Shown here: positions 1 to 64,000 of the stretch, in pieces
How positions within the stretch are numbered: the stretch's first letter is position 1
Layout of the letters: each line of letters begins with the position of its first letter
Assembly (NCBI GenBank): GCA_963720755.1
Contig: CAVRGP010000011.1
Coordinates: forward strand, 288,001 to 352,000
Direction: 5' to 3'
Length of the DNA: 64,000 bases
DNA from: an uncultured Chloroflexia bacterium
GTDB lineage: Bacteria > Chloroflexota > Limnocylindria > Limnocylindrales > CSP1-4
Translations under genes and position numbers: made by a program
Notes under the pieces: generated by a model
What the model was told of the DNA's origin: nothing
Database searches by the model: none
The model's input: the letters and a program-made list of their open reading frames with translations, nothing else

Positions 1-745
1 AGGCGGAGGTGGCCACGACGGCGTGGCTGGCCCGGACCGCGCCGCCTCCGACGACCGAGGCGACGACGCCGCCGGCCCGGCGCTCGAGGCGGGCCACCTG
101 CGACCGCTCGTGGACTCGGATGCCGCGTTGCCGGGCGACCCGGGCCAGCCCGCGGCACAGGGCCGCCGGGTCGACCAGGACATCCCGGCCGGGCGGGCGA
201 TACAGGCCAGCCTGCCAGATCGGCGAACGGATCTCGTCCTGGACGGCCGCCCGATCCAGGAACTCGAGCGTCTCCCCGTACTCGGCTGCTTCGTCGACCC
301 ACGCTCGGAACTCGTCGACCTGGTGGGGCTGATCGGCCAGGCTGAGCGTCCCGGTCTCCTCGAGATCGCAGTCGATGCCGTGGTCGCGCGTGAACTCGAC
401 CAGTCCCTGCAGGTTGGCCAGACCCTCTGCCTCGAGCCGTTCCAGTTCGTCAGGGAAATGGCGGATCCCGTTGGCCAGGCCGTGGGTGAGTGAAGCCTCG
501 CAGAACCCGCCGTTCCGGCCGCTGGCTCCGAACCCCACGGTCTCCGCCTCGAGGACCATGACGGTCAGGCTCGGGTCCGTGTCGGTCAGGGCGAGCGCCG
601 TCCAGAGGCCGGTGAACCCGGCCCCGATGACGACGACGTCCGCTCGCGCGTCTCCGCGCGGTGGCGCCTCAGCCGGCGGGCCAGGCTCGCGCAGCCAATA
701 GCTCACGCCTTCGACGGGTCCGGGTCGCCTGACGTTGGGTGACAC
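1..745 (-). CDS. FAD-dependent oxidoreductase (DadA/PuuB-like); runs off the left edge of the window
   Basis: Hand translation of the minus strand (absent from the ORF track): SYWL...DVVVIGAGFTGLWTA...VLEAETVGFGASGRNGG. GTG start at 745 or 706. Confidence 0.85.
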   Translation of the reverse strand, partial: MSPNVRRPGPVEGVSYWLREPGPPAEAPPRGDARADVVVIGAGFTGLWTALALTDTDPSLTVMVLEAETVGFGASGRNGGFCEASLTHGLANGIRHFPDELERLEAEGLANLQGLVEFTRDHGIDCDLEETGTLSLADQPHQVDEFRAWVDEAAEYGETLEFLDRAAVQDEIRSPIWQAGLYRPPGRDVLVDPAALCRGLARVARQRGIRVHERSQVARLERRAGGVVASVVGGGAVRASHAVVATSA

Positions 746-843
746 CCATCTATGGTGACACGGCCATCGGTGCTTCCCGTGCGTGGAGACGCTGTCTGGT
801 GCGGTATTCGTCGCATTCGTACGTGATCCGCACGATTATCGCG

Positions 844-901
844 TTGACGAGCGTTCGGCGCTTGTGGCACGATGCGCAGGTTCTGTTCCGTCCAGCGCAA
901 C
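844..901 (+). promoter_or_regulatory. Sigma70-like promoter with a putative IclR operator
   Basis: TTGACG(844)-18 bp-CACGAT(868). GTTCCGTCCAGCGCAAC (885-901) is an imperfect GTT-N11-AAC palindrome ahead of the operon that contains iclR. Confidence 0.4.
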
Positions 902-945
902 GAGCGTCTCGCGGAGCGGGCCGATCCGCCGTAGTTGAGGACCAG

Positions 946-2340
946 ATGACCACCCGACCCGCCCTGCCCCAGCCCCTGGCGCGAGCCACCCAGACCGAGA
1001 TGTACGCCCGAGCGCGTCGCACGCTGCCCGGCGGCGCCAATTCGAACTTCCGGGCCTGGGGCGACGACACGATCTATGTCGATCGAGGCAAAGGCGGCCT
1101 GGTCTGGGACATGGACGGCAACGAGTACATCGATCTGCGGATGGGGTATGGGCCGGTCATCCTCGGGCATGGCGACGAGCGGGTCGACGACCACGTCAAC
1201 GAGCGGATGCGCAGGGGCGTCAGTTTCTCGCTGACGTCGGAGGACGAGGTCCAGGCGATGGAGCTGGTCAAGGAGCTGACCGGCTGGGTCGACAAGGTCC
1301 GGATGACCGTGTCCGGGACGGAAGCGACGATGCACGCGATGCGCGTCGCGCGCGCCTACACCGGCCGGGACCGGATCGTGAAATTCGAGGGCCAGTACCA
1401 CGGCGTCCACGACTACGCCCTGATCAGCGTCGGGCCGGACAAGATGTCCGAGCTCGGCGACAAGGACGCGCCAGTGGCCCTGGCCTGGGGCCGGGGCATC
1501 CCTGATGCGGTCGCAGCCACGATCATCCCGGCGCGCTACAACAATATCGAGGCGCTCCGCCGGCTGTTCGAAGCCCGTGGTGAAGAGATCGCCGCGATCA
1601 TCGTCGAGCCGGTCCTCGGCAACGCCCAGGGGATCATGCCCAAGCCCGGGTTCCATCAGGCGATGCGGGCGCTCACGGAGGAGTACGGCATCCTCCTGAT
1701 CTTCGACGAGGTGAAGACCGGCTTCCGCTTCGCCAAGGGCGGAGCCGCCGAGTTCTTCGGCATCAAGCCGGACCTCGCGACCTACGCCAAGGCGATGGGC
1801 AACGGCTATCCGGCCGCCGCATTCGGCGGTCGAGAGGAAGTGATGAGCGTCCTTCCGGACAAGGTCAGCCACGGCGGAACGTACGCCGGCAACCGGGTGG
1901 CCGCAGCGGCCGCCGTGAAGACCCTCACCATCCTGCGCGACACGGACGCCCTCGATGTCATCCATGCCACCGGTCGGCGGGTCCAGGACGGCCTCCGCGA
2001 GGTGTTGAATCCGACCGGATTGCCGTACCACTTCACCGGCCACCCGAGCATGTTCGGGATCATGTTCTCGGTCGAGGAAGCGTCGGAGTATCGCGACTGG
2101 GCCGACACGGACCACGAGCTCTACGACGCCATCGCCGTCGGGATGCACGCTCGGGGTGCCATGCCCGAACCGGACTCGCGTGAGCCGTGGTTCTTCTGCG
2201 AGGCGCACGCCGAGGGTGACATCGTCGACCGGGTCGTCTCGATCTTCTCCGACTCCCTCGACGCCGCTCTCGAGGACCGGGCCCACGGCAAGCTCGGCGA
2301 GCCGACGACTGGCGCGATGTCACATCCGACAGCCGGTTGA
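946..2340 (+). CDS. Class III PLP aminotransferase (glutamate-1-semialdehyde aminomutase-like)
   Basis: Motifs SGTEATM, FEGQYHG, LIFDEVKTGFR, AKAMGNG, HGGTY. GAGG precedes the ATG at 946. Confidence 0.9.
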   Translation: MTTRPALPQPLARATQTEMYARARRTLPGGANSNFRAWGDDTIYVDRGKGGLVWDMDGNEYIDLRMGYGPVILGHGDERVDDHVNERMRRGVSFSLTSEDEVQAMELVKELTGWVDKVRMTVSGTEATMHAMRVARAYTGRDRIVKFEGQYHGVHDYALISVGPDKMSELGDKDAPVALAWGRGIPDAVAATIIPARYNNIEALRRLFEARGEEIAAIIVEPVLGNAQGIMPKPGFHQAMRALTEEYGILLIFDEVKTGFRFAKGGAAEFFGIKPDLATYAKAMGNGYPAAAFGGREEVMSVLPDKVSHGGTYAGNRVAAAAAVKTLTILRDTDALDVIHATGRRVQDGLREVLNPTGLPYHFTGHPSMFGIMFSVEEASEYRDWADTDHELYDAIAVGMHARGAMPEPDSREPWFFCEAHAEGDIVDRVVSIFSDSLDAALEDRAHGKLGEPTTGAMSHPTAG

Positions 2341-2354
2341 ACGGGCCGGGCGGG

Positions 2355-3125
2355 ATGGTCCTCGACGGCAACGCCGTTCGGTCGGTCGATCGAGCGGCGG
2401 CGTTGCTACTCGCCCTCGGTGAGAGCCAGGGCGAGGCCGGGGTCACGGAGCTCGCCCGCAGGCTTGGGCTGCACAAGTCGACGGCATCGCGACTGCTCGC
2501 CACGCTGCAGAAGCGGGGCCTCGTCGAGCAGGACCACGAGACAGGCAAATACCGGCTCGGGCTCGTCGTCATCCGGCTCGCTGAACGTGCCGAGCGAACC
2601 CTCGATCTGCGCAGCATCGCCCTCCCGGAGCTCGAGCGTCTTGCCCGTCTGACCCACGAAACGACCGGTCTCGGGATCTTCGATGGCGACACGATGCTGT
2701 CGGTCGCCCAGGTGGATGGGCCGAACCTCAGCGCCGTCGCGGACTGGACCGGGCGGGCCACACCGCTCCACTGCGTCGCGACCGGCAAGGTCCTGCTCTC
2801 CTCGCTGGCCGAACGCGAGGTCCTTCGGATCGTCCGGCGTGGTCTGGTCAGCTACACGGAACGGACCATCGTCGAGCTCGAGCCGTTGCTCGAAGAGCTT
2901 GCGCGGATCCGGCGTCGCGGCTATGCCACGGCGATCGGCGAATATGAGACCGGGCTCAACGCGGTCGCGGCTCCGGTCTACGACGCCCGTGCCAATGTCG
3001 TCGCCGCGGTCGACATCTGGGGCCCGGCCTTCAGGCTCACTCCCCGGCGGATGCCCGAACTCGCGGCGCAGGCGCGGGAGGCGGCGGCAGCCATCTCCGT
3101 CCGGCTCGGCGGCGCGGCCGCCTGA
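2355..3125 (+). CDS. IclR family transcriptional regulator
   Basis: VRSVDRAA...GVTELARRLGLHKSTASRLL HTH; HCVATGKVLL; RRRGYA. Confidence 0.95.
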   Translation: MVLDGNAVRSVDRAAALLLALGESQGEAGVTELARRLGLHKSTASRLLATLQKRGLVEQDHETGKYRLGLVVIRLAERAERTLDLRSIALPELERLARLTHETTGLGIFDGDTMLSVAQVDGPNLSAVADWTGRATPLHCVATGKVLLSSLAEREVLRIVRRGLVSYTERTIVELEPLLEELARIRRRGYATAIGEYETGLNAVAAPVYDARANVVAAVDIWGPAFRLTPRRMPELAAQAREAAAAISVRLGGAAA

Positions 3126-3179
3126 GCCACGCCGCGGCCGGTCACGCGAACGGCGGTCGGCGCGCTACCCTTGGAGACG

Positions 3180-4073
3180 ATGCCCGACTTCGAGTCCAAA
3201 CCCTGGAATGAGATCGGCCGGATCTTCACCCAAGAACTCCTGCCGGTCCTGATCATCATCGTCGGCGGCCTGATCGCGATGCGCCTGTCGCGCGTGTTCG
3301 TCCACGGCATCGTCAAGTCGCTGCTCGATCGCGAGGTCGCCGAGGGGACGGCCCAGGAACTGAGCGCGGTCGAGTCGAAGAAGCGGATGGACACGCTCGA
3401 CGGGTTTGGCGCCGCGACCATCCAGGCGTTCATCGCCGTCATCGTCACGCTGATGGTGCTCGGTCAGGTCGGCTTCGACATCGGGCCGGCGGTGGCCGGG
3501 CTCGGGGTCGTCGGGATCGCCGTCGGCTTCGGGGCCCAAAGCCTCGTCCGCGACTACCTCAACGGGGCGCTGATCCTGATCGAGAACCAGTTCGCCAAGG
3601 GTGACGTGATCCGGGTCGCCGGTGTCGCCGGGACGGTCGAGGACTTCACCCTTCGGCGGACGACCCTGCGCGATCTCGATGGGGTCGTCCATACCGTTCC
3701 GAACGGCGAGATCACCGTTGCCTCCAACATGACCCGCGTGTGGGCCAGGATCAATCTCGACATCTCGGTCGCCTACGGCACCGACATCGACGCCGTGTTC
3801 GAGATCGTCGGCCAGATCGGTCGGGACATGGCCGCCGATCCGACCTGGAAGCGCCGGGTCCTCGAGGCACCGGTGGTCGATCGGGTCCAGGCGCTGGCCG
3901 ACAGCGGCGTGACACTCAAGGTACTCGGGACCGTCCGGGCGCAGGACCAGTGGGCGGCCACGGGCGACCTGCGGCGGCGGATCCTCGCCGCATTCGCCGA
4001 ACATGGCATCGAGATCCCGTTCCCGCACGTCGTCGCCGTCATCCGCAGCGAGACGCCGGACGCCGGCGGATAG
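3180..4073 (+). CDS. MscS small-conductance mechanosensitive channel (YbiO-like)
   Basis: [37 protein letters not shown]. Confidence 0.93.
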
Positions 4074-4144
4074 ATCGGTCGTTCCACTCGGTTTCCGCGC
4101 GCGGTAGGATGGCTGCGCAGGCCGACTTCGAACGCGAGGGAACC

Positions 4145-6109
4145 GTGACCGCTGACCAGCCGACTTCTCCCCCCGAGATCGAGAACCTCCTCGCAGAGTC
4201 GCGACTCTTCCCGCCGGATCCCGCCTTCGCCGCCCAGGCTAACGCGACCGCCGATCTGTATGCGGAAGCCGACGCCGACTTCGAGGCGTTCTGGGCGACG
4301 CGCGCCAGGGAGCGGATCGACTGGTCCACGCCGTTCGAAACCACGCTGGAGTGGGACCTCCCATTCGCCAAGTGGTTCACCGGTGGCCGACTGAACGTCG
4401 CCTACAACTGCGTCGACCGTCATGTCGAGCGCGGACTCGGCGACAAGGTGGCGTACCACTGGATCGGGGAGCCCGGCGATACCCGGACGCTTACCTTCGC
4501 CGACCTCCAGCGCGAGGTCAGCAAGACGGCCAATGCCCTGAAGGAGCTGGGCGTCGAGACCGGCGACCGGGTCGCCATCTACATGCCGATGATCCCGGAG
4601 CTGCCGATCGCCATGCTCGCCTGCGCCCGGATCGGGGCGCCCCACACGGTCGTGTTCGGTGGATTCTCGGCGGAGGCGTTGTCCGGCCGGATCAACGACT
4701 GCGGGGCGAAGGTGCTCATCACGGCGGACGGCGGCTATCGGCGGGGCAAGGCGGTCGGCCTCAAACACCATGCCGACGAAGCCCTGGCGGATACGCCCAC
4801 GATCGAGGCGACGATCGTCGTCAATCGGCTGGGCCACGATGTCCACATGGTCCCCGAGCGGGATCATTGGTGGCATGACATCGTCGATCGCCAATCTGTC
4901 GACTGCCCGCCCGTCCCGGTGGATTCGGAGCATCCCCTCTACCTGCTCTATACCTCGGGGACGACGGCCAAGCCCAAGGGCATCCTCCACACCACGGCGG
5001 GCTACCTCCTGGGGGCGTCGTTCAGCCACGACGTCGTCTTCGACATCAAACCGGACGACGTCTACTGGTGTGCGGCGGACATCGGGTGGGTGACCGGACA
5101 CAGCTACATCGTCTACGGACCGCTGGCCAATGCCTCCACCGGGATCATGTACGAAGGCGCCCCGGACACGCCGGCGTGGGATCGCTGGTGGCAGATCGTC
5201 GAGGATTACAAGGTCACCATCCTCTACTGCGCGCCGACCGCGATCCGGGCGTTCATGAAGCAAGGCGAGGCCTGGCCGGATCGGCACGACCTGTCGACCC
5301 TGCGCGTCCTCGGATCGGTCGGCGAGCCGATCAATCCAGAAGCCTGGCTGTGGTACCGCGAACACATCGGCGGTAACCGGGCGCCGGTCGTGGACACCTG
5401 GTGGCAGACAGAGACGGGACAGATCCTGATCACCCCGCTACCCGGTGTGACGGTGACCAAGCCCGGCTCGGCCACCTTCCCGTTCCCTGGTATCGACGCG
5501 GATGTCGTGGACGCGGACGGCAAGTCGGTCCCGCTGGGCGGCGGCGGCTATCTCGTCCTCAAGCGCCCGTGGCCAGCCATGCTGCGGGGGATCTACGGCG
5601 ATCCGGAGCGATACCGCGAGACCTACTGGAAGCGGTTCCCCGGGATGTACTTCGCGGGCGACGGCGCCAAGCGCGACCTGGACGGATACCTGTGGCTGCT
5701 CGGCCGGGTCGACGACGTCATGAATATCGCCGGTCATCGGATCTCGACGACCGAGGTCGAATTGGCCCTGGTCGACCACAAGTCGGTTGCGGAAGCCGCG
5801 GTCGTCGGCAAGAAGGACGACATCTCCGGCCAGGCGATCTTCGCGTTCGTCATCCTCAAGGCCGACCAGGAACCATCCGATGCACTCGGCGTCCAGCTCC
5901 GGGAACACGTCGCCTACGTCATCGGCCCGATCGCGCGGCCCAAGTTCCTGATGTTCGTCCCGGATCTGCCCAAGACACGCTCGGGCAAGATCATGCGTCG
6001 TCTGTTGCGAGATATCGCCGAGGGCCGGGCGCTCGGCGATACGACGACCCTGGCCGATGCCGGTGTCGTGGACACGATCCGCGAGCATTCCGGCGCGGCG
6101 GAGGAGTGA
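4145..6109 (+). CDS. acs: Acetyl-CoA synthetase
   Basis: [31 protein letters not shown]. Start is GTG 4145 or ATG 4109. Confidence 0.97.
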
Positions 6110-6110
6110 C

Positions 6111-6755
6111 ATGCCGTTCGACTTCCTGAAGCGCAAGAAGCCCGAGGCCGAGCCGCCCATCCCCACGGCGAACGTCGACGCCACTCCGCACGGCACCCAG
6201 TTCGATGGATTGACCGAGGAGTGGCGGTTGACCGGGCGGATGATCATCGACGGGCGGCTGTCCGATGCGCTCAACAAGCGGGAGCCGATCACCATCGATG
6301 ACGTGAGCTGGGCGCCGGTGGACGGATCCGGGCCGATGGCCCCCGCCCCGGGCTTCAAGTCGGTCGATCCGTACGATCTGGTCATCGTCTTCGCCGACGA
6401 GGCCTCGCTCGCGGCTCAGACGGACGAGGAACGGGCCGCCCATCGAGTCCACAAGGTCACCTATGAAGTCGCCCTCGAGGCACCGCCATACCGTGTCGTC
6501 GGCACGGTCCTGCTGTACCCGGGGTCCGAACCCGATTCACTCTTGCAGCGGTCCTCGGAGATGTTCGTACCGGTCGTCGATGCGAGGGCGACCATCGGCG
6601 GCCGGCCCATCGGATCCGAGATCGCAACCGCCATCCTCGTCAATCGCCAATACCTGCGCGGGGTCGAGCAGGTCGATGCCCGGACCGGCGAGGCGCATGA
6701 AAAGCTGCCCGGAACGTCGATGGGCGGCGTCAACTGGTCGGATCGCAGTCGCTGA
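6111..6755 (+). CDS. Hypothetical protein, DUF6812-like
   Basis: GAGGAG RBS; PYRVVG..L...FVPVVDA...LVNR pattern; paralogous to 38283..38819. Confidence 0.65.
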   Translation: MPFDFLKRKKPEAEPPIPTANVDATPHGTQFDGLTEEWRLTGRMIIDGRLSDALNKREPITIDDVSWAPVDGSGPMAPAPGFKSVDPYDLVIVFADEASLAAQTDEERAAHRVHKVTYEVALEAPPYRVVGTVLLYPGSEPDSLLQRSSEMFVPVVDARATIGGRPIGSEIATAILVNRQYLRGVEQVDARTGEAHEKLPGTSMGGVNWSDRSR

Positions 6756-6773
6756 ACCCGGTCGCGATCGCGG

Positions 6774-8003
6774 TCAGACCGACGCGGCCTCTTTGCTCCG
6801 GATGGGCAACCGGAACCCGACCTTTGGTGCGGGGGCAGGTTTTGGCGTTCCCAGGATCCGGTCGGCCAGCTCGACGAAATCGGTGGTGATCTTCTCTTTC
6901 GGAAACATATCGATGACCGTCCGTCCCTCGTTGGCCGCCCGAACGAACAGGAGACCCCCGGAACGGATCAGCGACAGCGCCGGCATCCCGACCGTTCGCT
7001 CCATGTCCGCGACGCTGAGGCCGCTGTTGGCACGATTGATGACCATCGCCAGACGCTCCCGACAGCCAAGGTCGCCGGCCACGTCGCGCAATTGGACGGC
7101 GGCCCGGACCGCCGGCACATCCGGTGTCACCGGCACGAGGATCCGGTCGGCTTCCTCGAAGATGGCCTGATTCAGCGTGCTGTAGGACGGGTGCAGGTCG
7201 ATGATGATGATGTCGAACAACGACCGCGCTGCAGCGATCGCTGCGGCGACGCGCGGCGGATCGAGCACGTCCGTGTGCAGCGGGGAGTCGGTCAGGGAGA
7301 CGACGCGCATGCCCGAATCATGGGGCGATGAGATGTCGTAGAGGCTCTCGCTCGGACCCCCGTCGGCTTCGTCCCGCCAACTGTCCGCGACGCTTCGCGT
7401 CGAGTCGATCGCCAGCGATGTCGTCACGTGGCCGGTCACCGTGTCCGCGTCGACCAGCAGGACCGACTTGGCCTTGTGAGCCTGGAATGCGGCAGCGAGG
7501 TTGGTCGCCACCGTCGTCTTGCCGACGCCGCCTTTCGGGTTGAACACCGCGATCGTCGTGGCGCGGCCACCCCAGCTGTTGCGCTCGATCTCGCCGCCTT
7601 GCAGGACCGGGCCGCTGCCGTCGTCGACGGTGTCGCGACGGATGCACATCGCCTCGACCCGCCAACGGATCGAGTCGGCCGAATACGGTCGCGTGAAGTA
7701 TTCGTCCCCGACATGGCTGCTGGGCTGGCTGGCAAGCCGGTCGTATGCCCGCGGTGAGACGACGGTCAGCATCGGGACGGTCCGCTCGTCGCCCCCCAGA
7801 TTCGCCTCGTACTCGAGCGCGACCTCGATGTCGATCTCACCGTCAAGGACGGCCAGACCGATCCCGCCACGGGTGTCCATGGCAGCCCGCAGCTCACCAG
7901 GATTCTCGACTGGGACCACCTCGAAGCCGGCGGCGTGCAGTTCCGCGCTGACCGCGATGGATTCACTGGTCGGCAGAGCGACGGCGATGGTGGGGCGGGC
8001 CAC
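6774..8003 (-). CDS. CpaE/MinD/ParA-family ATPase with an N-terminal receiver-like domain
   Basis: Deviant Walker A NPKGGVGKTT, LLVDAD, IIIDL, INR, AANEG; receiver-like N-terminus. Confidence 0.85.
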   Translation of the reverse strand: MARPTIAVALPTSESIAVSAELHAAGFEVVPVENPGELRAAMDTRGGIGLAVLDGEIDIEVALEYEANLGGDERTVPMLTVVSPRAYDRLASQPSSHVGDEYFTRPYSADSIRWRVEAMCIRRDTVDDGSGPVLQGGEIERNSWGGRATTIAVFNPKGGVGKTTVATNLAAAFQAHKAKSVLLVDADTVTGHVTTSLAIDSTRSVADSWRDEADGGPSESLYDISSPHDSGMRVVSLTDSPLHTDVLDPPRVAAAIAAARSLFDIIIIDLHPSYSTLNQAIFEEADRILVPVTPDVPAVRAAVQLRDVAGDLGCRERLAMVINRANSGLSVADMERTVGMPALSLIRSGGLLFVRAANEGRTVIDMFPKEKITTDFVELADRILGTPKPAPAPKVGFRLPIRSKEAASV

Positions 8004-8039
8004 GCAAGACTCCTTCGGGGCTTTGGGTCTGGGGGTAGG

Positions 8040-9317
8040 TCAGGCTTCCGTGTCGGGGTCGTGGGCGGTGATGTCGAGGGCTCCGTCCGTTTCTCCGGTG
8101 ACTCGTGCTTCGAAACCGGGCAATGCCACGATGGCCCCGCCAAGCGACAGGCCGGCATCGTGCTCGACCGTGAAGACGAACTCACCGTCCGGTCCTGAGG
8201 CGACTCGGATCCCGCTGACTCCGGGCGCCCGTCCGAGGCTTCGCTTGAACGTCGCGATGCTGGCCACGCTGACCAGGCCGACGACGGACACGCGAGTGGT
8301 CGTGCGCTCGCTCGAGGTCGGGGCATCGATGGCGATCGCCTCCTCGGTCCCGGAGGATTCCTCGACCGGCGCGTCGGGTTCCCGGTCCCCGGCGATGTTG
8401 AGGGCGGCGTCGTCTTCACTCAGGCTTCCGGCGAAGGTGGCGGCCTCGGCCTCGGCGGCAGCGAAGTCCGCCACCGGCTGGTCGCCGCTCTCGGATACGG
8501 TCGCCTGTTCGCTGCCGGCGTCAGGGGCCGCGGTATCCGCGTCCGCCATGGGGTGGCCCGGCCATGCGTCGGGGACCCGCGTGGCCGGCGTGACCGGATC
8601 GAACGGCTCGAAGGCCGGGACGGCGATCGATGCAGCCACACCGGCCAGGTCAGGTGGTTCGGGCATCGTCTCGGCCATCGAGGCGATCCGCGTCGGATCC
8701 TCCTCGGCCAGGAGGCGCTCGAAGAACGACGACATCTCGGATTCGAACTCTTCGACCGTCGACGCGACGCGCTGGACGCGAGCTTCGACGACACCGGCAT
8801 GGGCGTCCATCTCGCCGTCGAGAGCCGTCTTGCGAACGGCGATCCGGGCCTCGGCCTCTTCACGGATCCGGGCGATCTCGCCCTTGGACCACTCGCGAAC
8901 CGCGGCGACGTCGTCGTCGGCACGTCGACGAAGGTCGGCACTCTCGCCCGTGGCGGCGACCTGGATCTCCTCGACGACGGCCTTCGCGTCCGCAGAGAAC
9001 CGGGCCATGATCTCTTCGCGCGAGCTGACGGCAGCCGTCTGCATCGCCCGGCTCATGTCGGCCATGATCTTGGTGGGTCGGCGGCCCGTCAGCGCAGCCA
9101 TCGGGAAGGCCGGCTCAGGGGTCTGGACCTCTTCGGTCGCGGCGTTGGTATCGACCATGACAGGGCTATCGACCTCCTCGGTTGGGGCGGGATCGACGGA
9201 GGCCGGCGCCTCGGTGTCCGGCGTTTCAGTCGGGGCTTCGGCGGACGCCTTGTCGGCATGCGCCTTGTCCCCTGGCCACGGGAGCCTGAATCCTTGTGGT
9301 GTCTCGATCTGGGCCAT
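8040..9317 (-). CDS. Acidic coiled-coil hypothetical protein with a small C-terminal alpha/beta domain
   Basis: E/A/R-rich heptad region; C-terminal RVSVVGLVSVASIATFKRSL...FVFTVEH. Confidence 0.7.
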   Translation of the reverse strand: MAQIETPQGFRLPWPGDKAHADKASAEAPTETPDTEAPASVDPAPTEEVDSPVMVDTNAATEEVQTPEPAFPMAALTGRRPTKIMADMSRAMQTAAVSSREEIMARFSADAKAVVEEIQVAATGESADLRRRADDDVAAVREWSKGEIARIREEAEARIAVRKTALDGEMDAHAGVVEARVQRVASTVEEFESEMSSFFERLLAEEDPTRIASMAETMPEPPDLAGVAASIAVPAFEPFDPVTPATRVPDAWPGHPMADADTAAPDAGSEQATVSESGDQPVADFAAAEAEAATFAGSLSEDDAALNIAGDREPDAPVEESSGTEEAIAIDAPTSSERTTTRVSVVGLVSVASIATFKRSLGRAPGVSGIRVASGPDGEFVFTVEHDAGLSLGGAIVALPGFEARVTGETDGALDITAHDPDTEA

Positions 9318-9476
9318 GCGTCGCGATCCTCACGTAGGGGATGCCGGACGGGGTTGCCTGGCATCCACGGGCTTGGTCGCATCGTGGCAGCGAGGGTCGG
9401 TATGGTGCAGTTGGCTAGAGGTACCAGCGGTCTGCGCCGGTGGTACCGCCGAGCGACCCCCGGATTCCGGGCTACC

Positions 9477-10535
9477 ATGCCCTGGATGGAAACCGACCCC
9501 GTCCGCGCCGGCGCTCACCCACCGATCGACACGCTCGGGCGGCCGATCCGCGATCTGCGGATCTCCGTCACCGACCGGTGCAACTTCCGCTGCACGTATT
9601 GCATGCCCAAGGAGGTCTTCGGGCGCGACTTCGAGTTCCTGCCCCGGGACCAGGTCCTCCACTTCGAGGAGATCGAGCGGATCGCCCGCATCTTCGTCTC
9701 ACTCGGGGTCGAGAAGCTTCGGATCACCGGAGGCGAGCCGCTCGTCCGGCGTGACCTGCCCGATCTCATCGCGATGCTGGCGACGATCCGCCGGCCCGAC
9801 GGCGGAGAGGTCGATCTGACCCTGACGACCAACGGATCGGCCCTCCGACGGCTCGCGCGTCCGCTTGTGCAGGCCGGATTGCAACGGGTAACCGTCAGCC
9901 TCGATTCGCTCGATGACGCGGTTTTCGGGGCGATGAACGGGATCGATTTCCCGGTCGCCCGGGTGCTGGATGGAGTCGCGGCGGCGATCGAGGCGGGGCT
10001 CACGCCGGTCAAGGTGAATATGGTCGTCCGGCGCGGGATCAACGAGTCGAGCCTCGTGCCGATGGCCACGTGGGCGCGTGAGACCGGCGTGATCCTGCGA
10101 TTCATCGAATACATGGACGTCGGCCATTCGAACGGTTGGCGTCTCGATGAGGTCGTGCCTGCCACCGAGATCGTCGAGACGATCGCCGGCGTGTGGCCGG
10201 TGGAGGCGGAGGCCCCGTCGTATCTCGGTGAGGTCGCCGGCAGGTGGCGGTACGCGGACGGTGGTGGCGAGTTCGGGGTCATCTCCTCGGTCACCCAGCC
10301 ATTCTGTCGGGACTGCACTCGCGCGCGCATCTCGGCCGAGGGTCGCTTGTACACGTGCCTGTTCGCGGTAGATGGTCACGATCTTCGAGATCGGTTGCGG
10401 GCGGGGATCTCGGACACGGAGCTGACCGATGCGATCGCCTCGATCTGGTCGCGCCGAGGCGATCGATATTCGGAGCGGCGGTCGGAGGCGACCACGCGGC
10501 TGCCGAAGATCGAGATGTTCGCGATGGGCGGCTAG
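9477..10535 (+). CDS. moaA: GTP 3',8-cyclase (radical SAM)
   Basis: LRISVTDRCNFRCTYC, FCRDCTRAR...C, C-terminal MGG. Confidence 0.97.
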   Translation: MPWMETDPVRAGAHPPIDTLGRPIRDLRISVTDRCNFRCTYCMPKEVFGRDFEFLPRDQVLHFEEIERIARIFVSLGVEKLRITGGEPLVRRDLPDLIAMLATIRRPDGGEVDLTLTTNGSALRRLARPLVQAGLQRVTVSLDSLDDAVFGAMNGIDFPVARVLDGVAAAIEAGLTPVKVNMVVRRGINESSLVPMATWARETGVILRFIEYMDVGHSNGWRLDEVVPATEIVETIAGVWPVEAEAPSYLGEVAGRWRYADGGGEFGVISSVTQPFCRDCTRARISAEGRLYTCLFAVDGHDLRDRLRAGISDTELTDAIASIWSRRGDRYSERRSEATTRLPKIEMFAMGG

Positions 10536-10575
10536 GGTCGGGAACCGACGCTCGCGTGGCCGGCCCTGAGCGTGG

Positions 10576-10685
10576 TTGTCCACATCCTGTCCACAGGCAT
10601 GGACAAGTCGTGGATGGCGGTCGGGTGGCCGGTCTCGAGTTCGTGGATAACCGCGTTGACCGTCGATCGGGCGCGCCCCTATCGT
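10576..10685 (+). promoter_or_regulatory. Cluster of DnaA-box-like sites followed by a sigma70 promoter
   Basis: TTGTCCACA (10576), CTGTCCACA (10587), reverse TTGTCCATG (10598) and reverse TTATCCACG (10642); then TTGACC(10656)-18 bp-TATCGT(10680). Confidence 0.6.
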
Positions 10686-10691
10686 TGGTCT

Positions 10692-10875
10692 TGCCCGAAG
10701 GGGCCGACAGGTTCGAGGGAACCGAGATCACATCAAGGGACCCTCGCTCCGCCGCCGGTCGCTTCGGGCGCTTCGTTGCCGCGACGCGCCTGTCTCACGA
10801 CGAGCGCCGGCGTGGCCCGCCCGACGGGACGTGATCGGCATCCCGGTGTCGATTCGCTCGTCGGGCCGGTGAAGC
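10692..10875 (+). ncRNA. ssrS: Probable 6S RNA (rod-like hairpin with a central bubble)
   Basis: About 175-185 nt with nested pairings GGCCGAC/GTCGGGCC, GGGA/TCCC, GATCACATC/GACGTGATC, then a central bubble, CGCCGG/CCGGCG and an apical GGCGC/GCGCC. Lies directly after a promoter. Confidence 0.6.
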
Positions 10876-10918
10876 CTCCCGCCTCGACGATCGATCGCGA
10901 TGCGCAGTGGAGGCAGCC

Positions 10919-11797
10919 ATGTCCCGCCCGATGGCCGAGATCGACCCGACGATCCCGATCCGACCCGACGAACAGCCCGCTCGCATCGCCGCATTGGTGG
11001 CGGCGGTCCGGACGCGGGTGTCGCTCGTGCCGGACGTCGCGATCGTCCTGGGTTCCGGGTTGGGCGACCTGGCCGATGATCTCACCGATCCAGTCGCGAT
11101 CCCGTTCGCCGATCTGCCCGGTTGGCCCGCCGCGACCGCCCCGGGCCATGCCGGACGACTCCTCCTTGGCCGGCTCGGGGGTCGGCCGGTCGCGATGCTC
11201 CAGGGCCAATTCCACCTGTACGAGGGGTTCGACCCGGGGCTCGTCATCGAGCCGGTGTTGCTGTTCAAGGCGCTCGGGGCGCGGATCGTCGTCCTCACCA
11301 ATGCGGCCGGGGGGCTCGATCCGTCGTTCGGCCCGGGCGCGCTCATGGTGATGCGGGATCACATCAACCTGACAGGTCGAAGCCCGCTCATCGGTCCCAA
11401 TGCGGACGAGCTGGGGTCGCGCTTCCCGGACCTGACCGATGCCTGGAGTCCAAGGCTGCGGGACCGCTTGCATGCGGCCGGGAAAGCCGAGGGGGTGCCA
11501 CTCGTGGAAGGCGTCTACATCGGCCTGACCGGTCCCAACTACGAGACACCCGCCGAAGTGCGGATGCTTGCGGCCATGGGTGGCCATGCCGTCGGGATGT
11601 CCACGATCCTCGAGTGCATCGCCGCCCGCTGGGTCGGGCTCGAGGTCTGCGGGGTGTCCCTGGTGACGAACGCCGGGGCAGGGTACACGGGGTCCCCGCT
11701 GACCCACGACGAAGTCCTGGCCTCCGGCCAGGTCTCCGGTCCGCGTCTGGCTCGCGTGATCAGGCGATTCGTGACCGACCTGCCGGCCCGAGACTGA
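10919..11797 (+). CDS. punA: Purine-nucleoside phosphorylase (trimeric PNP-I type)
   Basis: IVLGSGLG, HLYEG, TNAAGG, DHIN, GPNYETPAE, VGMST. Confidence 0.93.
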   Translation: MSRPMAEIDPTIPIRPDEQPARIAALVAAVRTRVSLVPDVAIVLGSGLGDLADDLTDPVAIPFADLPGWPAATAPGHAGRLLLGRLGGRPVAMLQGQFHLYEGFDPGLVIEPVLLFKALGARIVVLTNAAGGLDPSFGPGALMVMRDHINLTGRSPLIGPNADELGSRFPDLTDAWSPRLRDRLHAAGKAEGVPLVEGVYIGLTGPNYETPAEVRMLAAMGGHAVGMSTILECIAARWVGLEVCGVSLVTNAGAGYTGSPLTHDEVLASGQVSGPRLARVIRRFVTDLPARD

Positions 11798-11843
11798 CCG
11801 GGTACGCGGTCGGCCCCCGACCGACCGCCTCGTTCGACGGTCC

Positions 11844-12728
11844 TCAGGCGACCGGCAAGTCCCGTCCGGCTGCCCGCGCGGCCGTGGCCTTCTCCGCCCA
11901 CGCCTCGAGCACCCGGTCCTTGTGCGGCCGGATCGGGCAGTGTCCGTCACGATTGTTGAACTCGTCGCAGTAGCCCAGCGGCACGCACTTGGGCGCCAGG
12001 AATGACCCGAGGAACGGCGACACGGTGAAGATCTCGTGGCGGATGAGCTGGAACAGGCGACGGATCTCCCATTGGGCCATCGTGCACAGGCGCAGTCCGG
12101 ACATGTGGATCAGCGCTCGAAGGTTGGTGGTCATGACGAGGTTCGTTCGGGTGGCGTTCGGGAACACGAACCGCGCATCCTCGCCCGGCACTCCGGCGCC
12201 GAGCAGGTCGCCGTACAGGCCCAGTGCACCATCGACCTGCTCCTCGTATCTCTCGCGCAGGGCCGGGTCGCCCTCGGCGATCGAGTGGGGGAGCATCGTC
12301 GCGGCGCCCTTGAACTTCACGTAGCGCTGGCTCTGTTGATCGAATGCGACGCCAGCCCGGTGTCGGACGAGCTGGTGCGACAGGGTCCGCGAGACCCCGC
12401 TGATGGCGAAGGTGAAGACGACGTGCTCGATCGTGGAGCCGTGTCCCGATTCGATGACCGAACTGATCAGCCGCTGCATCTTGAGCGCGTCGAAGTCGCC
12501 GTCGACGGCCCGCTGGAAGATCACGTCGGGGTCCTGCTCCGAATAGCAGGTCCGGCATGCGGTGTAGATGATCGGGACATAGAAGCGATCGACGATGTCA
12601 CGGTCCGGGAAGACCAAGGTGGCCCGCATCCCGAGGTCTCGCCGGCCCGGGTTCTTCGGGATGCCGCTCTTCTCTCGGGCCGGATCGGAGGCCCCGGGCC
12701 CCGCGGGCTGATTCGTCTGGGTCGTCAT
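11844..12728 (-). CDS. thyX: FAD-dependent thymidylate synthase
   Basis: GHGSTIEH; HQLVRHRAGVAFDQQSQRY (RHR-x7-S motif); EDARFVFPNA; AQWEIR. Confidence 0.93.
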   Translation of the reverse strand: MTTQTNQPAGPGASDPAREKSGIPKNPGRRDLGMRATLVFPDRDIVDRFYVPIIYTACRTCYSEQDPDVIFQRAVDGDFDALKMQRLISSVIESGHGSTIEHVVFTFAISGVSRTLSHQLVRHRAGVAFDQQSQRYVKFKGAATMLPHSIAEGDPALRERYEEQVDGALGLYGDLLGAGVPGEDARFVFPNATRTNLVMTTNLRALIHMSGLRLCTMAQWEIRRLFQLIRHEIFTVSPFLGSFLAPKCVPLGYCDEFNNRDGHCPIRPHKDRVLEAWAEKATAARAAGRDLPVA

Positions 12729-12737
12729 CCGCACATC

Positions 12738-15506
12738 CTACGACGCCGACTCGCCATGGACGTTCCGGTCGGTGTCGCCGAGCGCATAGGCGACCGCTTC
12801 ATCCAACGTCAAGGCAGCGCCTTCGCCCGCGAGTCTGTTGAGATCGTCCGACGCCATCTGCGATCGGATCCCAGGGCGCGCGCCGACTTCGAAGGTGTCC
12901 TCCACGAACCGGGCCAGGTCTGTCCCTGTCTCGGTCGTCAGGTTCCGGGCCGCGCCGTGCAGGCGGGCCGCCCGCGGCAGGTCGCCCTCGGCGACGGCGA
13001 TCGCCGACATGTCGTCCAGGCACAGGGTGAGGCCGGCGGCGTCGCCCGAAGCGTGGAAATGGCGGATCGCTTCCTCGACACATGCCCGAGCCTCTGACAG
13101 CTCGCCATTCCTCAGGAGCGCGGTTCCGAGCATGTGCAGGCTCCACGCCTCCATCGTCAGGTCTCCCACCTCATGGAACATCGCCAGGGCGGTTCGGAAC
13201 CACTCGACGCCGTATCCGGGCACCTTGCGGAAGTACTCGTGATTGCCGATGCCCCACGTGGCATTGGCTTCGCCGCGCAGGTCCCCGATCTTGTGATAGA
13301 GATCGCGCGCGTGCTGGAGGAGCCCGAGCCCGATCGGATCCGGATCTGGGATCATGGCGCCCTCGGCGTCCATCTCCGGGACGGCGTCCGCGAACGAGGC
13401 GTTGTAGTACGCATTGGCCAGCTCGCTGGGGTCGTCCAGTCCCTGCCAGATCGTCAGCGCCTCGTCATACCAGCCCTTCATGGCCAGCAGGTCGCCCTGC
13501 CACCAGCAGGTCCCGCCGAGCGCTTCGACCAGCTTCGCCCGAAGGCGTGGGTCCGATCGCGACCAGTCGGCGGCGGCCATCGCGGTGAGGCGACGTCGCG
13601 CCTCGGCCAGGTGACCGTGCTTCTGCCAGAACCGCCACATGTCGAACGCGACCCCGATGGCCACGGCGGCGTGGCCGGCCTCGACTGCGCGATCGAGGAT
13701 CGCCCGCACGTCGTCGTGTTCCGCCTCGAGTCGGTCGAGCCAGCGCCGCTGCCCCGGACCGGACTCCTCGGCGGCCGCCCGCTTGACCAGGGCGACATAC
13801 CAGTCGCGGTGCCGATCGCGGACCAACTCGAGTTCACCGCCGGCCCCGAGTCGTTCTGCGGCGAATTCCCGGATGGTGTCGAGCATCCGGAACCGTGGTT
13901 CCCCGTCGCCCGTCTCCTCGACCTTCACCAGGCTCTGGTCGGCGAGGGTCATCAGGCCGTCGAGGAGGTCGCCACCGATCTCCTCGTTCGGCCCACACAC
14001 GGCATCGGCGGATTCGAGATCACAACCGCTCGAGAATATGGACATCCGCTCCAGGAGCCGCCTGCCACCGTCGTCGAGCAGCTCGTAGCTCCAGGCGATC
14101 GCGCCGCGCAAGGTCTGCTGTCGAGCTGGCAGATCGCGCGAGCCCGCGGCGAGGATGTCAAGTTGGTGATCCAGGCGGGCGAGGATGGCCTCCGGAGACA
14201 GGATCTTCACCCGGGCCGCCGCGAGCTCGATGGCCAACGGCATGCCCTGGAGCCGGGCAGAGATGGCGGCGACCGCCGGCGCATTGTCATTGTCCACGCG
14301 GAAACCTGGACGCACCGCGACCGCGCGCTCGATGAACAGCTGCACCGCGGCGTATTGTCCGAGCGCGTCGAGGTCGATGGTCCGCATCTCGCCGGATCGC
14401 TGCATCCGGTCGATGCCCGACTGATGGCTGGGGTCCGGGGGGGCGGCCAGACCGGGGACGGGATACTCCTGCTCTCCGGAGACGTGGAGGACCGCGCGAC
14501 TGGTGACCACCACTTTGAGGCCGGGCGCCGACCGGAGGAGGTCGGCCACGATCGGTCCCGCCTCGACGACCTGCTCGAAATTGTCGAGGACCAGCAGCAC
14601 CTGCTTATCCCGCAGCCAGTCGATGAGCGAATCGAGGATCGGGCGGGTCGACCCCTCGACGATGCCCACGGCGCTGGCGATCCGAGGGGCGACCAGCATC
14701 GGATCACGGATCGGCGCGAGCGGGACGAAGTAGGCGCCGTCGGGAAAGTCGTCGGATGCCAGGCTGGCCAGCTGCAGCGACAGGCGCGTCTTGCCGGTGC
14801 CGCCTGGCCCGCTGAGGGTCAGCATTCGGGTCATCGCCAGGAGCGACGCAGCCTCGGCAAGTTCGGCATCCCGCCCGACGAACGTGGTCAGCTGGGTGGG
14901 CAGGTTGTTCGGGTGGACCTCGACCGTCCGGATCGGCGGGAACTCGGCCTGGAGGCCGTCCGCCGCGACCTGGAGGATCCGGACCGGCGCACTGAGGTCT
15001 TTGAGGCGATGCTCGCCGAGGTCGAGGAGTCGCACGCCGTCCGCCGGCACCTCCCCAGCGAGCTCCCCGGACAGCCCGGAGATCAGGATCTGGCCGCCGT
15101 GGGCGGCGGCGGCGATCCGGGCCGCCTGATTGATGGGGATCCCGACATAGCTGTCACCGACCCGCTCCGCACCGCCCGTGTGCAGACCCATCCGCACGCG
15201 GAGCGGGGCATCTTCCGGCCACGGTTCATGGGCCAGCGCACGTTGGCCATCGACCGCCGCCGCGATCGCCGGCGGCACCTCCTCGAACAGGACGAAGAAC
15301 GAATCGCCCTCCGTACCCTGCTCGAACCCGCGGTATCTGGTCCAGACCGCACGGAGCAGATCCCGGTGTCGAGCGAGGAGCTGGCCGTAGCGCTCCCGTC
15401 CGATCCGGCCCTCGAGGCTGGTCGAGCCCTCGATATCCGAGAAGAGGAACGTGAACGTGCCGCGCGTCGGTGCCGCGATCGCGTCGACGTTCGGCTCGCT
15501 GGTCAT
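12738..15506 (-). CDS. Class III nucleotide cyclase + STAND/NB-ARC-like ATPase + TPR protein
   Basis: TFLFSDIEGST, TEGDSF, RMGLHTG, NQAAR; GPGGTGKT, LVLDNFEQ, GMPLAIELAAA; TPR-like C-terminus. Confidence 0.92.
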   Translation of the reverse strand: MTSEPNVDAIAAPTRGTFTFLFSDIEGSTSLEGRIGRERYGQLLARHRDLLRAVWTRYRGFEQGTEGDSFFVLFEEVPPAIAAAVDGQRALAHEPWPEDAPLRVRMGLHTGGAERVGDSYVGIPINQAARIAAAAHGGQILISGLSGELAGEVPADGVRLLDLGEHRLKDLSAPVRILQVAADGLQAEFPPIRTVEVHPNNLPTQLTTFVGRDAELAEAASLLAMTRMLTLSGPGGTGKTRLSLQLASLASDDFPDGAYFVPLAPIRDPMLVAPRIASAVGIVEGSTRPILDSLIDWLRDKQVLLVLDNFEQVVEAGPIVADLLRSAPGLKVVVTSRAVLHVSGEQEYPVPGLAAPPDPSHQSGIDRMQRSGEMRTIDLDALGQYAAVQLFIERAVAVRPGFRVDNDNAPAVAAISARLQGMPLAIELAAARVKILSPEAILARLDHQLDILAAGSRDLPARQQTLRGAIAWSYELLDDGGRRLLERMSIFSSGCDLESADAVCGPNEEIGGDLLDGLMTLADQSLVKVEETGDGEPRFRMLDTIREFAAERLGAGGELELVRDRHRDWYVALVKRAAAEESGPGQRRWLDRLEAEHDDVRAILDRAVEAGHAAVAIGVAFDMWRFWQKHGHLAEARRRLTAMAAADWSRSDPRLRAKLVEALGGTCWWQGDLLAMKGWYDEALTIWQGLDDPSELANAYYNASFADAVPEMDAEGAMIPDPDPIGLGLLQHARDLYHKIGDLRGEANATWGIGNHEYFRKVPGYGVEWFRTALAMFHEVGDLTMEAWSLHMLGTALLRNGELSEARACVEEAIRHFHASGDAAGLTLCLDDMSAIAVAEGDLPRAARLHGAARNLTTETGTDLARFVEDTFEVGARPGIRSQMASDDLNRLAGEGAALTLDEAVAYALGDTDRNVHGESAS

Positions 15507-15516
15507 GGGTCGGTGA

Positions 15517-15945
15517 TCAAGGCTCGTCAGCTTCGGTGAGATCCCGCAGACGGCTGGCCACACCCCGCAGGATCGCGATCGCGACCCGAGGTTCCTCGAC
15601 CATGACCGCTTCCAGGTCCCACGATGCAAGGGCCAGGCATGTCGTCGGTCCGATCGCCACGACCTGGGCGACGCGAGGTCGCCCATCGAGCAGCGACAGC
15701 TCGCCGAAGAAATCGCCCGGGCCGAGTGTGGCGATCACGACTCCGTCGCGGACCACGCAGGCCCCACCGCTGACGACGACGTAGAAGCCGGTCCCGATCT
15801 CACCCTGGTGGACGATGACGTGATCGGCCGGGAATGCCACCTCGACCGCTGCAGACGCGATGCGTGCCATGCCGTCGGGGTCGACACCGTCGAACAGGCG
15901 GACGGCCGCCAGCGTGTCCGCCTTGCGCTCGCGCGTCAGGGTCAT
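15517..15945 (-). CDS. Stand-alone cyclic nucleotide-binding domain protein
   Basis: IVHQGEIG.GFYVVVSG; phosphate-binding cassette GPGDFFGELSLLDGRPRVA; no HTH. Confidence 0.92.
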   Translation of the reverse strand: MTLTRERKADTLAAVRLFDGVDPDGMARIASAAVEVAFPADHVIVHQGEIGTGFYVVVSGGACVVRDGVVIATLGPGDFFGELSLLDGRPRVAQVVAIGPTTCLALASWDLEAVMVEEPRVAIAILRGVASRLRDLTEADEP

Positions 15946-16037
15946 CGTTGGTCTCCCTCCAGACGTTGCCCGTCATGCTGCCCCCGCCGGGGAGGGGCGT
16001 CAACACGCGGGAGGTCTCGCCGGCCGTCCCCGGCCGA

Positions 16038-18125
16038 TCAGACCAATCGACGCTCGATCCGCTCCTGCCAGTCGCGGCGAAAGAACGGGTCGCCATCGAT
16101 GTCGACCTCCAGCTCGACGGACAGGTCGAATGCCCCGGCGTCGCTTGTCTGCCTCGAGTGCGCCCGGATCTCCGTCTGGAACGCGTGCTCCTGCCAGCGA
16201 TAGACGACGTCCGCCTCCAGGCTCGCGTGGGCCGGGTCTGCGTCGCTGGCGGTCATGGCCAGCGTCTCGGCGGCGTACAGCCGCCGGCCGTCCTCGAGCA
16301 CGTCCTCACCGCCGTCGTGGACGGACACCGTGACGGTCCCGGCCAGGACGTCCGTCGTGATCTGCCAGGCAGGCGGATCGGTCCGACCGTCGCCCCCGAC
16401 CTCGGGCAGCTCCGGCGGCGTCGACTTGAACAAGGGGACGGCCGCATCGCCCGCACCGCCGGCTGGCGGGATGACGGGCAGGATCAGGCGCGAAGGAGTG
16501 GCCGGGCCGTGATACAACGCGAAGTCGCAGGCCGAGGGCGACGGCCAGATCACCGGCCACGATGACGATGCCACGGAGAGCCGGATGCGATGCCCCGGGA
16601 GCCAGCGGTAGCCCGCCGGTCGGAGGGCGATCCGGATCGTCTCGATCCGATCCGGAAGCATCGGCCGGGGATCCTCATGGGACTCCCGATGGGTGAGGTT
16701 GAGCACGCCCGCCGTGACCTGGGCGGAGGTCCCATCGGGAGCGACGTCGGTCAGGCGGACCACCGCCGTGGCCACCGGGGCCGACGCGGCAAGATGCAGA
16801 ACGACAGCCGGTACGCCGAGGATCTCGACCGGATCGACCAGGGGCGCGGAGGTATAGGTCGGGCCGAGCGACTCGTCCGGACGGAGGTCTCGACCCAGGC
16901 CGTTGGGCTCGCCGCCGGCGCCCCAGGACAGCGCCGCCTGCGTCCCGACGGTGGCCCGATGCGGATACCGGTCAACGCCGTCCGGGCCGGCGGAAGGGGC
17001 CGTCCCGAGTGAGCCGACGAGGGGCCACGCGCCCACGCTGAGGTACCACTCGCGCTCGACGGTGGATGGATGCGGGTAGGCCGTCGCGGCCCGCCAGCGA
17101 CCGGGCAGCTCGACGGGGAACGGTTGCGGGTCCGCGTATTCGCGTTCGAACCAGGTCACGGCGGGCTCCGTCTCGGAACCGTTCGGGAGGCCCTTGAGCC
17201 AGTGATCGAAGAAGCGAACGACCTCATGGAGTTCGTCGACGTTCGGACCCGGGATCGCCGACGATGGCCAGCCATGGACCCAATTCCCGATGAGCGTGCG
17301 ACTCGGGGCGCGACACGCTGCCTGCATCCGCAGCGCGGCGTCGACGTACGAATCCATCCAGCCGCCGACATTGAGGATCGCCGCCTCGATGGCGTCGTAG
17401 TCGGGTGCCAGTGAGCCCTGTCGCCAGTACGGGCCATCGTGTTGCCGTCGAAGCCATTCGATCAGCCACGGTGGGGTCGCCTCGAGTCGAGCCAGCCACT
17501 CGTCCTTCCAGCCGGTTCCGCGGAAGGCCGGGTCGGGCGGCATCGCGTTCATCCCGACCTGGCTCACGGCGTACTGGGACAACTCGCTGGCGGTCACGCA
17601 GCCGCCGAGGTAGTGCACGTCGGTCAGGTACCGGTCATCGGTCCCCTGGACCGGCACGATGGCGCGAAGATGCGGGGGACGGAGCTTGGCGACCTGGATC
17701 GAGGTGAATGCGCCGTAGCTGATGCCCCACATCCCGACCGAGCCATCGCACCACGGCTGGGCGGCCAACCATTCGACCGCATCGTAGCCGTCGAGCGTCT
17801 CGGCCTCGGTGTACTCGTCGACGGCGATCCCTTCCGAGGAGCCGGTCCCACGCACGTCGACCCGACACAGGACGTAGCCGCGCCGTGCGAAGTAGGTCCC
17901 CCGGGCGATGTCGGTGTTGCGGCGCCAGTTGTCCTTGCCATACGGGATCATCTCGAGGATCGCCGGGAACCGGTCCGGTCCACCGTCGATCGCCCGCGGG
18001 CGCCAAAGGTTGGCCGACAGGTCGATCCCGTCACGTGACGGGATACGGGCGTCCCAGGTCGTGTCGACGTCGTGACTCGGCTGGCTGGCAGGTCGGCCCA
18101 GGGCAGCATCGATCAGGGACATCAA
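16038..18125 (-). CDS. CocE/NonD family hydrolase
   Basis: PYGK, DVRGTGSSEG, GMWGISYG nucleophile elbow, GGWMDSY, GNWVH. Confidence 0.93.
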   Translation of the reverse strand: MMSLIDAALGRPASQPSHDVDTTWDARIPSRDGIDLSANLWRPRAIDGGPDRFPAILEMIPYGKDNWRRNTDIARGTYFARRGYVLCRVDVRGTGSSEGIAVDEYTEAETLDGYDAVEWLAAQPWCDGSVGMWGISYGAFTSIQVAKLRPPHLRAIVPVQGTDDRYLTDVHYLGGCVTASELSQYAVSQVGMNAMPPDPAFRGTGWKDEWLARLEATPPWLIEWLRRQHDGPYWRQGSLAPDYDAIEAAILNVGGWMDSYVDAALRMQAACRAPSRTLIGNWVHGWPSSAIPGPNVDELHEVVRFFDHWLKGLPNGSETEPAVTWFEREYADPQPFPVELPGRWRAATAYPHPSTVEREWYLSVGAWPLVGSLGTAPSAGPDGVDRYPHRATVGTQAALSWGAGGEPNGLGRDLRPDESLGPTYTSAPLVDPVEILGVPAVVLHLAASAPVATAVVRLTDVAPDGTSAQVTAGVLNLTHRESHEDPRPMLPDRIETIRIALRPAGYRWLPGHRIRLSVASSSWPVIWPSPSACDFALYHGPATPSRLILPVIPPAGGAGDAAVPLFKSTPPELPEVGGDGRTDPPAWQITTDVLAGTVTVSVHDGGEDVLEDGRRLYAAETLAMTASDADPAHASLEADVVYRWQEHAFQTEIRAHSRQTSDAGAFDLSVELEVDIDGDPFFRRDWQERIERRLV

Positions 18126-18188
18126 CTGAGTCTACGGAACCGACGACCCGGGCGGGCGGGGAACGCCGCCACATGCGACGATGCCGGG

Positions 18189-18749
18189 ATGGCCGAGGAC
18201 CTCCCCACCCGAAGCGGTCCGTGGCTCCGCCGCGAACGACGGATCGCCTATGAGAATGACTGGGTCACGGTCTGGCACGACGAGGTCACCCGTCCGGACG
18301 GGGCGCCCGGCATCTATGGCGTCGTCCATTTCGCGAACCTCGCGGCCGGGGTGATCGTCATCGACGACGCGGATCGGGTCCTGCTCGTGGGCCAGCACCG
18401 CTATGCCCTCGACGCCTATTCGTGGGAGATCCCGGAAGGGGGCGTCCCTGAGGGTGAGAGCGCGCTCGATGGGGCCCGGCGAGAGTTGCGCGAGGAAACC
18501 GGCGTCGAAGCGAGGACCTGGCGCGAACTGGCCCGTGTCCATCTCTCGAACAGCGTCTCGGACGAACTCGCCGTCCTGTTCCTGGCGACGGAGCTGACCC
18601 ACGGTACCGCCGACCCGGACGGCACAGAAGACCTGGAGACCCGCTGGCTCCCGTTCGACGACGTCCTGGCGATGACCCTCGGCGGTACGATCTCGGATGC
18701 GATGACGGTCATCGCCGTCGAACGCCTCGCGCTCGAGCGGGTGGGGTAG
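18189..18749 (+). CDS. NUDIX hydrolase (ADP-ribose pyrophosphatase-like)
   Basis: Nudix box GGVPEGESALDGARRELREETG. Confidence 0.93.
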   Translation: MAEDLPTRSGPWLRRERRIAYENDWVTVWHDEVTRPDGAPGIYGVVHFANLAAGVIVIDDADRVLLVGQHRYALDAYSWEIPEGGVPEGESALDGARRELREETGVEARTWRELARVHLSNSVSDELAVLFLATELTHGTADPDGTEDLETRWLPFDDVLAMTLGGTISDAMTVIAVERLALERVG

Positions 18750-18758
18750 GGTCGACCG

Positions 18759-19943
18759 ATGGACGGACGCCGACGAGACTGGGACGCCATCGTGGTTGGG
18801 TTGGGGGCGATCGGGTCGGCGTCCACGTACTGGTTGAGCCGGACGCTGGGCGACCGGGTGCTTGGCCTGGAGCGCTTCGAGCTGGGCCATGCCAACGGCG
18901 CATCGGAGGACCACAGCCGGATCATCCGCCTTTCCTACCATCGGCCCGACTACGTCCGCCTGGCCCGCAGAGCGTACGAGAGCTGGGCCGAGGTGGAGGC
19001 CGAGGCGGATGGCCAGATCGTGACCGTGACCGGCGGCCTCGACCTCTGGCCTGCCGACCCGGCGATCCCGATGGCCGACTACACGGACAGTCTCAGCGCC
19101 GAACGCGTCCCGTTCGAGCTGCTCGATGCAGCCGAGGTCCGCCGACGCTGGCCACAGTGGCGGATCGCCGACGACGTGACTGCGATGTGGCAGGCGCAGG
19201 GCGGGTTGGCCGATCCGTTCCGAGGCAATGCCGCACACCGTCGGCTGGCTGTGGCGCGCGGAGCGACCCTGCTGGATCGCACGCCGGTGACGGCCATCCG
19301 CGACACCGGAGGCGGCGATCTCGAGGTCGTGACCGAGTCGGACACCTACCGGACCGGGCGGGTCGTCCTCGCCGCCGACGCCTGGACCAACCAGCTCCTC
19401 GCGCCGTTCGACCGACGACTGCCGCTGACCGTCACCAAGGAGCAGGTGACGTACTTCGCCTGTCCGGATCCTGCTGCCTTCATGCCCGACCGCTTCCCGG
19501 TCTGGATCTGGATGGACGAGCCGTCGTTCTATGGGTTCCCGACCTACGGCGAGGCTGGTCCCAAGGCGGCCCAGGATTGCGGTGGCGAGCCGGTCGATCC
19601 CGAAACCCGGACGTTCGACCGCGATGATGCCGCCTTCTCGCGACTGGAGGCATTCCTTGGCGCCAACCTGCCAGGAGCCCTGGGCCCGCCGATCTACACG
19701 AAGACCTGCCTCTATACGCTGACTCCCGACCGGGATTTCGTGGTCGACCGATTGCCCGAGGCGCCCGGTGTCGTGGTCGGCCTGGGCGCCGGTCACGGCT
19801 TCAAGTTCGCCTCGGTCCTCGGCCGGATCCTCGCTGAACTGAGCGTTTCTGGCGCGACGCCTTCTGCCGCTGAACTGACCGGGTTTCGGATCGACCGGCC
19901 CATCCTGCTGGAGGCGGATCCGCCGACATCCTGGATGATCTGA
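18759..19943 (+). CDS. solA: N-methyl-L-tryptophan oxidase / monomeric sarcosine oxidase
   Basis: VGLGAIGS, GASEDHSRIIR, TCLYTLTPD, GHGFKFA. Confidence 0.85.
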   Translation: MDGRRRDWDAIVVGLGAIGSASTYWLSRTLGDRVLGLERFELGHANGASEDHSRIIRLSYHRPDYVRLARRAYESWAEVEAEADGQIVTVTGGLDLWPADPAIPMADYTDSLSAERVPFELLDAAEVRRRWPQWRIADDVTAMWQAQGGLADPFRGNAAHRRLAVARGATLLDRTPVTAIRDTGGGDLEVVTESDTYRTGRVVLAADAWTNQLLAPFDRRLPLTVTKEQVTYFACPDPAAFMPDRFPVWIWMDEPSFYGFPTYGEAGPKAAQDCGGEPVDPETRTFDRDDAAFSRLEAFLGANLPGALGPPIYTKTCLYTLTPDRDFVVDRLPEAPGVVVGLGAGHGFKFASVLGRILAELSVSGATPSAAELTGFRIDRPILLEADPPTSWMI

Positions 19944-20060
19944 CGCCCCGGGCGCGGCGACCGGATCGGCGCATCCAGCGGGACGATTTGCGTAGACGGC
20001 GAGGCTGTGCCACCGTACGACACGCTGGGCGCGGAGGGCCCGCTAGGAGGAGACCACACG

Positions 20061-21995
20061 ATGCGACCATTCCTTCGCGCCCGCGGGGCTCGGGCACTCG
20101 CCGCTGCAGGCCTCGCCGTCGTCCTGGTGGCGCCGACCGCCGTGCCGGCCGCCGCGGCCGACCCCGTCATCCTTCGAGTCGGCACGACCCAGGATCTCGA
20201 TTCGCTCAATCCATATGCGACCCTGCTCGTGGTCGGCTACGAGGCCTTCCAGCTGAGCTACAACCTGCTGGTCGATTTCGGACCGAACCTGGAGCCCGTG
20301 CCCGGCTTCGCCGATTCGTGGGAACGCGCCGCCGACGGCAAATCCTGGACGTTCCACATTCGCGACGGCATGAAGTGGTCAGACGGCGAGCCCGCGACCT
20401 CGGCTGACGCGTGCTTCTCCTGGCAGCTCGCCCTCGACGCGATCAAGGACGGCGGCGTCGGCAGCCTGGGGGCCGGCTACCTCGACCCGGGTCTCGATGA
20501 CGCCAAGGTGACGAAGGTCGAATGCCCGGACGCCTCGACGATGATCGCCTACACCACCGACGCGTCGGATCGGATCCTCCAGACCTACCTTCCGATCATC
20601 CCGCAGCACATCTGGAAGGACGAGACGAGCGCGACGATCGGCGACGCGAAGTTCGATGCACCCCTCATCGGGACCGGCCCGTACCAGGCCGTCGAATGGC
20701 AGACCGGTCAGTTCGTCCGATTCGAGCGCAATCCGAATTACTGGGGCACCCAGGCCTATCCCGACCAGGTCGTGATCCAGGTCTTCAAGTCCAGCGACAC
20801 GATGATCCAGGCCCTCAAGGCCGGTGAGATCGACTACGCCCACGGAGCCAACGCCGACCAGTTCAACCAGTTGAAGTCGGAACCGAACATCGAGACCGTG
20901 GTCGGGGCCTCCAACGGCTGGACCCAACTCGCGTTCAACACGTACGGCACCGGGACGGGCAAGAAGATCAAGGGCGGTGGTCCGTCGACCCAGGCTTTGC
21001 TCGATCCGGCATTCCGAGGCGCCCTCATGGAGGGCGTCGACCACCAGACCCTCGTCGACAAGGTCCTCGGCGGGTACGGCGATGTCGGAACGACGATCGT
21101 CCCGCCGGTCCTGACCCAGTGGCATGTCGAGCCGACGAAGCTCCGTCCGTACGATCCGGAGGCCGCGAAGCAGATGCTCGATACCGCGGGCTACAAGCTC
21201 GACGCGAACGGCAACCGACTCGACAAGCAGGGCAAGCCGATCACGCTCCGGATGTACATGCCCAGCACGGACGAGAACTACGCCAAGGCCGCCCAGTTCG
21301 TGGTTGCCTGGTACAAGGATCTGGGCATCAAGACGACGACCCAGACCCTCGACTCGGCGACGCTCGGCGAGAAGATCCTCCCGCCGGAAGCCGGCGACGG
21401 GTACACCGCCGACTATGACATCGAGCTGTGGGGCTGGGCCGGCAACGTCGACCCCAATGCGCTCCTCCAGATCTTCACCTGTGACGCGATCGGCAGCTCA
21501 TCGGACAGCCAGTACTGCAACCCCGACTACGACAAGATGTATGCGGACCAGCTCGACGCCCAGACGTCCGACGCGCGCCACGCGATCCTGGCCGACATGC
21601 AGAACCTGATCTACGACGAGGCGCCGTACGACATCCTTTACTACGACTCGAACCTCGACGCCTATCGGACCGACCGCTTCGCGGGCTGGCAGAAGCAGCC
21701 GGTCACGAACGGGACGCCGATGTTCACGTACAGCACCCTCGACTACACCCGGCTGACCGACATCGCCCTCGCGGCGACCCCGGCTCCGACCGCAGCGTCG
21801 TCCGAGGCCGCCGCCGCTTCGGCAACGGCCGCACCGGCCGCGTCGGGCGATGGCACGACGGGCGGCTCGTCCACCTCGGACAACACCCCGTTGCTGATCG
21901 GGGTCGTCCTCCTCGTCATCGCGGCTGGCGTGGTCGCCTACGGGATGAGCCGACGGCGGAAGGCAACGGCGACCGGGGACGACGACGACGAGTAG
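20061..21995 (+). CDS. Peptide ABC transporter substrate-binding protein (family 5) with a C-terminal TM anchor
   Basis: AGGAGG RBS; signal peptide; WSDGEP, IGTGPY, RNPNYWG; C-terminal hydrophobic helix followed by RRRK. Confidence 0.93.
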   Translation: MRPFLRARGARALAAAGLAVVLVAPTAVPAAAADPVILRVGTTQDLDSLNPYATLLVVGYEAFQLSYNLLVDFGPNLEPVPGFADSWERAADGKSWTFHIRDGMKWSDGEPATSADACFSWQLALDAIKDGGVGSLGAGYLDPGLDDAKVTKVECPDASTMIAYTTDASDRILQTYLPIIPQHIWKDETSATIGDAKFDAPLIGTGPYQAVEWQTGQFVRFERNPNYWGTQAYPDQVVIQVFKSSDTMIQALKAGEIDYAHGANADQFNQLKSEPNIETVVGASNGWTQLAFNTYGTGTGKKIKGGGPSTQALLDPAFRGALMEGVDHQTLVDKVLGGYGDVGTTIVPPVLTQWHVEPTKLRPYDPEAAKQMLDTAGYKLDANGNRLDKQGKPITLRMYMPSTDENYAKAAQFVVAWYKDLGIKTTTQTLDSATLGEKILPPEAGDGYTADYDIELWGWAGNVDPNALLQIFTCDAIGSSSDSQYCNPDYDKMYADQLDAQTSDARHAILADMQNLIYDEAPYDILYYDSNLDAYRTDRFAGWQKQPVTNGTPMFTYSTLDYTRLTDIALAATPAPTAASSEAAAASATAAPAASGDGTTGGSSTSDNTPLLIGVVLLVIAAGVVAYGMSRRRKATATGDDDDE

Positions 21996-22014
21996 GTCCT
22001 GAGCCGAGGCTGCC

Positions 22015-22989
22015 ATGAGCGGCCGGTATGTCCTGAGGAAGACGGGGCAGGCGATCCTGACGATCTTCGCGATCGTCCTGCTCAACTTCCTCCTGTTCCG
22101 GATGATGCCGGGATCGCCCGAGCGCGTCCTGCTTCGGAATCCCTATCTGACCCAGGCCAAGATCGAGCAGGTCCGGAAGGAGTGGGGCCTGGACAAGCCG
22201 CTCATCCCGGACCAGTTCATCGGCTACATCAAGGCCACCGCAACCGGAGACCTCGGCTACTCGCTCAAGTTCCGTGGCCAATCGGTCGTCGAGGTCATCT
22301 CGGGCCGGTTCTGGCCGACCGTCATCCTGATCGGGCTTGCCGAGATCATCGCGATCATCGTCGGGCTGGCGGCGGGGTCGTACTCGGGATGGCGGCGCGG
22401 CAGCGGTGCTGACCGGGCCGCCAGCGGGACCAGCCTGATCCTGTACTCGATGCCGTACTTCGTGATCGGCATGCCGATGATCATCATCTTCGCCGCGACC
22501 CTTGGTTGGTTCCCGACATCCGGGATGCAGACCCCGGGGGCGAGTACCCAATCGTTCCTCTACCAGCTGACCGACTTCCTGCGTCACCTCGTGCTGCCCC
22601 TCGCCACGATCTCCCTCGGGTTGATCGGTGGCTACAGCATCATCATGCGGTCGGCGATCATCGAGACCCGTTCCGAGGACTACGTCACCACGGCGCGGGC
22701 GAAGGGCCTCAAGGACAGCCGGGTCCTCCGCCAGCACGCTTTTCCGAACGCGATGCTCCCGATGGTCACCATCATCGCAATCAATCTCGGGTATGTCGTC
22801 GCGGGCGCGATCACGGCCGAAGTCGTGTTCAACTGGCCTGGTCTCGGCACGCTGACCGTGGACGCGCTCGATGCCAGGGACTATCCGGTCCTGCAGGGCA
22901 TCTTCCTGCTCCTGTCGGTCACGGTCGTGGTGGCGAATCTCGGCGCGGACCTCCTGTACGGCCGGCTCGATCCGCGGGTACGTTCGTGA
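22015..22989 (+). CDS. Peptide ABC permease (DppB/OppB-like)
   Basis: GLDKP, GDLGYS, EAA loop DYVTTARAKG, RDYPVLQG. Confidence 0.95.
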   Translation: MSGRYVLRKTGQAILTIFAIVLLNFLLFRMMPGSPERVLLRNPYLTQAKIEQVRKEWGLDKPLIPDQFIGYIKATATGDLGYSLKFRGQSVVEVISGRFWPTVILIGLAEIIAIIVGLAAGSYSGWRRGSGADRAASGTSLILYSMPYFVIGMPMIIIFAATLGWFPTSGMQTPGASTQSFLYQLTDFLRHLVLPLATISLGLIGGYSIIMRSAIIETRSEDYVTTARAKGLKDSRVLRQHAFPNAMLPMVTIIAINLGYVVAGAITAEVVFNWPGLGTLTVDALDARDYPVLQGIFLLLSVTVVVANLGADLLYGRLDPRVRS

Positions 22990-23945
22990 CTGGCTCGGTC
23001 AAAACCGTTCCCAACGCGACGAGTCTTCGCGCCGAGCGATGGCGCCTGCGGGCCAAGGGCGCCAGGGAGTTCGTCGGCCGGTTCCGGCGCCGGAGCGATG
23101 GGGTGATCGGCCTGATCATCCTGACCATCTTCGTGTTGATGGCGGTCCTTCCCGAGTTGTTCGTCGGCCCGAAGGAGACGGTCATCACCGCCACCGGCGC
23201 GGCCCTTGAGCCGCCTTCTGCCGCCCATTTCTTCGGCACCGACGAACTCGGTCGCGACATCCTCAACCTGACCGTCCATGGCGCCCGGATCTCGATGTCG
23301 ATCGGCCTGATGGCGACGATCATCACGATCTTCTTCGGCGCCGTCATCGGGATCATGGCCGGGTTCCTCGGGTCCTGGACGGATAGTGCCCTGATGCGGG
23401 TGACCGACTTCTTCCTGGTCCTGCCGACGTTCGTGCTGGCCATCATCCTGGCGCCGGTCATCCTCGACATCATCGGGCCGGAAGCCGAGTTCATGGGCAT
23501 GCGGGCGACCCTGCTCGTGATCGTCGTGGTCGTGGGCATCACGTCGTGGGCGACGACGGCCCGGATCATCCGGTCCCAGACGTTATCGATCCGCGAGCGG
23601 ATGTTCGTGGATCGCGCCAGGGTCATCGGCAGTGGGTCCGGCCACATCATGCGCCGTCACATCTTCCCGAACGTCGTCAATCTCATCGTCGCTCAGGCAG
23701 TCATCACATTTGCCGCGGCAGTGTTCATCGAGACCAGCCTGGCGTTCATCGGACTGGGCGATCCGTTCGCACCGTCGTGGGGCCAGATCCTCGATTCGGC
23801 CCAGGCCGCCGGTGCTCCAGGGCTTGGGGCCTGGTGGTACATCGCCCCGCCGGCGACGTGCGTCGTCCTCGTCGTCCTGTCGTTCACGCTCGTCGGCAAC
23901 GCGCTCGACGATATCCTCAACCCGAAGACCCAGGTCCGACGATGA
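22986..23945 (+). CDS. Peptide ABC permease (DppC/OppC-like)
   Basis: HFFGTDELGRD, HIFPN; GTG start overlaps the upstream TGA. Confidence 0.95.
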   Translation: MTGSVKTVPNATSLRAERWRLRAKGAREFVGRFRRRSDGVIGLIILTIFVLMAVLPELFVGPKETVITATGAALEPPSAAHFFGTDELGRDILNLTVHGARISMSIGLMATIITIFFGAVIGIMAGFLGSWTDSALMRVTDFFLVLPTFVLAIILAPVILDIIGPEAEFMGMRATLLVIVVVVGITSWATTARIIRSQTLSIRERMFVDRARVIGSGSGHIMRRHIFPNVVNLIVAQAVITFAAAVFIETSLAFIGLGDPFAPSWGQILDSAQAAGAPGLGAWWYIAPPATCVVLVVLSFTLVGNALDDILNPKTQVRR

Positions 23946-25240
23946 CCGACCCTCGCGAGGAGCTGCGCCTCGCCCGTGACCTCGAGCGTCGCGATCGGTT
24001 CACTGATGACGCCGACGAGGACGGGACCGGGGAGCCGGGGGACGCCGTCACGGAGGGGCGTTCGGCGAGGGTGGACCGCCCGACCCCCGAGGAGATCGCG
24101 ACGATCCGCGGCCGACGCCAGTGGCCGCTGCCGAAGCAGGCGGACGCGGATGCGGCCCTCCTGACGGTCAAGGACCTGCGGACCCACTTCAAGCTCGAGT
24201 CGGGCTGGGTCAAGGCGGTCGATGGCGTGAGCTTCCGACTCGATGACGGCGAGGCGATGGGGCTGGCAGGGGAGTCTGGCTGCGGCAAGACGACCACGGC
24301 CCTGTCGCTCGTTCGGATCCTGCCCGACAACGCCCGGATCCGGAAGGGCAGCAGCATCGAGCTGTTCGGGATCGATCTGGTGCCCAAGACCGAGAACCAG
24401 CTTCGCCGCTACCGATGGCGCGAGATCAGTATCGTCTTCCAGGGGGCGATGAACGCACTCAATCCCGTCCGCCGGGTCGGCGAGCAGATCGCCGAGCCGA
24501 TCGAGATCCGACTCGGGGTGACCCAGGATCGGGCGGCTCGACAAGCCGAAGAGCTGCTCGACATGGTCGGGATACCGCGCAAGCGGGCGACCGCCTACCC
24601 GCATGAATTGTCGGGCGGGATGCGTCAGCGGGCGATGATCGCGATGGCACTCTCGTGCGACCCGGCGGTCGTCATCGGCGACGAACCGACGACCGCGCTC
24701 GACGTGATGGTCCAGGCGCAGATACTGCAATTGCTCGAACAGCTTCGACGCGACCTCGGTCTGTCGCTCATCCTCATCACCCACGACCTGTCGGTGATCG
24801 CGGAGACATGCGACCGGACGATGATCATGTATGCCGGCCGGATCGCGGAGGAGGGGCCGGTCAGCCGGGTGTTCACCGCTCCCCGGCATCCATATACGCA
24901 GCGCCTCCTTGGTGCGTTCCCGAGCATCCACGCGGACCGGCGCACGCTCGAGACGATCCCCGGGTCGCTGCCCGACCTTCGCGACCCGCCGACCGGCTGT
25001 CGATTCCACCCTCGATGTACCGCGGCCATGGACGTCTGCCGGGAGGTCGTCCCGCCCGAGGTCCTGTTCCCGGATGGGGTCCGGGTCGCCTGCCATCTCC
25101 ACCCGGCTGGGGCGGATGGTGGCGTCCTGATCAGTGCCGACGACGTCGTCGCGCGGCGGATGCCGGAGATCGACCGCTTCGCGCCGGATCACGCCTCGGC
25201 GCCGACCGCCGCCTCGGCCGGCGCAGGAGCCGACGCGTGA
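23942..25240 (+). CDS. Peptide ABC ATP-binding protein (DppD/OppD-like)
   Basis: GESGCGKT, LSGGMRQR, DEPT, HPYT, GCRFHPRC. Confidence 0.95.
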   Translation: MTDPREELRLARDLERRDRFTDDADEDGTGEPGDAVTEGRSARVDRPTPEEIATIRGRRQWPLPKQADADAALLTVKDLRTHFKLESGWVKAVDGVSFRLDDGEAMGLAGESGCGKTTTALSLVRILPDNARIRKGSSIELFGIDLVPKTENQLRRYRWREISIVFQGAMNALNPVRRVGEQIAEPIEIRLGVTQDRAARQAEELLDMVGIPRKRATAYPHELSGGMRQRAMIAMALSCDPAVVIGDEPTTALDVMVQAQILQLLEQLRRDLGLSLILITHDLSVIAETCDRTMIMYAGRIAEEGPVSRVFTAPRHPYTQRLLGAFPSIHADRRTLETIPGSLPDLRDPPTGCRFHPRCTAAMDVCREVVPPEVLFPDGVRVACHLHPAGADGGVLISADDVVARRMPEIDRFAPDHASAPTAASAGAGADA

Positions 25241-26313
25241 CCGAACTCATCCGGATCGACGGTCTCGAGGTCCACTTCCCGATCCGCGGCAGCCTGACCG
25301 ATACCCTCAGGGGTCGATCGCGTGGGGTCGTCCGCGCCGTCGATGGCGTCGACCTCGGGATCGAGCCCGGCGAAGTCCTGGGGCTCGTCGGCGAGTCCGG
25401 CTCGGGCAAGACGACGATCGGACGGGTCATCGTCAAACTGACCCGCCAGACAGCGGGCCGGATCACGTTCGACGGCCAGGACGTCTCGTCGCTCTGGGGT
25501 CCGAAGCAGCTGCGCGATTATCGCCGTCGGGTGCAGTTGATCTTCCAGGACCCGTACGAGACGCTCAACCCGCGCCAGACCATCCACGACTTCGTGGTCG
25601 AGCCGCTCGAAGTCAACGGCATGGAGCCGCGCCTCGCGGACCGCGAGAAGCGCGTGCTCGCAGCGCTCAATTCGGCGGGCCTGCCCGCCGACTTCGCGTT
25701 CCGCTACCCCCACGAGCTGTCCGGCGGCCAGCGCCAGCGGGTCGTCATCGCCGGAGCGCTCGTCATGGGTCCGCAGCTGGTGGTCGCCGACGAACCGGTG
25801 TCCATGCTCGATGTGTCGATCCGGACGGAGCTGTTGCGGCTGATGCTCGATCTGCGTCAGGAACGTGGGTTGACCTATCTGTTCATCACCCACGACCTGG
25901 CGCTTGCCTGGGTCATCGCCGATCGGATCGCGGTCATGTACCTCGGCAAGATCATGGAAGTCGGCCCGGCCCAGACGATCATCCGGACCCCGCGCAACCC
26001 GTATACCCAGGCTCTGGTGTCGGTCTCGCCATCCCCGGACCCGCCCGATGCCGGGACGCGCGCCAGGCGGACGATCCTCAAGGGCGAGACGCCCGACGCC
26101 GCCCACATCCCGACAGGCTGCCGGTTCCATCCCCGCTGCCCGGTCGCGTTCGACCGCTGCCGGGTGGAGGAACCGCCACTCTTCGAGCTCGGTGGAGGAC
26201 AGTCGGCGGCGTGCTGGCTGGTCGAGAAGGACCAGCTACCGATGCTCGCCGGAACGGCCGCGCCCCGTCAGGCTGACTCGGCCGTCGGCTCCGCCTCCGA
26301 GCCGTCGACCTGA
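25237..26313 (+). CDS. Peptide ABC ATP-binding protein (DppF/OppF-like)
   Basis: GESGSGKT, LSGGQRQR, DEPVSMLD. Confidence 0.95.
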   Translation: MTELIRIDGLEVHFPIRGSLTDTLRGRSRGVVRAVDGVDLGIEPGEVLGLVGESGSGKTTIGRVIVKLTRQTAGRITFDGQDVSSLWGPKQLRDYRRRVQLIFQDPYETLNPRQTIHDFVVEPLEVNGMEPRLADREKRVLAALNSAGLPADFAFRYPHELSGGQRQRVVIAGALVMGPQLVVADEPVSMLDVSIRTELLRLMLDLRQERGLTYLFITHDLALAWVIADRIAVMYLGKIMEVGPAQTIIRTPRNPYTQALVSVSPSPDPPDAGTRARRTILKGETPDAAHIPTGCRFHPRCPVAFDRCRVEEPPLFELGGGQSAACWLVEKDQLPMLAGTAAPRQADSAVGSASEPST

Positions 26314-26343
26314 TCCGACGGCTCGGGGCCCTGTACCTCTGGT

Positions 26344-27012
26344 CTAGGCGGACGCCGGTTCGTCGTCCGCGCCGGTCACCTTGTAGATCGCGTAGCCGAT
26401 GATCCCGCCGATGGTCGGCCCGACGAGGTAGATCCAGAGGTTGCTCAGGTCGCCGCCGACCACCGCGGATCCGATCGAGCGGGCCGGGTTGACCGACGAC
26501 CCGCTGGTCGTCGCGATCGCGAAGTGGATGCCGACGAGGGTGAGCGGGATAGCGATCGCCGCCAGTCCTGGTGCCTTCTTGGTGACGGTCAGGATGACCA
26601 CCAGGAAGATGGCCGTGAAGATGGTCTCGAGGATCAGGGCGCCGCTTTCGGACACCCCAGGGCCAGGTGCCGAGATGCCGGCGGCGACCGCCGACTGGCT
26701 GATGGCGACGAGGATCACGGCCGCCGCGCCGATCGCCCCGATGACCTGGGCGATGATGTAGGCGAGACCATCCGCGGGCGTCGTCCGCTTGTCGAGGATC
26801 ATCGCGATCGTGACCGCAGGGTTGTAGTGGCCGCCGGACAGGTGGCCGAAGGCGAAGATCGCGGCGAGCAGACCGAGCCCGAACCCGAACGGCACCACCA
26901 CCAGTCCGCTGATCGGCGGATCGGCCACACCGACGGCGCTGACCGACGCGTAACCGAGCATCATGAACAGGAACGTTCCGAGCAATTCGCCGAGATAGGC
27001 GCGGGTGTTCAT
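26344..27012 (-). CDS. Aquaporin (MIP family, AqpZ-like)
   Basis: Two NPA motifs: SGGHYNPAV and SVNPARS. Confidence 0.95.
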   Translation of the reverse strand: MNTRAYLGELLGTFLFMMLGYASVSAVGVADPPISGLVVVPFGFGLGLLAAIFAFGHLSGGHYNPAVTIAMILDKRTTPADGLAYIIAQVIGAIGAAAVILVAISQSAVAAGISAPGPGVSESGALILETIFTAIFLVVILTVTKKAPGLAAIAIPLTLVGIHFAIATTSGSSVNPARSIGSAVVGGDLSNLWIYLVGPTIGGIIGYAIYKVTGADDEPASA

Positions 27013-27677
27013 GTGACCTCCAAATCGGACCCGGAAGTGGGCCGGTCCACGATACCGAGATTCACCCGTGCGGCGCGAATCAGCATCGCGTCCCGGGACG
27101 CCCGGCAGAGGACCTCGATGAGTTCCAGGCGGTCGACGGCGTGACCTGGGTCGTCACCGACCGCATATGCCCCGTGGCGCTCGAGCAGGACGGCGTTTGC
27201 GAACGGCTCCGGTGGCTCGGTGAGGGCCGCAGCGATGCGCCTGGCCAGGCGCTGACTGCCCGGGATCTCCGTCGTCACGTACGGCAATCGAGGGAGCAGG
27301 AGTGCGGTCTCGGGCAGATCGGCAGGATCCGGGATCTCGCCGGCCATGGTGAGGCCCATCGAGGCGGGCAGGTGGGCATGGGCGACCGCTCCGAGCTCGG
27401 GTCGAGCAGCATGCACGGCCCGGTGGATGGCCAGGTCGGAGGTCGGCGGAAGACCCGACGGCGACCGGGCGTCCTCGTCCGGCCGACCGATCGAGACGAT
27501 GACGAGATCATCCGGCGAGAGCTCGTCCTTGCGCCTCCCGGTCGGGGTCACGAGCAGCCGGTCTGCGTCCAGGCGGACCGACAGATTGCCTTCGGCCGCC
27601 GAGATCAGGCCCCGCGCACCGAGGCGCCGCCCGGCCGCGAGGATCGAATCGATGGCTGCAGAGGCGTCCATCGGCAC
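27009..27677 (-). CDS. Class II aldolase/adducin family protein
   Basis: EGNLSVR, VTPTG, PTSDLAIH, AHAH, LLERHG. Confidence 0.9.
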   Translation of the reverse strand: MPMDASAAIDSILAAGRRLGARGLISAAEGNLSVRLDADRLLVTPTGRRKDELSPDDLVIVSIGRPDEDARSPSGLPPTSDLAIHRAVHAARPELGAVAHAHLPASMGLTMAGEIPDPADLPETALLLPRLPYVTTEIPGSQRLARRIAAALTEPPEPFANAVLLERHGAYAVGDDPGHAVDRLELIEVLCRASRDAMLIRAARVNLGIVDRPTSGSDLEVT

Positions 27678-27722
27678 ATCCTACGGTCGATCGGCCCGTC
27701 CGGGGCGTCCGTGGATGCGGGT

Positions 27723-27860
27723 TCAGGCGGCCCGGGCGATCTCGCGATCGTCCGGCGCCCAGGCGACATCCACCCGAACGGAGCACGTCGCGCACTCGAT
27801 CGTCTCATCGCCGTCGATGGTTGCCTCCGCGGCGCACCATGGGCACTCGACATGGATCAT
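27723..27860 (-). CDS. 45-aa zinc-ribbon microprotein (CPWC...CATC)
   Basis: Hand translation MIHVECPWCAAEATIDGDETIECATCSVRVDVAWAPDDREIARAA; GGGGAG RBS; fills the intergenic gap. Confidence 0.75.
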   Translation of the reverse strand: MIHVECPWCAAEATIDGDETIECATCSVRVDVAWAPDDREIARAA

Positions 27861-27920
27861 CTTGATGACTCCCCTGGATCGATCAGGAAGGACCGATGAC
27901 CGAAAGCATCGCGATGGCTT

Positions 27921-28847
27921 GTGACAGCTAGCGTGTCAACCCCGGCCTTCGAATTCCAGGCCGTGTCAAAGTCGTATGGCCGGACGACGGCGGTGACGGG
28001 GTTGACCCTGGCCGTCGGTCGAGGTGAACTGGTCGGACTTCTCGGGCCGAATGGCGCCGGCAAGACGACGGTGGTCAAGCTGCTCCTTGGACTGGTCCGG
28101 CCGACGAGTGGCACCGGGCGCGTCCTGGGTCGGCCACTTGGCGATCGCAGCGCCAGATCGCGGGTCGGCTATCTGCCCGAGATGTTCCGATACCAGCCGT
28201 GGATGAGTGCGCGCGAGGTGCTGCGTCTCCACGCCGAGCTCGCGGCGATCGAAACAGCCGACCGTCGCGCGGCGGTCGATGCGGCGCTCGTTCAGGTCGG
28301 GCTGGACGACCGAGCCGACGATCGTGTCGGGAGCTTCTCGAAGGGCATGCAGCAACGCCTGGGGCTGGCCGTGGCCCTGCTTGGCGATCCCGAGCTCATC
28401 CTGCTCGACGAACCGACCTCGGCCCTCGATCCGATGGGCCGAATGGACGTCCGCTCGATCGTCCGAGCGGCGGCGGATCGAGGGGCGACGGTCGTGCTCA
28501 ACTCGCACCTCCTGACCGAGGTGGAACGCGTGTGCGATCGGGTGATCATCCTCGACCGCGGGGCCGTCCTGGCGTCGGGTACGCTCGATGAGGTCGCACC
28601 TTCCGACGGGGTTCGTGTCCGGCTGGGTCCATCGGTGGCGCTGGCGTCGACCATCGCGGCCACGTTCGGGTCGGTGGCGATCGACGGCGAGTGGTTGACC
28701 GTTCGGCCCCTTCCTTCGGAACGGATCCCTGACCTCATCGCGGCGATCGTCGCGGCCGGGGGTCGGATCCAGGCGGTCGAACCCGGTCGCGCCTCGCTGG
28801 AGGCGCGGTTCCTCGCCCTCCTGACCGAGCGGTCCACCGACGCATGA
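27921..28847 (+). CDS. ABC-2 type exporter ATP-binding protein
   Basis: GPNGAGKTT, FSKGMQQR, LDEPTS. Confidence 0.93.
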   Translation: MTASVSTPAFEFQAVSKSYGRTTAVTGLTLAVGRGELVGLLGPNGAGKTTVVKLLLGLVRPTSGTGRVLGRPLGDRSARSRVGYLPEMFRYQPWMSAREVLRLHAELAAIETADRRAAVDAALVQVGLDDRADDRVGSFSKGMQQRLGLAVALLGDPELILLDEPTSALDPMGRMDVRSIVRAAADRGATVVLNSHLLTEVERVCDRVIILDRGAVLASGTLDEVAPSDGVRVRLGPSVALASTIAATFGSVAIDGEWLTVRPLPSERIPDLIAAIVAAGGRIQAVEPGRASLEARFLALLTERSTDA

Positions 28848-29695
28848 TCGTCATCGCCCGGCTGACGATCCAGGAGCTCGTCCGACGACGGATCATCTGG
28901 GTCCTGGCGATCCTGTCGATCGTGTCGGTCGCCCTCGTCGGATGGGGCCTGGACCGGCTCGTGTCGCTCGCGCGTCAAGACGGGACCGCCGAGCTGACGA
29001 TCCGGATCGGTGTGTCACAGATCCTGATCCTGGTGGCCTTCATGTTCAACTTCGTCCTGGCGATGACCGCCGCCTTCGTCGGCGCTCCGGCCATCGGTGG
29101 GGACCTCGAGAGCGGGGTCGCTTACGCGATCCTCGCCCGACCCCTCCGGCGCACGGGACTCCTGCTCGGTCGCTGGCTGGGCTCGGCCGTTGTCGTCGTC
29201 GGGTACGCCGTGGTCTCCGGCTTCCTGGCCATCGCCGTTGCCGCTTTCGTGTCCGGATATTGGCCGCCGGACCCGCCATTCGCTCTGGTGTTCCTGGCCG
29301 CCCAGGCGCTGGTCCTGCTGACCTTGACCCTGGCACTCGGATCGGTCCTGCCGTCGATCGCGGCGGGTGCGATCGCGGTCGTGGCGTTCGGTCTCGGCTG
29401 GATGGCAGGGGTGATGGCCGGGGTCGCGGCGGCGCTGGGTGTGACCGGACTGGCCACCGCCGTCACGATCAGCCACTGGATCCTGCCGAGCGATGGCCTG
29501 TGGCGCGGCGTCATCTACGGCCTGGAACCACCGCTCGTCATCCTCATCGCCGCCGGCCGCGCGCCCGATCTCGTCGAGGCCAACCCGTTCTACGCGGCCG
29601 AGCCACCGTCCCCGCTCTTCGTGGCCTGGTCGATCGTCTGGATCGCGCTCGTCATCGGGCTGTCATCGTGGTGGTTCGAACGGCGCGACCTGTAG
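28844..29695 (+). CDS. ABC-2 type exporter permease
   Basis: Multiple TM helices; DLESG...LARP; C-terminal FERRDL; ATGA overlap with the upstream gene. Confidence 0.88.
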   Translation: MIVIARLTIQELVRRRIIWVLAILSIVSVALVGWGLDRLVSLARQDGTAELTIRIGVSQILILVAFMFNFVLAMTAAFVGAPAIGGDLESGVAYAILARPLRRTGLLLGRWLGSAVVVVGYAVVSGFLAIAVAAFVSGYWPPDPPFALVFLAAQALVLLTLTLALGSVLPSIAAGAIAVVAFGLGWMAGVMAGVAAALGVTGLATAVTISHWILPSDGLWRGVIYGLEPPLVILIAAGRAPDLVEANPFYAAEPPSPLFVAWSIVWIALVIGLSSWWFERRDL

Positions 29696-30292
29696 TCCGC
29701 CGCCCGCGTCGACCCGGTACCGGAAGCATCCGGGCAGGTGGTCATCGACCAGGCCGATGCTCTGCATGAAGGCATAGACGGTCGTGGAACCGACGAACCG
29801 GAAGCCGCGCCGTCGGAGGTCGGCTGACAGGGCGTCCGATGCTGCGGTGGTGGCCGGCACATCGGTCTCGGTCGCGTTGGCCGCGAGGCGCCTCGGTGGC
29901 GGCGGGACACGGTCGGTCAGATACGCGCCGAACGAGCCGAATGCCGCGGCGACCGCCAGGAACGCCCGGGCGTTGCCGATCGTGGCGTCGATCTTGGCGC
30001 GATTCCGAACGATCCCGGCGTCGGCCATCAGCCGTGTTCTGGCGGTCTCGTCGAGCGCTGCGACGAGTCGCGGGTCGAAACCCCGGAACGCCGCCCGGAA
30101 GGCCGGTCGCTTGTGCAGGATCGTCGCCCAGGACAGACCGGCCTGGAAGGATTCGAGCGCCAGTCGTTCGAACAGATCGATCTCACCGTCGACGGGCGTG
30201 CCCCATTCGTCGTCGTGATAGGCGACCATCGCCACGTCCGGGATCGGACGATCGGCACCGGCCCAGGAGCACCGCGGGCGAGGATCGATCAC
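29663..30292 (-). CDS. tag: DNA-3-methyladenine glycosylase I
   Basis: RCSW, YHDDEWG, LESFQAGLSW, IVRNRAKI, GLVDDH..GC. Confidence 0.95.
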   Translation of the reverse strand: MIDPRPRCSWAGADRPIPDVAMVAYHDDEWGTPVDGEIDLFERLALESFQAGLSWATILHKRPAFRAAFRGFDPRLVAALDETARTRLMADAGIVRNRAKIDATIGNARAFLAVAAAFGSFGAYLTDRVPPPPRRLAANATETDVPATTAASDALSADLRRRGFRFVGSTTVYAFMQSIGLVDDHLPGCFRYRVDAGGGLQVAPFEPPR

Positions 30293-30311
30293 CTCCGAAC
30301 GTTCACCCTGG

Positions 30312-31673
30312 TCAGGGGATCGGCGCCAGCGCGAACAGCGTGCTCCGCATCATCGGATCGGCCTTGGGCCGGCCGGCATTGAAGACGGAGCGGAAGACCG
30401 CACCGGAGACCTGCTTCGTTCCGGACGTGCCGATCAGGGTCACACTGATGAGCCGGCCCGAGACTCCGATATCGCCGAGGTCGAGCGCGGTCAGCGTCCC
30501 CACGGCGGTCCGCTTGTCGGCCGCGAACCAGGCCGACACCTGGCCGATCGTGTATCGGCGGGTATGCCACGTCGCGTACGGAGCGGCAGCGTCGTAGGCG
30601 CTCCCGTCGGGCGCGCGGTCCACGGATCCCCGGAGATAGCTCACCGGGCCTGCGACGATGGCCCCGGTCGACGATGTGAAGACGTTCTCGTTCGACTCCG
30701 TCGCGCCGCCGCCGGTCGAATGGAACAGCGCATTGGCGATTGCATCGCCACTCATCAGGACGATCCCGGCCGTGGTGCTGATCGTCGCGTTCGTCGACGC
30801 GCGCTCGCCCTTCTTGCCGAGGTAGACCTGGGAGGCTGACGTGTCCACGACGTCGTAGTAGGACACCCCCGGTCGCAGCCGACGGGCCGCATATGACCGT
30901 GCCGCGATCGATTGCGCCTCGAGGGCGGCCGTCGGCCAGGTCGACGGCATCTCAGCCGGGACGACGCCCCGCAGATAGGTGTCGATCCCCACCTCGTTGA
31001 CGACCTTCAGCTTCGGCGCTGTCGGGGCGGTGATGACCCGAAGCGAACCGCGGTACTTGTCGTAGGTCGTCGGCTTCGATGCCAGCTGGAGCCGTCCGCC
31101 GGCCAACGTCGGCCGGACGAGGAGGTCGGCCGGTTTCGCGATGTCAAGCAGCACACTGCCGTCCTTCGACGAGACCCGGACGCGCCAGGTCGTCGGCTTG
31201 CCGGTGGCGGTCGTCGGGATCACCCGGAGGGCGGCGCCGGCCGGAAACACCCCGTCGATGCCGTCGATCGTCCACGTGGAGCCGCGGCCGTAGATCAAGA
31301 GCGGCGCGGAGGCGGTCGCCTTCCACTTCCAGAGGACACGGATCCGGATCGGCGTGTTGGGATCGATCGACCCGAGCGTCGTCCCGTCGTAGTAATGCGC
31401 CAGGATCGTTGGCGCATCCTCGCCCGCGAGGGCTCGACCGCGAGCTCCGTACTGGGACATGCCGACGCCGTGTCCGTAGCCGCGGCCGTAGAACTTGATC
31501 GTGGGACCGAGGACGGTCGGCCCGTCGGTGGACGCCGCCGGCGTCGTCGCCGCCGAGGCCGCTCGGACCGGGACCGTCGTCGGACCGAAGCTGGCGATCG
31601 TCGCGACGAACAGGGCCGTGATGATCACGGGCAGGAAGGGTCGGGCGCGTTGGCGGGTTCGATCGACTGTCAC
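30312..31673 (-). CDS. SpoIID/LytB domain protein (secreted lytic transglycosylase-like)
   Basis: GRGYGHGVGMSQYGA, YLRGVVPAEMP, ALEAQSIAARSY, SQVY; GAGGAG RBS. Confidence 0.92.
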   Translation of the reverse strand: MTVDRTRQRARPFLPVIITALFVATIASFGPTTVPVRAASAATTPAASTDGPTVLGPTIKFYGRGYGHGVGMSQYGARGRALAGEDAPTILAHYYDGTTLGSIDPNTPIRIRVLWKWKATASAPLLIYGRGSTWTIDGIDGVFPAGAALRVIPTTATGKPTTWRVRVSSKDGSVLLDIAKPADLLVRPTLAGGRLQLASKPTTYDKYRGSLRVITAPTAPKLKVVNEVGIDTYLRGVVPAEMPSTWPTAALEAQSIAARSYAARRLRPGVSYYDVVDTSASQVYLGKKGERASTNATISTTAGIVLMSGDAIANALFHSTGGGATESNENVFTSSTGAIVAGPVSYLRGSVDRAPDGSAYDAAAPYATWHTRRYTIGQVSAWFAADKRTAVGTLTALDLGDIGVSGRLISVTLIGTSGTKQVSGAVFRSVFNAGRPKADPMMRSTLFALAPIP

Positions 31674-31787
31674 GGGCTCCTCGGTGTGGCGGTGGGACGA
31701 GGATGACGAACCCACCGGCGGCCGGCCATGACCCGACGGGACCAGGACTGTGGTACCCGTCGTTCGTCGTCAGGCTACCCTGTATCG

Positions 31788-32309
31788 ATGGTCGCGTGCT
31801 GCTACCTGGGACACGGCGCGAGCGGCAACGCTGCGAGCATGGCGCCATTCGTCGAGGGCCTGGCGATCCGCGGGATCCCGGCAAGCGCCATCGACTTGCC
31901 GAGGCGCCGGGCCGAGGATGCCGTGGGTGCGTTCCATCAGGCGGTCCCGTCGGCCGATGGGATCGCCGTCGGCGGTCACTCCTACGGTGGTCGCGTGGCC
32001 AGTCTCGCGGCGGCCGAGGCCGACGCCCGGTACGTCGGCCTGGTCCTGTTCAGCTACCCGCTCCATCCGCCCGGCGCCCCGGATCGAGCGGCAGCCAGGA
32101 CGGCACACTGGCCGTCTATCCGTTGCCCGGTCCTGCTCCTGTCGGGTACGTCCGATCCGTTCGCGAAGATCGACCTGCTGCGTGCCGCGGTGCGGGACCT
32201 GCCGGCCGCGGAGCTCGTGACGTACCCGCGCCTTGGCCACACCCTGAGGCCCGCCCTCGATGACGTCCTCGATCGGGTCGCGGCCTTCCTGCGGGCGTTG
32301 CCCGGGTGA
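31788..32309 (+). CDS. Alpha/beta hydrolase (KANL3/Tex30-like)
   Basis: GHGA, GGHSYGGR, SYPLHPPG, GTSDPF, GH. Confidence 0.88.
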   Translation: MVACCYLGHGASGNAASMAPFVEGLAIRGIPASAIDLPRRRAEDAVGAFHQAVPSADGIAVGGHSYGGRVASLAAAEADARYVGLVLFSYPLHPPGAPDRAAARTAHWPSIRCPVLLLSGTSDPFAKIDLLRAAVRDLPAAELVTYPRLGHTLRPALDDVLDRVAAFLRALPG

Positions 32310-32480
32310 TCGGACGATCCGGCGCGGCCGAGGCGCCTTGCCCCGCGCACCGGTCTTCGCTATCCTGACCGACCCAAGCGTCCGGCCGACCAGAAAGCTC
32401 ACCCAGGCACCGGGCGCCACAACTCATCCAGCCGCGGTCCGTCGCGCTCACCGCGCGGCCCCTGGCAGGAAGGAGTCACA

Positions 32481-33323
32481 TTGCGAGTGCAGTCCGGTCG
32501 CCCGAGGGCGGCCCTCGTCGCATCTCTCGCGGCGATCATCCTCGTCGGCGCCCTGGGCGTCGGATCGACCCTCGCGGCCGACCCGCCCGGTCAGGCACGG
32601 TTCCTGTGGGCTCTCGGCAAGGTCGAGTCCGGCGGCGACTACTTCGCCCTGAATCCGACCACCGGCGCGTACGGCAAGTACCAGATCATCCCGTCGAGCT
32701 GGAGGGCGTGGGCGAACCGGTACCTGGGTGATCCGGCGGCGAAGCCGACGCCCGGCAATCAGGAAGTGGTCGCGTCGTCCAAGGTGCGGGCGCTCTATCG
32801 CGGGCTGGATCGGTGGCGCCGGGTCGCCTACTGGTGGCTGACCGGCTCGAGCCAGACGGCGGGTTGGTCCGGAGCTGCCACGAGCTACGTGTCGCGGATC
32901 ATGGATCTGTATCGCTCCAGGGCCGGTGGAGGTCCGGGCACGCCGCTTTCGAAGCGCCATTCCTATTCCGAGAAGAGCCCGCGGATCGCCTATGCCGGAC
33001 GGTGGAAGTCAGCCACCTACGGCGGGTACGCCGGCGGCGCGGTCGCCTATTCGACGGCAGCGGGAGCGACCGCCACCTTCACCTTCACCGGCACGCGGAT
33101 CACCTGGTACGGGCCGGTCGGTCCGACCCGCGGTCGAGCGCGGGTCTTCGTGGATGGGACGCCGGTCAAGGTCGTCGATCTCCACGCGAGTTCGTTCACC
33201 GCCAGCAAGGCACTGTTCACGAGGCGCTGGTCGACCGCTGGTCAGCACACCCTCACGATCGAAGTCGTCGGGACGCCTGGTCGGCCATACGTCGCGATCG
33301 ATCGGTTGGTCGTGCTCGAGTAA
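32481..33323 (+). CDS. Secreted lysozyme-like/transglycosylase protein with a C-terminal beta-sandwich domain
   Basis: Signal peptide; VESGGDY...GAYGKYQI; TFTFTGT..ARVFVDG..HTLTI. Confidence 0.75.
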   Translation: MRVQSGRPRAALVASLAAIILVGALGVGSTLAADPPGQARFLWALGKVESGGDYFALNPTTGAYGKYQIIPSSWRAWANRYLGDPAAKPTPGNQEVVASSKVRALYRGLDRWRRVAYWWLTGSSQTAGWSGAATSYVSRIMDLYRSRAGGGPGTPLSKRHSYSEKSPRIAYAGRWKSATYGGYAGGAVAYSTAAGATATFTFTGTRITWYGPVGPTRGRARVFVDGTPVKVVDLHASSFTASKALFTRRWSTAGQHTLTIEVVGTPGRPYVAIDRLVVLE

Positions 33324-33361
33324 CGTGATGCGCAACCGTCCACGCGGATGCCTGACGACGC

Positions 33362-34558
33362 TCAGCGGTCGCGCGACCGCCAGGCATCGCGCACCTTGAT
33401 CCGACCGCCGACCTGGAGCACGGCTCCCGAGTAGATCCGGGCGCCGACCGAGAACAGCCCCCAGATGCCGAGCACGGTGATGACCATCGACAGGCCGATC
33501 TGCCACGGCGGGATCGCTCCGAAGGCGGCGCGCAGCGGCACGACGAATGGCGCCGACGGCGGGATGAACGTGGCGATCGTCGCCACGACGCCGGTCGGGT
33601 CGTCGAGGACGGAGAAGATGGCCACGAAGTAGCTCGCCATCGCGATCATCGATACCGGCGTCGAGGCATTCGACGCTTCTTCCGGTCTCGAAGCCAGGGC
33701 GCCGAGCGAGCCGAGCGCCGTGGCGTAGAGCGAGTAGCCGAGGATGAACCAGACCACCAACAGGGCGATCGCTCCAGGGGTCGTTCGCGGAAGCTCGACC
33801 TCGCTGGTCACCGACGTCGCGACGAGGGCGGCGACCATGAACACCGCGAGTTGGGCGATCCCGAGCACGCCGATCCCGAGGACCTTGCCCATGAGCAGAT
33901 CGCGCGCCCGGACGGTCGACAGGACGACTTCGACGACACGACTCTGCTTTTCCTCGACGACCCCTGTCAGGACGGTGAACCCGAAGCTGAAGATGCCGAC
34001 GAGGATGGCGATGGCGCCGATGTTGGCGACGATGAACTGGGCCTGATCCACTTCGGAACGGGCGTCGATCGTCGATATGACCGGAGGTTGCTGGGCAGCG
34101 GCCAGGCCGGCCTGATCGACGTCGCTGGGCGCCAGCACGCCCTGGATCCGCAATCCGATCGTCGCGGCCGACAGCATCTGCACGATGGCCGGATCGGCGT
34201 CCTTCTTGAAATGCACCTCGCCCGGTCCGCTCAGGTCGGCCGGCATGTCGACGACCACGTCGACGCTCCCGTCGACGAGGGCCGCGTCGGCCTGGGTAGC
34301 GGACTCGAACGTCGAGATCTCGACCGTCTGGTCGGATCGTTTCGCCACGGACTCGATGGCGACGTCGAGCCCGGGTGGAGCCGGCTGGACCACGCCGATC
34401 GTGGTGGTCGCATCGTCACCGCGCAGGATCGCCGGGATCACGAGCGATGCGACCACGATCGCGGTCGTGAACAGGACGCTGAGGATGTAGCCACGACTCC
34501 GTCCCCGTTCGAGGATCTCGCGGCGGGCGACCAGCCAGACGCTGCGCCAGCGCGGCAT
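33362..34558 (-). CDS. ABC-2 permease (NatB/YhaP-like)
   Basis: LVARRE; VEEKQSRVVEVVLS; GKVLG; RIYSGAVL. Confidence 0.9.
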   Translation of the reverse strand: MPRWRSVWLVARREILERGRSRGYILSVLFTTAIVVASLVIPAILRGDDATTTIGVVQPAPPGLDVAIESVAKRSDQTVEISTFESATQADAALVDGSVDVVVDMPADLSGPGEVHFKKDADPAIVQMLSAATIGLRIQGVLAPSDVDQAGLAAAQQPPVISTIDARSEVDQAQFIVANIGAIAILVGIFSFGFTVLTGVVEEKQSRVVEVVLSTVRARDLLMGKVLGIGVLGIAQLAVFMVAALVATSVTSEVELPRTTPGAIALLVVWFILGYSLYATALGSLGALASRPEEASNASTPVSMIAMASYFVAIFSVLDDPTGVVATIATFIPPSAPFVVPLRAAFGAIPPWQIGLSMVITVLGIWGLFSVGARIYSGAVLQVGGRIKVRDAWRSRDR

Positions 34559-35469
34559 CAGGCGACCTCGCCGGGCTCGCCCGGAGCGACGGCCTCCATG
34601 AACAACTCCGAGAGCCGCGGCGGTTGGTAGGCGAAGGTCCTGACTTCGCCGGCGGCCCTCGCCAGGGCAAGCAGATCGTCGAGGTCTTCCGACCGGTCGA
34701 CCAGGAGCTTGATCCTGTCGCCATCGCGCTCGACGACCATCACGTCCGGTCGATCGCGGAGCCAGGAGCCGCCCGATCCAGCAACGTCGATCTCGAGATG
34801 GCGGCGACCGGCCGCCGCCCGAAGCGCCTCGATCGCGCCGGACGCGACGATCCGTCCGCGCGCGATGATGACGACGTCCTCGCACACATCCTCGACGAGG
34901 TCGAGTTGGTGACTGGAGAAGATGACGCCGACGCCGGCTGCCGCACGCTCCCGGACGACCCGGGTCATCGTCGCGATGCCGATCGGGTCCAGGCCGGAGA
35001 ACGGTTCGTCGAGGACGAGCAGGGTCGGGTCGTGGACCAACGCCGTGGCGAGCTGGATCCGTTGCTGGTTGCCGTGCGACAGCTCCTCCAGCTTCGACTT
35101 CGCGCGGTCAGCCAGACCCATCTCGTCGAGCCAGCGGATGGTCGCGGCATCGGCCGCCTTGCCCGACATGCCGTGCTGCTGGGCGAAGTAGCTCAGCTGG
35201 TCCGCGACACGCATCCGAGGGTAGAGCCCGCGCTGTTCCGGCATGTATCCGAACCGCAGCCGGATATCGCGATCGACCGCCTTGCCGTTCCACCGGATGT
35301 CGCCGCGATCCGGTCGAGCGAGTCCGAAGATGCAGCGCATCGCGGTCGTCTTGCCCGCGCCGTTCGGACCCAGGAAGCCGACGACCCGACCCGGGACGGC
35401 CTGGAACGTGGCGCCGTCGAGGGCGACGACGCTCCCGTAGCGCTTGGCCAGGTCGACGATCTCGAGCAT
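34558..35469 (-). CDS. ABC ATP-binding protein (YhaQ/NatA-like)
   Basis: GPNGAGKTT, LSHGNQQR, LDEPFSGLD. Confidence 0.93.
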   Translation of the reverse strand: MLEIVDLAKRYGSVVALDGATFQAVPGRVVGFLGPNGAGKTTAMRCIFGLARPDRGDIRWNGKAVDRDIRLRFGYMPEQRGLYPRMRVADQLSYFAQQHGMSGKAADAATIRWLDEMGLADRAKSKLEELSHGNQQRIQLATALVHDPTLLVLDEPFSGLDPIGIATMTRVVRERAAAGVGVIFSSHQLDLVEDVCEDVVIIARGRIVASGAIEALRAAAGRRHLEIDVAGSGGSWLRDRPDVMVVERDGDRIKLLVDRSEDLDDLLALARAAGEVRTFAYQPPRLSELFMEAVAPGEPGEVA

Positions 35470-35484
35470 CGGAACCCCCCCCGC

Positions 35485-36699
35485 CTAGGCCACGTCGAGG
35501 ATCCGGTAGGCTCGCTCGCCGGCCGGGGTCTTGACGACCACGAAGTCGCCGATCTCCCGACCCACGAGGGCTCGACCAACCGGCGACGCCGACGAGATAC
35601 GGCCGCGCGCCGGCTCCGATTCGTCCGCCCCGACGATGGTATAGGTGACCGTCTCACCGTCGTCGTCCACGGTCACGACCGACCCGAGCCCGATCCTCGA
35701 GCCAGCAACCGGTGCGGCCACGATCACCGCTGAGCGCAGGCGTGCCTCGATCGCCTGGACTCGTCCCTCGAGGAACGATTGCTCCTCGCGCGCGGCGTGA
35801 TAGTCGGAGTTCTCCTTGAGGTCGCCGTGCTCCTTGGCTGTCCGGATCCGGGCGATCACCTGGGGGCGCTTGACCCGGGTCAGCTCGTCGAGTTCGGCGC
35901 GCAGCCGTTCCGCTCCCTCGGCGGTCAGCGCTTCCGCGACCAGCACCGGTGGCTGATCGTCGGCGGCCGGTGCCGCTTCGGTCGATACGGGCCGAGTCGG
36001 TCGCCTGGTCGGCCGGCGCTTTGGCTCGGGTGGATCGCCTCGAGCTCCCTCGGCGTCGCCGTCGGCGACGTTGACGATCCTGGTCGGTGGCGGAGGTGCC
36101 TCGACCGGCTCGACCAGCAGTGAACCGCTGATCCCGGTGATCTTGCGCTCGCCGGTCGGACGCCGGAGGTTCGCCCAGGGGAGGACGAGGTCGCGGTCCG
36201 GGAGTGCGGCCAGGTCCGCTTCCGGGACGCGTTCGGCGAAGGCCGAGAGCAGGGCATCCTCGTATTCCTCGGTGGCATCCGTCGCGGCCCACCAGATGCG
36301 CAGGTCGTCGAGCGAGCGCAGCGTCTTCAGCCAATGGCCGCCGGCATACGGCTTTCGATCCCCAAGCTCCGTCCGTGCCATGGCGCCGACTCGTCGGCCG
36401 ACCGAGACCTCGGACACGCCGATGTACAGGATCGGCCGAGACGGCAGCCAGAACGACGCGAGCCGAGCCGCGAGCGCCTTCGACGTCGGTCGCTGGTCAT
36501 CGAGCCGAAGGGTCTCGACGCGTTCGATCCACTTGCCGACCCGGGTCATCTCGATAGGGGCGCTCGCGACTGGCCCCGGCATCTCGATGATGAAGACGCC
36601 CGGACCCGGGGCGGGAACCTGGTGCCCCCACCGGCTGGGTCCATCGGCCATGAGGCCGATCGCGCGGAAGAGCGAGGCTGCGCCGATGTCGTTGGTCAT
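35485..36699 (-). CDS. greA: Transcription elongation factor GreA fused to an N-terminal GIY-YIG-like domain
   Basis: C-terminal LTAEG..LRAEL..KRP..I..AKEHGDLKENSDYHAAREEQ...ISSASPVGRALVG; N-terminal PGVF...LYIG..RR..GG..E...LPWAN. Confidence 0.85.
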   Translation of the reverse strand: MTNDIGAASLFRAIGLMADGPSRWGHQVPAPGPGVFIIEMPGPVASAPIEMTRVGKWIERVETLRLDDQRPTSKALAARLASFWLPSRPILYIGVSEVSVGRRVGAMARTELGDRKPYAGGHWLKTLRSLDDLRIWWAATDATEEYEDALLSAFAERVPEADLAALPDRDLVLPWANLRRPTGERKITGISGSLLVEPVEAPPPPTRIVNVADGDAEGARGDPPEPKRRPTRRPTRPVSTEAAPAADDQPPVLVAEALTAEGAERLRAELDELTRVKRPQVIARIRTAKEHGDLKENSDYHAAREEQSFLEGRVQAIEARLRSAVIVAAPVAGSRIGLGSVVTVDDDGETVTYTIVGADESEPARGRISSASPVGRALVGREIGDFVVVKTPAGERAYRILDVA

Positions 36700-36764
36700 C
36701 GGTCGATGGTACAGGTGACCGGCTCGCGCTATGGTGCGATCCACATGGACCGTCATCGCCCGTC

Positions 36765-38132
36765 ATGATCCGAGTCACCCGACGCGCCCTCCTGGTCATC
36801 GCGGTGGTCATGGTGGCCATCGGGATCTGGCTGGTGTCTCCTCGGTTCGGATCGTCCGGGGGTCCCCTCGCCACTCCGGAGACCGGCCAGGCCGCCTCGG
36901 CCGCAGTGACCGCGTCACCGGCCGACACGGGGACCTCCGGCCCGGGCTCAGGACAGCCCGTGGTCCCAAGCTCGACCGTCCCGCCTGCATCGCCGACGGC
37001 CAGTCCCGTCGCTCCAGCCGCGGCCCCACCGCCGAGCGCCACCCCGGCGTTGACCGCCGCGCTGGACGCGCGTCTCGAACGGCTGCGGGCGAAATACGGG
37101 ATGCCCGGCATCAGTGCCTCGATCCTGTTCGCCGACGGGACCAGCTGGCAAGGGACCGCGGGACTGGCGGACGTTGCCGCCGGCCGACCGGTGACACATG
37201 ACACGGCCTTCTCGGTGGCGAGCGTGTCCAAGACGTTCACGTCGGCGCTGATCCTGGCCCTCATCGAGGATGGCCGGCTCAGCCTGGATTCGACCGCGCG
37301 GACGTACCTCCCGGATCTCAAGATCAACCGGGCGATCACGGTCCGGGAACTGCTCGACCACACAAGCGGGCTGCGCGACTACTTCTACAACCCGACGATC
37401 GACCACGCGTTGCTCACCAAGCCGGCCGCAGTGTGGAGCGCCGCCCGGTCACTTCGCTACCTGGGGAAGCCGTATTCCAAGCCGGGCGTGTCGTGGCACT
37501 ACTCGAACACGAACTACTTGATCCTCGGCATGCTCGCGAAGGTCGTCGGTGGGGCGCCGGTCGCGGATCAACTCCGCGCCCGGTTCTTCGACCCGCTCGG
37601 GCTCGACCACACGTTCTACCAGTCGGTCGAGGCACCTCGGGGGCCGGTCGCACGGGGATATCGGTTCCTCGGCACGGACCCGTCCCTGCCGGCCATCGAT
37701 CTGTCGGATGGGACAGACGTCGTGCCGTTCACCTCGGTCGTCACGGCCGCCGGGGCAGCGGGTTCGATCGCGACCGATGCCGTCGACCTCGCTCGCTGGG
37801 CGAAGGCCCTGTACGCCGGCCAAGCCTTGTCACCAGTGTCGCGTGCGGCGATGGTCGCGGATCTCCAGCGCACCGCGCAGTACGCCCCCGGGGTCCGCTA
37901 CGGTCTTGGCGTCCAGTCCGTCGAAGTGGCCGGCCATCCCACCCTCGGCCATTCCGGCCGGTTCCTCGGCGCGCGTGCCGCGATGCGGTGGCTGCCGGAC
38001 GAACAGATCGCCATCTCGGTCCTGACCAACCAGAGCCGCAGTGACCCGAACGCGGTGGTCAGGGCGCTTCTCAAGGTCATCCTTCCGACGCCGACACCGA
38101 CCGCGTGTCCGACGTGCCCGGCTGCCCCCTGA
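36765..38132 (+). CDS. Membrane-anchored serine hydrolase (beta-lactamase / D,D-peptidase family)
   Basis: SVSK (SxxK), LLDHTSG, YSNTNY, GHSG; N-terminal TM helix and Pro/Ala linker. Confidence 0.9.
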   Translation: MIRVTRRALLVIAVVMVAIGIWLVSPRFGSSGGPLATPETGQAASAAVTASPADTGTSGPGSGQPVVPSSTVPPASPTASPVAPAAAPPPSATPALTAALDARLERLRAKYGMPGISASILFADGTSWQGTAGLADVAAGRPVTHDTAFSVASVSKTFTSALILALIEDGRLSLDSTARTYLPDLKINRAITVRELLDHTSGLRDYFYNPTIDHALLTKPAAVWSAARSLRYLGKPYSKPGVSWHYSNTNYLILGMLAKVVGGAPVADQLRARFFDPLGLDHTFYQSVEAPRGPVARGYRFLGTDPSLPAIDLSDGTDVVPFTSVVTAAGAAGSIATDAVDLARWAKALYAGQALSPVSRAAMVADLQRTAQYAPGVRYGLGVQSVEVAGHPTLGHSGRFLGARAAMRWLPDEQIAISVLTNQSRSDPNAVVRALLKVILPTPTPTACPTCPAAP

Positions 38133-38282
38133 CGAAGGCTGGTCGACCGAGTGCCGGTGGTGCTCGTTGGCAACGAACCCTCGCGGGGTACGTACCACCG
38201 CCGACGCACTTCGGTACCGACGGGCTCTTTCCGGCGATCGATGCCGCGACCAGACTGGCGAGAACCCACGACGGGGGTGAAG

Positions 38283-38819
38283 ATGACGGTCCAGGTCGAC
38301 GCGTACACGAGTGCAGGGTTGGCGAGGGGAATGCTCGGCTGGCCCGGGTCGCTCCGCGACGTGCTCGAGACCGGGACGCTCCTGCTCGAGGGTGCAGCCT
38401 GGCAGGGACTCGGGGCGTCGATGCCGGAGTCCATCCGATCGCTGTCCATCCCGAGCGACGATGTGCTGGTCGCGGTCGGGGACGAGGACCCGGGCGTCTC
38501 GGTCCACGCCGCCTGGCATCACATCCGTCTCGAGGCCGGACCGTATACGGTGGAAGGCGAGCTTCCGACCCAGCCCGGGTTCGACCCGGGTCGCGCGCTG
38601 ACCCGGCCGTCGGGTGAATTCCTCGAGTTACGCGACGTTCGGTTGACGTTGAGCGGTCGCCCCGACGGCGGCCTCGCGACCGGTCGTCACGCCCTGGTCA
38701 ATCGCTATGCGGTGGAACGGATCCAGGCCGATCTGATGCTCGGCTTCTTCTTTCCCGGGGCGACCGTCGATCCCGACCCGATCGGCGACGCCGTCTCCGC
38801 GCGGCCCGCGCAGCCCTGA
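38283..38819 (+). CDS. Hypothetical protein, DUF6812-like (paralog of 6111..6755)
   Basis: LEAGPYTVEG...FLELRDV...LVNR. Confidence 0.65.
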   Translation: MTVQVDAYTSAGLARGMLGWPGSLRDVLETGTLLLEGAAWQGLGASMPESIRSLSIPSDDVLVAVGDEDPGVSVHAAWHHIRLEAGPYTVEGELPTQPGFDPGRALTRPSGEFLELRDVRLTLSGRPDGGLATGRHALVNRYAVERIQADLMLGFFFPGATVDPDPIGDAVSARPAQP

Positions 38820-38822
38820 GCG

Positions 38823-40085
38823 TCAGCCGCCCGAACTCGGCGCTCCCGCTCGTCGGCGAACGGGCTTCCGGTGGGCGTGGTGTTCCGGGGCGGTCCGCGC
38901 GTGACCTGCCCGTGCGCCGAGCGGGCGGGGCTCGGCGCTCCGATCCGGGATGAACCCCTCCTCGACCGTCCAGGGGATGGCATGCTTGAGCATCCGCTGG
39001 ACACCGCGAAGGAGATCGGTCTCGTCGATGCAGACGAGCGAGATGGCCTCGCCGGTCGCCCCGGCCCGGCCCGTCCGTCCGATGCGATGGATGTAGTCCT
39101 GCGGGTTCCACGGCAATTCGAAGTTGACGACCACCGGCAGATCCTCGATGTCCAGTCCGCGTGCCGCCACATCGGTCGCGACGAGCACCCGGATCTCGCC
39201 TGACTTGAAGGCGGCCAGGGCTTTCGTCCGCTCGGGCTGGGATCGGTCGGAGTGGATCGCCACCGCGTCGAGACCCTCGCGATCGAGGCGCGTCGCCAGG
39301 CGGCTGGCCGCCAGCTTCGTCCGGGTGAAGACGAGGACCTGACGCAGGTCATCCTTCCGGATCAGGTGCGCCAGGAGGGCCTCCTTGCGGTCGCGATCGA
39401 CCGGGTAGACCAGTTGACGAACGGCTTCGGCCGCCGTATTGCGAGGGGCGACCTCGACGGTTGCCGGGTCGCGCAGGATGCCGCCCGACAGGCGCCGGAT
39501 GTCGTCCGAAAATGTGGCCGAGAACATGAGGTTCTGGCGTCTCTCCGGGAGCAGCGCGATGATCCGCTGGATATCCGGCAGGAAGCCCATGTCGAGCATG
39601 CGATCCGCCTCGTCGAGGACGAGGATCTCGACCTGACCGAGGTTGGCGACCCGCTGGCCGACGAGGTCGAGCAGCCGGCCTGGTGTCGCGACGAGGATCT
39701 CGACTCCGCCCCGCAGTGCCTTGATCTGCGGGTCCATCGGGATCCCGCCGTACACGACGGTCGAGCGAAGCGGTACCGTCCGGCCATAGGTCTGCACACT
39801 GGCATCGACCTGCATGGCAAGTTCCCGGGTGGGAACCAGAATGAGGACCCGGACCGGATGTCGAGCCGGGGAGAAACTGGTGTTGGCGTGCGCCCGGAGG
39901 CGGTCGAGGATCGGCAGCACGAAGGCGGCGGTCTTGCCGGTGCCCGTCTGCGCTGCGGCCAGGACGTCGCGGCCCTCGAGGACGAGCGGGATCGCTGCGG
40001 CCTGGACGGGGGTCGGGGTTTCGTACCTCTCCTCGGCGACCATGCGCACGAGGTCGGCCGAAAGGCCGAGCGAGTCGAAGGTCAA
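38823..40085 (-). CDS. DEAD-box RNA helicase (RhlE-like)
   Basis: AQTGTGKT, PTREL, TPGR, DEAD, SAT, ARGLD, HRIGRTGR; TTG start after AGGAG. Confidence 0.96.
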   Translation of the reverse strand: MTFDSLGLSADLVRMVAEERYETPTPVQAAAIPLVLEGRDVLAAAQTGTGKTAAFVLPILDRLRAHANTSFSPARHPVRVLILVPTRELAMQVDASVQTYGRTVPLRSTVVYGGIPMDPQIKALRGGVEILVATPGRLLDLVGQRVANLGQVEILVLDEADRMLDMGFLPDIQRIIALLPERRQNLMFSATFSDDIRRLSGGILRDPATVEVAPRNTAAEAVRQLVYPVDRDRKEALLAHLIRKDDLRQVLVFTRTKLAASRLATRLDREGLDAVAIHSDRSQPERTKALAAFKSGEIRVLVATDVAARGLDIEDLPVVVNFELPWNPQDYIHRIGRTGRAGATGEAISLVCIDETDLLRGVQRMLKHAIPWTVEEGFIPDRSAEPRPLGARAGHARTAPEHHAHRKPVRRRAGAPSSGG

Positions 40086-40213
40086 AGAATGCTCCTGTGT
40101 GGTCCGGCCGTCGGCGCCGGTCAGGAGCGCGACGGTCGTCCGATCAACGTGCACCGATGGGTGCGGGCGGCGCCGGACCGCCGGAGCATAGCGGAAATGA
40201 GTAGGATCGGGCC

Positions 40214-40726
40214 GTGGCTGGCACCCGCACCCGAGCGATCGAGATCCTCCAGCGGGCAGGCGTGGCCCACGAGGTCCACGCGTATGACCTCCCGGAGCAC
40301 CACGGTCGGGAGCGCGACCGGAGACCGCACTTCGGGGCCGATGCCGCGGCAGCGCTCGGCGTTCTCCCGGGACGAGTCCTCAAGACGCTGGCGGTCGAAG
40401 TGGATGGGCGCCTGGTCCTCGCGGTGATCCCGGTCGATCGCGATCTCGACCTGAAGGCAGTCGGCGTGCTCGCCGGCGGCCGACGCGCGACGATGGCCGC
40501 TCCCGCTGATGCGGAACGCGCCACCGGCTATGTCGTCGGCGGGATCAGTCCATTGGGCTGCCGACGGACGCTTCCGGTCGTGATCGACGAAGCCACCCTG
40601 GGGCACGAGTCGGTCTTCGTTTCGGCGGGCCGTCGTGGACTGCAGGTGCGGCTCGCACCGGACGATCTGGTGCGTCTGTGCAGCGCCAATACGGGTCCGC
40701 TGTCGAGGGACCATGGTCCGGGATGA
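40214..40726 (+). CDS. ybaK: Cys-tRNA(Pro) deacylase
   Basis: VLKTL, ATGYVVGGISPLG, VSAGRRG. Confidence 0.9.
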   Translation: MAGTRTRAIEILQRAGVAHEVHAYDLPEHHGRERDRRPHFGADAAAALGVLPGRVLKTLAVEVDGRLVLAVIPVDRDLDLKAVGVLAGGRRATMAAPADAERATGYVVGGISPLGCRRTLPVVIDEATLGHESVFVSAGRRGLQVRLAPDDLVRLCSANTGPLSRDHGPG

Positions 40727-40979
40727 CGCCTCAAGTGGGTCCTGCCATACTGAGCAGGCTCACACGCAACGCACCCCTTCAGAGGCCAACAGAAGACCGC
40801 CGCCCCCACGGCAGCATCCCTGTCACCTCGTCGCGCTCCCGAGCGCGACTGTCTCCCGGAACGTCCAGGTCGGGCCACGCCATGGCCCGGGCCTCGGCAC
40901 GAACCCGAGCCTGTCGTCGGAGGCCCATCACCGTCGTCGCGTGGCAGCGCGATGTTCCGGCGAACAGGAGGCATGAGTC

Positions 40980-41822
40980 TTGCCAGTCCCCAAGACCGGC
41001 GCCCAGCGGGCGTCTTCCAGCTGGATGATCCGAGTCATCGTCCTGGCCATGACGATGACCCTCGTCGGTGGCTATGCGGCATCGGATCCGACACCGGCAT
41101 CGGCCGCGAGCATGAAGGTCGTGGTGATCGTCGGGCCGGTCGGTTCGAGTACGAAGAAATACAAGAAGAGCGCCAAGCGATACGCCGCCCAGGCCCGCTC
41201 CTATGGCGCGAACGTGATCGAGGTCTACAGCCCGAACGCGAGCTGGAAGCGGGTCAGGGCCGCTGCTCAGGGCGCGAACATCCTCATCTACCTGGGCCAT
41301 GGCAACGGTTCGCCGAGCCCGTACGGCGCCTTCTCCAAGTACAACAAGGACGGGTTCGGTCTCAACCGGTCCGTCGGCCATGGCAATCGCAACACGCGGT
41401 ATTGGGGCGAGTACTACATCAAGAACGGTCTGCACCTCGCTCCGAATGCGGTCGTGATCCTCAATCGCCTGTGCTATGCCTCCGGCAATTCGGAGTGGGG
41501 TCGTCCGAACCCGACCAAGTCGGTGGCCAAGCAGCGGGTCGACAACTACGGGGCCGGATTCCTCCGCGCGGGGGCCGCTGTCGTCTTCGCCGAGGGGATC
41601 ACCTCGGCCTCGTACATCCTTGACGACCTGTTCACGTCGACCAAGACGATGGGCGAGATCTTCCGGGGTTCGCCCGATTGGGTCGGCGCGTACGACTTCA
41701 CCTTCAGCTCGAGTCGAACGCCCGGTCGGAGCGTCTGGATGGCGCCGTACGCGCCGCATCGCTACTACCGATCGGTGGTCGGCCATCTCGGGGTCGCCGC
41801 CACGGCGGTACGCGGCTCGTGA
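40980..41822 (+). CDS. Secreted basic protein, putative caspase/gingipain-fold (clan CD) cysteine peptidase
   Basis: AGGAGG then TTG; signal peptide; ILIYLGHGNG and VILNRLCYASG. Confidence 0.6.
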   Translation: MPVPKTGAQRASSSWMIRVIVLAMTMTLVGGYAASDPTPASAASMKVVVIVGPVGSSTKKYKKSAKRYAAQARSYGANVIEVYSPNASWKRVRAAAQGANILIYLGHGNGSPSPYGAFSKYNKDGFGLNRSVGHGNRNTRYWGEYYIKNGLHLAPNAVVILNRLCYASGNSEWGRPNPTKSVAKQRVDNYGAGFLRAGAAVVFAEGITSASYILDDLFTSTKTMGEIFRGSPDWVGAYDFTFSSSRTPGRSVWMAPYAPHRYYRSVVGHLGVAATAVRGS

Positions 41823-41871
41823 CCTAAGAGCTCGATCCGACTCGCCCGCCCTGCGCGGGCCATCGCTGCAC

Positions 41872-41914
41872 CCACGGACCCTGGCCGGGACGATCTCCCG
41901 ACCAGGGTCCGTGG
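41872..41914. terminator. Strong hairpin after the secreted peptidase gene
   Basis: CCACGGACCCTGG / CCAGGGTCCGTGG with inner CGGGA/TCCCG; no U-tract. Confidence 0.45.
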
Positions 41915-41976
41915 TCGTCTGGGAGATCGGGAGCCGACAGAAATAGCTCGACTATGTAACAAAGTGAACTTAGGAC

Positions 41977-42006
41977 TTGACAATCCGTAAGTCATATTGC
42001 TATAAC
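41977..42006 (+). promoter_or_regulatory. Near-consensus sigma70 promoter
   Basis: TTGACA-18 bp-TATAAC with an extended -10 TGn, in an AT-rich patch. Confidence 0.8.
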
Positions 42007-42045
42007 TCGTCCTGCAACCACTAAACAGTCGCAGGAGACAGTCAA

Positions 42046-42231
42046 ATGTTTGACCTTGGTCGGGCCGATATCCTGGCAACCGAGCGAGAGCGCCGCGTCG
42101 TCGAGACCGTGCGCCTCCGCCAGATCCTCAAGACGATCCCCGGTCGGGACGCCACGACGGAGTCCATCCCGGATCGAACACGGTTCGGGTCGGTCGGTCG
42201 GCCGACGCGTGTCGTCGCTGCCGAACGGTAG
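42046..42231 (+). CDS. 61-aa hypothetical protein, first in the operon
   Basis: AGGAG RBS; directly follows the promoter; stops 10 bp before the DUF2089 gene. Confidence 0.6.
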   Translation: MFDLGRADILATERERRVVETVRLRQILKTIPGRDATTESIPDRTRFGSVGRPTRVVAAER

Positions 42232-42241
42232 GGGTCCCGTC

Positions 42242-42661
42242 ATGCCACACGACGTCATCTCGACGTGCCCGGTCTGCTCGAACGAGCTGGCCGTGACTCG
42301 TCTTCACTGCCGGAGTTGCGGGACGACGCTCGAGGGCGACTTCAGCGTGGGCCGGTTCGGCCGGCTGTCACGAGACCAACTCGTCCTTCTCGAGAGTTTC
42401 CTGCGATCTCGCGGCAACCTGCGTGAGATGGAGCGAGAGCTCGGGATCAGCTATCCGACCGTGCGGGGCCGCGTCGAGGCGCTCGTCCGGGCTCTCGGGT
42501 TCGGGCCGCGAGCCGACGCCGACGATAGCGGTGATCCGACCTCGGGCGAGCCCGCGACGTACCAGACGAGAGAGCAGATCCTGGAGGCGGTGGCCCGCCA
42601 CGAACTCAGCGCCGATGACGCCGCGGCCGCGATCCGAGCCCTGGGCTCGACGAACCGATGA
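42242..42661 (+). CDS. DUF2089 family protein (Zn ribbon + HTH + SHOCT-like)
   Basis: CPVC..LHCRSC; RGNLREMERELGISYPTVR. Confidence 0.9.
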   Translation: MPHDVISTCPVCSNELAVTRLHCRSCGTTLEGDFSVGRFGRLSRDQLVLLESFLRSRGNLREMERELGISYPTVRGRVEALVRALGFGPRADADDSGDPTSGEPATYQTREQILEAVARHELSADDAAAAIRALGSTNR

Positions 42662-43710
42662 GCGCCACGACGACCGGCGATCTCGAGCACGCGATCGGAG
42701 CCGAAGGCATCTTCTCCGTCCGGCTCAGGAACGGCGATATCCACCTCCGCGCTGTCGACGGCGAGACCGTCCGAGTCCGGGGAGCGAACGGCCACGAACC
42801 GTTGGACCCATCGGCCGTCGCCCAGGGGCAGGGAAGCCTCGCGCTCGATCTTCGACGACGAGGTCGGTCGTCCCGTCTCGAAGTGGACGTCCCGCGCCGC
42901 GCTTCGGTCGTCGTCGAATCGGTGAGCGCCGAGGTCGACGTCGACGGCCTGACCGGTGACCAGCGGTACCAGACGACGTCGGGGGAGGTGACCCTCCGCG
43001 ACGTGAGCGGCCGGATCGCCATCGATGCGATCTCCGGAGACGTCGACATCCGGGCGACCGACGACGCGGCCTTCACCCTCCGGACCGTGTCCGGCGACAT
43101 CGAGCTTCGCGCCGCATCCATCACAGCCTTGTCGGCGACCACGACCAGCGGGGACATCGAGCTTGCCGGGCGCCTCGTCGGACCTGGCCCGTTCGGGATC
43201 GAAACGGTGAGTGGGGATGCCCTGTTCGCCGTCGCTGGCGATGTCCGGATCGAGACCGCGACCGTCTCCGGCGACCTCCGGTCGGAGGTCGACGGTGTCA
43301 GCGACGGCGGGCGTGGGCGTCGCTCACTGGCGATCGGCGGGGACGGTCCGCTGTTCACCTTCCGCTCGATGTCGGGCGACCTGCGCGTGGTGCCTGCGCG
43401 TCCGGTCGATGGTCCTTCGGCGAAGAGGACGCCGGCGCGGACGATCGCATCAGACCTTGACGATCGCCCCGTCGTTCCCGACGAGAGTCGTGGCGCCGAC
43501 AACGTCAGAGCCGCCGATCCCACCGGCGCCGCTGACCCGATCGATGCCGCCTCCTTCGATCCCCGGCTTGACGTCCTGCGGGCGTTGGAGCGCGGCGAGA
43601 TCGAGGTCGTCGAGGCCGCTCGTCGGTTCGCTGCGATCGACGGCGACGTCGGCGCCGATCCGAACGCAGACACGGTCCGCAGTGCGACGCAGGAGGCGTC
43701 CGATGCCTGA
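42658..43710 (+). CDS. DUF4097 beta-strand repeat protein with a C-terminal SHOCT-like motif
   Basis: Repeated TVSGD/TTSGD motifs; LDVLRALERGEIEVVEA. Confidence 0.88.
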   Translation: MSATTTGDLEHAIGAEGIFSVRLRNGDIHLRAVDGETVRVRGANGHEPLDPSAVAQGQGSLALDLRRRGRSSRLEVDVPRRASVVVESVSAEVDVDGLTGDQRYQTTSGEVTLRDVSGRIAIDAISGDVDIRATDDAAFTLRTVSGDIELRAASITALSATTTSGDIELAGRLVGPGPFGIETVSGDALFAVAGDVRIETATVSGDLRSEVDGVSDGGRGRRSLAIGGDGPLFTFRSMSGDLRVVPARPVDGPSAKRTPARTIASDLDDRPVVPDESRGADNVRAADPTGAADPIDAASFDPRLDVLRALERGEIEVVEAARRFAAIDGDVGADPNADTVRSATQEASDA

Positions 43711-44146
43711 CGACGCACTCGACCAGGTCTTGCGGATGGTCGCCGAGGGTCGACTCACCGCAGCCGAGGCCTTTCCGATCATCGAGGCGCTCGAGCGACG
43801 CCGGCAGCCGGATGAACGCGACGGATCGGCGGGTGAGGCGCCGGGCGAACGCGATGACGCGACGGCGCGTTTCGGCGATCGAGACGCACCCCGTGATCCA
43901 GGCGAGCACGCGTCGGTTACCGACGACGAGCCGGGGCGCCTGCTACGGGTCGTCGTGACCGAGGCCGGTCGGCCGGTCGTCAACCTCAACATCCCACTCT
44001 CTCTCGGGCGGGCCGCGATCGCTCGGTTGCCCGGCCTGTCGGGTCCCACTTCCGACCTCATCCGCCAGGCGATCGATGTCGGGCGAAAGGCGTCGATCGT
44101 CGACATCGACGATGGCGGAGATGGCGTCCGGATCTCCATCGAATGA
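43703..44146 (+). CDS. YvlB/LiaX-N (SHOCT-like) domain protein
   Basis: QVLRMVAEGRLTAAEA..IIEAL; LRVVVTE..VNLNIPL; IVDIDDGGDGVRISIE. Confidence 0.8.
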   Translation: MPDDALDQVLRMVAEGRLTAAEAFPIIEALERRRQPDERDGSAGEAPGERDDATARFGDRDAPRDPGEHASVTDDEPGRLLRVVVTEAGRPVVNLNIPLSLGRAAIARLPGLSGPTSDLIRQAIDVGRKASIVDIDDGGDGVRISIE

Positions 44147-45427
44147 CGGCTTCACAGCTGGATCCGGCACCGGCGGTCGGGGCTATCACCCGCGTGCCCC
44201 TTCTGGCTCCGCTGTCGATCCGCGATTTCCGTTTGGTCTGGTTCGGCGAGAGCATCTCGTACCTGGGCGATCAGTTCCAGATCGTGGCCCTGTCGTGGCT
44301 GGTCCTCGGACTGACCGGCTCAGGCTTTGCCCTCGGGATGATCCTCATCGCGGCCGCGATCCCGCGCGGGACGTTCCTGCTGCTGGGTGGCGCTCTGTCG
44401 GACCGCGTCGCGCCGCGCGATCTCGCTCTCGTCTCGAACATCCTTCGGGCGGTCGTCACCGTCATCGTGGCGGGTCTCGTCCTCGGCGGTCGGATCGAGA
44501 TCTGGCAGCTGGCCGGTGCGGGCATCGTGTTCGGGACCGTCGATGCCGTCTTCCTGCCGGCGATCAACACCCTCGTCCCGCGCCTTGTCCCGGTCGATCG
44601 ACTGGCGTCGGCCAACGCAGCCCTGCAGGGCATGATCCAACTGGTCGGGACGATCGGACCGGCCGTCGCCGGCCTTGCCATCGCCGTCATCGGGATCGGC
44701 GGAGCGATAGTGGTCGATGCGATCTCATTCGCGCTGGCGGCCTACGCGTTGTGGTTCGTGCGCGGCGGATCGCGTCCGGCTCTGCCCGAGTCGCCGGTCA
44801 CGGACGAGCTCCCGCGCGGGTCTCTGTGGGCGGCGATGTCGGACGGTGCACGCAGCATCCTGGGCGATCCGATCATCCGCGCCACGGTCATCCTGTTGAC
44901 TGCCGCCAACCTGGCATTCACCGGACCGGTCGTGGTCGGGATCCCCTGGCTCGTCCTGATCCGTGCCGGCGGGGATGCGGCAGCGCTGGGTTTGCTCATG
45001 GCGTCATTCGGGGCGGGCATGTTCGGGGGCGTCGTCCTGGCTGGATCCGTGCGGCGACCGCGTCGAATTCGGCACTCTGTGGCTCAGCCTGCTGCTGGCC
45101 ATGGGCATCGGACTGGGGGCCATCGGTCTCGCACCGTCGATCCCGGCGACAGCCGCCATCCTGATCGTGATCGGGCTGATGAACGGATATGTCAACGTCG
45201 TGTTCATCTCGTGGATCCAGGGCCGGACGGAACCGCATCTGCTCGGCCGGACGATGAGCCTCCTGATGCTCGGGTCGGTCGTCGCGGCGCCCTTGTCACT
45301 CGCTCTCGCGGCGATCCTGGTCGACCATCACGCGACCGCCATGTTCCTGGCTGCCGGTGCGCTCGTCGTCGGCGCAGCCCTCGTGGCCCTGACCAGTGGC
45401 CTGCCGGATCGGATGAACGGCGCCTGA
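44143..45427 (+). pseudogene. MFS transporter (DHA3/MefA-like) with a +1 frameshift near 45067 (pseudogene or sequencing error)
   Basis: RDFRLVWFGESISYLGDQF. The TM pattern continues in another frame (FGTLWLSLLL...WIQGRTEPHLLGR) after CGTCGA-A-TTC. Confidence 0.75.
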
Positions 45428-45453
45428 CCGTCGTTCCCGCGTACCATGAGCCG

Positions 45454-46020
45454 ATGACGAGTCCGGATAGTCTTCCGTTCACGGGCGATCCGGTCGCTGA
45501 CCACCTGCTGGCGGCTGATCCGTTCGCCCTGTTGATGGGCTTCGCCCTCGATCAGCAGGTGACCGTGCAGAAGGCATTCAGCGGTCCGCGTGACCTTCAG
45601 CAGCGGCTCGGCCACCTGGACGCCGCCCGCATCGCCGGGATGGACCCCGCCGATCTCGACGCGGTCTTCCGCGAGCGGCCGGCCATCCATCGCTTCCCCG
45701 GCGCGATGGCCGGAAAGATCCAGGCCCTGGCGGCCGTCATCGCCGCCGAGTATGGGAATGACGCCGCACGCGTGTGGGAGGAGGCAACCGACGGGCGGGA
45801 TCTCGAGGCGCGGCTGCTCGGACTGCCGGGGATCGGCGAGATGAAGGCCAAGTCGCTCATCGCCGTGCTCGGCAAGCAGTTCGGCGTCCGGCCACCCGGC
45901 TATGAGGGCGTTGCCCCGACCTGGCCCACGCTCGGTGACGTGGATTCGCCGGAGGCGCTCGCGACCTATCAGGCGGCCAAGCGGGCGAAGAAGGCCGCCG
46001 ACCGAGCTGCCAAAGGTTGA
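45454..46020 (+). CDS. HhH-GPD-type base-excision repair protein
   Basis: DPFALLMGFALDQQV, AFSGP, HRFPGAMA, LPGIGEMKAK. Confidence 0.88.
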   Translation: MTSPDSLPFTGDPVADHLLAADPFALLMGFALDQQVTVQKAFSGPRDLQQRLGHLDAARIAGMDPADLDAVFRERPAIHRFPGAMAGKIQALAAVIAAEYGNDAARVWEEATDGRDLEARLLGLPGIGEMKAKSLIAVLGKQFGVRPPGYEGVAPTWPTLGDVDSPEALATYQAAKRAKKAADRAAKG

Positions 46021-46089
46021 CCACCGGCCCCCTCACGCGAGCGCTCGACGGGCGGTCCCTGGGCGTCTGACCGACTAGACTGAGCCCCT

Positions 46090-46800
46090 GTGGCTGACCC
46101 GATCGATGGACCCGTCCCGCCAAAGCCTCGCCGCCGTCGCGCCACGAAATTCGTCCTGCCCGATCACCATCGCGACGCGGTGGTGGACGACCGCACGGCC
46201 GAGCTCATCGAGGCGTTCCTCGACGGCCCCGCCGCTCCGACCTCGACGGATCGGCAGACCACGGGCCGTTCTCGCGGCCGACGCCGTCGCGACACCCGGC
46301 AGCGTCGTCCGTTCGAACTCGACTCACCGGAGGATTGGGTGTTCGCGCTGCGGCACGAGGGTGCCCGAGCCGCGCGCTATGGTCGTACCACGTCCGTCCT
46401 GGTGGTCGAGCCGGGAAGCTCACAGCCATCCGGTGTGTCGGAGCTGGTCGCCCGGCAGGTGACGGCCGCCATCCGGGCGGAAGCCCGGGAGACAGACCGG
46501 GTGGTGCGCGTCGGCTCGGCGGGCTTCCGCCTGCTCCTGCCGGAGACCGAAGCCCGCGCCGCCCAGGTCCTTGCGGACCGTCTCTCCCGGGCGGTCAGTG
46601 ACACCAGCGATCCCGCGGTCCCGCCCGTCGACCTCCGGATCGACGTCCTGATGGTGCCGCCGTACGGATCCATCGAGGACTATCTTGCCGCGGCCGAGCG
46701 ACGCATCGCCAACGAGCGCCGACCCGGGTCTTTCGCCGATGGTGACGCTGCCCCGCGATCGGACGTGGAACTCCAGGGGACCGGGGCCGTCGGTCGCTAG
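46090..46800 (+). CDS. Degenerate GGDEF-domain protein
   Basis: E.ARAARYG..SVLVV, RETDRVVRVGSAGFRLLLPET. Confidence 0.7.
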   Translation: MADPIDGPVPPKPRRRRATKFVLPDHHRDAVVDDRTAELIEAFLDGPAAPTSTDRQTTGRSRGRRRRDTRQRRPFELDSPEDWVFALRHEGARAARYGRTTSVLVVEPGSSQPSGVSELVARQVTAAIRAEARETDRVVRVGSAGFRLLLPETEARAAQVLADRLSRAVSDTSDPAVPPVDLRIDVLMVPPYGSIEDYLAAAERRIANERRPGSFADGDAAPRSDVELQGTGAVGR

Positions 46801-46807
46801 CTCGGGG

Positions 46808-47200
46808 TCACGAAGCGACGAGCGTGGCCATCAGATGATCCAGTTCGTCGGCCGGATCCGCGCACAGGCCCGAATGGACCTCGGATGTCTGGATGACCGT
46901 GCTGGCCGGGGCGACCAGCCAGTGGAATCGTTCGGCCTGGCTGAGCCGGGCGATCGGCCCGGCGCTCGGATCCCCCGCGACGATCCTCTCGATCGCGTCG
47001 AGGTGCGGTCGGATCGACGCCGGGTCCAGACCAGGCGCGAGCGCGGCCAGGCGTCGCTCGTCCAGCGCGATCCGAGCGCCGAGGTAGGGGACTGCGCGGC
47101 ACAACAGGATGACCCCCGCGTTGAGGCACTCGCCGCGCTCGACCCTGGGGACGACCCGGATGATCGCGTACTGGAACGCGCTATGCGGCGCTTCGCGCAC
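46808..47200 (-). CDS. DUF3037 domain protein
   Basis: FQYAIIRVVPRVERGECLNAGV, RFHWLVAPASTVIQTS. Confidence 0.92.
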   Translation of the reverse strand: MREAPHSAFQYAIIRVVPRVERGECLNAGVILLCRAVPYLGARIALDERRLAALAPGLDPASIRPHLDAIERIVAGDPSAGPIARLSQAERFHWLVAPASTVIQTSEVHSGLCADPADELDHLMATLVAS

Positions 47201-47966
47201 GGTCCGCCTCCTCAACGAAGACTCGCGGCGGTTCGAGCCGGAGCCGCAGGTAGCGGACGTACGCCGCGCGCTGGGCTTGCGCATCCCCGACCACTGGATC
47301 GTGCGGGAGCCACGCCTCGGGCAGCTCGTCGACGAGCCCGGTCAACAGACCGCTGTCGATCCTGGACGCGAGCCGTTCGTCCGCCTCCCGGATCGGGTCG
47401 GCGTAGGGCAGCAGGACGTGATCGCGGATACGCTCGAACGGTCGTCGAGCGTGGTCGTCCGGGTCTCGCCAGGCGTGGTGGACATACAACGCCGCCCCGT
47501 GGTCGATGAGCCAAGGTCGGCCATGCCAGACGAGCAAGTTCGGATTCTGGGCGGTCCGGTCCGGGTTGGTGACCAGACCATCGAGCCACACGACCTCGGC
47601 GGCATAGGACGGGGCGATGACCTGGCTCGCGGTCGTGGCGGCCGGGTTGAACGTCAAGGCCCCGGGCAGGAAGTCCATACCGAGGTTGCGGCCGGCGCTC
47701 GCCCGCACGAGGTCGTGGATCTCCTCATCGGGCTCGGAATCGCCGAGCGCGGCATCGACGTCGACGGCCACGAGGTCCGGTACCTGCAGGCCGAGCGCGC
47801 GCGCCAGCTCACCCGCCAACCACTCGGCAACGAGCGCGCGCGGACCCTGCCCGGCACCGCGGAACTTCACCACGTAGAGGCCGTCGTCATCGGCTTCGAC
47901 GAGCCCCGGCAACGATCCGCCCTCACGAAGCGGGGTCACATATCGAGTTGCGATCACGGTTCGCAT
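47181..47966 (-). CDS. HipA-like kinase
   Basis: YVTPLREGGSLP, YVVKF, NPDRT..NPNLL, IDHG. Confidence 0.88.
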   Translation of the reverse strand: MRTVIATRYVTPLREGGSLPGLVEADDDGLYVVKFRGAGQGPRALVAEWLAGELARALGLQVPDLVAVDVDAALGDSEPDEEIHDLVRASAGRNLGMDFLPGALTFNPAATTASQVIAPSYAAEVVWLDGLVTNPDRTAQNPNLLVWHGRPWLIDHGAALYVHHAWRDPDDHARRPFERIRDHVLLPYADPIREADERLASRIDSGLLTGLVDELPEAWLPHDPVVGDAQAQRAAYVRYLRLRLEPPRVFVEEADRARSAA

Positions 47967-48067
47967 GTCGCACGAGAGCGTAGCGGAGTCTCGCCCGGCT
48001 GCGGGCGCTCGTGCAGTCGCGCACAGGTCCCACGAGGTCGGGGGTCTTCGGCGGCTAGGCTGTTCGG

Positions 48068-48997
48068 ATGACCGACTACGACCAACTCGCCCTCCTCAAC
48101 GAACTCGAGCCGGAGGCGGGACGACTGTACGACCGCCATGCCTCGGTCGCGCAGGAGTGGTTCCCCCACGACTTCATCCCGTACCGAGTGGGGCGCGACT
48201 TCGACAAGGACCCGTGGACACCGGATCAACCGCGGCTCACCGGGGTCGCCCAGACGGCCTTCGAGATCGGTCTCCTGACCGAAGACAACCTGCCCAGCTA
48301 TCACCGCCTCATCTACGGCATGTTCGGCGCCGGTGACGGAGCATGGATCAACTGGGTGGGTCGCTGGACGGCCGAAGAGGGCCGCCACGCGATCGTCCTC
48401 CGCGACTACCTGACCGTCACCCGGAACATCGACCCGGTCCTGCTCGAGCGTGGTCGGATGACCCAGCTCCAGCAGGGCTACGACCGCGACTCCCCGGACA
48501 CGCTCAGGGGTCTGGCATACGTCACGTTCCAGGAGCTGGCGACGCGGATCGCGCACCGGAATACGGGGCGCTACTCGAACGATCCGGTCGCCGACAAGAT
48601 CATGGTCAGGATCGCCGCTGACGAGAATCTGCACATGGTCTTCTACCGCGACATCCTGGCCGCGGCGCTGGTCCTGGAGCCATCGGCGGCCGTGTGCGCG
48701 ATCGTCGATGAGGTCCTCGCCTTCAAGATGCCGGGCGCTGCCATCCCGGGCTTCGTCCGCAAGGCGGCCCAGATCGCCAAGGCAGGCATCTACGACATCC
48801 GCGTTCATCGCGACGAGGTGCTGCTTCCGGTCCTCCGACACTGGCGGATCTTCGAGCTCTCCAACCTGGATGCGCGGGCGGAAGCGGCCCGGGCACGACT
48901 GGCAGACCACCTCGCCGCGCTGGAGGAGGCGGCCAAGCGGTTCGAGGAGCGGATCGCCGATTCGAACGTGCCCCGGATCTCCATCGCGGGCGGCTGA
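48068..48997 (+). CDS. Acyl-ACP desaturase (ferritin-like di-iron, DesA1-like)
   Basis: LLTEDNLPSYH, WTAEEGRH, FQELAT, DENLH. Confidence 0.93.
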   Translation: MTDYDQLALLNELEPEAGRLYDRHASVAQEWFPHDFIPYRVGRDFDKDPWTPDQPRLTGVAQTAFEIGLLTEDNLPSYHRLIYGMFGAGDGAWINWVGRWTAEEGRHAIVLRDYLTVTRNIDPVLLERGRMTQLQQGYDRDSPDTLRGLAYVTFQELATRIAHRNTGRYSNDPVADKIMVRIAADENLHMVFYRDILAAALVLEPSAAVCAIVDEVLAFKMPGAAIPGFVRKAAQIAKAGIYDIRVHRDEVLLPVLRHWRIFELSNLDARAEAARARLADHLAALEEAAKRFEERIADSNVPRISIAGG

Positions 48998-49006
48998 TCC
49001 CCCGCT

Positions 49007-49852
49007 TCAGGTTCGTGGCGTCCCACCCTGGTCGCGCAGGAACCGCTCGATGTCCGAGATGAGGTCGTCGCCCGAGGGCAGGCGCTGTTCGTCATACATC
49101 GCCTCGAGGCGCTCGACGTACCCGCGCGTCGTCTCGTCGACCCCGGCGGCGGTATCGAGCCGGGTGCGTAACTCACGGGCCTCATCGGCCAGCGCCGGCG
49201 CCAGGATCTCCGTGCCCAGGTGGACGCTGAGCGTGCCCAGCAAGGCGACCGCTGCGGTCGCATACGGTCCTGACACGTAGTGGGGGACCTGGGCGAAGTA
49301 GCCGAGCGCCGGGATGCCGGCGGCCGCGACCTCGATCTCGAGCGCGGAGATGAGCGCCGCCGGCACGCGAAGAGTCCCGGCGGGTCCGGCCAGGACATCG
49401 CCACGCAACAGCCCGGGTGACGCTTCGGTGCCCATGATCGGCACGGACCGCGTGTGGGGTACAGCGGCCGGGATCGCCCCGACGCTGACCCACTCGACCA
49501 CGCCGAGCCGCCGGACGAGCTCGAGGGTGGCCGCGGTGAACGCGCGCCAGCGGTAGTCCGGTTCCGGGCCGACGAGGACGAGCAGGTCGCGCTCTTCGAG
49601 GCGGGTCCGGCGTAGCGTGAGTTCGGGCCAGGTCAGGCTGGTCAAGCGGCCGTCGACGATCTCGAGTGGCGGGCGTCGGGCCCGGTAGTCGAACAGCCGG
49701 TCGGCATCGAACGTCGCCACGACATCGCCGTCATCCGCGAGGATCTGCAAGGCCGTGGTCGCCGCCGAGCCTGCATCCACCCAGCCGTCGAATGCCGCGA
49801 GCACCACGGGTTCGATGAGTTCGCGGCTGTCGTCGAGGGTGTACAGGCTCAT
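49007..49852 (-). CDS. PAC2 (proteasome assembly chaperone) family protein
   Basis: FDGWVDAG, DYRARRP, GPEPDYRW, VPHTR, QVPHY. Confidence 0.92.
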   Translation of the reverse strand: MSLYTLDDSRELIEPVVLAAFDGWVDAGSAATTALQILADDGDVVATFDADRLFDYRARRPPLEIVDGRLTSLTWPELTLRRTRLEERDLLVLVGPEPDYRWRAFTAATLELVRRLGVVEWVSVGAIPAAVPHTRSVPIMGTEASPGLLRGDVLAGPAGTLRVPAALISALEIEVAAAGIPALGYFAQVPHYVSGPYATAAVALLGTLSVHLGTEILAPALADEARELRTRLDTAAGVDETTRGYVERLEAMYDEQRLPSGDDLISDIERFLRDQGGTPRT

Positions 49853-49952
49853 GGGCAAGAGGATATGCGACGGCGGGTCGGACGGTCGTCCCCGCCGGCT
49901 CGGGTACACTGCCTCGACGCACCCTGTGACGGTGCATCGAAAGGACGGACCG

Positions 49953-50213
49953 TTGGCCAGGCATTCCAAGTTCGAGCGCGAGCGCCGTCAGGCGGAATCG
50001 GAGCGCGTCAAGCAGATCGAGGCTGCCTGGATGGGGAGTCTGCCGACGGCGACCGCGAAGGCGTTCGCCGAATCGGTCGCGGCCGCCCGCGCCCGTGGTC
50101 CGGAGGAGAAGCGACCGGATATGGCGCCGGGAACGGCGCCCCGTCCGCCTCGGCCGGGCCACGAACCGAAGCCACCGAAGGAAGAGCGGCCGCGCCGCTC
50201 GAACCGCGACTAA
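49953..50213 (+). CDS. Small basic/Pro-rich hypothetical protein
   Basis: TTG start after AAGGACGGA; MARHSKFERERR...; fills the gap. Confidence 0.6.
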   Translation: MARHSKFERERRQAESERVKQIEAAWMGSLPTATAKAFAESVAAARARGPEEKRPDMAPGTAPRPPRPGHEPKPPKEERPRRSNRD

Positions 50214-50250
50214 GCAGGCCCGATCGGCACTGTCGCGCGTGGCACCGCGG

Positions 50251-50994
50251 TCACGGCGTCGCTGACGGCGCGACACCGCTGGCGGCGACGGCTGCCAACG
50301 CCTCGCTCGCGAGCGTCTCGTCGTCCGTCCAGATGTCGAACGCGTACTCGTCCCGAGCGTAGATGTAGCTCGCGGGTACGCCATCCTGGCCGAAGTCGAT
50401 CTTCTTGACTGCGGATCCGGCGAGCGTGACATCGGTCACGACCAGGTCCGGGTTATCACCCTTCCAGGCGGCGAGCAGCGCGTCACTCAGGGCGGCGCCG
50501 TCGACCCCGGGAACGTGGTAGACGTCGATGCTGACGTCGATGCCCTGTGTGGGATCCGATGCCTCCGCGAGGTGCAGGTCCGTCGCCGTCTTGTCGACGC
50601 TGGTCAGGAAATCCGAGATCGTCGTACTCCAGCCGTCATCGGTCAGGATCGCGCTCCCGTCGACGCTCTGGACATCGAGCGCGACGCCGCCGACCGTGGT
50701 CGGCAGGATGGTCTCGAGGGCGGGGTCGTCGTGACTCGGTTCGATCGGCGGCGCACTCGAGGCGTCCACGAGTCCAGGGTCGGCAGAATCGCTGGCCGTC
50801 GGCGAGGCGACCGCAGCGATGGGCGCCGGTTCGCGCACGGCGAGGAGAACGACGGTGGTCCACCCGGCGGCGGCGGCGATGAGGGCGACGATCGCGATCG
50901 CCTGCCAGACATTCGTGCCCGTCGAACCCTGGTAGGAGCGATGGCGGTCCAGGCTATCCCTGGTCCGACGTGTTCGGTCTGACTTTTCGCGCAC
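50251..50994 (-). CDS. Membrane-anchored acidic hypothetical protein
   Basis: AGGAGG then GTG; N-terminal TM helix; DPALETILPTTVGG. Confidence 0.7.
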   Translation of the reverse strand: MREKSDRTRRTRDSLDRHRSYQGSTGTNVWQAIAIVALIAAAAGWTTVVLLAVREPAPIAAVASPTASDSADPGLVDASSAPPIEPSHDDPALETILPTTVGGVALDVQSVDGSAILTDDGWSTTISDFLTSVDKTATDLHLAEASDPTQGIDVSIDVYHVPGVDGAALSDALLAAWKGDNPDLVVTDVTLAGSAVKKIDFGQDGVPASYIYARDEYAFDIWTDDETLASEALAAVAASGVAPSATP

Positions 50995-51055
50995 GCGTCC
51001 TCCTGGATCGGTCGTCTGTCGGGCGAGCGTAAGAGTACCGCCGATCGGCGGTTGG

Positions 51056-52582
51056 TCAGTCTGGCCGGGCCGGTGCTGCCCATAGACCCGCGAGGTCGCC
51101 GCGTCGGGTCACCGACCGTCGGTCGGGTGGCGTCGCGCAGATCCCAGCGTCCGGTGGCTCGGTCGGGACGGCACCGAGCGATCCGGGGAGCGGACGGCCA
51201 CCGACCGCCTGTTCCAGGTCGAACGCGAACCCCAGCAGGGTCGGTTCGGACAGGAAACCGGCTGACAGCCACACGCCGCCGGGCCTGCCTTCGGGTGTCA
51301 CGCCGGTCGGAACGGAGATGTTCGGGTACCCGGACACCGCCGGACCCGACGAGTCCCCATAGGCGGGGCCGACGATGGCATCGAGCCGATGCTCAGTGAG
51401 GACTCGGTCGATCCCGCGTCTCCGGGTCAAGTCCAGGCAACGCCGCCGCGCCTCGACATACGCCGGATCGTCGAGGCCTGTCGTCGCTGCAGCGACGTGG
51501 AAGAGTTCCTGCCCGAAGTATCGCAACTCAGCGTCACAGTTCGCATCGTTGAACGCGATGAGATCGGCCAGCGATCGCATCGACGTGCGCCGGAGGCCAG
51601 CCAGATACGATGCCAGATCGGCCTTGAATTCGGTGAGGAGAACGGTCAGTTCGTCCTCCTCGAAGCCGTCTGAATCAGGCGGGTCGATCGGGTCGACCAG
51701 GGTCGCTCCCAGCGATGCCATCCGTTCGAAGGCGCGTTCGGCGACAACGTTCAACCCGGGGTTCGGATGAGCGCCGTCCCCGAATGCGCGCCGATCGATC
51801 CCGATCCGCGCACCGCGCAGGGCGCCCTGCCGCAAGGCGGACCGATAGTCCCGCGGCAACCGCCGGCCGCGAACCTCCCCGAACGGCGATCGGAGGACAT
51901 TGAGCGCCAGGGCGACGTCGGCCACCGTCCGGCCCATCGGTCCGGCCGTGTCCTGGCTGTGGGCGATCGGGATGATTCCGTCCTGCGCGACCAGACCGAC
52001 CGTCGGTTTGAGGCCGACGACGGCATTGCTCCCGGCGGGGCACACGATCGATCCGTCCGTTTCCGTGCCGACCGCCAGCGCGCAGAGGTTGGCCGCGACG
52101 GCGACGGCGGACCCGGAGCTCGACCCGCACGGGTCGAGGGCGAGATCGTAGGGGTTCCTGGTCGATCCGCCGCGGGCGCTCCATCCGTTGAGATAGAAAC
52201 CCCGGTCCTCGAGCCCGGCCGGCGGGACGCCCCGGAAGTTCGCCCATTCGGACAGGTTGGCCTTGCCGAGGATGACTGCGCCCGCGGCGCGCAGGCGAGC
52301 CACGATCCTGGCGTCGCGCGGCACCCGGCTGCCGACGAGGGCGAGCGAACCGGCGGTCGTCTCCATCGCGTCGTTCGTGGCGATGTTGTCCTTCAGGAGG
52401 ACCGGGATCCCGTGGAGCGGTCCCCGGAACCGGTGAGCGGCGCGCTCGGTATCGCGACGGCGGGCGACGGCGAGCGCGTCCGGATTCGTTTCGATGACCG
52501 CGTGGAGGGTCGGATCCACGCGGTCGATCCGGCGGAGGTAGGCGTCGGTCAGCTCAACGCTGCTGATGCTGCCCGACGCCAT
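51056..52582 (-). CDS. Amidase signature family enzyme (true start probably further upstream)
   Basis: [32 protein letters not shown]. Confidence 0.93.
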
Positions 52583-52681
52583 CGCGGCTCCGAGTTCTGC
52601 GATCGACGCCTCGAACCACGGGGCGCCGCGGTCGGGGTCCCGCCCTGGTGCCAGTGGCCCGTTGATGGCCGCCGTGCCGAT

Positions 52682-53236
52682 CTACGCGGCCCGCTTGATG
52701 ACGAACGGATCGTGATGGGGATGGAGGCCGGCGCGTCCGAGCCAGATCCGTCGGACCGGGAGCTTCGCTCCGGCCATGGCACCCCTGACCCGTAGCTGGG
52801 TGGCGCAGGCGGTGCGGATGTCAAGGCCGTCCACGCCGCCGTGATTCACGAAGCGGTAGGTCAGCGTCAGTCCGTCGCCGCTCAGGGTGTAGGTGTCGCG
52901 CGATTCGAGACGTCGCGGCACGACGGTCAGTGGCTGGTCAGAGACGATCTTCCCCGTGAAGACCACCCCTGCCGAGCCGCGGTGCGTGACCCGAAGGTGC
53001 CATCCCTTCGCGTTGTGCCAGAGGTAGTCGCCGGCGGCACCGTGCGCCTGGAGGGTGACTGGTCGGCCCTGGGTCCGTGCCGGCCAATGGCCAGCGGTAC
53101 AACTCGCGGCGACGGTGGTCGCGGGCATGGCGGCTGGGCTCGCCGCGATCGACGTCGCCGGGGCGATGAGCGCGGCGCTCACGATCGCGACCCCGAACAG
53201 AGTGCGCAGCAGGACGCGACGACGGTGGTGGTGCAT
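52682..53236 (-). CDS. Secreted basic hypothetical protein
   Basis: AGGGGAG RBS; MHHHRRRVLL followed by a hydrophobic signal (possibly Tat). Confidence 0.7.
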   Translation of the reverse strand: MHHHRRRVLLRTLFGVAIVSAALIAPATSIAASPAAMPATTVAASCTAGHWPARTQGRPVTLQAHGAAGDYLWHNAKGWHLRVTHRGSAGVVFTGKIVSDQPLTVVPRRLESRDTYTLSGDGLTLTYRFVNHGGVDGLDIRTACATQLRVRGAMAGAKLPVRRIWLGRAGLHPHHDPFVIKRAA

Positions 53237-53401
53237 GGATGAACTCCCCTCGATCACTGTGGTCGTTGGCGCGTGTGACCATGGTCCATGGTCCATGGCC
53301 ATGAGGAATGGGTCAAGACGGCGCCGTCCCGCTCCCGACCCGGGGGGAATCGTTCGACCCGGGTCGACTGACGGCCCGGGTCGGGGATCTACGCTGGTTC
53401 G

Positions 53402-53422
53402 GCGGGTCGTTGGTCGACCCGC
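53402..53422 (-). terminator. Hairpin downstream of the CxxC-x17-CxxC gene
   Basis: GCGGGTCG-ttggt-CGACCCGC. Confidence 0.4.
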
Positions 53423-53437
53423 ACCGAGAGGATAGGG

Positions 53438-53809
53438 TCAGCCGCCGCGCTGGCTGCGGAAGCAATCACTGCAGTAGACCGGCTTGCCGCTGGTCGGTCG
53501 GAAGGGGACCGAAGCCTCCTTGCCGCACGACGAGCAGGTGGCGCTGAACATCTCGCGCGGACCGCGATCGTAGCCGCCACCGCCGTAGCTGCCGGCGCCG
53601 CTCGAATAGCCGCCGCCGGAGCTGTAGCCGCCACCGGAGCTATAGCCACCGCCACCCTCGGCGTTCCGGGCTGCCTTGCGGCTGGCTCGGCACGACGGGC
53701 AGCGACGGGGCTCGGTGAAGCCACGCTGCGAATAGAAATCCTGCTCGGAAGCGGTGAACACGAACTCTTGTGAGCAATCCGCGCAGGTCAGGTTCTTGTC
53801 GTTGTACAC
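53438..53809 (-). CDS. Zinc-ribbon + CxxC-x17-CxxC domain protein with a GGGYSS linker
   Basis: LTCADC..FVFTASEQDFY..PRRCPSCR; CSSCG..VPFRP..PVYCSDCF. Confidence 0.93.
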   Translation of the reverse strand: MYNDKNLTCADCSQEFVFTASEQDFYSQRGFTEPRRCPSCRASRKAARNAEGGGGYSSGGGYSSGGGYSSGAGSYGGGGYDRGPREMFSATCSSCGKEASVPFRPTSGKPVYCSDCFRSQRGG

Positions 53810-53819
53810 GAAAACGAAA

Positions 53820-53878
53820 ACTCCTCTCGGGTAGCCAACGCGATCCCGTCGGGTTCTCGCGTCAGTCGTGAGAGGAGT
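53820..53878 (-). promoter_or_regulatory. 5' leader hairpin sequestering the RBS
   Basis: In the mRNA, ACUCCUCUC pairs with GAGAGGAGU (contains the SD); inner stem ACGCGA/UCGCGU. Confidence 0.55.
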
Positions 53879-54038
53879 CCGAGTGCGTGCGTCGAGCTAC
53901 GTTTCTGGCCGCCGGTCGATCCGGTCGCGCCTTGACACATCCCATCATAGGCGAACGACGGCAAACCCGCCATCCTCCGTCAAGCGCAACGGTGACGGGC
54001 TCGACGAGGCGACACGCGCTCTGCCACCATGGCCGACC

Positions 54039-55313
54039 ATGATCGAGATATCTGCCGTCACCGCCCGCCGCTACGTCATGGGTCGTCAGGGCCTTTGGCC
54101 CGGTCGGCGCTGGGCCGGGCTCGACGGGGCGGGCGCGGCGATGCGCGCGATGGAGGACCTCCAGCTTGACCCTCTCGTCGTCGTCGCTCGGGCCCACGAC
54201 CTTGCCCTGCACGCTCGGGTCGCTGGCTACTCCCTCGGCGATTGGGCGACCCTGACCTACGACCGGCGCGAGTTCTTCGAGTGGGGTGGCTGGCTGGCCG
54301 TTCGGCCGATGGACGAACTGCCCTATTTCCGCCTGCTCATGCGGCGGGAACGTGAACAGGGCCATTGGCGGGAGGTGGAATCGGAACACGCTCTCGCGAT
54401 CGAGGAGATGCGGGCGGTCCTGCGTTCCGGGCGCGAGGTCAGCAATCGCGATTTCCTGATGGGTGAGCGGACCCGGATCGACAGCTACCGGGGGCGCAAG
54501 GACAGTGCGCTGGCGCTCCACTACCTGTGGCGGGTCGGCGAGGCCATGGTGGCTCGCCGGGTGCGGTTCGAGCGCGTCTACGCGGCGAGTGGATCGGTGG
54601 CCCCGGCCTGGGCCCTCGGTGATGTTGACGAGGCCGAGGCGGAGGAGCGGCTGGTCCTCAAGTCGGTGGCCGCCACCGGGCTATCGCGGCTCACTGGGTT
54701 GAATTACCTGCTCAAGCGCACCGTCCCCGCGACCGAGCTGGCTGGCTGGCGTCGGCGATGGCTGGATCGGGGCGACCTGGTGGAGGTCCGGGTCGAGGGC
54801 CGGAAAGCGCCCCAGCTGGCGCCGGGGTCGGACCTCGAGGTGCTCGGCGAACTCCATGCGGGCCGGCTTCCCACGGGCTGGGAGCCTGTCGAATCGACGA
54901 CCGAACAGGAGGCGACGTTCCTGTCGCCCCTCGACCCGGTCTCCGCGCGAGGTCGGGCGAAAGGACTGTTCGGGTTCGACTACACGTGGGAGGTCTACAA
55001 ACCGGTGGAGCAGCGTCGGTTCGGCTACTACACGATGCCGATCCTGTGGGGAGATCGACTGGTCGGCCGGTTCGATCCGAAGCTCGACCGCTCGACCGGC
55101 ACCTTGATGATCCTCGGCCTGTGGCTCGAGGACGAACGGTCGGGCCGGGACGACGCCTTCGCCGAGGCGCTCGGTCAGGGGATGACCCGGTTCGTGCGGT
55201 TGCTCGGGGCCGAGCGGATCGACGTCTCGGCGGTGCCCTACCCGAGGCTTCGAAAGCGGCTTCGTGCGGCCCGCCCGGTCAATCGGCGGAGACGGACGCC
55301 GGTACCGACCTGA
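54039..55313 (+). CDS. AlkZ/YcaQ-like crosslink-repair DNA glycosylase (HTH_42)
   Basis: LQLDPLVVVARAH, FLSPLDP, FGFDYTWEVYKP..RRFGYY. Confidence 0.9.
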   Translation: MIEISAVTARRYVMGRQGLWPGRRWAGLDGAGAAMRAMEDLQLDPLVVVARAHDLALHARVAGYSLGDWATLTYDRREFFEWGGWLAVRPMDELPYFRLLMRREREQGHWREVESEHALAIEEMRAVLRSGREVSNRDFLMGERTRIDSYRGRKDSALALHYLWRVGEAMVARRVRFERVYAASGSVAPAWALGDVDEAEAEERLVLKSVAATGLSRLTGLNYLLKRTVPATELAGWRRRWLDRGDLVEVRVEGRKAPQLAPGSDLEVLGELHAGRLPTGWEPVESTTEQEATFLSPLDPVSARGRAKGLFGFDYTWEVYKPVEQRRFGYYTMPILWGDRLVGRFDPKLDRSTGTLMILGLWLEDERSGRDDAFAEALGQGMTRFVRLLGAERIDVSAVPYPRLRKRLRAARPVNRRRRTPVPT

Positions 55314-56460
55314 GGTCGCCACGAGCGATCCATAGAAGGGCGAGTCCGCACCCGCCGGCCAGGACGGCCGCGCCGATCATCGCGGCGCCCAGACCGACGC
55401 TCACCGACATGAACCCCATCACCGGCGGATAGAGCACCGCGCCGATCACCGCCGTGCCCGACAGGAACCCACTGACCGCCGCGCTGCGAGCCGGATAGCG
55501 ATCGCCTGCGACGGCCATGATCAGCGGATAGATCGGCCCGAACGCGAACCCGACGACAGCGAACAGCGCGATCGAGACGGTCAGCGACGGGACGAGGACC
55601 GCCGCCACCAGGGTCCCGCTCGCGACGAATGCGGCCGACGCAGCGAACCGGGCGTGATCGAAGCGGTCTCCGATCCTTGCGCTGATCAGCCGCGCCAGCG
55701 TCAGGCCACCCCAGAACAGCGCCAGGGCCGACGTCGCGAGCCCGATCGAGGCCGAATCGAGGAACCGGACCAGCCAGTTCGAGACGCCGACCTCCGAGCC
55801 GACATAGAGGGCGATGGCGACCGCGAGCGCGACGAGTGGCAGGGCCAGACGGATCGGCGCCGAGCGCACGTCGGTCGCCCGGGAGTGCCGGCCCGATGGC
55901 TGGTCGGCGGCGGCCACCAGGACCGCGAGCGGGATCGCCGCGACCGCGGTGCCGACCATGACCGATTGCCATCCGATCCCGGCTTCGATCAGTCGTCCGA
56001 CCACGAGTGGCGACGCCAGCGACCCGATACTGAAGCACAGGTGGAGCAGGTTGAGCGAGCGTCCTCGGCTGGTCGGGTACAGATCGAGGATCAACCCGTT
56101 CGTCCCGCCATCGATCGCCCCGGCGCCGAGACCGAACGGGACTGCGCAGGCGAGGAAGACCGGCCACGTGGGCGCTGCGGCCAGGCCGATCAACCCGGCG
56201 GCGATGAACAGGAGCGCCATCGGCAGGACAGCCCGTCGGCCGAGACGTTCCGTGAGCAAGCCACCCAGGATCGAGCCGCCGACATAGGCGATCGAGTTGA
56301 CGAAGAAGAAGATGCCGATCCCGGCATCCGTCTGATCCAGATCGGGTTCGATCGACCGGATGAGGGACGGCACGAGCAGCCCGGTCCAGCCGACGAGTCC
56401 GAGCGCGACACACGCGACGACGGCGGCCAGGTCGGAACGTCTCGGGGCGGGCAGCGCCAT
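55279..56460 (-). CDS. MFS transporter (FucP/TsgA-like)
   Basis: GLLTERLGRR, GAIDGGTN, LHLCFSIG, YVGSEVG. Confidence 0.9.
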   Translation of the reverse strand: MALPAPRRSDLAAVVACVALGLVGWTGLLVPSLIRSIEPDLDQTDAGIGIFFFVNSIAYVGGSILGGLLTERLGRRAVLPMALLFIAAGLIGLAAAPTWPVFLACAVPFGLGAGAIDGGTNGLILDLYPTSRGRSLNLLHLCFSIGSLASPLVVGRLIEAGIGWQSVMVGTAVAAIPLAVLVAAADQPSGRHSRATDVRSAPIRLALPLVALAVAIALYVGSEVGVSNWLVRFLDSASIGLATSALALFWGGLTLARLISARIGDRFDHARFAASAAFVASGTLVAAVLVPSLTVSIALFAVVGFAFGPIYPLIMAVAGDRYPARSAAVSGFLSGTAVIGAVLYPPVMGFMSVSVGLGAAMIGAAVLAGGCGLALLWIARGDLRSVPASVSAD

Positions 56461-56503
56461 GGCAACGATGCTAGCGGTCGCGTCGCCCGTGTATCGTCGG
56501 GTG

Positions 56504-57394
56504 ATGGCCGGATCGACGCCGACGGGCATCCTGTTGTTCGTTCACGGGGCGAACGAGACATCCGAGGGACTCATGGCGAACCTGACCCGCATCGAGGACC
56601 AGGTTCGGTCGCGAGGCTGGGACGTGGCCGTCGTTGCGCCGGAGTGGCGGCGTCACTCGGGATTGCGTCTCGGAGACTGGCGTCGCGCCATCCATCGGCG
56701 CGGCCGACCGTCGCCGATGCCGGTGCCGGTCATCCGCGCCGGGCTCCGCCGGGACACGGTCATGAAGATCGTGACCAACTACTTCGAGGATCGGCGCGAA
56801 GCCCTGTTCGACATCGTGGGGCCACAACTCCTGGCCGACGTGATCGGGTACCACGCCCACCGAGCGTCGATCCAGCTCGTCCTCAAGGAAGCGATGTTGC
56901 AGGCCGCCGCTGCGGCGCAGGGCCGCACGGTGCTGCCGGTCGCGGTAAGCCTTGGCGGCGTCGCTCTGGTCGATCTCATCGCGTCGTGGCCCGACGCGCC
57001 GATCGACGCGTGTGTCACGATCGGCTCGCAGGCCCCACTGCTGTACACCTTCGACGCGATCCCGTCGATGCCGTACGACGAAGCTGACCCACCATTCCTT
57101 CCGGTCCCCTGGCTGAACATCTACGACAGCCGCGATTTCCTGTCGTTCCTGGCCGAGCCGTTGTTCCGTCGATCAGACGGACTGGCGAGCGTGGTCGACC
57201 TGCGCGTTCGGTCGGGCAAGGATTTCCCCCGATCGCACGGCGCCTACTGGGAACTCCCGTCGGTCTGGGACGCCATCGCGACCGCGTTCAGCTGGCGACG
57301 CGTCGAACCGCTCACCGTTCGCGAAGCGCGCCGACTTGGTTTCGAAGCGCGCAAGGCACCGACCCCAGCCGGCGGATCGCCCCCGACGACATGA
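56504..57394 (+). CDS. Alpha/beta-hydrolase-fold protein
   Basis: FVHG, AVSLGG elbow, VTIGSQ, NIYDSRD, SHGAYW. Confidence 0.7.
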   Translation: MAGSTPTGILLFVHGANETSEGLMANLTRIEDQVRSRGWDVAVVAPEWRRHSGLRLGDWRRAIHRRGRPSPMPVPVIRAGLRRDTVMKIVTNYFEDRREALFDIVGPQLLADVIGYHAHRASIQLVLKEAMLQAAAAAQGRTVLPVAVSLGGVALVDLIASWPDAPIDACVTIGSQAPLLYTFDAIPSMPYDEADPPFLPVPWLNIYDSRDFLSFLAEPLFRRSDGLASVVDLRVRSGKDFPRSHGAYWELPSVWDAIATAFSWRRVEPLTVREARRLGFEARKAPTPAGGSPPTT

Positions 57395-57398
57395 AGAT

Positions 57399-57424
57399 GG
57401 CCGCCGAGCGCTGGCTCGGCGGCC
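57399..57424. terminator. Hairpin between convergent genes
   Basis: Perfect 11-bp stem GGCCGCCGAGC-gctg-GCTCGGCGGCC. Confidence 0.65.
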
Positions 57425-57431
57425 TGGGACC

Positions 57432-57539
57432 TCAGGGATGTGCCGCCGCGGCTGCCGAGAGCAGCACCGCCACAACGACCCCAAGGGTCAAGATCGCGTG
57501 CAGGAACAGCCGCGCACGCGGGAATCGTTGGACCTCCAA
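57432..57539 (-). CDS. 35-aa hydrophobic microprotein downstream of the c-di-GMP-I riboswitch
   Basis: AGGAGG-6 nt-TTG; MEVQRFPRARLFLHAILTLGVVVAVLLSAAAAAHP*; terminator-like hairpin 7 bp after the stop. Confidence 0.7.
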   Translation of the reverse strand: MEVQRFPRARLFLHAILTLGVVVAVLLSAAAAAHP

Positions 57540-57552
57540 GGTCCACCTCCTG

Positions 57553-57626
57553 TTCGGCAGCCCGGCTACCTGCGTGAGGCCCGTGGCTTTGCGTCCCCGC
57601 CTCGCGACGGGTTTGCCATTGTCGAT
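57553..57626 (-). promoter_or_regulatory. c-di-GMP-I (GEMM-I) riboswitch
   Basis: Minus strand reads GGCAAACCCGUC-GCGA-GGCGGGGACGCAAAGCCACGGGCCU-cacgc-AGGUAGCCGGGCUGCCGA, matching the GEMM consensus (GGCAAACC..GNRA..GGGACGCAAAGCC..CCGA). Confidence 0.9.
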
Positions 57627-57792
57627 CGATCCCCACCGGGGTCGATGGTGACCGACCGCACCAATGTAGCGGCGGCACGCTCGACGCGCGAGAGGCCTAG
57701 TCGGCTGGCGAATGCCCGTACCATCGTCGTGCGGATCGGAGCGTTGGGTGGTCGGGCTGGCGCGATCGATCGATCCGGGCGACCATGGTTCC

Positions 57793-58512
57793 ATGATTCG
57801 CGCGTCGCGTTCCCAGCCCATCGCCCGGTTCGGCCTTGTCGTCGTCCTGGTCGGGATGATGATGGCGGGCTCGGCGACACTGCCCGCCGGGTCGGTCGCC
57901 GCCTCGACGTGGACCGGCGGTATCGATCTGTATCGGTCCGGCGTGTTCACGACCCAGAAGACCTGGCGCTGGTGCACGGCCGCGGACGTCCAGATCATCC
58001 GCAATATCGTCGACCATAAGACGAACCATTCACGAACAGCGCAGCAGCGCTACTTCGACTACATGCGAGCCCACAATCGGTATGCGATCCCGGTCTCGGA
58101 CGGCGTTGATCCGGCTGGCTGGACGGCTGGTTTGCGTCGCTACGTCGACGACCGATACCGGCTCCGCGCCGATACCAGTTTCAAGGCGGCCATCCGCTCC
58201 GCCGTGAAGAACCTCCGCCGGACCAACCTGCCGATCGCGGTCACGGTTGCCCACGGGAACCACGCCTGGGTCCTGACCGGCTTCACGGCCACGGCCGATC
58301 CAGCCAGGACCGACGCGTTCAAGGTCACCAGCGTCCGCGTCGTCGGTCCGTTATGGGGCCTGCAGAGCCGCACCTATGGGTACGACATGCGACCCGACAC
58401 GAGATTGACCAGGCACCAGTTCAAGTCGTTCTTCACCCCCTGGCACTACGCGCCCGTGACCATGGCCTGGGAGCATCGGTGGGTGTCGGTCCAGCCGATC
58501 GCGGGGACCTGA
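57793..58512 (+). CDS. Secreted papain-like (C39-like) cysteine peptidase
   Basis: Signal peptide; TQKTWRWCTAA (Q-x5-C); GNHAWVLTGF. Confidence 0.65.
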   Translation: MIRASRSQPIARFGLVVVLVGMMMAGSATLPAGSVAASTWTGGIDLYRSGVFTTQKTWRWCTAADVQIIRNIVDHKTNHSRTAQQRYFDYMRAHNRYAIPVSDGVDPAGWTAGLRRYVDDRYRLRADTSFKAAIRSAVKNLRRTNLPIAVTVAHGNHAWVLTGFTATADPARTDAFKVTSVRVVGPLWGLQSRTYGYDMRPDTRLTRHQFKSFFTPWHYAPVTMAWEHRWVSVQPIAGT

Positions 58513-58584
58513 TCAGGGATCGGCCGTGGACTGGGCGGCGCACGGCGGTCGCGATGATCCGGAGCGCCGCCTGAGTCCTCAGAC

Positions 58585-58944
58585 TCACATCTCCATCGGG
58601 CTCATGAGCTGGAAGTAGTTGTCGTCCGGATCCGCGAAGGTCGCGATCTTCGACCCGGGCATGGACTCGAAGCTGTACGGCTCGGCGATGACGATGGCGC
58701 CGGCCGCCTTCATTCGGTCGAAGTCGGCCTGGACGTCCTGGCTTTCGATGTTCCAGATGATCCGCCCGGGCTGGGCGTTCTTGCCCGTGACCTCCGAGTG
58801 CGGGCCGACGGTCAGGAACCCGGAACCGAGCTGCCAGCCGGTGTAGCCGCCGTCCCCGAAGCCGGGTGCGCCGAACACTCGTGTGTAGTACTCGACCAGA
58901 CGTCCGGGATCCTCGGACCCGATGAGGATGCTGTTGAAATCCAT
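58585..58944 (-). CDS. VOC/glyoxalase family protein
   Basis: AGGAGG RBS; FADPDDNYFQL. Confidence 0.9.
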   Translation of the reverse strand: MDFNSILIGSEDPGRLVEYYTRVFGAPGFGDGGYTGWQLGSGFLTVGPHSEVTGKNAQPGRIIWNIESQDVQADFDRMKAAGAIVIAEPYSFESMPGSKIATFADPDDNYFQLMSPMEM

Positions 58945-59025
58945 GTCGCCTCCTGCCGATTCGCGTTGCGCGTGTTGACCTCAGCATGACGCATCGTCAG
59001 ATCACGAGGGCGACCGGATCCTCGC

Positions 59026-60183
59026 CTACGCGATGGGGGCCGTGTCGGTCCCCTCGTCCGATCCCGCGCCCTCGATGACAACGATCGCGATCAGCGCGGC
59101 CGCGACCACGACGAGCGCCCAGACGGGTTGCTGGGTGGCCACGACGAGCAACAGCACCGCCATCCCGACCAGGATCAGGAGCCGCGGTCCAAGGATCGGG
59201 CCACCGAGGATCCGCAACGACAGCGCGGAGCAGGCGACAAAGAGCGACACGCCGATGCCGAGGGCGGCCAGTACGGCCGCTGATGCGGGCTCATCCGGAT
59301 GCGCGACGATCTCCTCGATCGCGACGGCGAACCCGACGATGCCACCGATCAACGGGAAGTGGGCCAGGCTGAAGGCATCCCGCGCCAGCGGCCCGAGCCG
59401 CTCGGCGGGTGCCGCCGCGAACCGGTGTTCGAGCGACTCCTTCAGCCAGCCGAAGTACGTCCACCAGAGCAGGCAGGCGACCAGGATCGCGGCGGTCGCG
59501 GCACCGACCAGAGCCCACGATCGTTCGTCACCGGCGGCGGCCGACCCGGCGACGATGAGCGACTCGCCGATCGCGATGATCACGAACAAGCCATGCCGCT
59601 CGGAAAGGTGGGCCGGGTTCAGGTCCCATGTCGCCTGCCCGGCCACCGAGGCCGCAACGAGGTCGGCGACGATGGCCAGGGACCAGATCCACGGCCGAAG
59701 CGATGGCGCCGCGATCGCTCCACCGAGCACGAATACCAGGCCGATCAACGAGAGGGTGGCCCACATGACGGTCCCGGCCTGGCCGCCAGCGTCCTGTTCG
59801 CGACCGACCCGGACCTGGAGACCGAGCCCGAGGAGGCGTACCACGACGTACGGGACGGCGAACCACAGCGCATCATCGGCGAACGCTCGTGGGACGGACG
59901 CGGCCATGACGAGGGCGACACCGGTCGCCGCAAGGGTCACCACGCGAACGATCGGGTGGTTCGTGTCAGCCGGGTTCAGGGTCCACGTGAACTGGGTCCA
60001 GGCCCACCAGATCAACCATCCGAGCAGGATGGATCGGACCAGGCCGTTCGGCGTCAGGTCGTCGGCGGTGGCCGCGGTGATCTGGGTCACCGCGAAGACG
60101 AAGACGAGGTCGAAGAACAGCTCGACGAACGTGACCGCCTGCGGTTCGGACGCCCGCAGGCGGAAGCGAGGGGTCGCGGTCAC
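59026..60183 (-). CDS. Low temperature requirement protein A (LtrA) family membrane protein
   Basis: VTFVELFFDLVFVFAVTQ, WWAW, HLSERHGLFVIIAIGES, LWWTYF. Confidence 0.92.
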   Translation of the reverse strand: MTATPRFRLRASEPQAVTFVELFFDLVFVFAVTQITAATADDLTPNGLVRSILLGWLIWWAWTQFTWTLNPADTNHPIVRVVTLAATGVALVMAASVPRAFADDALWFAVPYVVVRLLGLGLQVRVGREQDAGGQAGTVMWATLSLIGLVFVLGGAIAAPSLRPWIWSLAIVADLVAASVAGQATWDLNPAHLSERHGLFVIIAIGESLIVAGSAAAGDERSWALVGAATAAILVACLLWWTYFGWLKESLEHRFAAAPAERLGPLARDAFSLAHFPLIGGIVGFAVAIEEIVAHPDEPASAAVLAALGIGVSLFVACSALSLRILGGPILGPRLLILVGMAVLLLVVATQQPVWALVVVAAALIAIVVIEGAGSDEGTDTAPIA

Positions 60184-60208
60184 CGCGTCGAGCGCGCGAT
60201 CCAGCCGA

Positions 60209-63334
<3,126 letters not shown>

Positions 63335-63498
63335 CGGTGTCGTTCCTCCTCCGTCCCTGCCCTGATGCGACAGCGGTAGCTGCGCGGGTCACGCGTCGTC
63401 GGCTGTGTTCCGAGGTGGTCCTGGGGGCCGCTCGCCACCGGCGGTCTGGCCGGTGAGGGAGCGTGTGGGCGTCTCGGTCTGATCTGGCGACCCGGCGA

Positions 63499-63527
63499 AC
63501 GATACGCCGTCGGTTGATCAGCGTCAA
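63499..63527 (-). promoter_or_regulatory. Sigma70 promoter of nrdJ
   Basis: Minus strand TTGACG-17 bp-TATCGT. Confidence 0.7.
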
Positions 63528-63535
63528 CCCCAAAA

Positions 63536-63584
63536 ACACAAGATGTTGTGGTCCGAACGCCATCAGTCACGCTAGATGTGGTGG
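63536..63584. promoter_or_regulatory. Tandem NrdR boxes
   Basis: ACACAAGATGTTGTGG (63536) and ACGCTAGATGTGGTGG (63569) compared with consensus acaCwAtATaTwGtg; 33 bp apart, upstream of an RNR gene. Confidence 0.8.
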
Positions 63585-63600
63585 TTTCGCGATCCGGACG

Positions 63601-63705
63601 ATCTCCACGCTCGCGGCCCCCTCGTCCACAGGACCGAGCGATCCGTCCACATCGCGCCGGACGGTTGTCCACGCCCGGTCCCCAGACCCCGATCGGTTGT
63701 CCACG
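63601..63705 (+). promoter_or_regulatory. Phased DnaA-box-like sites
   Basis: NNNTCCACR 9-mers at 63601, 63622, 63643, 63665 and 63697; the last two are TTGTCCACG. Confidence 0.55.
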
Positions 63706-63841
63706 GACGGCTCTGACCTCGCGAAATCGTACAGGCGTTCGACACGCGCGGTCCGGGGCGCACGACGATCGGATCGTCCGGAGACCCGACACCGCGTCGC
63801 TGGGCGGAGCGGACACGCAGGCCGGAAGCGACTCCGGCACC

Positions 63842-64000
63842 CGGCAGGATCCGCTCGACCGGTCCGCGGCAGGATCCGCTCGACCGGTCCGCGGCAGGAT
63901 CCGCTCGACCGGTCCGCGGCAGGATCCGCTCGACCGGTACCCGGCAGCGTCCTCGCGCCCAGCACCTGGCAGGGTCCTCGCGCCCAGCACCGGCAGGGTC
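63842..64000 (+). repeat. Tandem array of about 25-bp units, continuing past the right edge
   Basis: About 4 copies of CGGCAGGATCCGCTCGACCGGTCCG, then 2+ copies of the related (C/T)GGCAG(C/G)GTCCTCGCGCCCAGCAC. Confidence 0.9.

Follow-up and report, generated by a model that had tools for sequence, protein, structure and literature searches.

We describe a gene of an uncultured Chloroflexia bacterium in which a complete GreA is fused to an N-terminal domain that has, judging from a structural model and sequence comparisons, a divergent GIY-YIG fold. The gene lies on the minus strand of the window (the whole stretch of 64,000 nucleotides that was analysed), at 35485..36699, and its 404-aa product consists of three parts, namely a 205-aa N-terminal domain, a linker of ~50 aa and the complete GreA. 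With moderate confidence, we interpret this protein as a lineage-specific second Gre factor tethered to a nucleic-acid-binding module that was formerly a nuclease. No paper in the literature searched mentions GreA and GIY-YIG (as whole words) together, and the fusion is without prior description in that literature, in line with the initial annotation, which did not recognise the architecture as described.

A conserved fusion ending in a complete GreA

The coding sequence was delimited from the ORF list and its translation. The ORF runs from 36756 or 36699 to 35485, including the stop codon (35485-35487, minus strand, preceded by 404 aa), and the N-termini of the homologs favor the ATG at 36699 as the start. 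A chance ORF was dismissed because at least 1303 protein clusters match the N-terminal part at E<=1e-3 (among the 8000 best word-sharing candidates scored), and 118 of the 120 best-listed matches to this part also carry both GreA Pfam domains. A separate GreA could still be started internally, at an in-frame GTG at ~residue 250, where by-eye inspection revealed no evident Shine-Dalgarno sequence. A scan of 33000-37400 found neither promoter nor terminator, and no site resembling the SOS-box consensus GAAC-N4-GTTC was found upstream of the fused gene. Two such sites with one mismatch, at 35773 and 36122, both fall within the coding sequence.

Residues 258-404 (35488..35928, minus strand) make up the GreA, as indicated by Pfam, TIGR01462 and the secondary structure of the model. 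Pfam PF03449 (GreA_GreB_N) was matched at 90.5 bits over positions 3-71 of 71 (cut-off 24.5, E 8e-26), PF01272 (GreA_GreB) at 81.1 bits (cut-off 26.9, E 5.9e-23) and TIGR01462 over its full length at 158.9 bits (cut-off 139). The equivalog model NF001263 was likewise above its cut-off (149.6 vs 145), and the remaining equivalog models were under theirs, e.g. NF001261 (156.9 vs 167). In the AF2 model, helices 260-290 and 298-323 form the coiled-coil N-domain of GreA, which is followed by the globular C-domain. The acidic tip, Asp293-Leu-Lys-Glu296 (35812..35823, minus strand, with codons GAC and GAG for the two acidic residues), stands within GDLKEN, whose D293 and E296 we take to be the catalytic tip residues of GreA. 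All 50 aligned fused proteins share G292, D293, L294, E296, N297 and Y300. The protein does end, as read at the outset, in a complete GreA with the acidic tip intact, and this part is probably functional, to go by its sequence.

The linker (residues 206-257; 35929..36084, minus strand) is rich in Pro, Arg and acidic residues and is predicted to be disordered. The full-length AF2 model has a pLDDT <50 at 214-222 and 227-255 and a pTM of 0.53, so that no fixed packing between the domains is predicted. Between the matches to the N-terminal domain and to GreA, its length varies from 42 to 99 aa (70 loci), and it includes a conserved acidic motif with the consensus VPDGDAxGARGEPP. The layout proposed by the initial annotation, a domain plus a Pro/Arg-rich linker, was confirmed, except that the domain extends to ~residue 205 and not ~190, with the linker at ~206-257.

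The fusion is in frame and without stops in 70 of the 77 species-representative loci with room downstream, and of 11 related loci 10 are also in frame, which supports the earlier reading of a genuine and conserved single polypeptide. The seven out-of-frame loci are frameshifts that all come from a single series of assemblies, whose isolate names start with MFD, and we take them as probable assembly indels. Two separate genes and an assembly artefact were both ruled out by the 70/77 in-frame loci. Many of the homologs that appear 'short' or 'long' have Arg-rich out-of-frame tails (P0124, P0125, P0149, P0261, P0339).

Across the sampled genomes, the N-terminal domain was found in all 24 of the window's family (f1), its own genome counted, and in just four of the 377 others, three of these matches being marginal. 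The search of Chloroflexota genomes that the initial annotation had suggested places the domain in this family and shows it to be nearly absent elsewhere in the phylum. A second, stand-alone greA, which had also been suggested as something to look for, does coexist with the fusion, being present in 24/24 of the family's genomes, with a fused greA alongside in 21/24. The fused GreA domains group into a single clade (support 90/83), and their end branches measure 0.14-0.84, save for one zero-length row, as compared to 0-0.21 in the stand-alone greA. By these sequence comparisons, the fused GreA is a faster-evolving paralog kept beside the canonical stand-alone greA.

The synteny of the fused gene is conserved, with a divergent gene as the upstream neighbor in 77/80 loci and a convergent gene as the downstream neighbor in 56/72. 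Presence in 24/24 genomes of the family, rarity elsewhere and synteny together point to vertical, housekeeping-like inheritance. No conserved partner or repair gene was found in the neighborhood of the fusion loci. In the window, an ABC transporter follows the fused gene at 15 nt. We rejected an operon with this transporter as a conserved partner, as an ABC ATPase match was obtained in just 7/80 related loci. All carriers of the fusion are uncultured.

Fold and active-site residues of the N-terminal domain

The N-terminal domain (residues 1-205; 36085..36699, minus strand) was delimited using AF2, VIA-align and hhalign. Its AF2 model (pLDDT 94.2, pTM 0.89) contains the core elements E34-39, E90-96, H100-109, E134-139 and H143-156, which correspond in turn to the GIY strand, the YIG strand, the helix of the arginine, the linker strand and the helix of the glutamate, as well as an N-terminal extension made of a helix and a strand. 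An insertion of ~50 aa (residues 40-89; 36433..36582, minus strand), which starts directly past the conserved Glu39 and holds two helices, H51-60 and H73-81, separates the GIY from the YIG strand in the model's secondary structure.

Among 48,161 chains, VIA-align retrieved 16 at Z>=2, and the best seven of these are all GIY-YIG proteins: T4 EndoII (Z 7.4), the UvrC N-domain (6.2), GRXS16-N (5.9), I-TevI (5.9), Eco29kI (5.0), Hpy188I (4.0) and PD-T4-3 (3.8), all of them under 8, a range in which common arrangements may score according to the tool's own warning. GRXS16-N and PD-T4-3 are presumed to be GIY-YIG proteins, their structure titles not saying so. Meanwhile, hhalign of 284 N-terminal domains against 20 UvrC GIY-YIG domains gave a probability of 90.7% (E 1.3e-6) over residues 73 to 176 of our protein, and in this alignment the YIG motif, the Arg and the Glu fall in register. 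Because of the AF2 model, the top seven VIA-align matches and the alignment to UvrC, we assign to the N-terminal domain a divergent GIY-YIG fold, and the fold and motif order read from the letters in the initial annotation agree with this assignment.

Structural matches to GIY-YIG proteins were obtained by VIA-align (Z 7.4-3.8), though Foldseek against the PDB gave no match at E<=0.001, the best being Eco29kI (E 0.34, TM 0.28). Pfam and NCBIfam contain no family that matches the domain at E<=1, the GIY-YIG clan of Pfam did not match our protein even at E<=10, and 42 members of the N-domain family, when scanned leniently against Pfam, gave no GIY-YIG family. In a search of the window's own genome with PF01541, uvrC was the sole match. 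A profile search of the PDB sequences with the N-terminal domain returned only 1ywy, which at E 0.2 was taken as chance.

All the GIY-YIG hallmarks named by the initial annotation were located, in order: PGVF 33-36, LYIG 91-94, RR 102-103, GG 120-121, EEYEDALL 144-151 and LPWAN 173-177. The spacing needed amending, as seven residues and not six lead from the Gly of YIG to the first Arg. We tallied these positions in 125 fused homologs, listing the three commonest residues per position, and the resulting counts rest on related, non-independent sequences. Tyr92 of the YIG motif (36424..36426, minus strand) pairs with the YIG Tyr of UvrC, and together with G94 it matches the Y-V-G stretch of UvrC in the hhalign alignment; position 92 is Tyr in 114 homologs and Phe in 10, and Gly94 is kept in 123. 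Arg103 (36391..36393, minus strand), assigned as the catalytic Arg of the 'arginine helix' from its register with R-x-R-S-Y of UvrC, is kept in 123/125. Glu147 (36259..36261, minus strand) belongs to an acidic patch, EEYED (144-148), and is the equivalent of the metal-binding Glu, being paired by hhalign with the Glu in L-E-A-N-L-I of UvrC. It occurs in 118/125 fused homologs and in 48/48, 8/8 and 47/49 members of the other N-domain classes. Asn177 of LPWAN (36169..36171, minus strand; 116/125 fused, and 48/48, 8/8 and 45/49 in the other classes) is the presumed GIY-YIG Asn by motif position only, with a Glu147-Asn177 spacing of ~30 residues vs ~12 in the canonical case and an hhalign alignment that ends at 176, just before it.

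As far as its sequences indicate, the fused class has lost the GIY Tyr as well as the Tyr/His at Arg+4, the two residues that make up the water-activating pair. The position of the GIY-motif Tyr is taken by Phe36 (36592..36594, minus strand, codon TTC), with Phe in 115 of the 125 homologs, Tyr in 7 and Val in 2. This equivalence derives from the shared P-G-V-[YF] motif and the strand position, and has no profile support because the hhalign alignment begins at residue 73. At Arg+4, Met107 stands in for the canonical Tyr/His, and the fused homologs have Ile (65), Met (48) or Leu (10) there. Wherever Phe36 is present, position 107 is non-aromatic (186/186). The initial annotation had flagged the Phe in the first motif (115/125) as a possible sign of altered catalysis, and had missed the loss of the Arg+4 Tyr/His (123/125). 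In the N-domain tree, the aromatic residue at 107 changes twice and Tyr/Phe at 36 switches at least six times inside the derived clade, suggesting that the hydroxyl is no longer under selection. As stated in one study, the GIY Tyr is conserved across GIY-YIG nucleases, and in Hpy188I it is the proposed general base, for which a second Tyr would act as proton shuttle (PMC3045582). Cleavage by Eco29kI is abolished by Y49A and by H108F, according to another (PMC1952068), and the title of PDB 3nic names Y49F inactive.

Relatives of the domain and comparison with known systems

The family of the N-terminal domain comprises 1,106 representatives at 50% identity and extends beyond the GreA fusions. 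Its other members share 45-60% identity, are called 'hypothetical protein' in their sources and take three forms: stand-alone proteins of ~200 aa, proteins with a C-terminal module of ~70 aa ending in ...RWxIRC, and proteins with a module of ~110 aa containing ...WDPRxGPxERSG.... Basal forms retain the canonical set Tyr36/Tyr92/Arg103/Tyr-or-Phe107/Glu147/Asn177, and stand-alone relatives display GVY...LYIG..SL..R...YY. Intermediates such as P0175 and P0165 have Glu39 in addition to the full canonical pair. One stand-alone relative gave a sub-threshold match to Pfam GIY_YIG_2 (PF20815; 18 bits, cut-off 22.4, E 0.003). None of six scanned proteins (P0001 among them) matched any PADLOC family, and five of the six scanned against PHROGs were without match there; weak PHROGs matches of one stand-alone relative were to an endonuclease family (E 0.0034) and to a family of unknown function (E 0.047). 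The C-terminal modules of the relatives had Atlas scores of 0.78-0.88, under the lead threshold of 0.9, and PDB profile searches and lenient Pfam scans of these tails found no match. By appearance, the module with ERSG may be B3/EcoRII-N-like and that with RWxIRC excisionase-HTH-like, and the tails of P0326/P0374 may be HARE-HTH-like.

The usual picture of Gre factors is that of minimal two-domain proteins. GreA and GreB (TIGR01462; PF03449 + PF01272) share the coiled coil, the Asp/Glu tip and the globular C-domain with residues 258-404 and, unlike them, our protein has 257 extra N-terminal residues. The models NF004969 ('transcript cleavage factor/unknown domain fusion protein', 718 positions) and NF011309 (906 positions), which are presumably chlamydial and spirochaetal, also combine a C-terminal GreA with an uncharacterised N-terminal part. 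Our protein matches their GreA ends only (positions 570-704 and 757-900, respectively), and with no match beyond the GreA region their N-terminal parts are unrelated to the domain described here. With the GIY-YIG superfamily (UvrC, I-TevI, T4 EndoII, Eco29kI, Hpy188I), this domain has in common the fold, the element order, the Tyr and Gly of YIG, the Arg and the Glu, and presumably the Asn. It differs by the Phe in place of the GIY Tyr, Met/Ile/Leu at Arg+4, the 50-aa hairpin insertion, the N-terminal extension and the longer Glu-Asn spacing.

Kaur, Iyer, Burroughs and Aravind (2021) predicted conflict proteins made of a variable N-terminal effector, TPR, GreA/B-C and PIN, the effectors including REase and HNH DNases (PMC8195603). 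The common principle is a Gre module directed at the RNAP secondary channel combined with a nuclease-type domain, in genes that largely stand alone. Those systems have only the C-terminal domain of Gre, swappable effectors and rapid evolution (PMC8195603), whereas our protein has a whole GreA, one fixed and degenerate GIY-YIG domain and a vertical, syntenic inheritance. No TPR or PIN was found in it, as Pfam at E<=1 detected only PF03449 and PF01272 and the model ends at the Gre C-domain; the PIN version is called 'hitherto undetected' (PMC8195603) and might be missed by Pfam, but our protein has no spare residues to accommodate one.

Possible roles of the fused protein

From the architecture, fold, residue pattern, conservation and paralogy observed in this analysis, we infer that the fused protein binds RNAP and nucleic acid and that it has lost catalysis. 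In Gre-RNAP structures, the N-terminus of GreA sits outside the RNAP secondary channel. We postulate that the GreA part docks on the rim of this channel and that its acidic coiled-coil tip would enter and stimulate the cleavage of backtracked transcripts, while the GIY-YIG-fold domain would hang from the GreA N-terminus by a disordered tether of ~50 residues. This domain would have descended from canonical-looking GIY-YIG proteins. In the GreA-fusion clade, it appears to have lost the water-activating pair, kept those residues by which the scissile phosphate and the metal would be bound (the YIG Tyr and Gly, the Arg, the Glu and the presumed Asn) and gained conserved acidic residues (Glu39, EEYED). 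Because that pair is lost and the phosphate and metal residues are kept, we read it as a probable binder of the nucleic-acid backbone that is a former nuclease, or at most one of very low speed, and not as a canonical endonuclease. It may tie or direct the cleavage factor to those RNAP complexes in which a particular structure of DNA or RNA is exposed. Of the 'nuclease or nucleic-acid-binding module' that the initial annotation envisaged at RNAP, the binding half fits better, the nuclease half being at odds with Phe36, the Arg+4 loss and the inactive Eco29kI mutants. A role in transcription-coupled repair or R-loop resolution would be pure conjecture. The retention of four to five canonical residues at 91-98% exceeds the needs of a mere scaffold and runs counter to an ex-nuclease, as it could mean persisting catalysis. 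In addition, the N-terminal domain is not basic (net charge -2 in our protein, class median 0), which would be unusual in a DNA binder.

It is possible, if doubtful, that the domain is instead an active nuclease tethered to RNAP, with Glu39 or the EEYED cluster replacing the Tyr/Tyr relay as general base. It would then cut DNA near stalled RNAP (transcription-coupled incision, R-loop, conflict) or the RNA 3' segment that is pushed out through the secondary channel. The conservation of Y92, G94, R103, E147 and N177 at 91-98% is consistent with such activity. So is the distribution of Glu39, which is present in 125/125 fused homologs and always accompanies Phe36 (186/186), as compensation predicts, and which P0175 and P0165 pair with the full canonical residues. 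The joining of the family to various small C-terminal modules is also typical of modular nucleases. However, the co-variation of Glu39 and Phe36 is clade-level and thus gives no independent evidence of compensation, and residue 39, three along the strand from 36, would in a regular strand be expected to face the opposite side of the sheet. The repeated Tyr/Phe switches (at least six) in the derived clade look like relaxed constraint and not like a fixed new mechanism, and repair genes are absent from the neighborhood. Both the conservation of the GIY Tyr across GIY-YIG nucleases (PMC3045582) and the inactivity of Eco29kI carrying Y49A or H108F (PMC1952068) or Y49F (by the title of PDB 3nic) also argue against this alternative. 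An active site re-invented around a Glu39/EEYED carboxylate base, in a nuclease that GreA would station on backtracked complexes at their secondary channel, is in our judgment unlikely. If true, the 50-residue tether would allow the nuclease to cut into DNA close by, or else to shorten the RNA 3' segment that long backtracks extrude. This would amount to a Gre-dependent transcription-coupled incision or to rescue of a 'GreB-like' kind through an external nuclease; to our knowledge, neither is known in bacteria.

We consider it quite improbable that the domain serves protein interaction or regulation, its EEYED/Glu39 surface and the linker motif binding a partner so as to recruit, sequester or gate GreA. 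The loss of the catalytic pair, the neutral to acidic charge, the short conserved motif within the disordered linker, and the acidic patch (E39, E144, E145, D148) and WW pair (136-137), which are conserved in the derived clade only, would all suit such a module. It leaves the retention of Arg103, Glu147, Asn177, Tyr92 and Gly94 without explanation, no conserved neighbor offers itself as a partner (divergent upstream in 77/80 loci, convergent downstream in 56/72), and no interdomain contact is predicted. By analogy with GreA/B-C systems that send effector nucleases to virus-hijacked RNAP, the protein might also act in defence against invaders, which we regard as very improbable. The predicted effector + TPR + GreA/B-C + PIN proteins provide the precedent, and like those systems (PMC8195603), the fused gene has no conserved same-strand partner. 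Against a defence role are the lack of TPR and PIN, the presence of an entire GreA, coiled coil and tip included, the degenerate effector domain, the scans of six proteins without PADLOC match and, in five of six, without PHROGs match, and an inheritance that is vertical and not patchy (24/24 in one family, near-absent elsewhere, syntenic).

Our preferred reading of a second Gre factor with a nucleic-acid-binding former nuclease has implications for both of its parts. The N-terminal domain adds to the GIY-YIG superfamily a new branch of considerable size, which is invisible to Pfam and in which the stepwise loss of the catalytic proton relay can be traced. Meanwhile, an entire family of bacteria maintains an additional Gre factor that is permanently linked to a GIY-YIG-derived domain. 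If this domain binds or cuts nucleic acid near stalled RNAP, the fusion would constitute an undescribed physical link between transcript rescue and DNA or RNA processing.

The fusion gene and its two domains

Where the initial annotation had located the gene, the minus-strand open reading frame spans 35485..36756. Its start codon was placed at ATG 36699, and not at the upstream ATG 36756, since the N-termini of homologous proteins align there; the gene (35485..36699) thus encodes a protein of 404 residues (P0001). Residues 258-404 of this protein constitute a complete GreA. Both GreA_GreB_N (90.5 bits) and GreA_GreB (81.1 bits) of Pfam were detected far above their gathering scores, and NCBIfam TIGR01462 (cut-off 139) reached 158.9 bits. 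The protein has the tip sequence G-D-L-K-E-N, and G292, D293, L294, E296, N297, and Y300 do not vary among 50 aligned fused homologs. These results bear out the description of the C-terminal part as a complete GreA with an intact tip.

The N-terminal domain (residues 1-205) had been described as GIY-YIG-like. It matched nothing in Pfam, NCBIfam, PADLOC, or PHROGs, and across the genome of origin the Pfam GIY-YIG model detected uvrC only. An AF2 model of the domain, derived from 42 sequences, reached a pLDDT of 94.2 and a pTM of 0.89. Comparison with 48,161 chains by VIA-align, which is independent of Foldseek, yielded 16 chains with Z ≥ 2, the best seven being T4 EndoII (Z 7.4, 107 aligned residues, rmsd 2.8), the UvrC GIY-YIG domain (Z 6.2), the GRXS16 N-domain (Z 5.9), I-TevI (Z 5.9), Eco29kI (Z 5.0), Hpy188I (Z 4.0), and PD-T4-3 (Z 3.8), all of them below the Z of 8 under which the tool warns that a match can reflect a common arrangement. 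We take GRXS16-N and PD-T4-3 to be GIY-YIG proteins. Foldseek retrieved no significant match in the PDB; its best hit was Eco29kI (E 0.34), which also occupied eight of the 12 top rows.

Profile-profile alignment of 284 N-domains with 20 UvrC GIY-YIG domains gave a probability of 90.7% (E 1.3e-6), in a register that pairs Y92 with the YIG Tyr, R103 with the Arg, M107 with the Tyr at Arg+4, and E147 with the Glu. Stand-alone relatives of about 200 residues resemble textbook GIY-YIG proteins, one of them falling just under the Pfam GIY_YIG_2 cut-off (E 0.003, 18 bits versus 22.4). The modelled topology comprises a strand (34-39), a 50-residue two-helix insertion, a strand (90-96), a helix (100-109), a strand (134-139), and a helix (143-156), and fits the GIY-YIG core plus an N-terminal extension. 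Taken together, the structural matches, the UvrC alignment, the stand-alone relatives, and the predicted topology make the assignment to the GIY-YIG fold sound, as a new branch of the superfamily that goes undetected by Pfam. This branch counts 1,106 representatives at 50% identity (E ≤ 1e-3). Every motif originally listed for the domain was found, and in the listed order; the spacing from the Gly of YIG to the first Arg is seven residues and not six. In two profile searches, residues 33-72, from the GIY strand into the beginning of the insertion, also gave a weak match (E 0.2 and 0.81) to a hypothetical protein of 74 aa, PA2021 (PDB 1ywy); this is probably due to chance.

Conservation, paralogy, and genomic neighbourhood

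Of 8000 candidates scored in a search with residues 1-260, 1303 protein clusters matched at E ≤ 1e-3, and 118 of the 120 best clusters listed, 391-541 aa long, carried both GreA Pfam domains. The relatives encode a single polypeptide and not two separate genes. In 10 of 11 related-genome loci, the N-domain and GreA share one frame, the exception (L009) having the N-domain without GreA. A second, independent set of 80 species-representative loci contained 70 with both parts in one frame and no intervening stop, three that end at a contig edge, and seven that are frameshifted (L056, L058, L072, L088, L092, L106, and L119). The latter all belong to one assembly series, with MFD isolate names, and are probably indel errors of assembly in GC-rich sequence. 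Arg-rich out-of-frame tails in five database proteins (P0124, P0125, P0149, P0261, and P0339) probably have the same cause. The distance between the N-domain and GreA matches varies from 42 to 99 residues across loci, which indicates that the linker varies in length without loss of the frame. All of the 80 best records derive from uncultured MAGs, labelled mostly Chloroflexota, Chloroflexia, or Limnocylindria/Limnocylindrales, with a few others. The fusion is genuine, it is ancient within one uncultured family, and both of its halves are under selection.

A canonical stand-alone greA, for which the initial annotation had suggested a check, exists as well, elsewhere on the same contig (173.1 bits). 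GreA matches occurred in 80 of the 81 sampled genomes of the class, a tally that includes one genome flagged as unpublished (G443). Within the family of the window (f1), all 24 genomes, that of the window included, encode stand-alone greA and the N-domain, and 21 of them have the fused copy as well; in the other three (G088, G245, and G253), the N-domain was seen and a second GreA match was not found. Nearly all of the 57 genomes of other families have a single full-length greA, and in eight there is an additional match that is partial or weaker. The N-domain occurred in only 4 of 377 other sampled Chloroflexota genomes, three of these matches being marginal (E 6e-5 to 6e-4). Two family genomes (G205 and G253) have two N-domain matches each, and the extra copy of the latter (G253:C1:673286-673741) holds an in-frame TGA. 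The fusion protein is therefore a second Gre factor beside stand-alone GreA, and not the only one.

Among 32 GreA domains placed on a tree, the fused sequences (11) form one group (support 90/83) and the stand-alone sequences of f1 (11) another (87/86), with end branches of 0.14-0.84 for the fused copies (one zero-length row aside) versus 0-0.21 for the stand-alone ones. This grouping and these branch lengths indicate that the fusion arose once and evolves faster than the housekeeping greA, yet keeps its tip. Family f2, the sister family with small genomes (L049 and L050; 1.1-1.4 Mb), has a single greA that groups with the fused clade (99/96). Its branch is very long (1.12), and the grouping may reflect long-branch attraction or may be a sign that the paralogs predate the family split.

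The upstream block (36765-40154) is strongly syntenic across the family. It contains a divergent gene annotated by eye as a beta-lactamase-like serine hydrolase (36765-38132; 77 of 80 loci), an open reading frame at 38151-38819 (69/80), and, also annotated by eye, a DEAD-box helicase (61/80). On the downstream side, 72 loci extend for 600 nt or more, and in 56 of them a convergent gene resembles, by eye, a response regulator of the receiver plus LuxR type. In the window, the fusion gene is followed after a 15-nt G-rich gap by what appear by eye to be an ABC-transporter ATPase (34558-35469) and an ABC-2-type permease (together 33362-35469, minus strand); the ATPase was matched in only 7 of 80 related loci, and this adjacency is local. 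No DNA-repair or defence genes were found associated with the fusion gene among the loci examined, no SOS-box-like site (GAAC-N4-GTTC) upstream of it, and no promoter or terminator consensus near it. From these observations, the fusion gene looks like a stand-alone, vertically inherited function. Elsewhere in the window, two near-matches to GAAC-N4-GTTC lie 1 nt apart at 62138-62162 (GAACATGTATTC and GAACACGGGTTG) and could represent an SOS/LexA-type operator; across the whole window, 36 matches were found versus 23.2 expected.

Active-site residues of the N-terminal domain

N-domains were extracted from 382 proteins, of which 284 near-complete ones were kept and 98 partial ones dropped. Simple patterns in the sequence after the domain assigned 126 to the GreA class, 48 to RWxIRC (tail of ~70 aa ending RWxIRC), 8 to ERSG (tail of ~110 aa with an ERSG motif), and 49 to 'alone' (tail under 35 residues), which the N-domain tree shows to contain both genuine 200-aa proteins and pieces of fused genes; 53 had unclassified or frameshifted tails. 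Outside the window, at least three further kinds of small module occur C-terminal to the N-domain (P0215, P0175, P0376, P0326, and relatives), namely one of ~70 aa that ends in RWxIRC, one of ~110 aa that contains WDPRxGPxERSG, and a tail resembling an HTH, none of which was recognised in the libraries searched.

Among 125 fused homologs, the commonest residues are Phe (115), Tyr (7), and Val (2) at the GIY Tyr position 36, and Ile (65), Met (48), and Leu (10) at position 107, the Arg+4 Tyr/His; the other positions keep Tyr92 (114, with Phe in 10), Gly94 (123), Arg103 (123), the metal-binding Glu147 (118), and Asn177 (116). Thus the Phe substitution noted initially in the first motif holds for the class, and the Arg+4 Tyr/His is lost too, so that altered catalysis seems plausible. 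All eight ERSG-class domains have Tyr36, Tyr or Phe at 107, Tyr92, Arg103, Glu147, and Asn177. In 283 aligned sequences, Phe36 occurs exclusively with Glu39 (186/186) and with a non-aromatic residue at 107 (186/186), and Tyr36 is present in 42 of the 43 that lack an acidic residue at 39. A tree of 96 N-domains (>80% identical or gappy rows removed, unclassified class left out), obtained by a quick search and with many weak forks, places canonical forms basally and every GreA fusion inside one derived clade (58 rows, support 90). On it, the aromatic at 107 changed twice and Tyr/Phe at 36 at least six times. The derived clade gained conserved acidic residues, namely Glu39 (125/125 fused homologs), E144, E145, and D148. 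All of these counts are drawn from related sequences and describe clades, not independent events.

In the available text on the Hpy188I-DNA structure, the GIY Tyr is proposed to act as general base with a second Tyr shuttling its proton, the Arg positions the water and phosphate, the Glu anchors a single metal, and the 'Y' of motif 1 is described as conserved family-wide (PMC3045582). For Eco29kI, the available text reports undetectable activity for Y49A, H108F, and E142A, residual activity of ~2% for R104A and ~10% for N154L, and retained DNA binding in the mutants (PMC1952068); the title of PDB 3nic reads 'inactive variant Y49F'. Set against these roles, the residue tallies indicate that, in the fused class, the residues that activate water are precisely those that are gone, and that those holding the phosphate and the metal remain. 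This is the pattern to be expected for an enzyme turned binding module, and the free Tyr/Phe interchange after loss of the Arg+4 aromatic fits relaxed selection on the hydroxyl.

A second Gre factor with a tethered domain

In the full-length AF2 model (pLDDT 84.5, pTM 0.53), two domains are modelled with confidence, a further segment is disordered (pLDDT <50 at 214-222 and 227-255), and there is no fixed interdomain packing. Amid disorder and variable length, the linker (35929-36084; residues 206-257) holds a conserved acidic motif of consensus VPDGDAxGARGEPP, which may be a docking motif. A similar stretch also follows the N-domain in the RWxIRC class. In Gre-RNAP structures, the Gre N-terminus stays outside the enzyme, where the secondary channel opens, so that a domain attached there through ~50 residues of tether should leave insertion of the coiled coil unblocked. 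From there, DNA or extruded RNA in the vicinity of the polymerase could be within reach of the N-domain.

Our best reading, held with moderate confidence, is that of a second Gre factor whose body would stimulate transcript cleavage, and in which a nucleic-acid-binding ex-nuclease domain would target or anchor that body. The initial annotation had proposed a nuclease or nucleic-acid-binding module brought to RNAP. The coherent loss of the catalytic proton relay weakens the nuclease idea, and the phosphate and metal residues are retained; an active nuclease with a non-canonical mechanism, for which the gained acidic residues could in principle supply a new base, seems to us rather unlikely. We regard it as improbable that the N-domain is a protein-interaction or regulatory domain, and as very improbable that the fusion is a defence protein. 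Kaur et al. 2021 predicted conflict systems that, in the available text, combine variable effectors (DNases included) with TPR, a GreA/B C-terminal domain, and PIN (PMC8195603). As far as that text goes, they share with the fusion the principle that a Gre module brings a nuclease to RNAP, and differ from it in architecture, GreA completeness, and evolutionary behaviour.

NCBIfam NF004969 and NF011309 are already-named GreA proteins with long, uncharacterised N-terminal parts, and our protein matches only their GreA ends. Among 8.09 million PMC papers and 0.36 million bioRxiv preprints, none contained both GreA and GIY-YIG as whole words, or Limnocylindria together with GreA; a wider search found nothing relevant beyond the eLife paper. 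In agreement with the initial impression of an unfamiliar architecture, the GreA/GIY-YIG fusion is apparently undescribed. We propose that the protein is a Gre factor that carries an accessory domain, and that this domain represents a new, degenerate branch within the GIY-YIG superfamily.

Follow-up and report, generated by a model that had tools for sequence, protein, structure and literature searches.

In an uncultured Chloroflexia bacterium of the Limnocylindrales, an order of Chloroflexota, we find what appears to be a self-contained unit of ~230–300 nt in which a c-di-GMP riboswitch would control the gene for a single-pass membrane microprotein. Judging from comparative sequence evidence, we give this reading a probability of roughly 70%. 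The unit lies in a window of 64,000 nt (contig CAVRGP010000011.1 of assembly GCA_963720755.1), and it is present in about fifty soil Chloroflexota species. Annotation misses microproteins of such size; for this gene of 35 residues, the riboswitch upstream names the probable signal, c-di-GMP.

Layout of the unit and class of the aptamer

All four elements of the unit sit on the minus strand, in the order aptamer, Shine-Dalgarno (SD) sequence, open reading frame (ORF) and hairpin. The c-di-GMP-I (GEMM-I) aptamer, with helices P1, P2 (closed by a GCGA tetraloop) and P3, occupies 57552..57626 and is near-invariant among 45 copies of the unit. The SD sequence, AGGAGG (57546..57551), lies 3 nt past P1, and the start codon follows 6 nt on. 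The ORF (57432..57539), at a distance of 12 nt from the aptamer, has 35 codons, a TTG start and a TGA stop (57434–57432), and translates as MEVQRFPRARLFLHAILTLGVVVAVLLSAAAAAHP. Seven nucleotides past the stop is a perfect 11-bp GC hairpin (57399..57424; GGCCGCCGAGC-CAGC-GCTCGGCGGCC), which is also 4 nt past the stop of a convergent gene on the plus strand. A preliminary description of this DNA had named a clean GEMM-I aptamer, an adjoining AGGAGG ribosome-binding site, a TTG-started ORF of 35 aa and a perfect 11-bp hairpin after it, and we recover every one of these elements at the positions just given. As that description also noted, the small ORF is missed by the ORF listing, which shows it merely as the tail of a 190-aa ORF (57432..58004) read through the aptamer. 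The complete transcription unit of ~230 bp that it claimed agrees in span with the 228 nt from aptamer start to hairpin end; the ends of the transcript itself are putative, since a simple consensus scan of 57300–57850 found no sigma-70-like promoter, and the same type of scan of this interval found no U-tailed terminator. In an alignment of 47 upstream regions, several blocks travel with the unit: GGTACGG (57722–57716), TAGGCCTCT (57699–57691) and TAnnnT (57668–57663), all on the minus strand, and a leader hairpin seen in folds upstream of the aptamer (about 57657–57627). The promoter is probably among them.

Sequencing archives offer some hints about expression. At least half of the sampled words were found in just two DNA soil runs, both from one study, and a third run of that study reached 0.21; RNA runs contained about 6% of the sampled words, corresponding roughly to the conserved aptamer. 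We placed contigs from four RNA libraries, which belong to four studies, at 80% likeness, a procedure in which uncovered parts carry no meaning. Many of them cover the aptamer alone and come from assorted organisms. Three contigs, of 158, 173 and 251 nt, each cover 57530–57641 with 7 differences and then enter the ORF of a relative, and a 441-nt contig covers 57484–57620. By arithmetic, the 251-nt contig would begin ~38 nt upstream of the aptamer and end in the region of the post-stop hairpin, some 116 nt past the ORF start. Two RNA-library contigs reach upstream of one candidate -10 element. We take these contigs as a weak hint of transcription, DNA carry-over being possible.

The aptamer was classified by cmscan of the whole window, with gathering scores of 59 for RF03167 and 35 for RF01051. 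The sole riboswitch match was to RF03167 (c-di-GMP-I-GGC), at 57626..57552 (76.7 bits, E 1.9e-16). The general c-di-GMP-I model, RF01051, was suppressed there as a lower-scoring match of the same clan; in a search of the organism's own genome it scored the same aptamer at 70.8 bits over model positions 1–87, far above its gathering score, so that the aptamer passes the covariance-model check proposed in the preliminary description. One more c-di-GMP-I copy was found on another contig of this genome, which also has 10 GGDEF-domain matches, seven of them with E below 1e-30. The cmscan of the window also returned an ASdes match.

The bases predicted to contact the ligand are G 57617, A 57590 and C 57557 on the minus strand (model positions 10, 37 and 75 in the cmscan alignment). 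The G is the unpaired base ahead of the G-C pair that opens P2; it immediately precedes GCAAACC, as the preliminary description had it. The A is the first base of the P2/P3 junction, and the C is the base of the junction that precedes the 3ʹ strand of P1. In the 45-copy alignment G10 and A37 are invariant, and C70 is present in at least 90% of copies (by eye, one copy, L044, has T). According to the accessible parts of two reports on Vc2 of Vibrio, G20, A47 and C92 contact the ligand, G20 through a Hoogsteen pair with one guanine and C92 through a Watson-Crick pair with the other (PMC4744006, PMC5888326). We mapped the window's G, A and C to G20, A47 and C92 by reading off the structure line of the model. 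Together, these observations argue for a genuine class-I aptamer with the ordinary c-di-GMP triad G/A/C, one that would be expected to bind c-di-GMP.

Like Vc2 and Vc1 of Vibrio cholerae, which belong to RF01051, the aptamer has a full-model match, a GNRA loop on P2 and the G/A/C contact triad. Unlike them, it has a microprotein gene downstream and a short P3 in which GGGCCUC is invariant; the CCUC in this motif is able to pair with the SD sequence. RF03167 is the best-scoring Rfam model, yet its consensus has G at position 37, where the window and all 45 copies have A. "GGC", as reportedly defined by Weinberg et al. in 2017, names the three contact nucleotides, with G at the middle position. 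By that definition the aptamer is not a c-di-GMP-I-GGC variant, the position equivalent to A47 being A in 45/45 copies. The Rfam label of a "GGC variant" is thus misleading here and is not to be read as an altered ligand; the higher RF03167 score probably reflects lineage-specific similarity. GEMM-Ib variants that sense 3ʹ,3ʹ-cGAMP have A rather than G at position 20. We also rejected this type of aptamer, the equivalent of position 20 being an invariant G. The existence of 3ʹ,3ʹ-cGAMP-sensing variants of GEMM-I is described in the part of the literature accessible to us (PMC7266159).

Distribution and coding evidence for the 35-codon ORF

Among 61 related genomes, RF01051 matched 31 of the 36 that belong to the same genus and 0 of 24 from a sister family with genomes of about 1.1 Mb. 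With the organism's own genome included, the genus has 75 matches. BLAST of the 500-nt region yielded 13 loci that could be aligned past the aptamer, 12 of which have the same ORF, as does L100, a locus added later; the thirteenth, L029, has kept the aptamer and lost the SD sequence and the ORF. The element is patchy, occurring in 14 of the 37 genus genomes examined. We also scanned one genome per species, across 185,579 species, for a 42-nt aptamer core and found 65 loci. In 47 of these the core is followed by GGAGG, a start codon, an ORF of 34 or 35 codons and a GC hairpin, GGAGG having been required by the script in finding all 47. At three more loci the stored stretch ends inside the same ORF, one is of the decayed type, and 14 have other genes downstream (ten in Rubrobacter/Rubrobacteraceae and four elsewhere). 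The sets of 47 and 13 loci are not independent, because they overlap (identical peptides, for example L011 and L059). The carriers are mostly metagenome-assembled genomes of Limnocylindria-type Chloroflexota, labelled "uncultured Chloroflexia bacterium", "Candidatus Limnocylindrales", "Chloroflexota bacterium" or similarly. The label Saccharimonadales on one carrier is probably due to a binning error. A family-wide peptide search of 201 genomes indicated one copy of the unit per genome. It gave strong matches in four genomes, three of this genus (including the organism's own) and one of another genus; seven more genomes had weak matches (E 0.001–0.01), mostly within larger open frames, which we take as chance.

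The 105 coding columns contain no gap in an alignment of 45 distinct copies of the unit, whereas the spacer before them and the region after them are full of indels. In the 47 loci the start column is always one of three start codons (GTG 26, ATG 13, TTG 8) with GGAGG 6–8 nt ahead of it, and the stop column holds TGA (43), TAA (2) or TAG (2). The ORF has 35 codons at 45 loci and 34 at two, with its stop in the same column. The SD sequence is near-invariant; in one of 45 rows (L075) there is a 3-column gap inside the motif. Summed over the 45 copies, the annotated frame has no stops, and the other five frames have 45, 3, 5, 12 and 36; sense frame 2 accounts for just 3 and antisense frame 0 for 5. 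GC content by codon position is 0.80/0.45/0.85, and six real genes of the window have GC3 of 0.82–0.88. This GC-by-position signature does not by itself separate the ORF from the in-register antisense frame.

Purifying selection on the ORF, as estimated from the alignment, is moderate. The overall pN/pS ratio is 0.76. For the helix-encoding half of the ORF it drops to 0.63, where the remaining sense frames give 1.02 and 1.50. The antisense frame whose wobble positions coincide with those of the ORF reaches values as low, 0.71 overall and 0.57 in the helix half, but is broken by 12 stops across the 45 copies. In the N-terminal half, pN/pS is 0.92 in the ORF and 0.80 in another frame. Conservation is therefore likely to be partly at the level of RNA, since the N-terminal half overlaps a covarying hairpin and shows no frame-specific constraint. 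The case for coding is strongest in the SD sequence and in the pattern of starts, stops and indels.

A profile of the 45 peptides matched 32 proteins among 1.84 billion cluster representatives at E up to 0.001. Twenty of these are 35 aa long, five 31–34 aa, two 25 aa and five 77–235 aa, and all 32 share the same C-terminus. The five longer proteins are read-through calls: what precedes the match in them is an in-frame translation of the aptamer. We conclude from these comparisons that the 35-codon ORF is probably a conserved, stand-alone cistron that is translated, and not a truncated remnant.

The peptide has the consensus MEVQxxPRxRxxxHAxLTLGxVxAVLLAAAAxxHx (45 copies). V3, Q4, P7, A15, L19, V22, V25, L26 and L27 are conserved, as are R8 and R10 (each in 40/45), G20 (38/45) and A29 (45/45), and position 18 is T or N in 43/45. 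An uncharged stretch of 19–26 residues (median 21) has a median best Kyte-Doolittle(19) mean of 2.17 and is preceded by a median net charge of +2. By ordinary rules, an uncharged stretch of 19–26 residues with a basic N-side is a transmembrane helix with its N-terminus inside the cell. We found no informative relative of the peptide in domain collections: Pfam gave a sub-threshold KASH match alone for the window peptide (E 0.19), NCBIfam gave 0 families for that peptide and three at chance level among the 45 members, each matched by a single one, and a protein atlas search with the peptide returned no usable match. The predicted complex of four copies of the peptide scored 0.12 and 0.11, values that speak neither for nor against such a complex.

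RNA structure and possible mode of control

The structure as a whole, measured by pair counts in the 45-sequence alignment, outscores all 500 shuffles whichever measure is used, and the slid controls without exception. In that alignment 96.4% of cells are paired, against 29–44% in controls. There is little variation in the aptamer, in part because loci were selected by its core. Three covarying helices lie downstream of the aptamer: one around the start codon, one inside the ORF and one after the stop. The start-codon hairpin (57529..57545, minus strand; UGGACC-UUGGA-GGUCCA) has the start codon in its loop. Its five pairs are kept in 45/45 copies, with 100% of cells paired, and two of the five are compensatory (AU 30, GU 12, GC 3 for one and GC 44, AU 1 for the other). 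The hairpin within the ORF (57495..57520, minus strand; 10 bp, codons 7–15) has compensatory changes at 8/10 pairs, with 91.6% of cells paired. The post-stop hairpin comprises 13 aligned pairs, 10 of them compensatory. Its tail is not U-rich (mean of 2.7 T in 10 nt, for the 44 of 47 loci at which the stem end was located); the probable role of the hairpin is to end or stabilise the transcript, and also to mark the end of the convergent gene. Plain minimum-free-energy folding of 256 nt and 141 nt gave z of -2.7 and -0.33, a measure that is uninformative in GC-rich RNA.

How might the riboswitch act on the gene? A class-I c-di-GMP riboswitch appears to stand directly ahead of a 35-codon gene's ribosome-binding site, and binding of c-di-GMP may alter access to the SD sequence and the start codon, which would be translational control. 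No terminator-like hairpin was found between aptamer and ORF by inspection of the sequence and a consensus scan. We consider translational control likelier than premature termination, because the gap between aptamer and ORF has no terminator and the SD sequence abuts the aptamer. The aptamer also suggests a candidate partner for the SD sequence. In the ligand-free consensus computed by RNAalifold, P3 and P1 are replaced by a hairpin, GGUAGC/GCUGCC, and the CCUC of the aptamer pairs with GAGG of the SD sequence; in the folded aptamer, two C's of this CCUC are paired in P3. We propose that CCUC pairs with the SD sequence while the aptamer is unfolded, and that ligand binding would lock CCUC into P3 and free the SD sequence, making an ON switch.

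In partition-function folds of the 45 leaders, free folding leaves 15% of the SD sequence unpaired, with 40% paired to the aptamer and 45% downstream; with the aptamer enforced, the corresponding shares are 19%, 0% and 81%. The alternative partner downstream is often CUCC in codons 6–7 (9 of 13 genus loci, by eye). Comparison of enforced and free aptamers thus gave no switch in SD accessibility in silico, for 13 sequences or for 45. We lean towards ON because the ligand-folded aptamer holds CCUC in P3, and the lean over OFF stays slight because the downstream partner takes over the SD sequence once the aptamer is enforced. Ligand binding, translation, the direction of the switch, the insertion of the microprotein into the membrane and its role in the cell are what we infer beyond the family of the aptamer, the conserved layout with its coding-type constraints, the covarying helices and the c-di-GMP enzymes of the genome. 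In our proposal the basic N-terminus (R8, R10) would face the cytoplasm, one helix with a [T/N]-L-G core would span the membrane, and a 4-residue tail would lie outside. The microprotein would act in the membrane, where its likeliest binding partner is a different membrane protein or the microprotein itself.

Alternative explanations and known systems

An alternative to a microprotein gene is that the riboswitch controls a structured non-coding RNA, with the frame a by-product of GC-rich sequence and RNA structure and its translation absent or irrelevant. The three covarying helices past the aptamer, one of them inside the ORF, speak for this explanation, open frames are cheap at 68% GC (as the few stops in sense frame 2 and antisense frame 0 illustrate), and pN/pS is modest. 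Against it stand the near-invariant GGAGG ahead of a column in which every copy has a start codon, the three different stop codons in the stop column, the 105 columns free of indels, and the helix half of the ORF, where no conserved RNA structure is predicted and a hydrophobic, frame-specific pattern is nevertheless maintained. We regard a purely non-coding RNA as unlikely. A second alternative makes the ORF a leader, with the switch mainly regulating its neighbours by antisense read-through into a hydrolase-like gene or by read-through to an MFS transporter gene. In the window, the hydrolase-like gene (56360/56500–57394, plus strand; no Pfam family) is convergent with the unit, the MFS gene (56529–55279, minus strand) follows on the unit's own strand, and a gene for a secreted protein without Pfam family (57793–58512, plus strand) is divergent from it. 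The same convergent hydrolase-like gene comes right after the hairpin at 23/47 loci, and an MFS gene is co-directional further downstream at 21/47 (directly after the hairpin in L066/L020). A decayed locus, L029/L052, keeps the aptamer about 200 nt upstream of the MFS gene with the ORF gone. In the accessible part of a survey, moreover, c-di-GMP riboswitches are the family most enriched in antisense orientation (PMC9943018), which would suit antisense read-through. Set against these points, about 21/47 loci have neither gene nearby, the hydrolase-like gene is upstream instead at two, a covarying GC hairpin of 11–13 bp parts the ORF from what follows, and the ORF itself is conserved as coding. 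Other neighbours at genus loci include LamB/YcsF and FtsZ genes (both convergent) and a gene of the UDG family. The neighbourhood is recurrent, not obligatory. Since about half of the loci have other genes on their flanks, we regard the unit as self-standing, and we think it quite unlikely that regulation of neighbours is its main function.

Two further alternatives accept the ORF as coding and differ over the product. The preliminary description saw a signal-peptide-like sequence ending in AxA and suggested one of two products: a micropeptide of the membrane, controlled by a second messenger, or else a precursor that resembles those of pheromones or pilins. In a cleavable Sec signal peptide the h-region is short, positions -3 and -1 hold small residues, and the cleavage site is followed by a mature domain; a prepilin has a motif of the form G-F/M-T-L-x-E. 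A basic n-region, an Ala-rich stretch and a short, somewhat conserved tail ([S/N/D]-[F/V/A]-[H/Q]-[R/G]) would suit a cleavable peptide or a precursor that releases its 3–5 C-terminal residues or is processed as a prepilin. The hydrophobic stretch, though, is 19–26 residues long; the supposed -1 residue (column 31) is A in 32 of the 45 copies and M (10), F (2) or L (1) in the other 13; and about 4 residues follow the putative AxA. No prepilin-like motif is visible by eye in the alignment, and the surroundings of the unit, in the 47 loci and the genus loci, show no conserved gene for processing, modification or export. Since the stretch is of transmembrane length and AxA is not kept, we predict a single-pass membrane anchor with a tail of ~4 residues outside, and consider a cleaved signal peptide or precursor very improbable. 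Of the readings in the preliminary description, the membrane micropeptide, putatively controlled by the second messenger, is the best one. The same description had envisaged long secreted proteins at orthologous loci, in which case the ORF would be a decayed 5ʹ remnant of such a gene. Large secreted proteins with an N-terminal anchor are indeed encoded behind other GEMM-I copies of the genus. At this locus type we found none: the ORF has 34 or 35 codons in 47/47 loci with the same stop column, and all 32 profile matches end there. The remnant scenario fails because no relative runs on beyond the helix, and we give it hardly any weight.

A literature search, with supplements outside its scope, found no earlier description of this unit. 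The sole published parallel that we found, judging from the accessible part of a report of October 2026, is a system restricted to one pathogen, Clostridioides difficile: the CD1980.2 family, small proteins that associate with the membrane and are encoded behind the riboswitches Cdi1_6 and Cdi1_8-11 (Nat Commun 2026, PMC13724677). As described there, the proteins are 58 aa long, five paralogues that are 76–88% identical lie behind class-I riboswitches, c-di-GMP represses by premature termination, and the proteins promote sporulation; the accessible text states no homologues outside C. difficile (PMC13724677). As far as that text allows comparison, the two systems share a class-I c-di-GMP riboswitch directly before a tiny, hydrophobic, unannotated gene (membrane association being predicted in ours) and the devotion of several riboswitches of one lineage to such small genes. 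They differ in that the peptide described here has 35 aa and is essentially one helix, in contrast to 58 aa; that it has one copy per genome, in contrast to 5–8 paralogues; and that its SD sequence abuts the aptamer with no terminator between, in contrast to premature termination (OFF). The host is a member of the Chloroflexota, so a role in sporulation need not apply. No 58-aa or Clostridioides-type relative was among the 32 profile matches that the peptide profile gave from 1.84 billion representatives. On what the report makes accessible, we do not assign the microprotein to the CD1980.2 family: it is a different, smaller protein, with a different likely platform, copy number and phylum.

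The riboswitch repertoire of the genus supplies a context for the unit. Of its 75 RF01051 matches, 14 precede the 35-mer and one more is the decayed locus; 25 precede a second family, of single-helix peptides of 28–37 aa (consensus MKANLARFTxALSLLAxMALTLGAGxKWx); 34 precede larger, mostly N-terminally anchored secreted proteins; and one is ended by the end of a contig. Hence 39/75 precede ORFs of 37 aa or fewer, and more than half of the class-I riboswitches in the genus appear to drive microproteins. We rejected homology between the two microprotein families (hhalign probability of 1%). Unrelated microprotein families behind one riboswitch class, in an uncultured soil phylum, suggest that the design is recurrent. 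Taken jointly, these observations also allow a bolder reading, which we hold clearly less likely than not: that micro membrane proteins are the main output of c-di-GMP through riboswitches here, that they arose independently of C. difficile, and that the 35-mer is a membrane-active effector. Within that joint reading, the 35-mer might speculatively, for example, depolarise membranes in the manner of a toxin, trigger dormancy or directly modulate the MFS transporter encoded nearby. If the joint reading is true, a c-di-GMP riboswitch leading to a single-helix microprotein would be a general effector design. The 230-nt unit and the 35-mer peptide are compact, easily synthesised test cases for the action of c-di-GMP on membranes.

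What company would such a peptide keep among small membrane proteins? Known small bacterial membrane proteins with a single helix include the regulators AcrZ, MgtS and KdpF and the type I toxins TisB, Fst and Ldr. The microprotein resembles both groups in size (about 30–50 aa), in its one helix, its charged end, its strongly structured mRNA and its occluded SD sequence, and, at some loci, in lying next to a transporter gene. It differs from proteins of the AcrZ and TisB types in that searches of Pfam and NCBIfam found no sequence similarity. A type I toxin is a small hydrophobic peptide that is toxic when overexpressed, and an antisense or overlapping RNA represses its mRNA; of the traits of such toxins, small size, hydrophobicity and a structured mRNA are seen here.

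A second microprotein family behind GEMM-I aptamers

One third of the GEMM-I matches in the genus, the window's own genome included (25 of 75), precede ORFs for microproteins of 28–37 aa with the consensus MKANLARFTxALSLLAxMALTLGAGxKWx. These ORFs, which we refer to as family B, are found at L028, L030 and L033 and at various loci from L105 to L135 (L-numbers denote stored loci). Their riboswitches form an aptamer subtype of their own, with a spacer of ~40 nt, and family-B copies sometimes occur in tandem, as at L030, where two lie ~540 nt apart. Family B is absent from the GEMM-I matches of the window's own genome. Kinship with the 35-mer membrane microproteins predicted for the window's riboswitch unit was considered and rejected: an hhalign probability of 1% indicates that, at the level of sequence, the two families are unrelated.

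Several family-B loci (L105, L106, L110, L118, L122 and L132) have an additional small ORF of 32–34 aa, ~80 nt past the start of the family-B ORF and overlapping its end. Its C-terminal motif, ...AGHRW[S/G] or ...SGHRWG, resembles the ...GAGxKW end of the family-B peptide.

Aptamers ahead of large secreted proteins

A further aptamer subtype is distinguished by a coupled pair of A-to-C changes, one turning GCAAACC into GCACACC and the other GGGACGC into GGGCCGC, and the coupling may be the sign of a tertiary contact. This subtype (L023–L027, L031, L032, L034 and various loci from L116 to L142) precedes large secreted proteins with N-termini of the form MFW[DN]G... or MRNI[AR][IV]AD.... The only other GEMM-I copy in the window's own genome (L002, 1501–3073, contig 3 of G000) belongs to it, and the gene behind that copy specifies a secreted protein that is anchored at its N-terminus and carries a GH26 domain. 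The 5ʹ part of this gene is broken across three frames, and the L032 orthologue is a single intact ORF of 493 aa. The split represents either a pseudogene or assembly frameshifts.

Neighbours and relatives of the unit

The unit's commonest neighbour is a gene for a hydrolase-like protein (window 56360–57394, + strand), homologues of which adjoin it in 25 of the 47 loci that carry the unit with its ORF. The gene is usually convergent with the unit, the hairpin being common to both; in two loci it is upstream and divergent. The protein matched no Pfam or NCBIfam family, and a functional tie to the unit is possible.

At L029, which is of the L052 type, the unit has decayed: the aptamer is kept (59 bits), and the 3ʹ strand of P1, the SD and the ORF are replaced by other sequence. 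Traces of the hairpin persist, and the MFS transporter gene starts ~200 nt downstream.

The 42-nt aptamer core is identical between Chloroflexota copies and records from Rubrobacter or Rubrobacteraceae, in the Actinomycetota (L038, L042, L049, L050, L062, L078, L083, L088, L092 and L098). The genes behind the latter differ from the 35-mer ORF, and several encode signal peptides. Identity across two phyla reflects either unusually strong conservation of this aptamer half or inter-phylum exchange.

An ASdes match within a desaturase gene

Rfam also reports a match to the “TB sRNA” ASdes in the window (48377–48444, − strand; 50.2 bits), which pointed misleadingly to an actinobacterial origin. It lies antisense within a gene for an acyl-ACP-type fatty-acid desaturase (48068–48997, + strand; PF03405, E = 2.4e-59), and most likely picks up conservation in the desaturase's coding sequence, not an sRNA.
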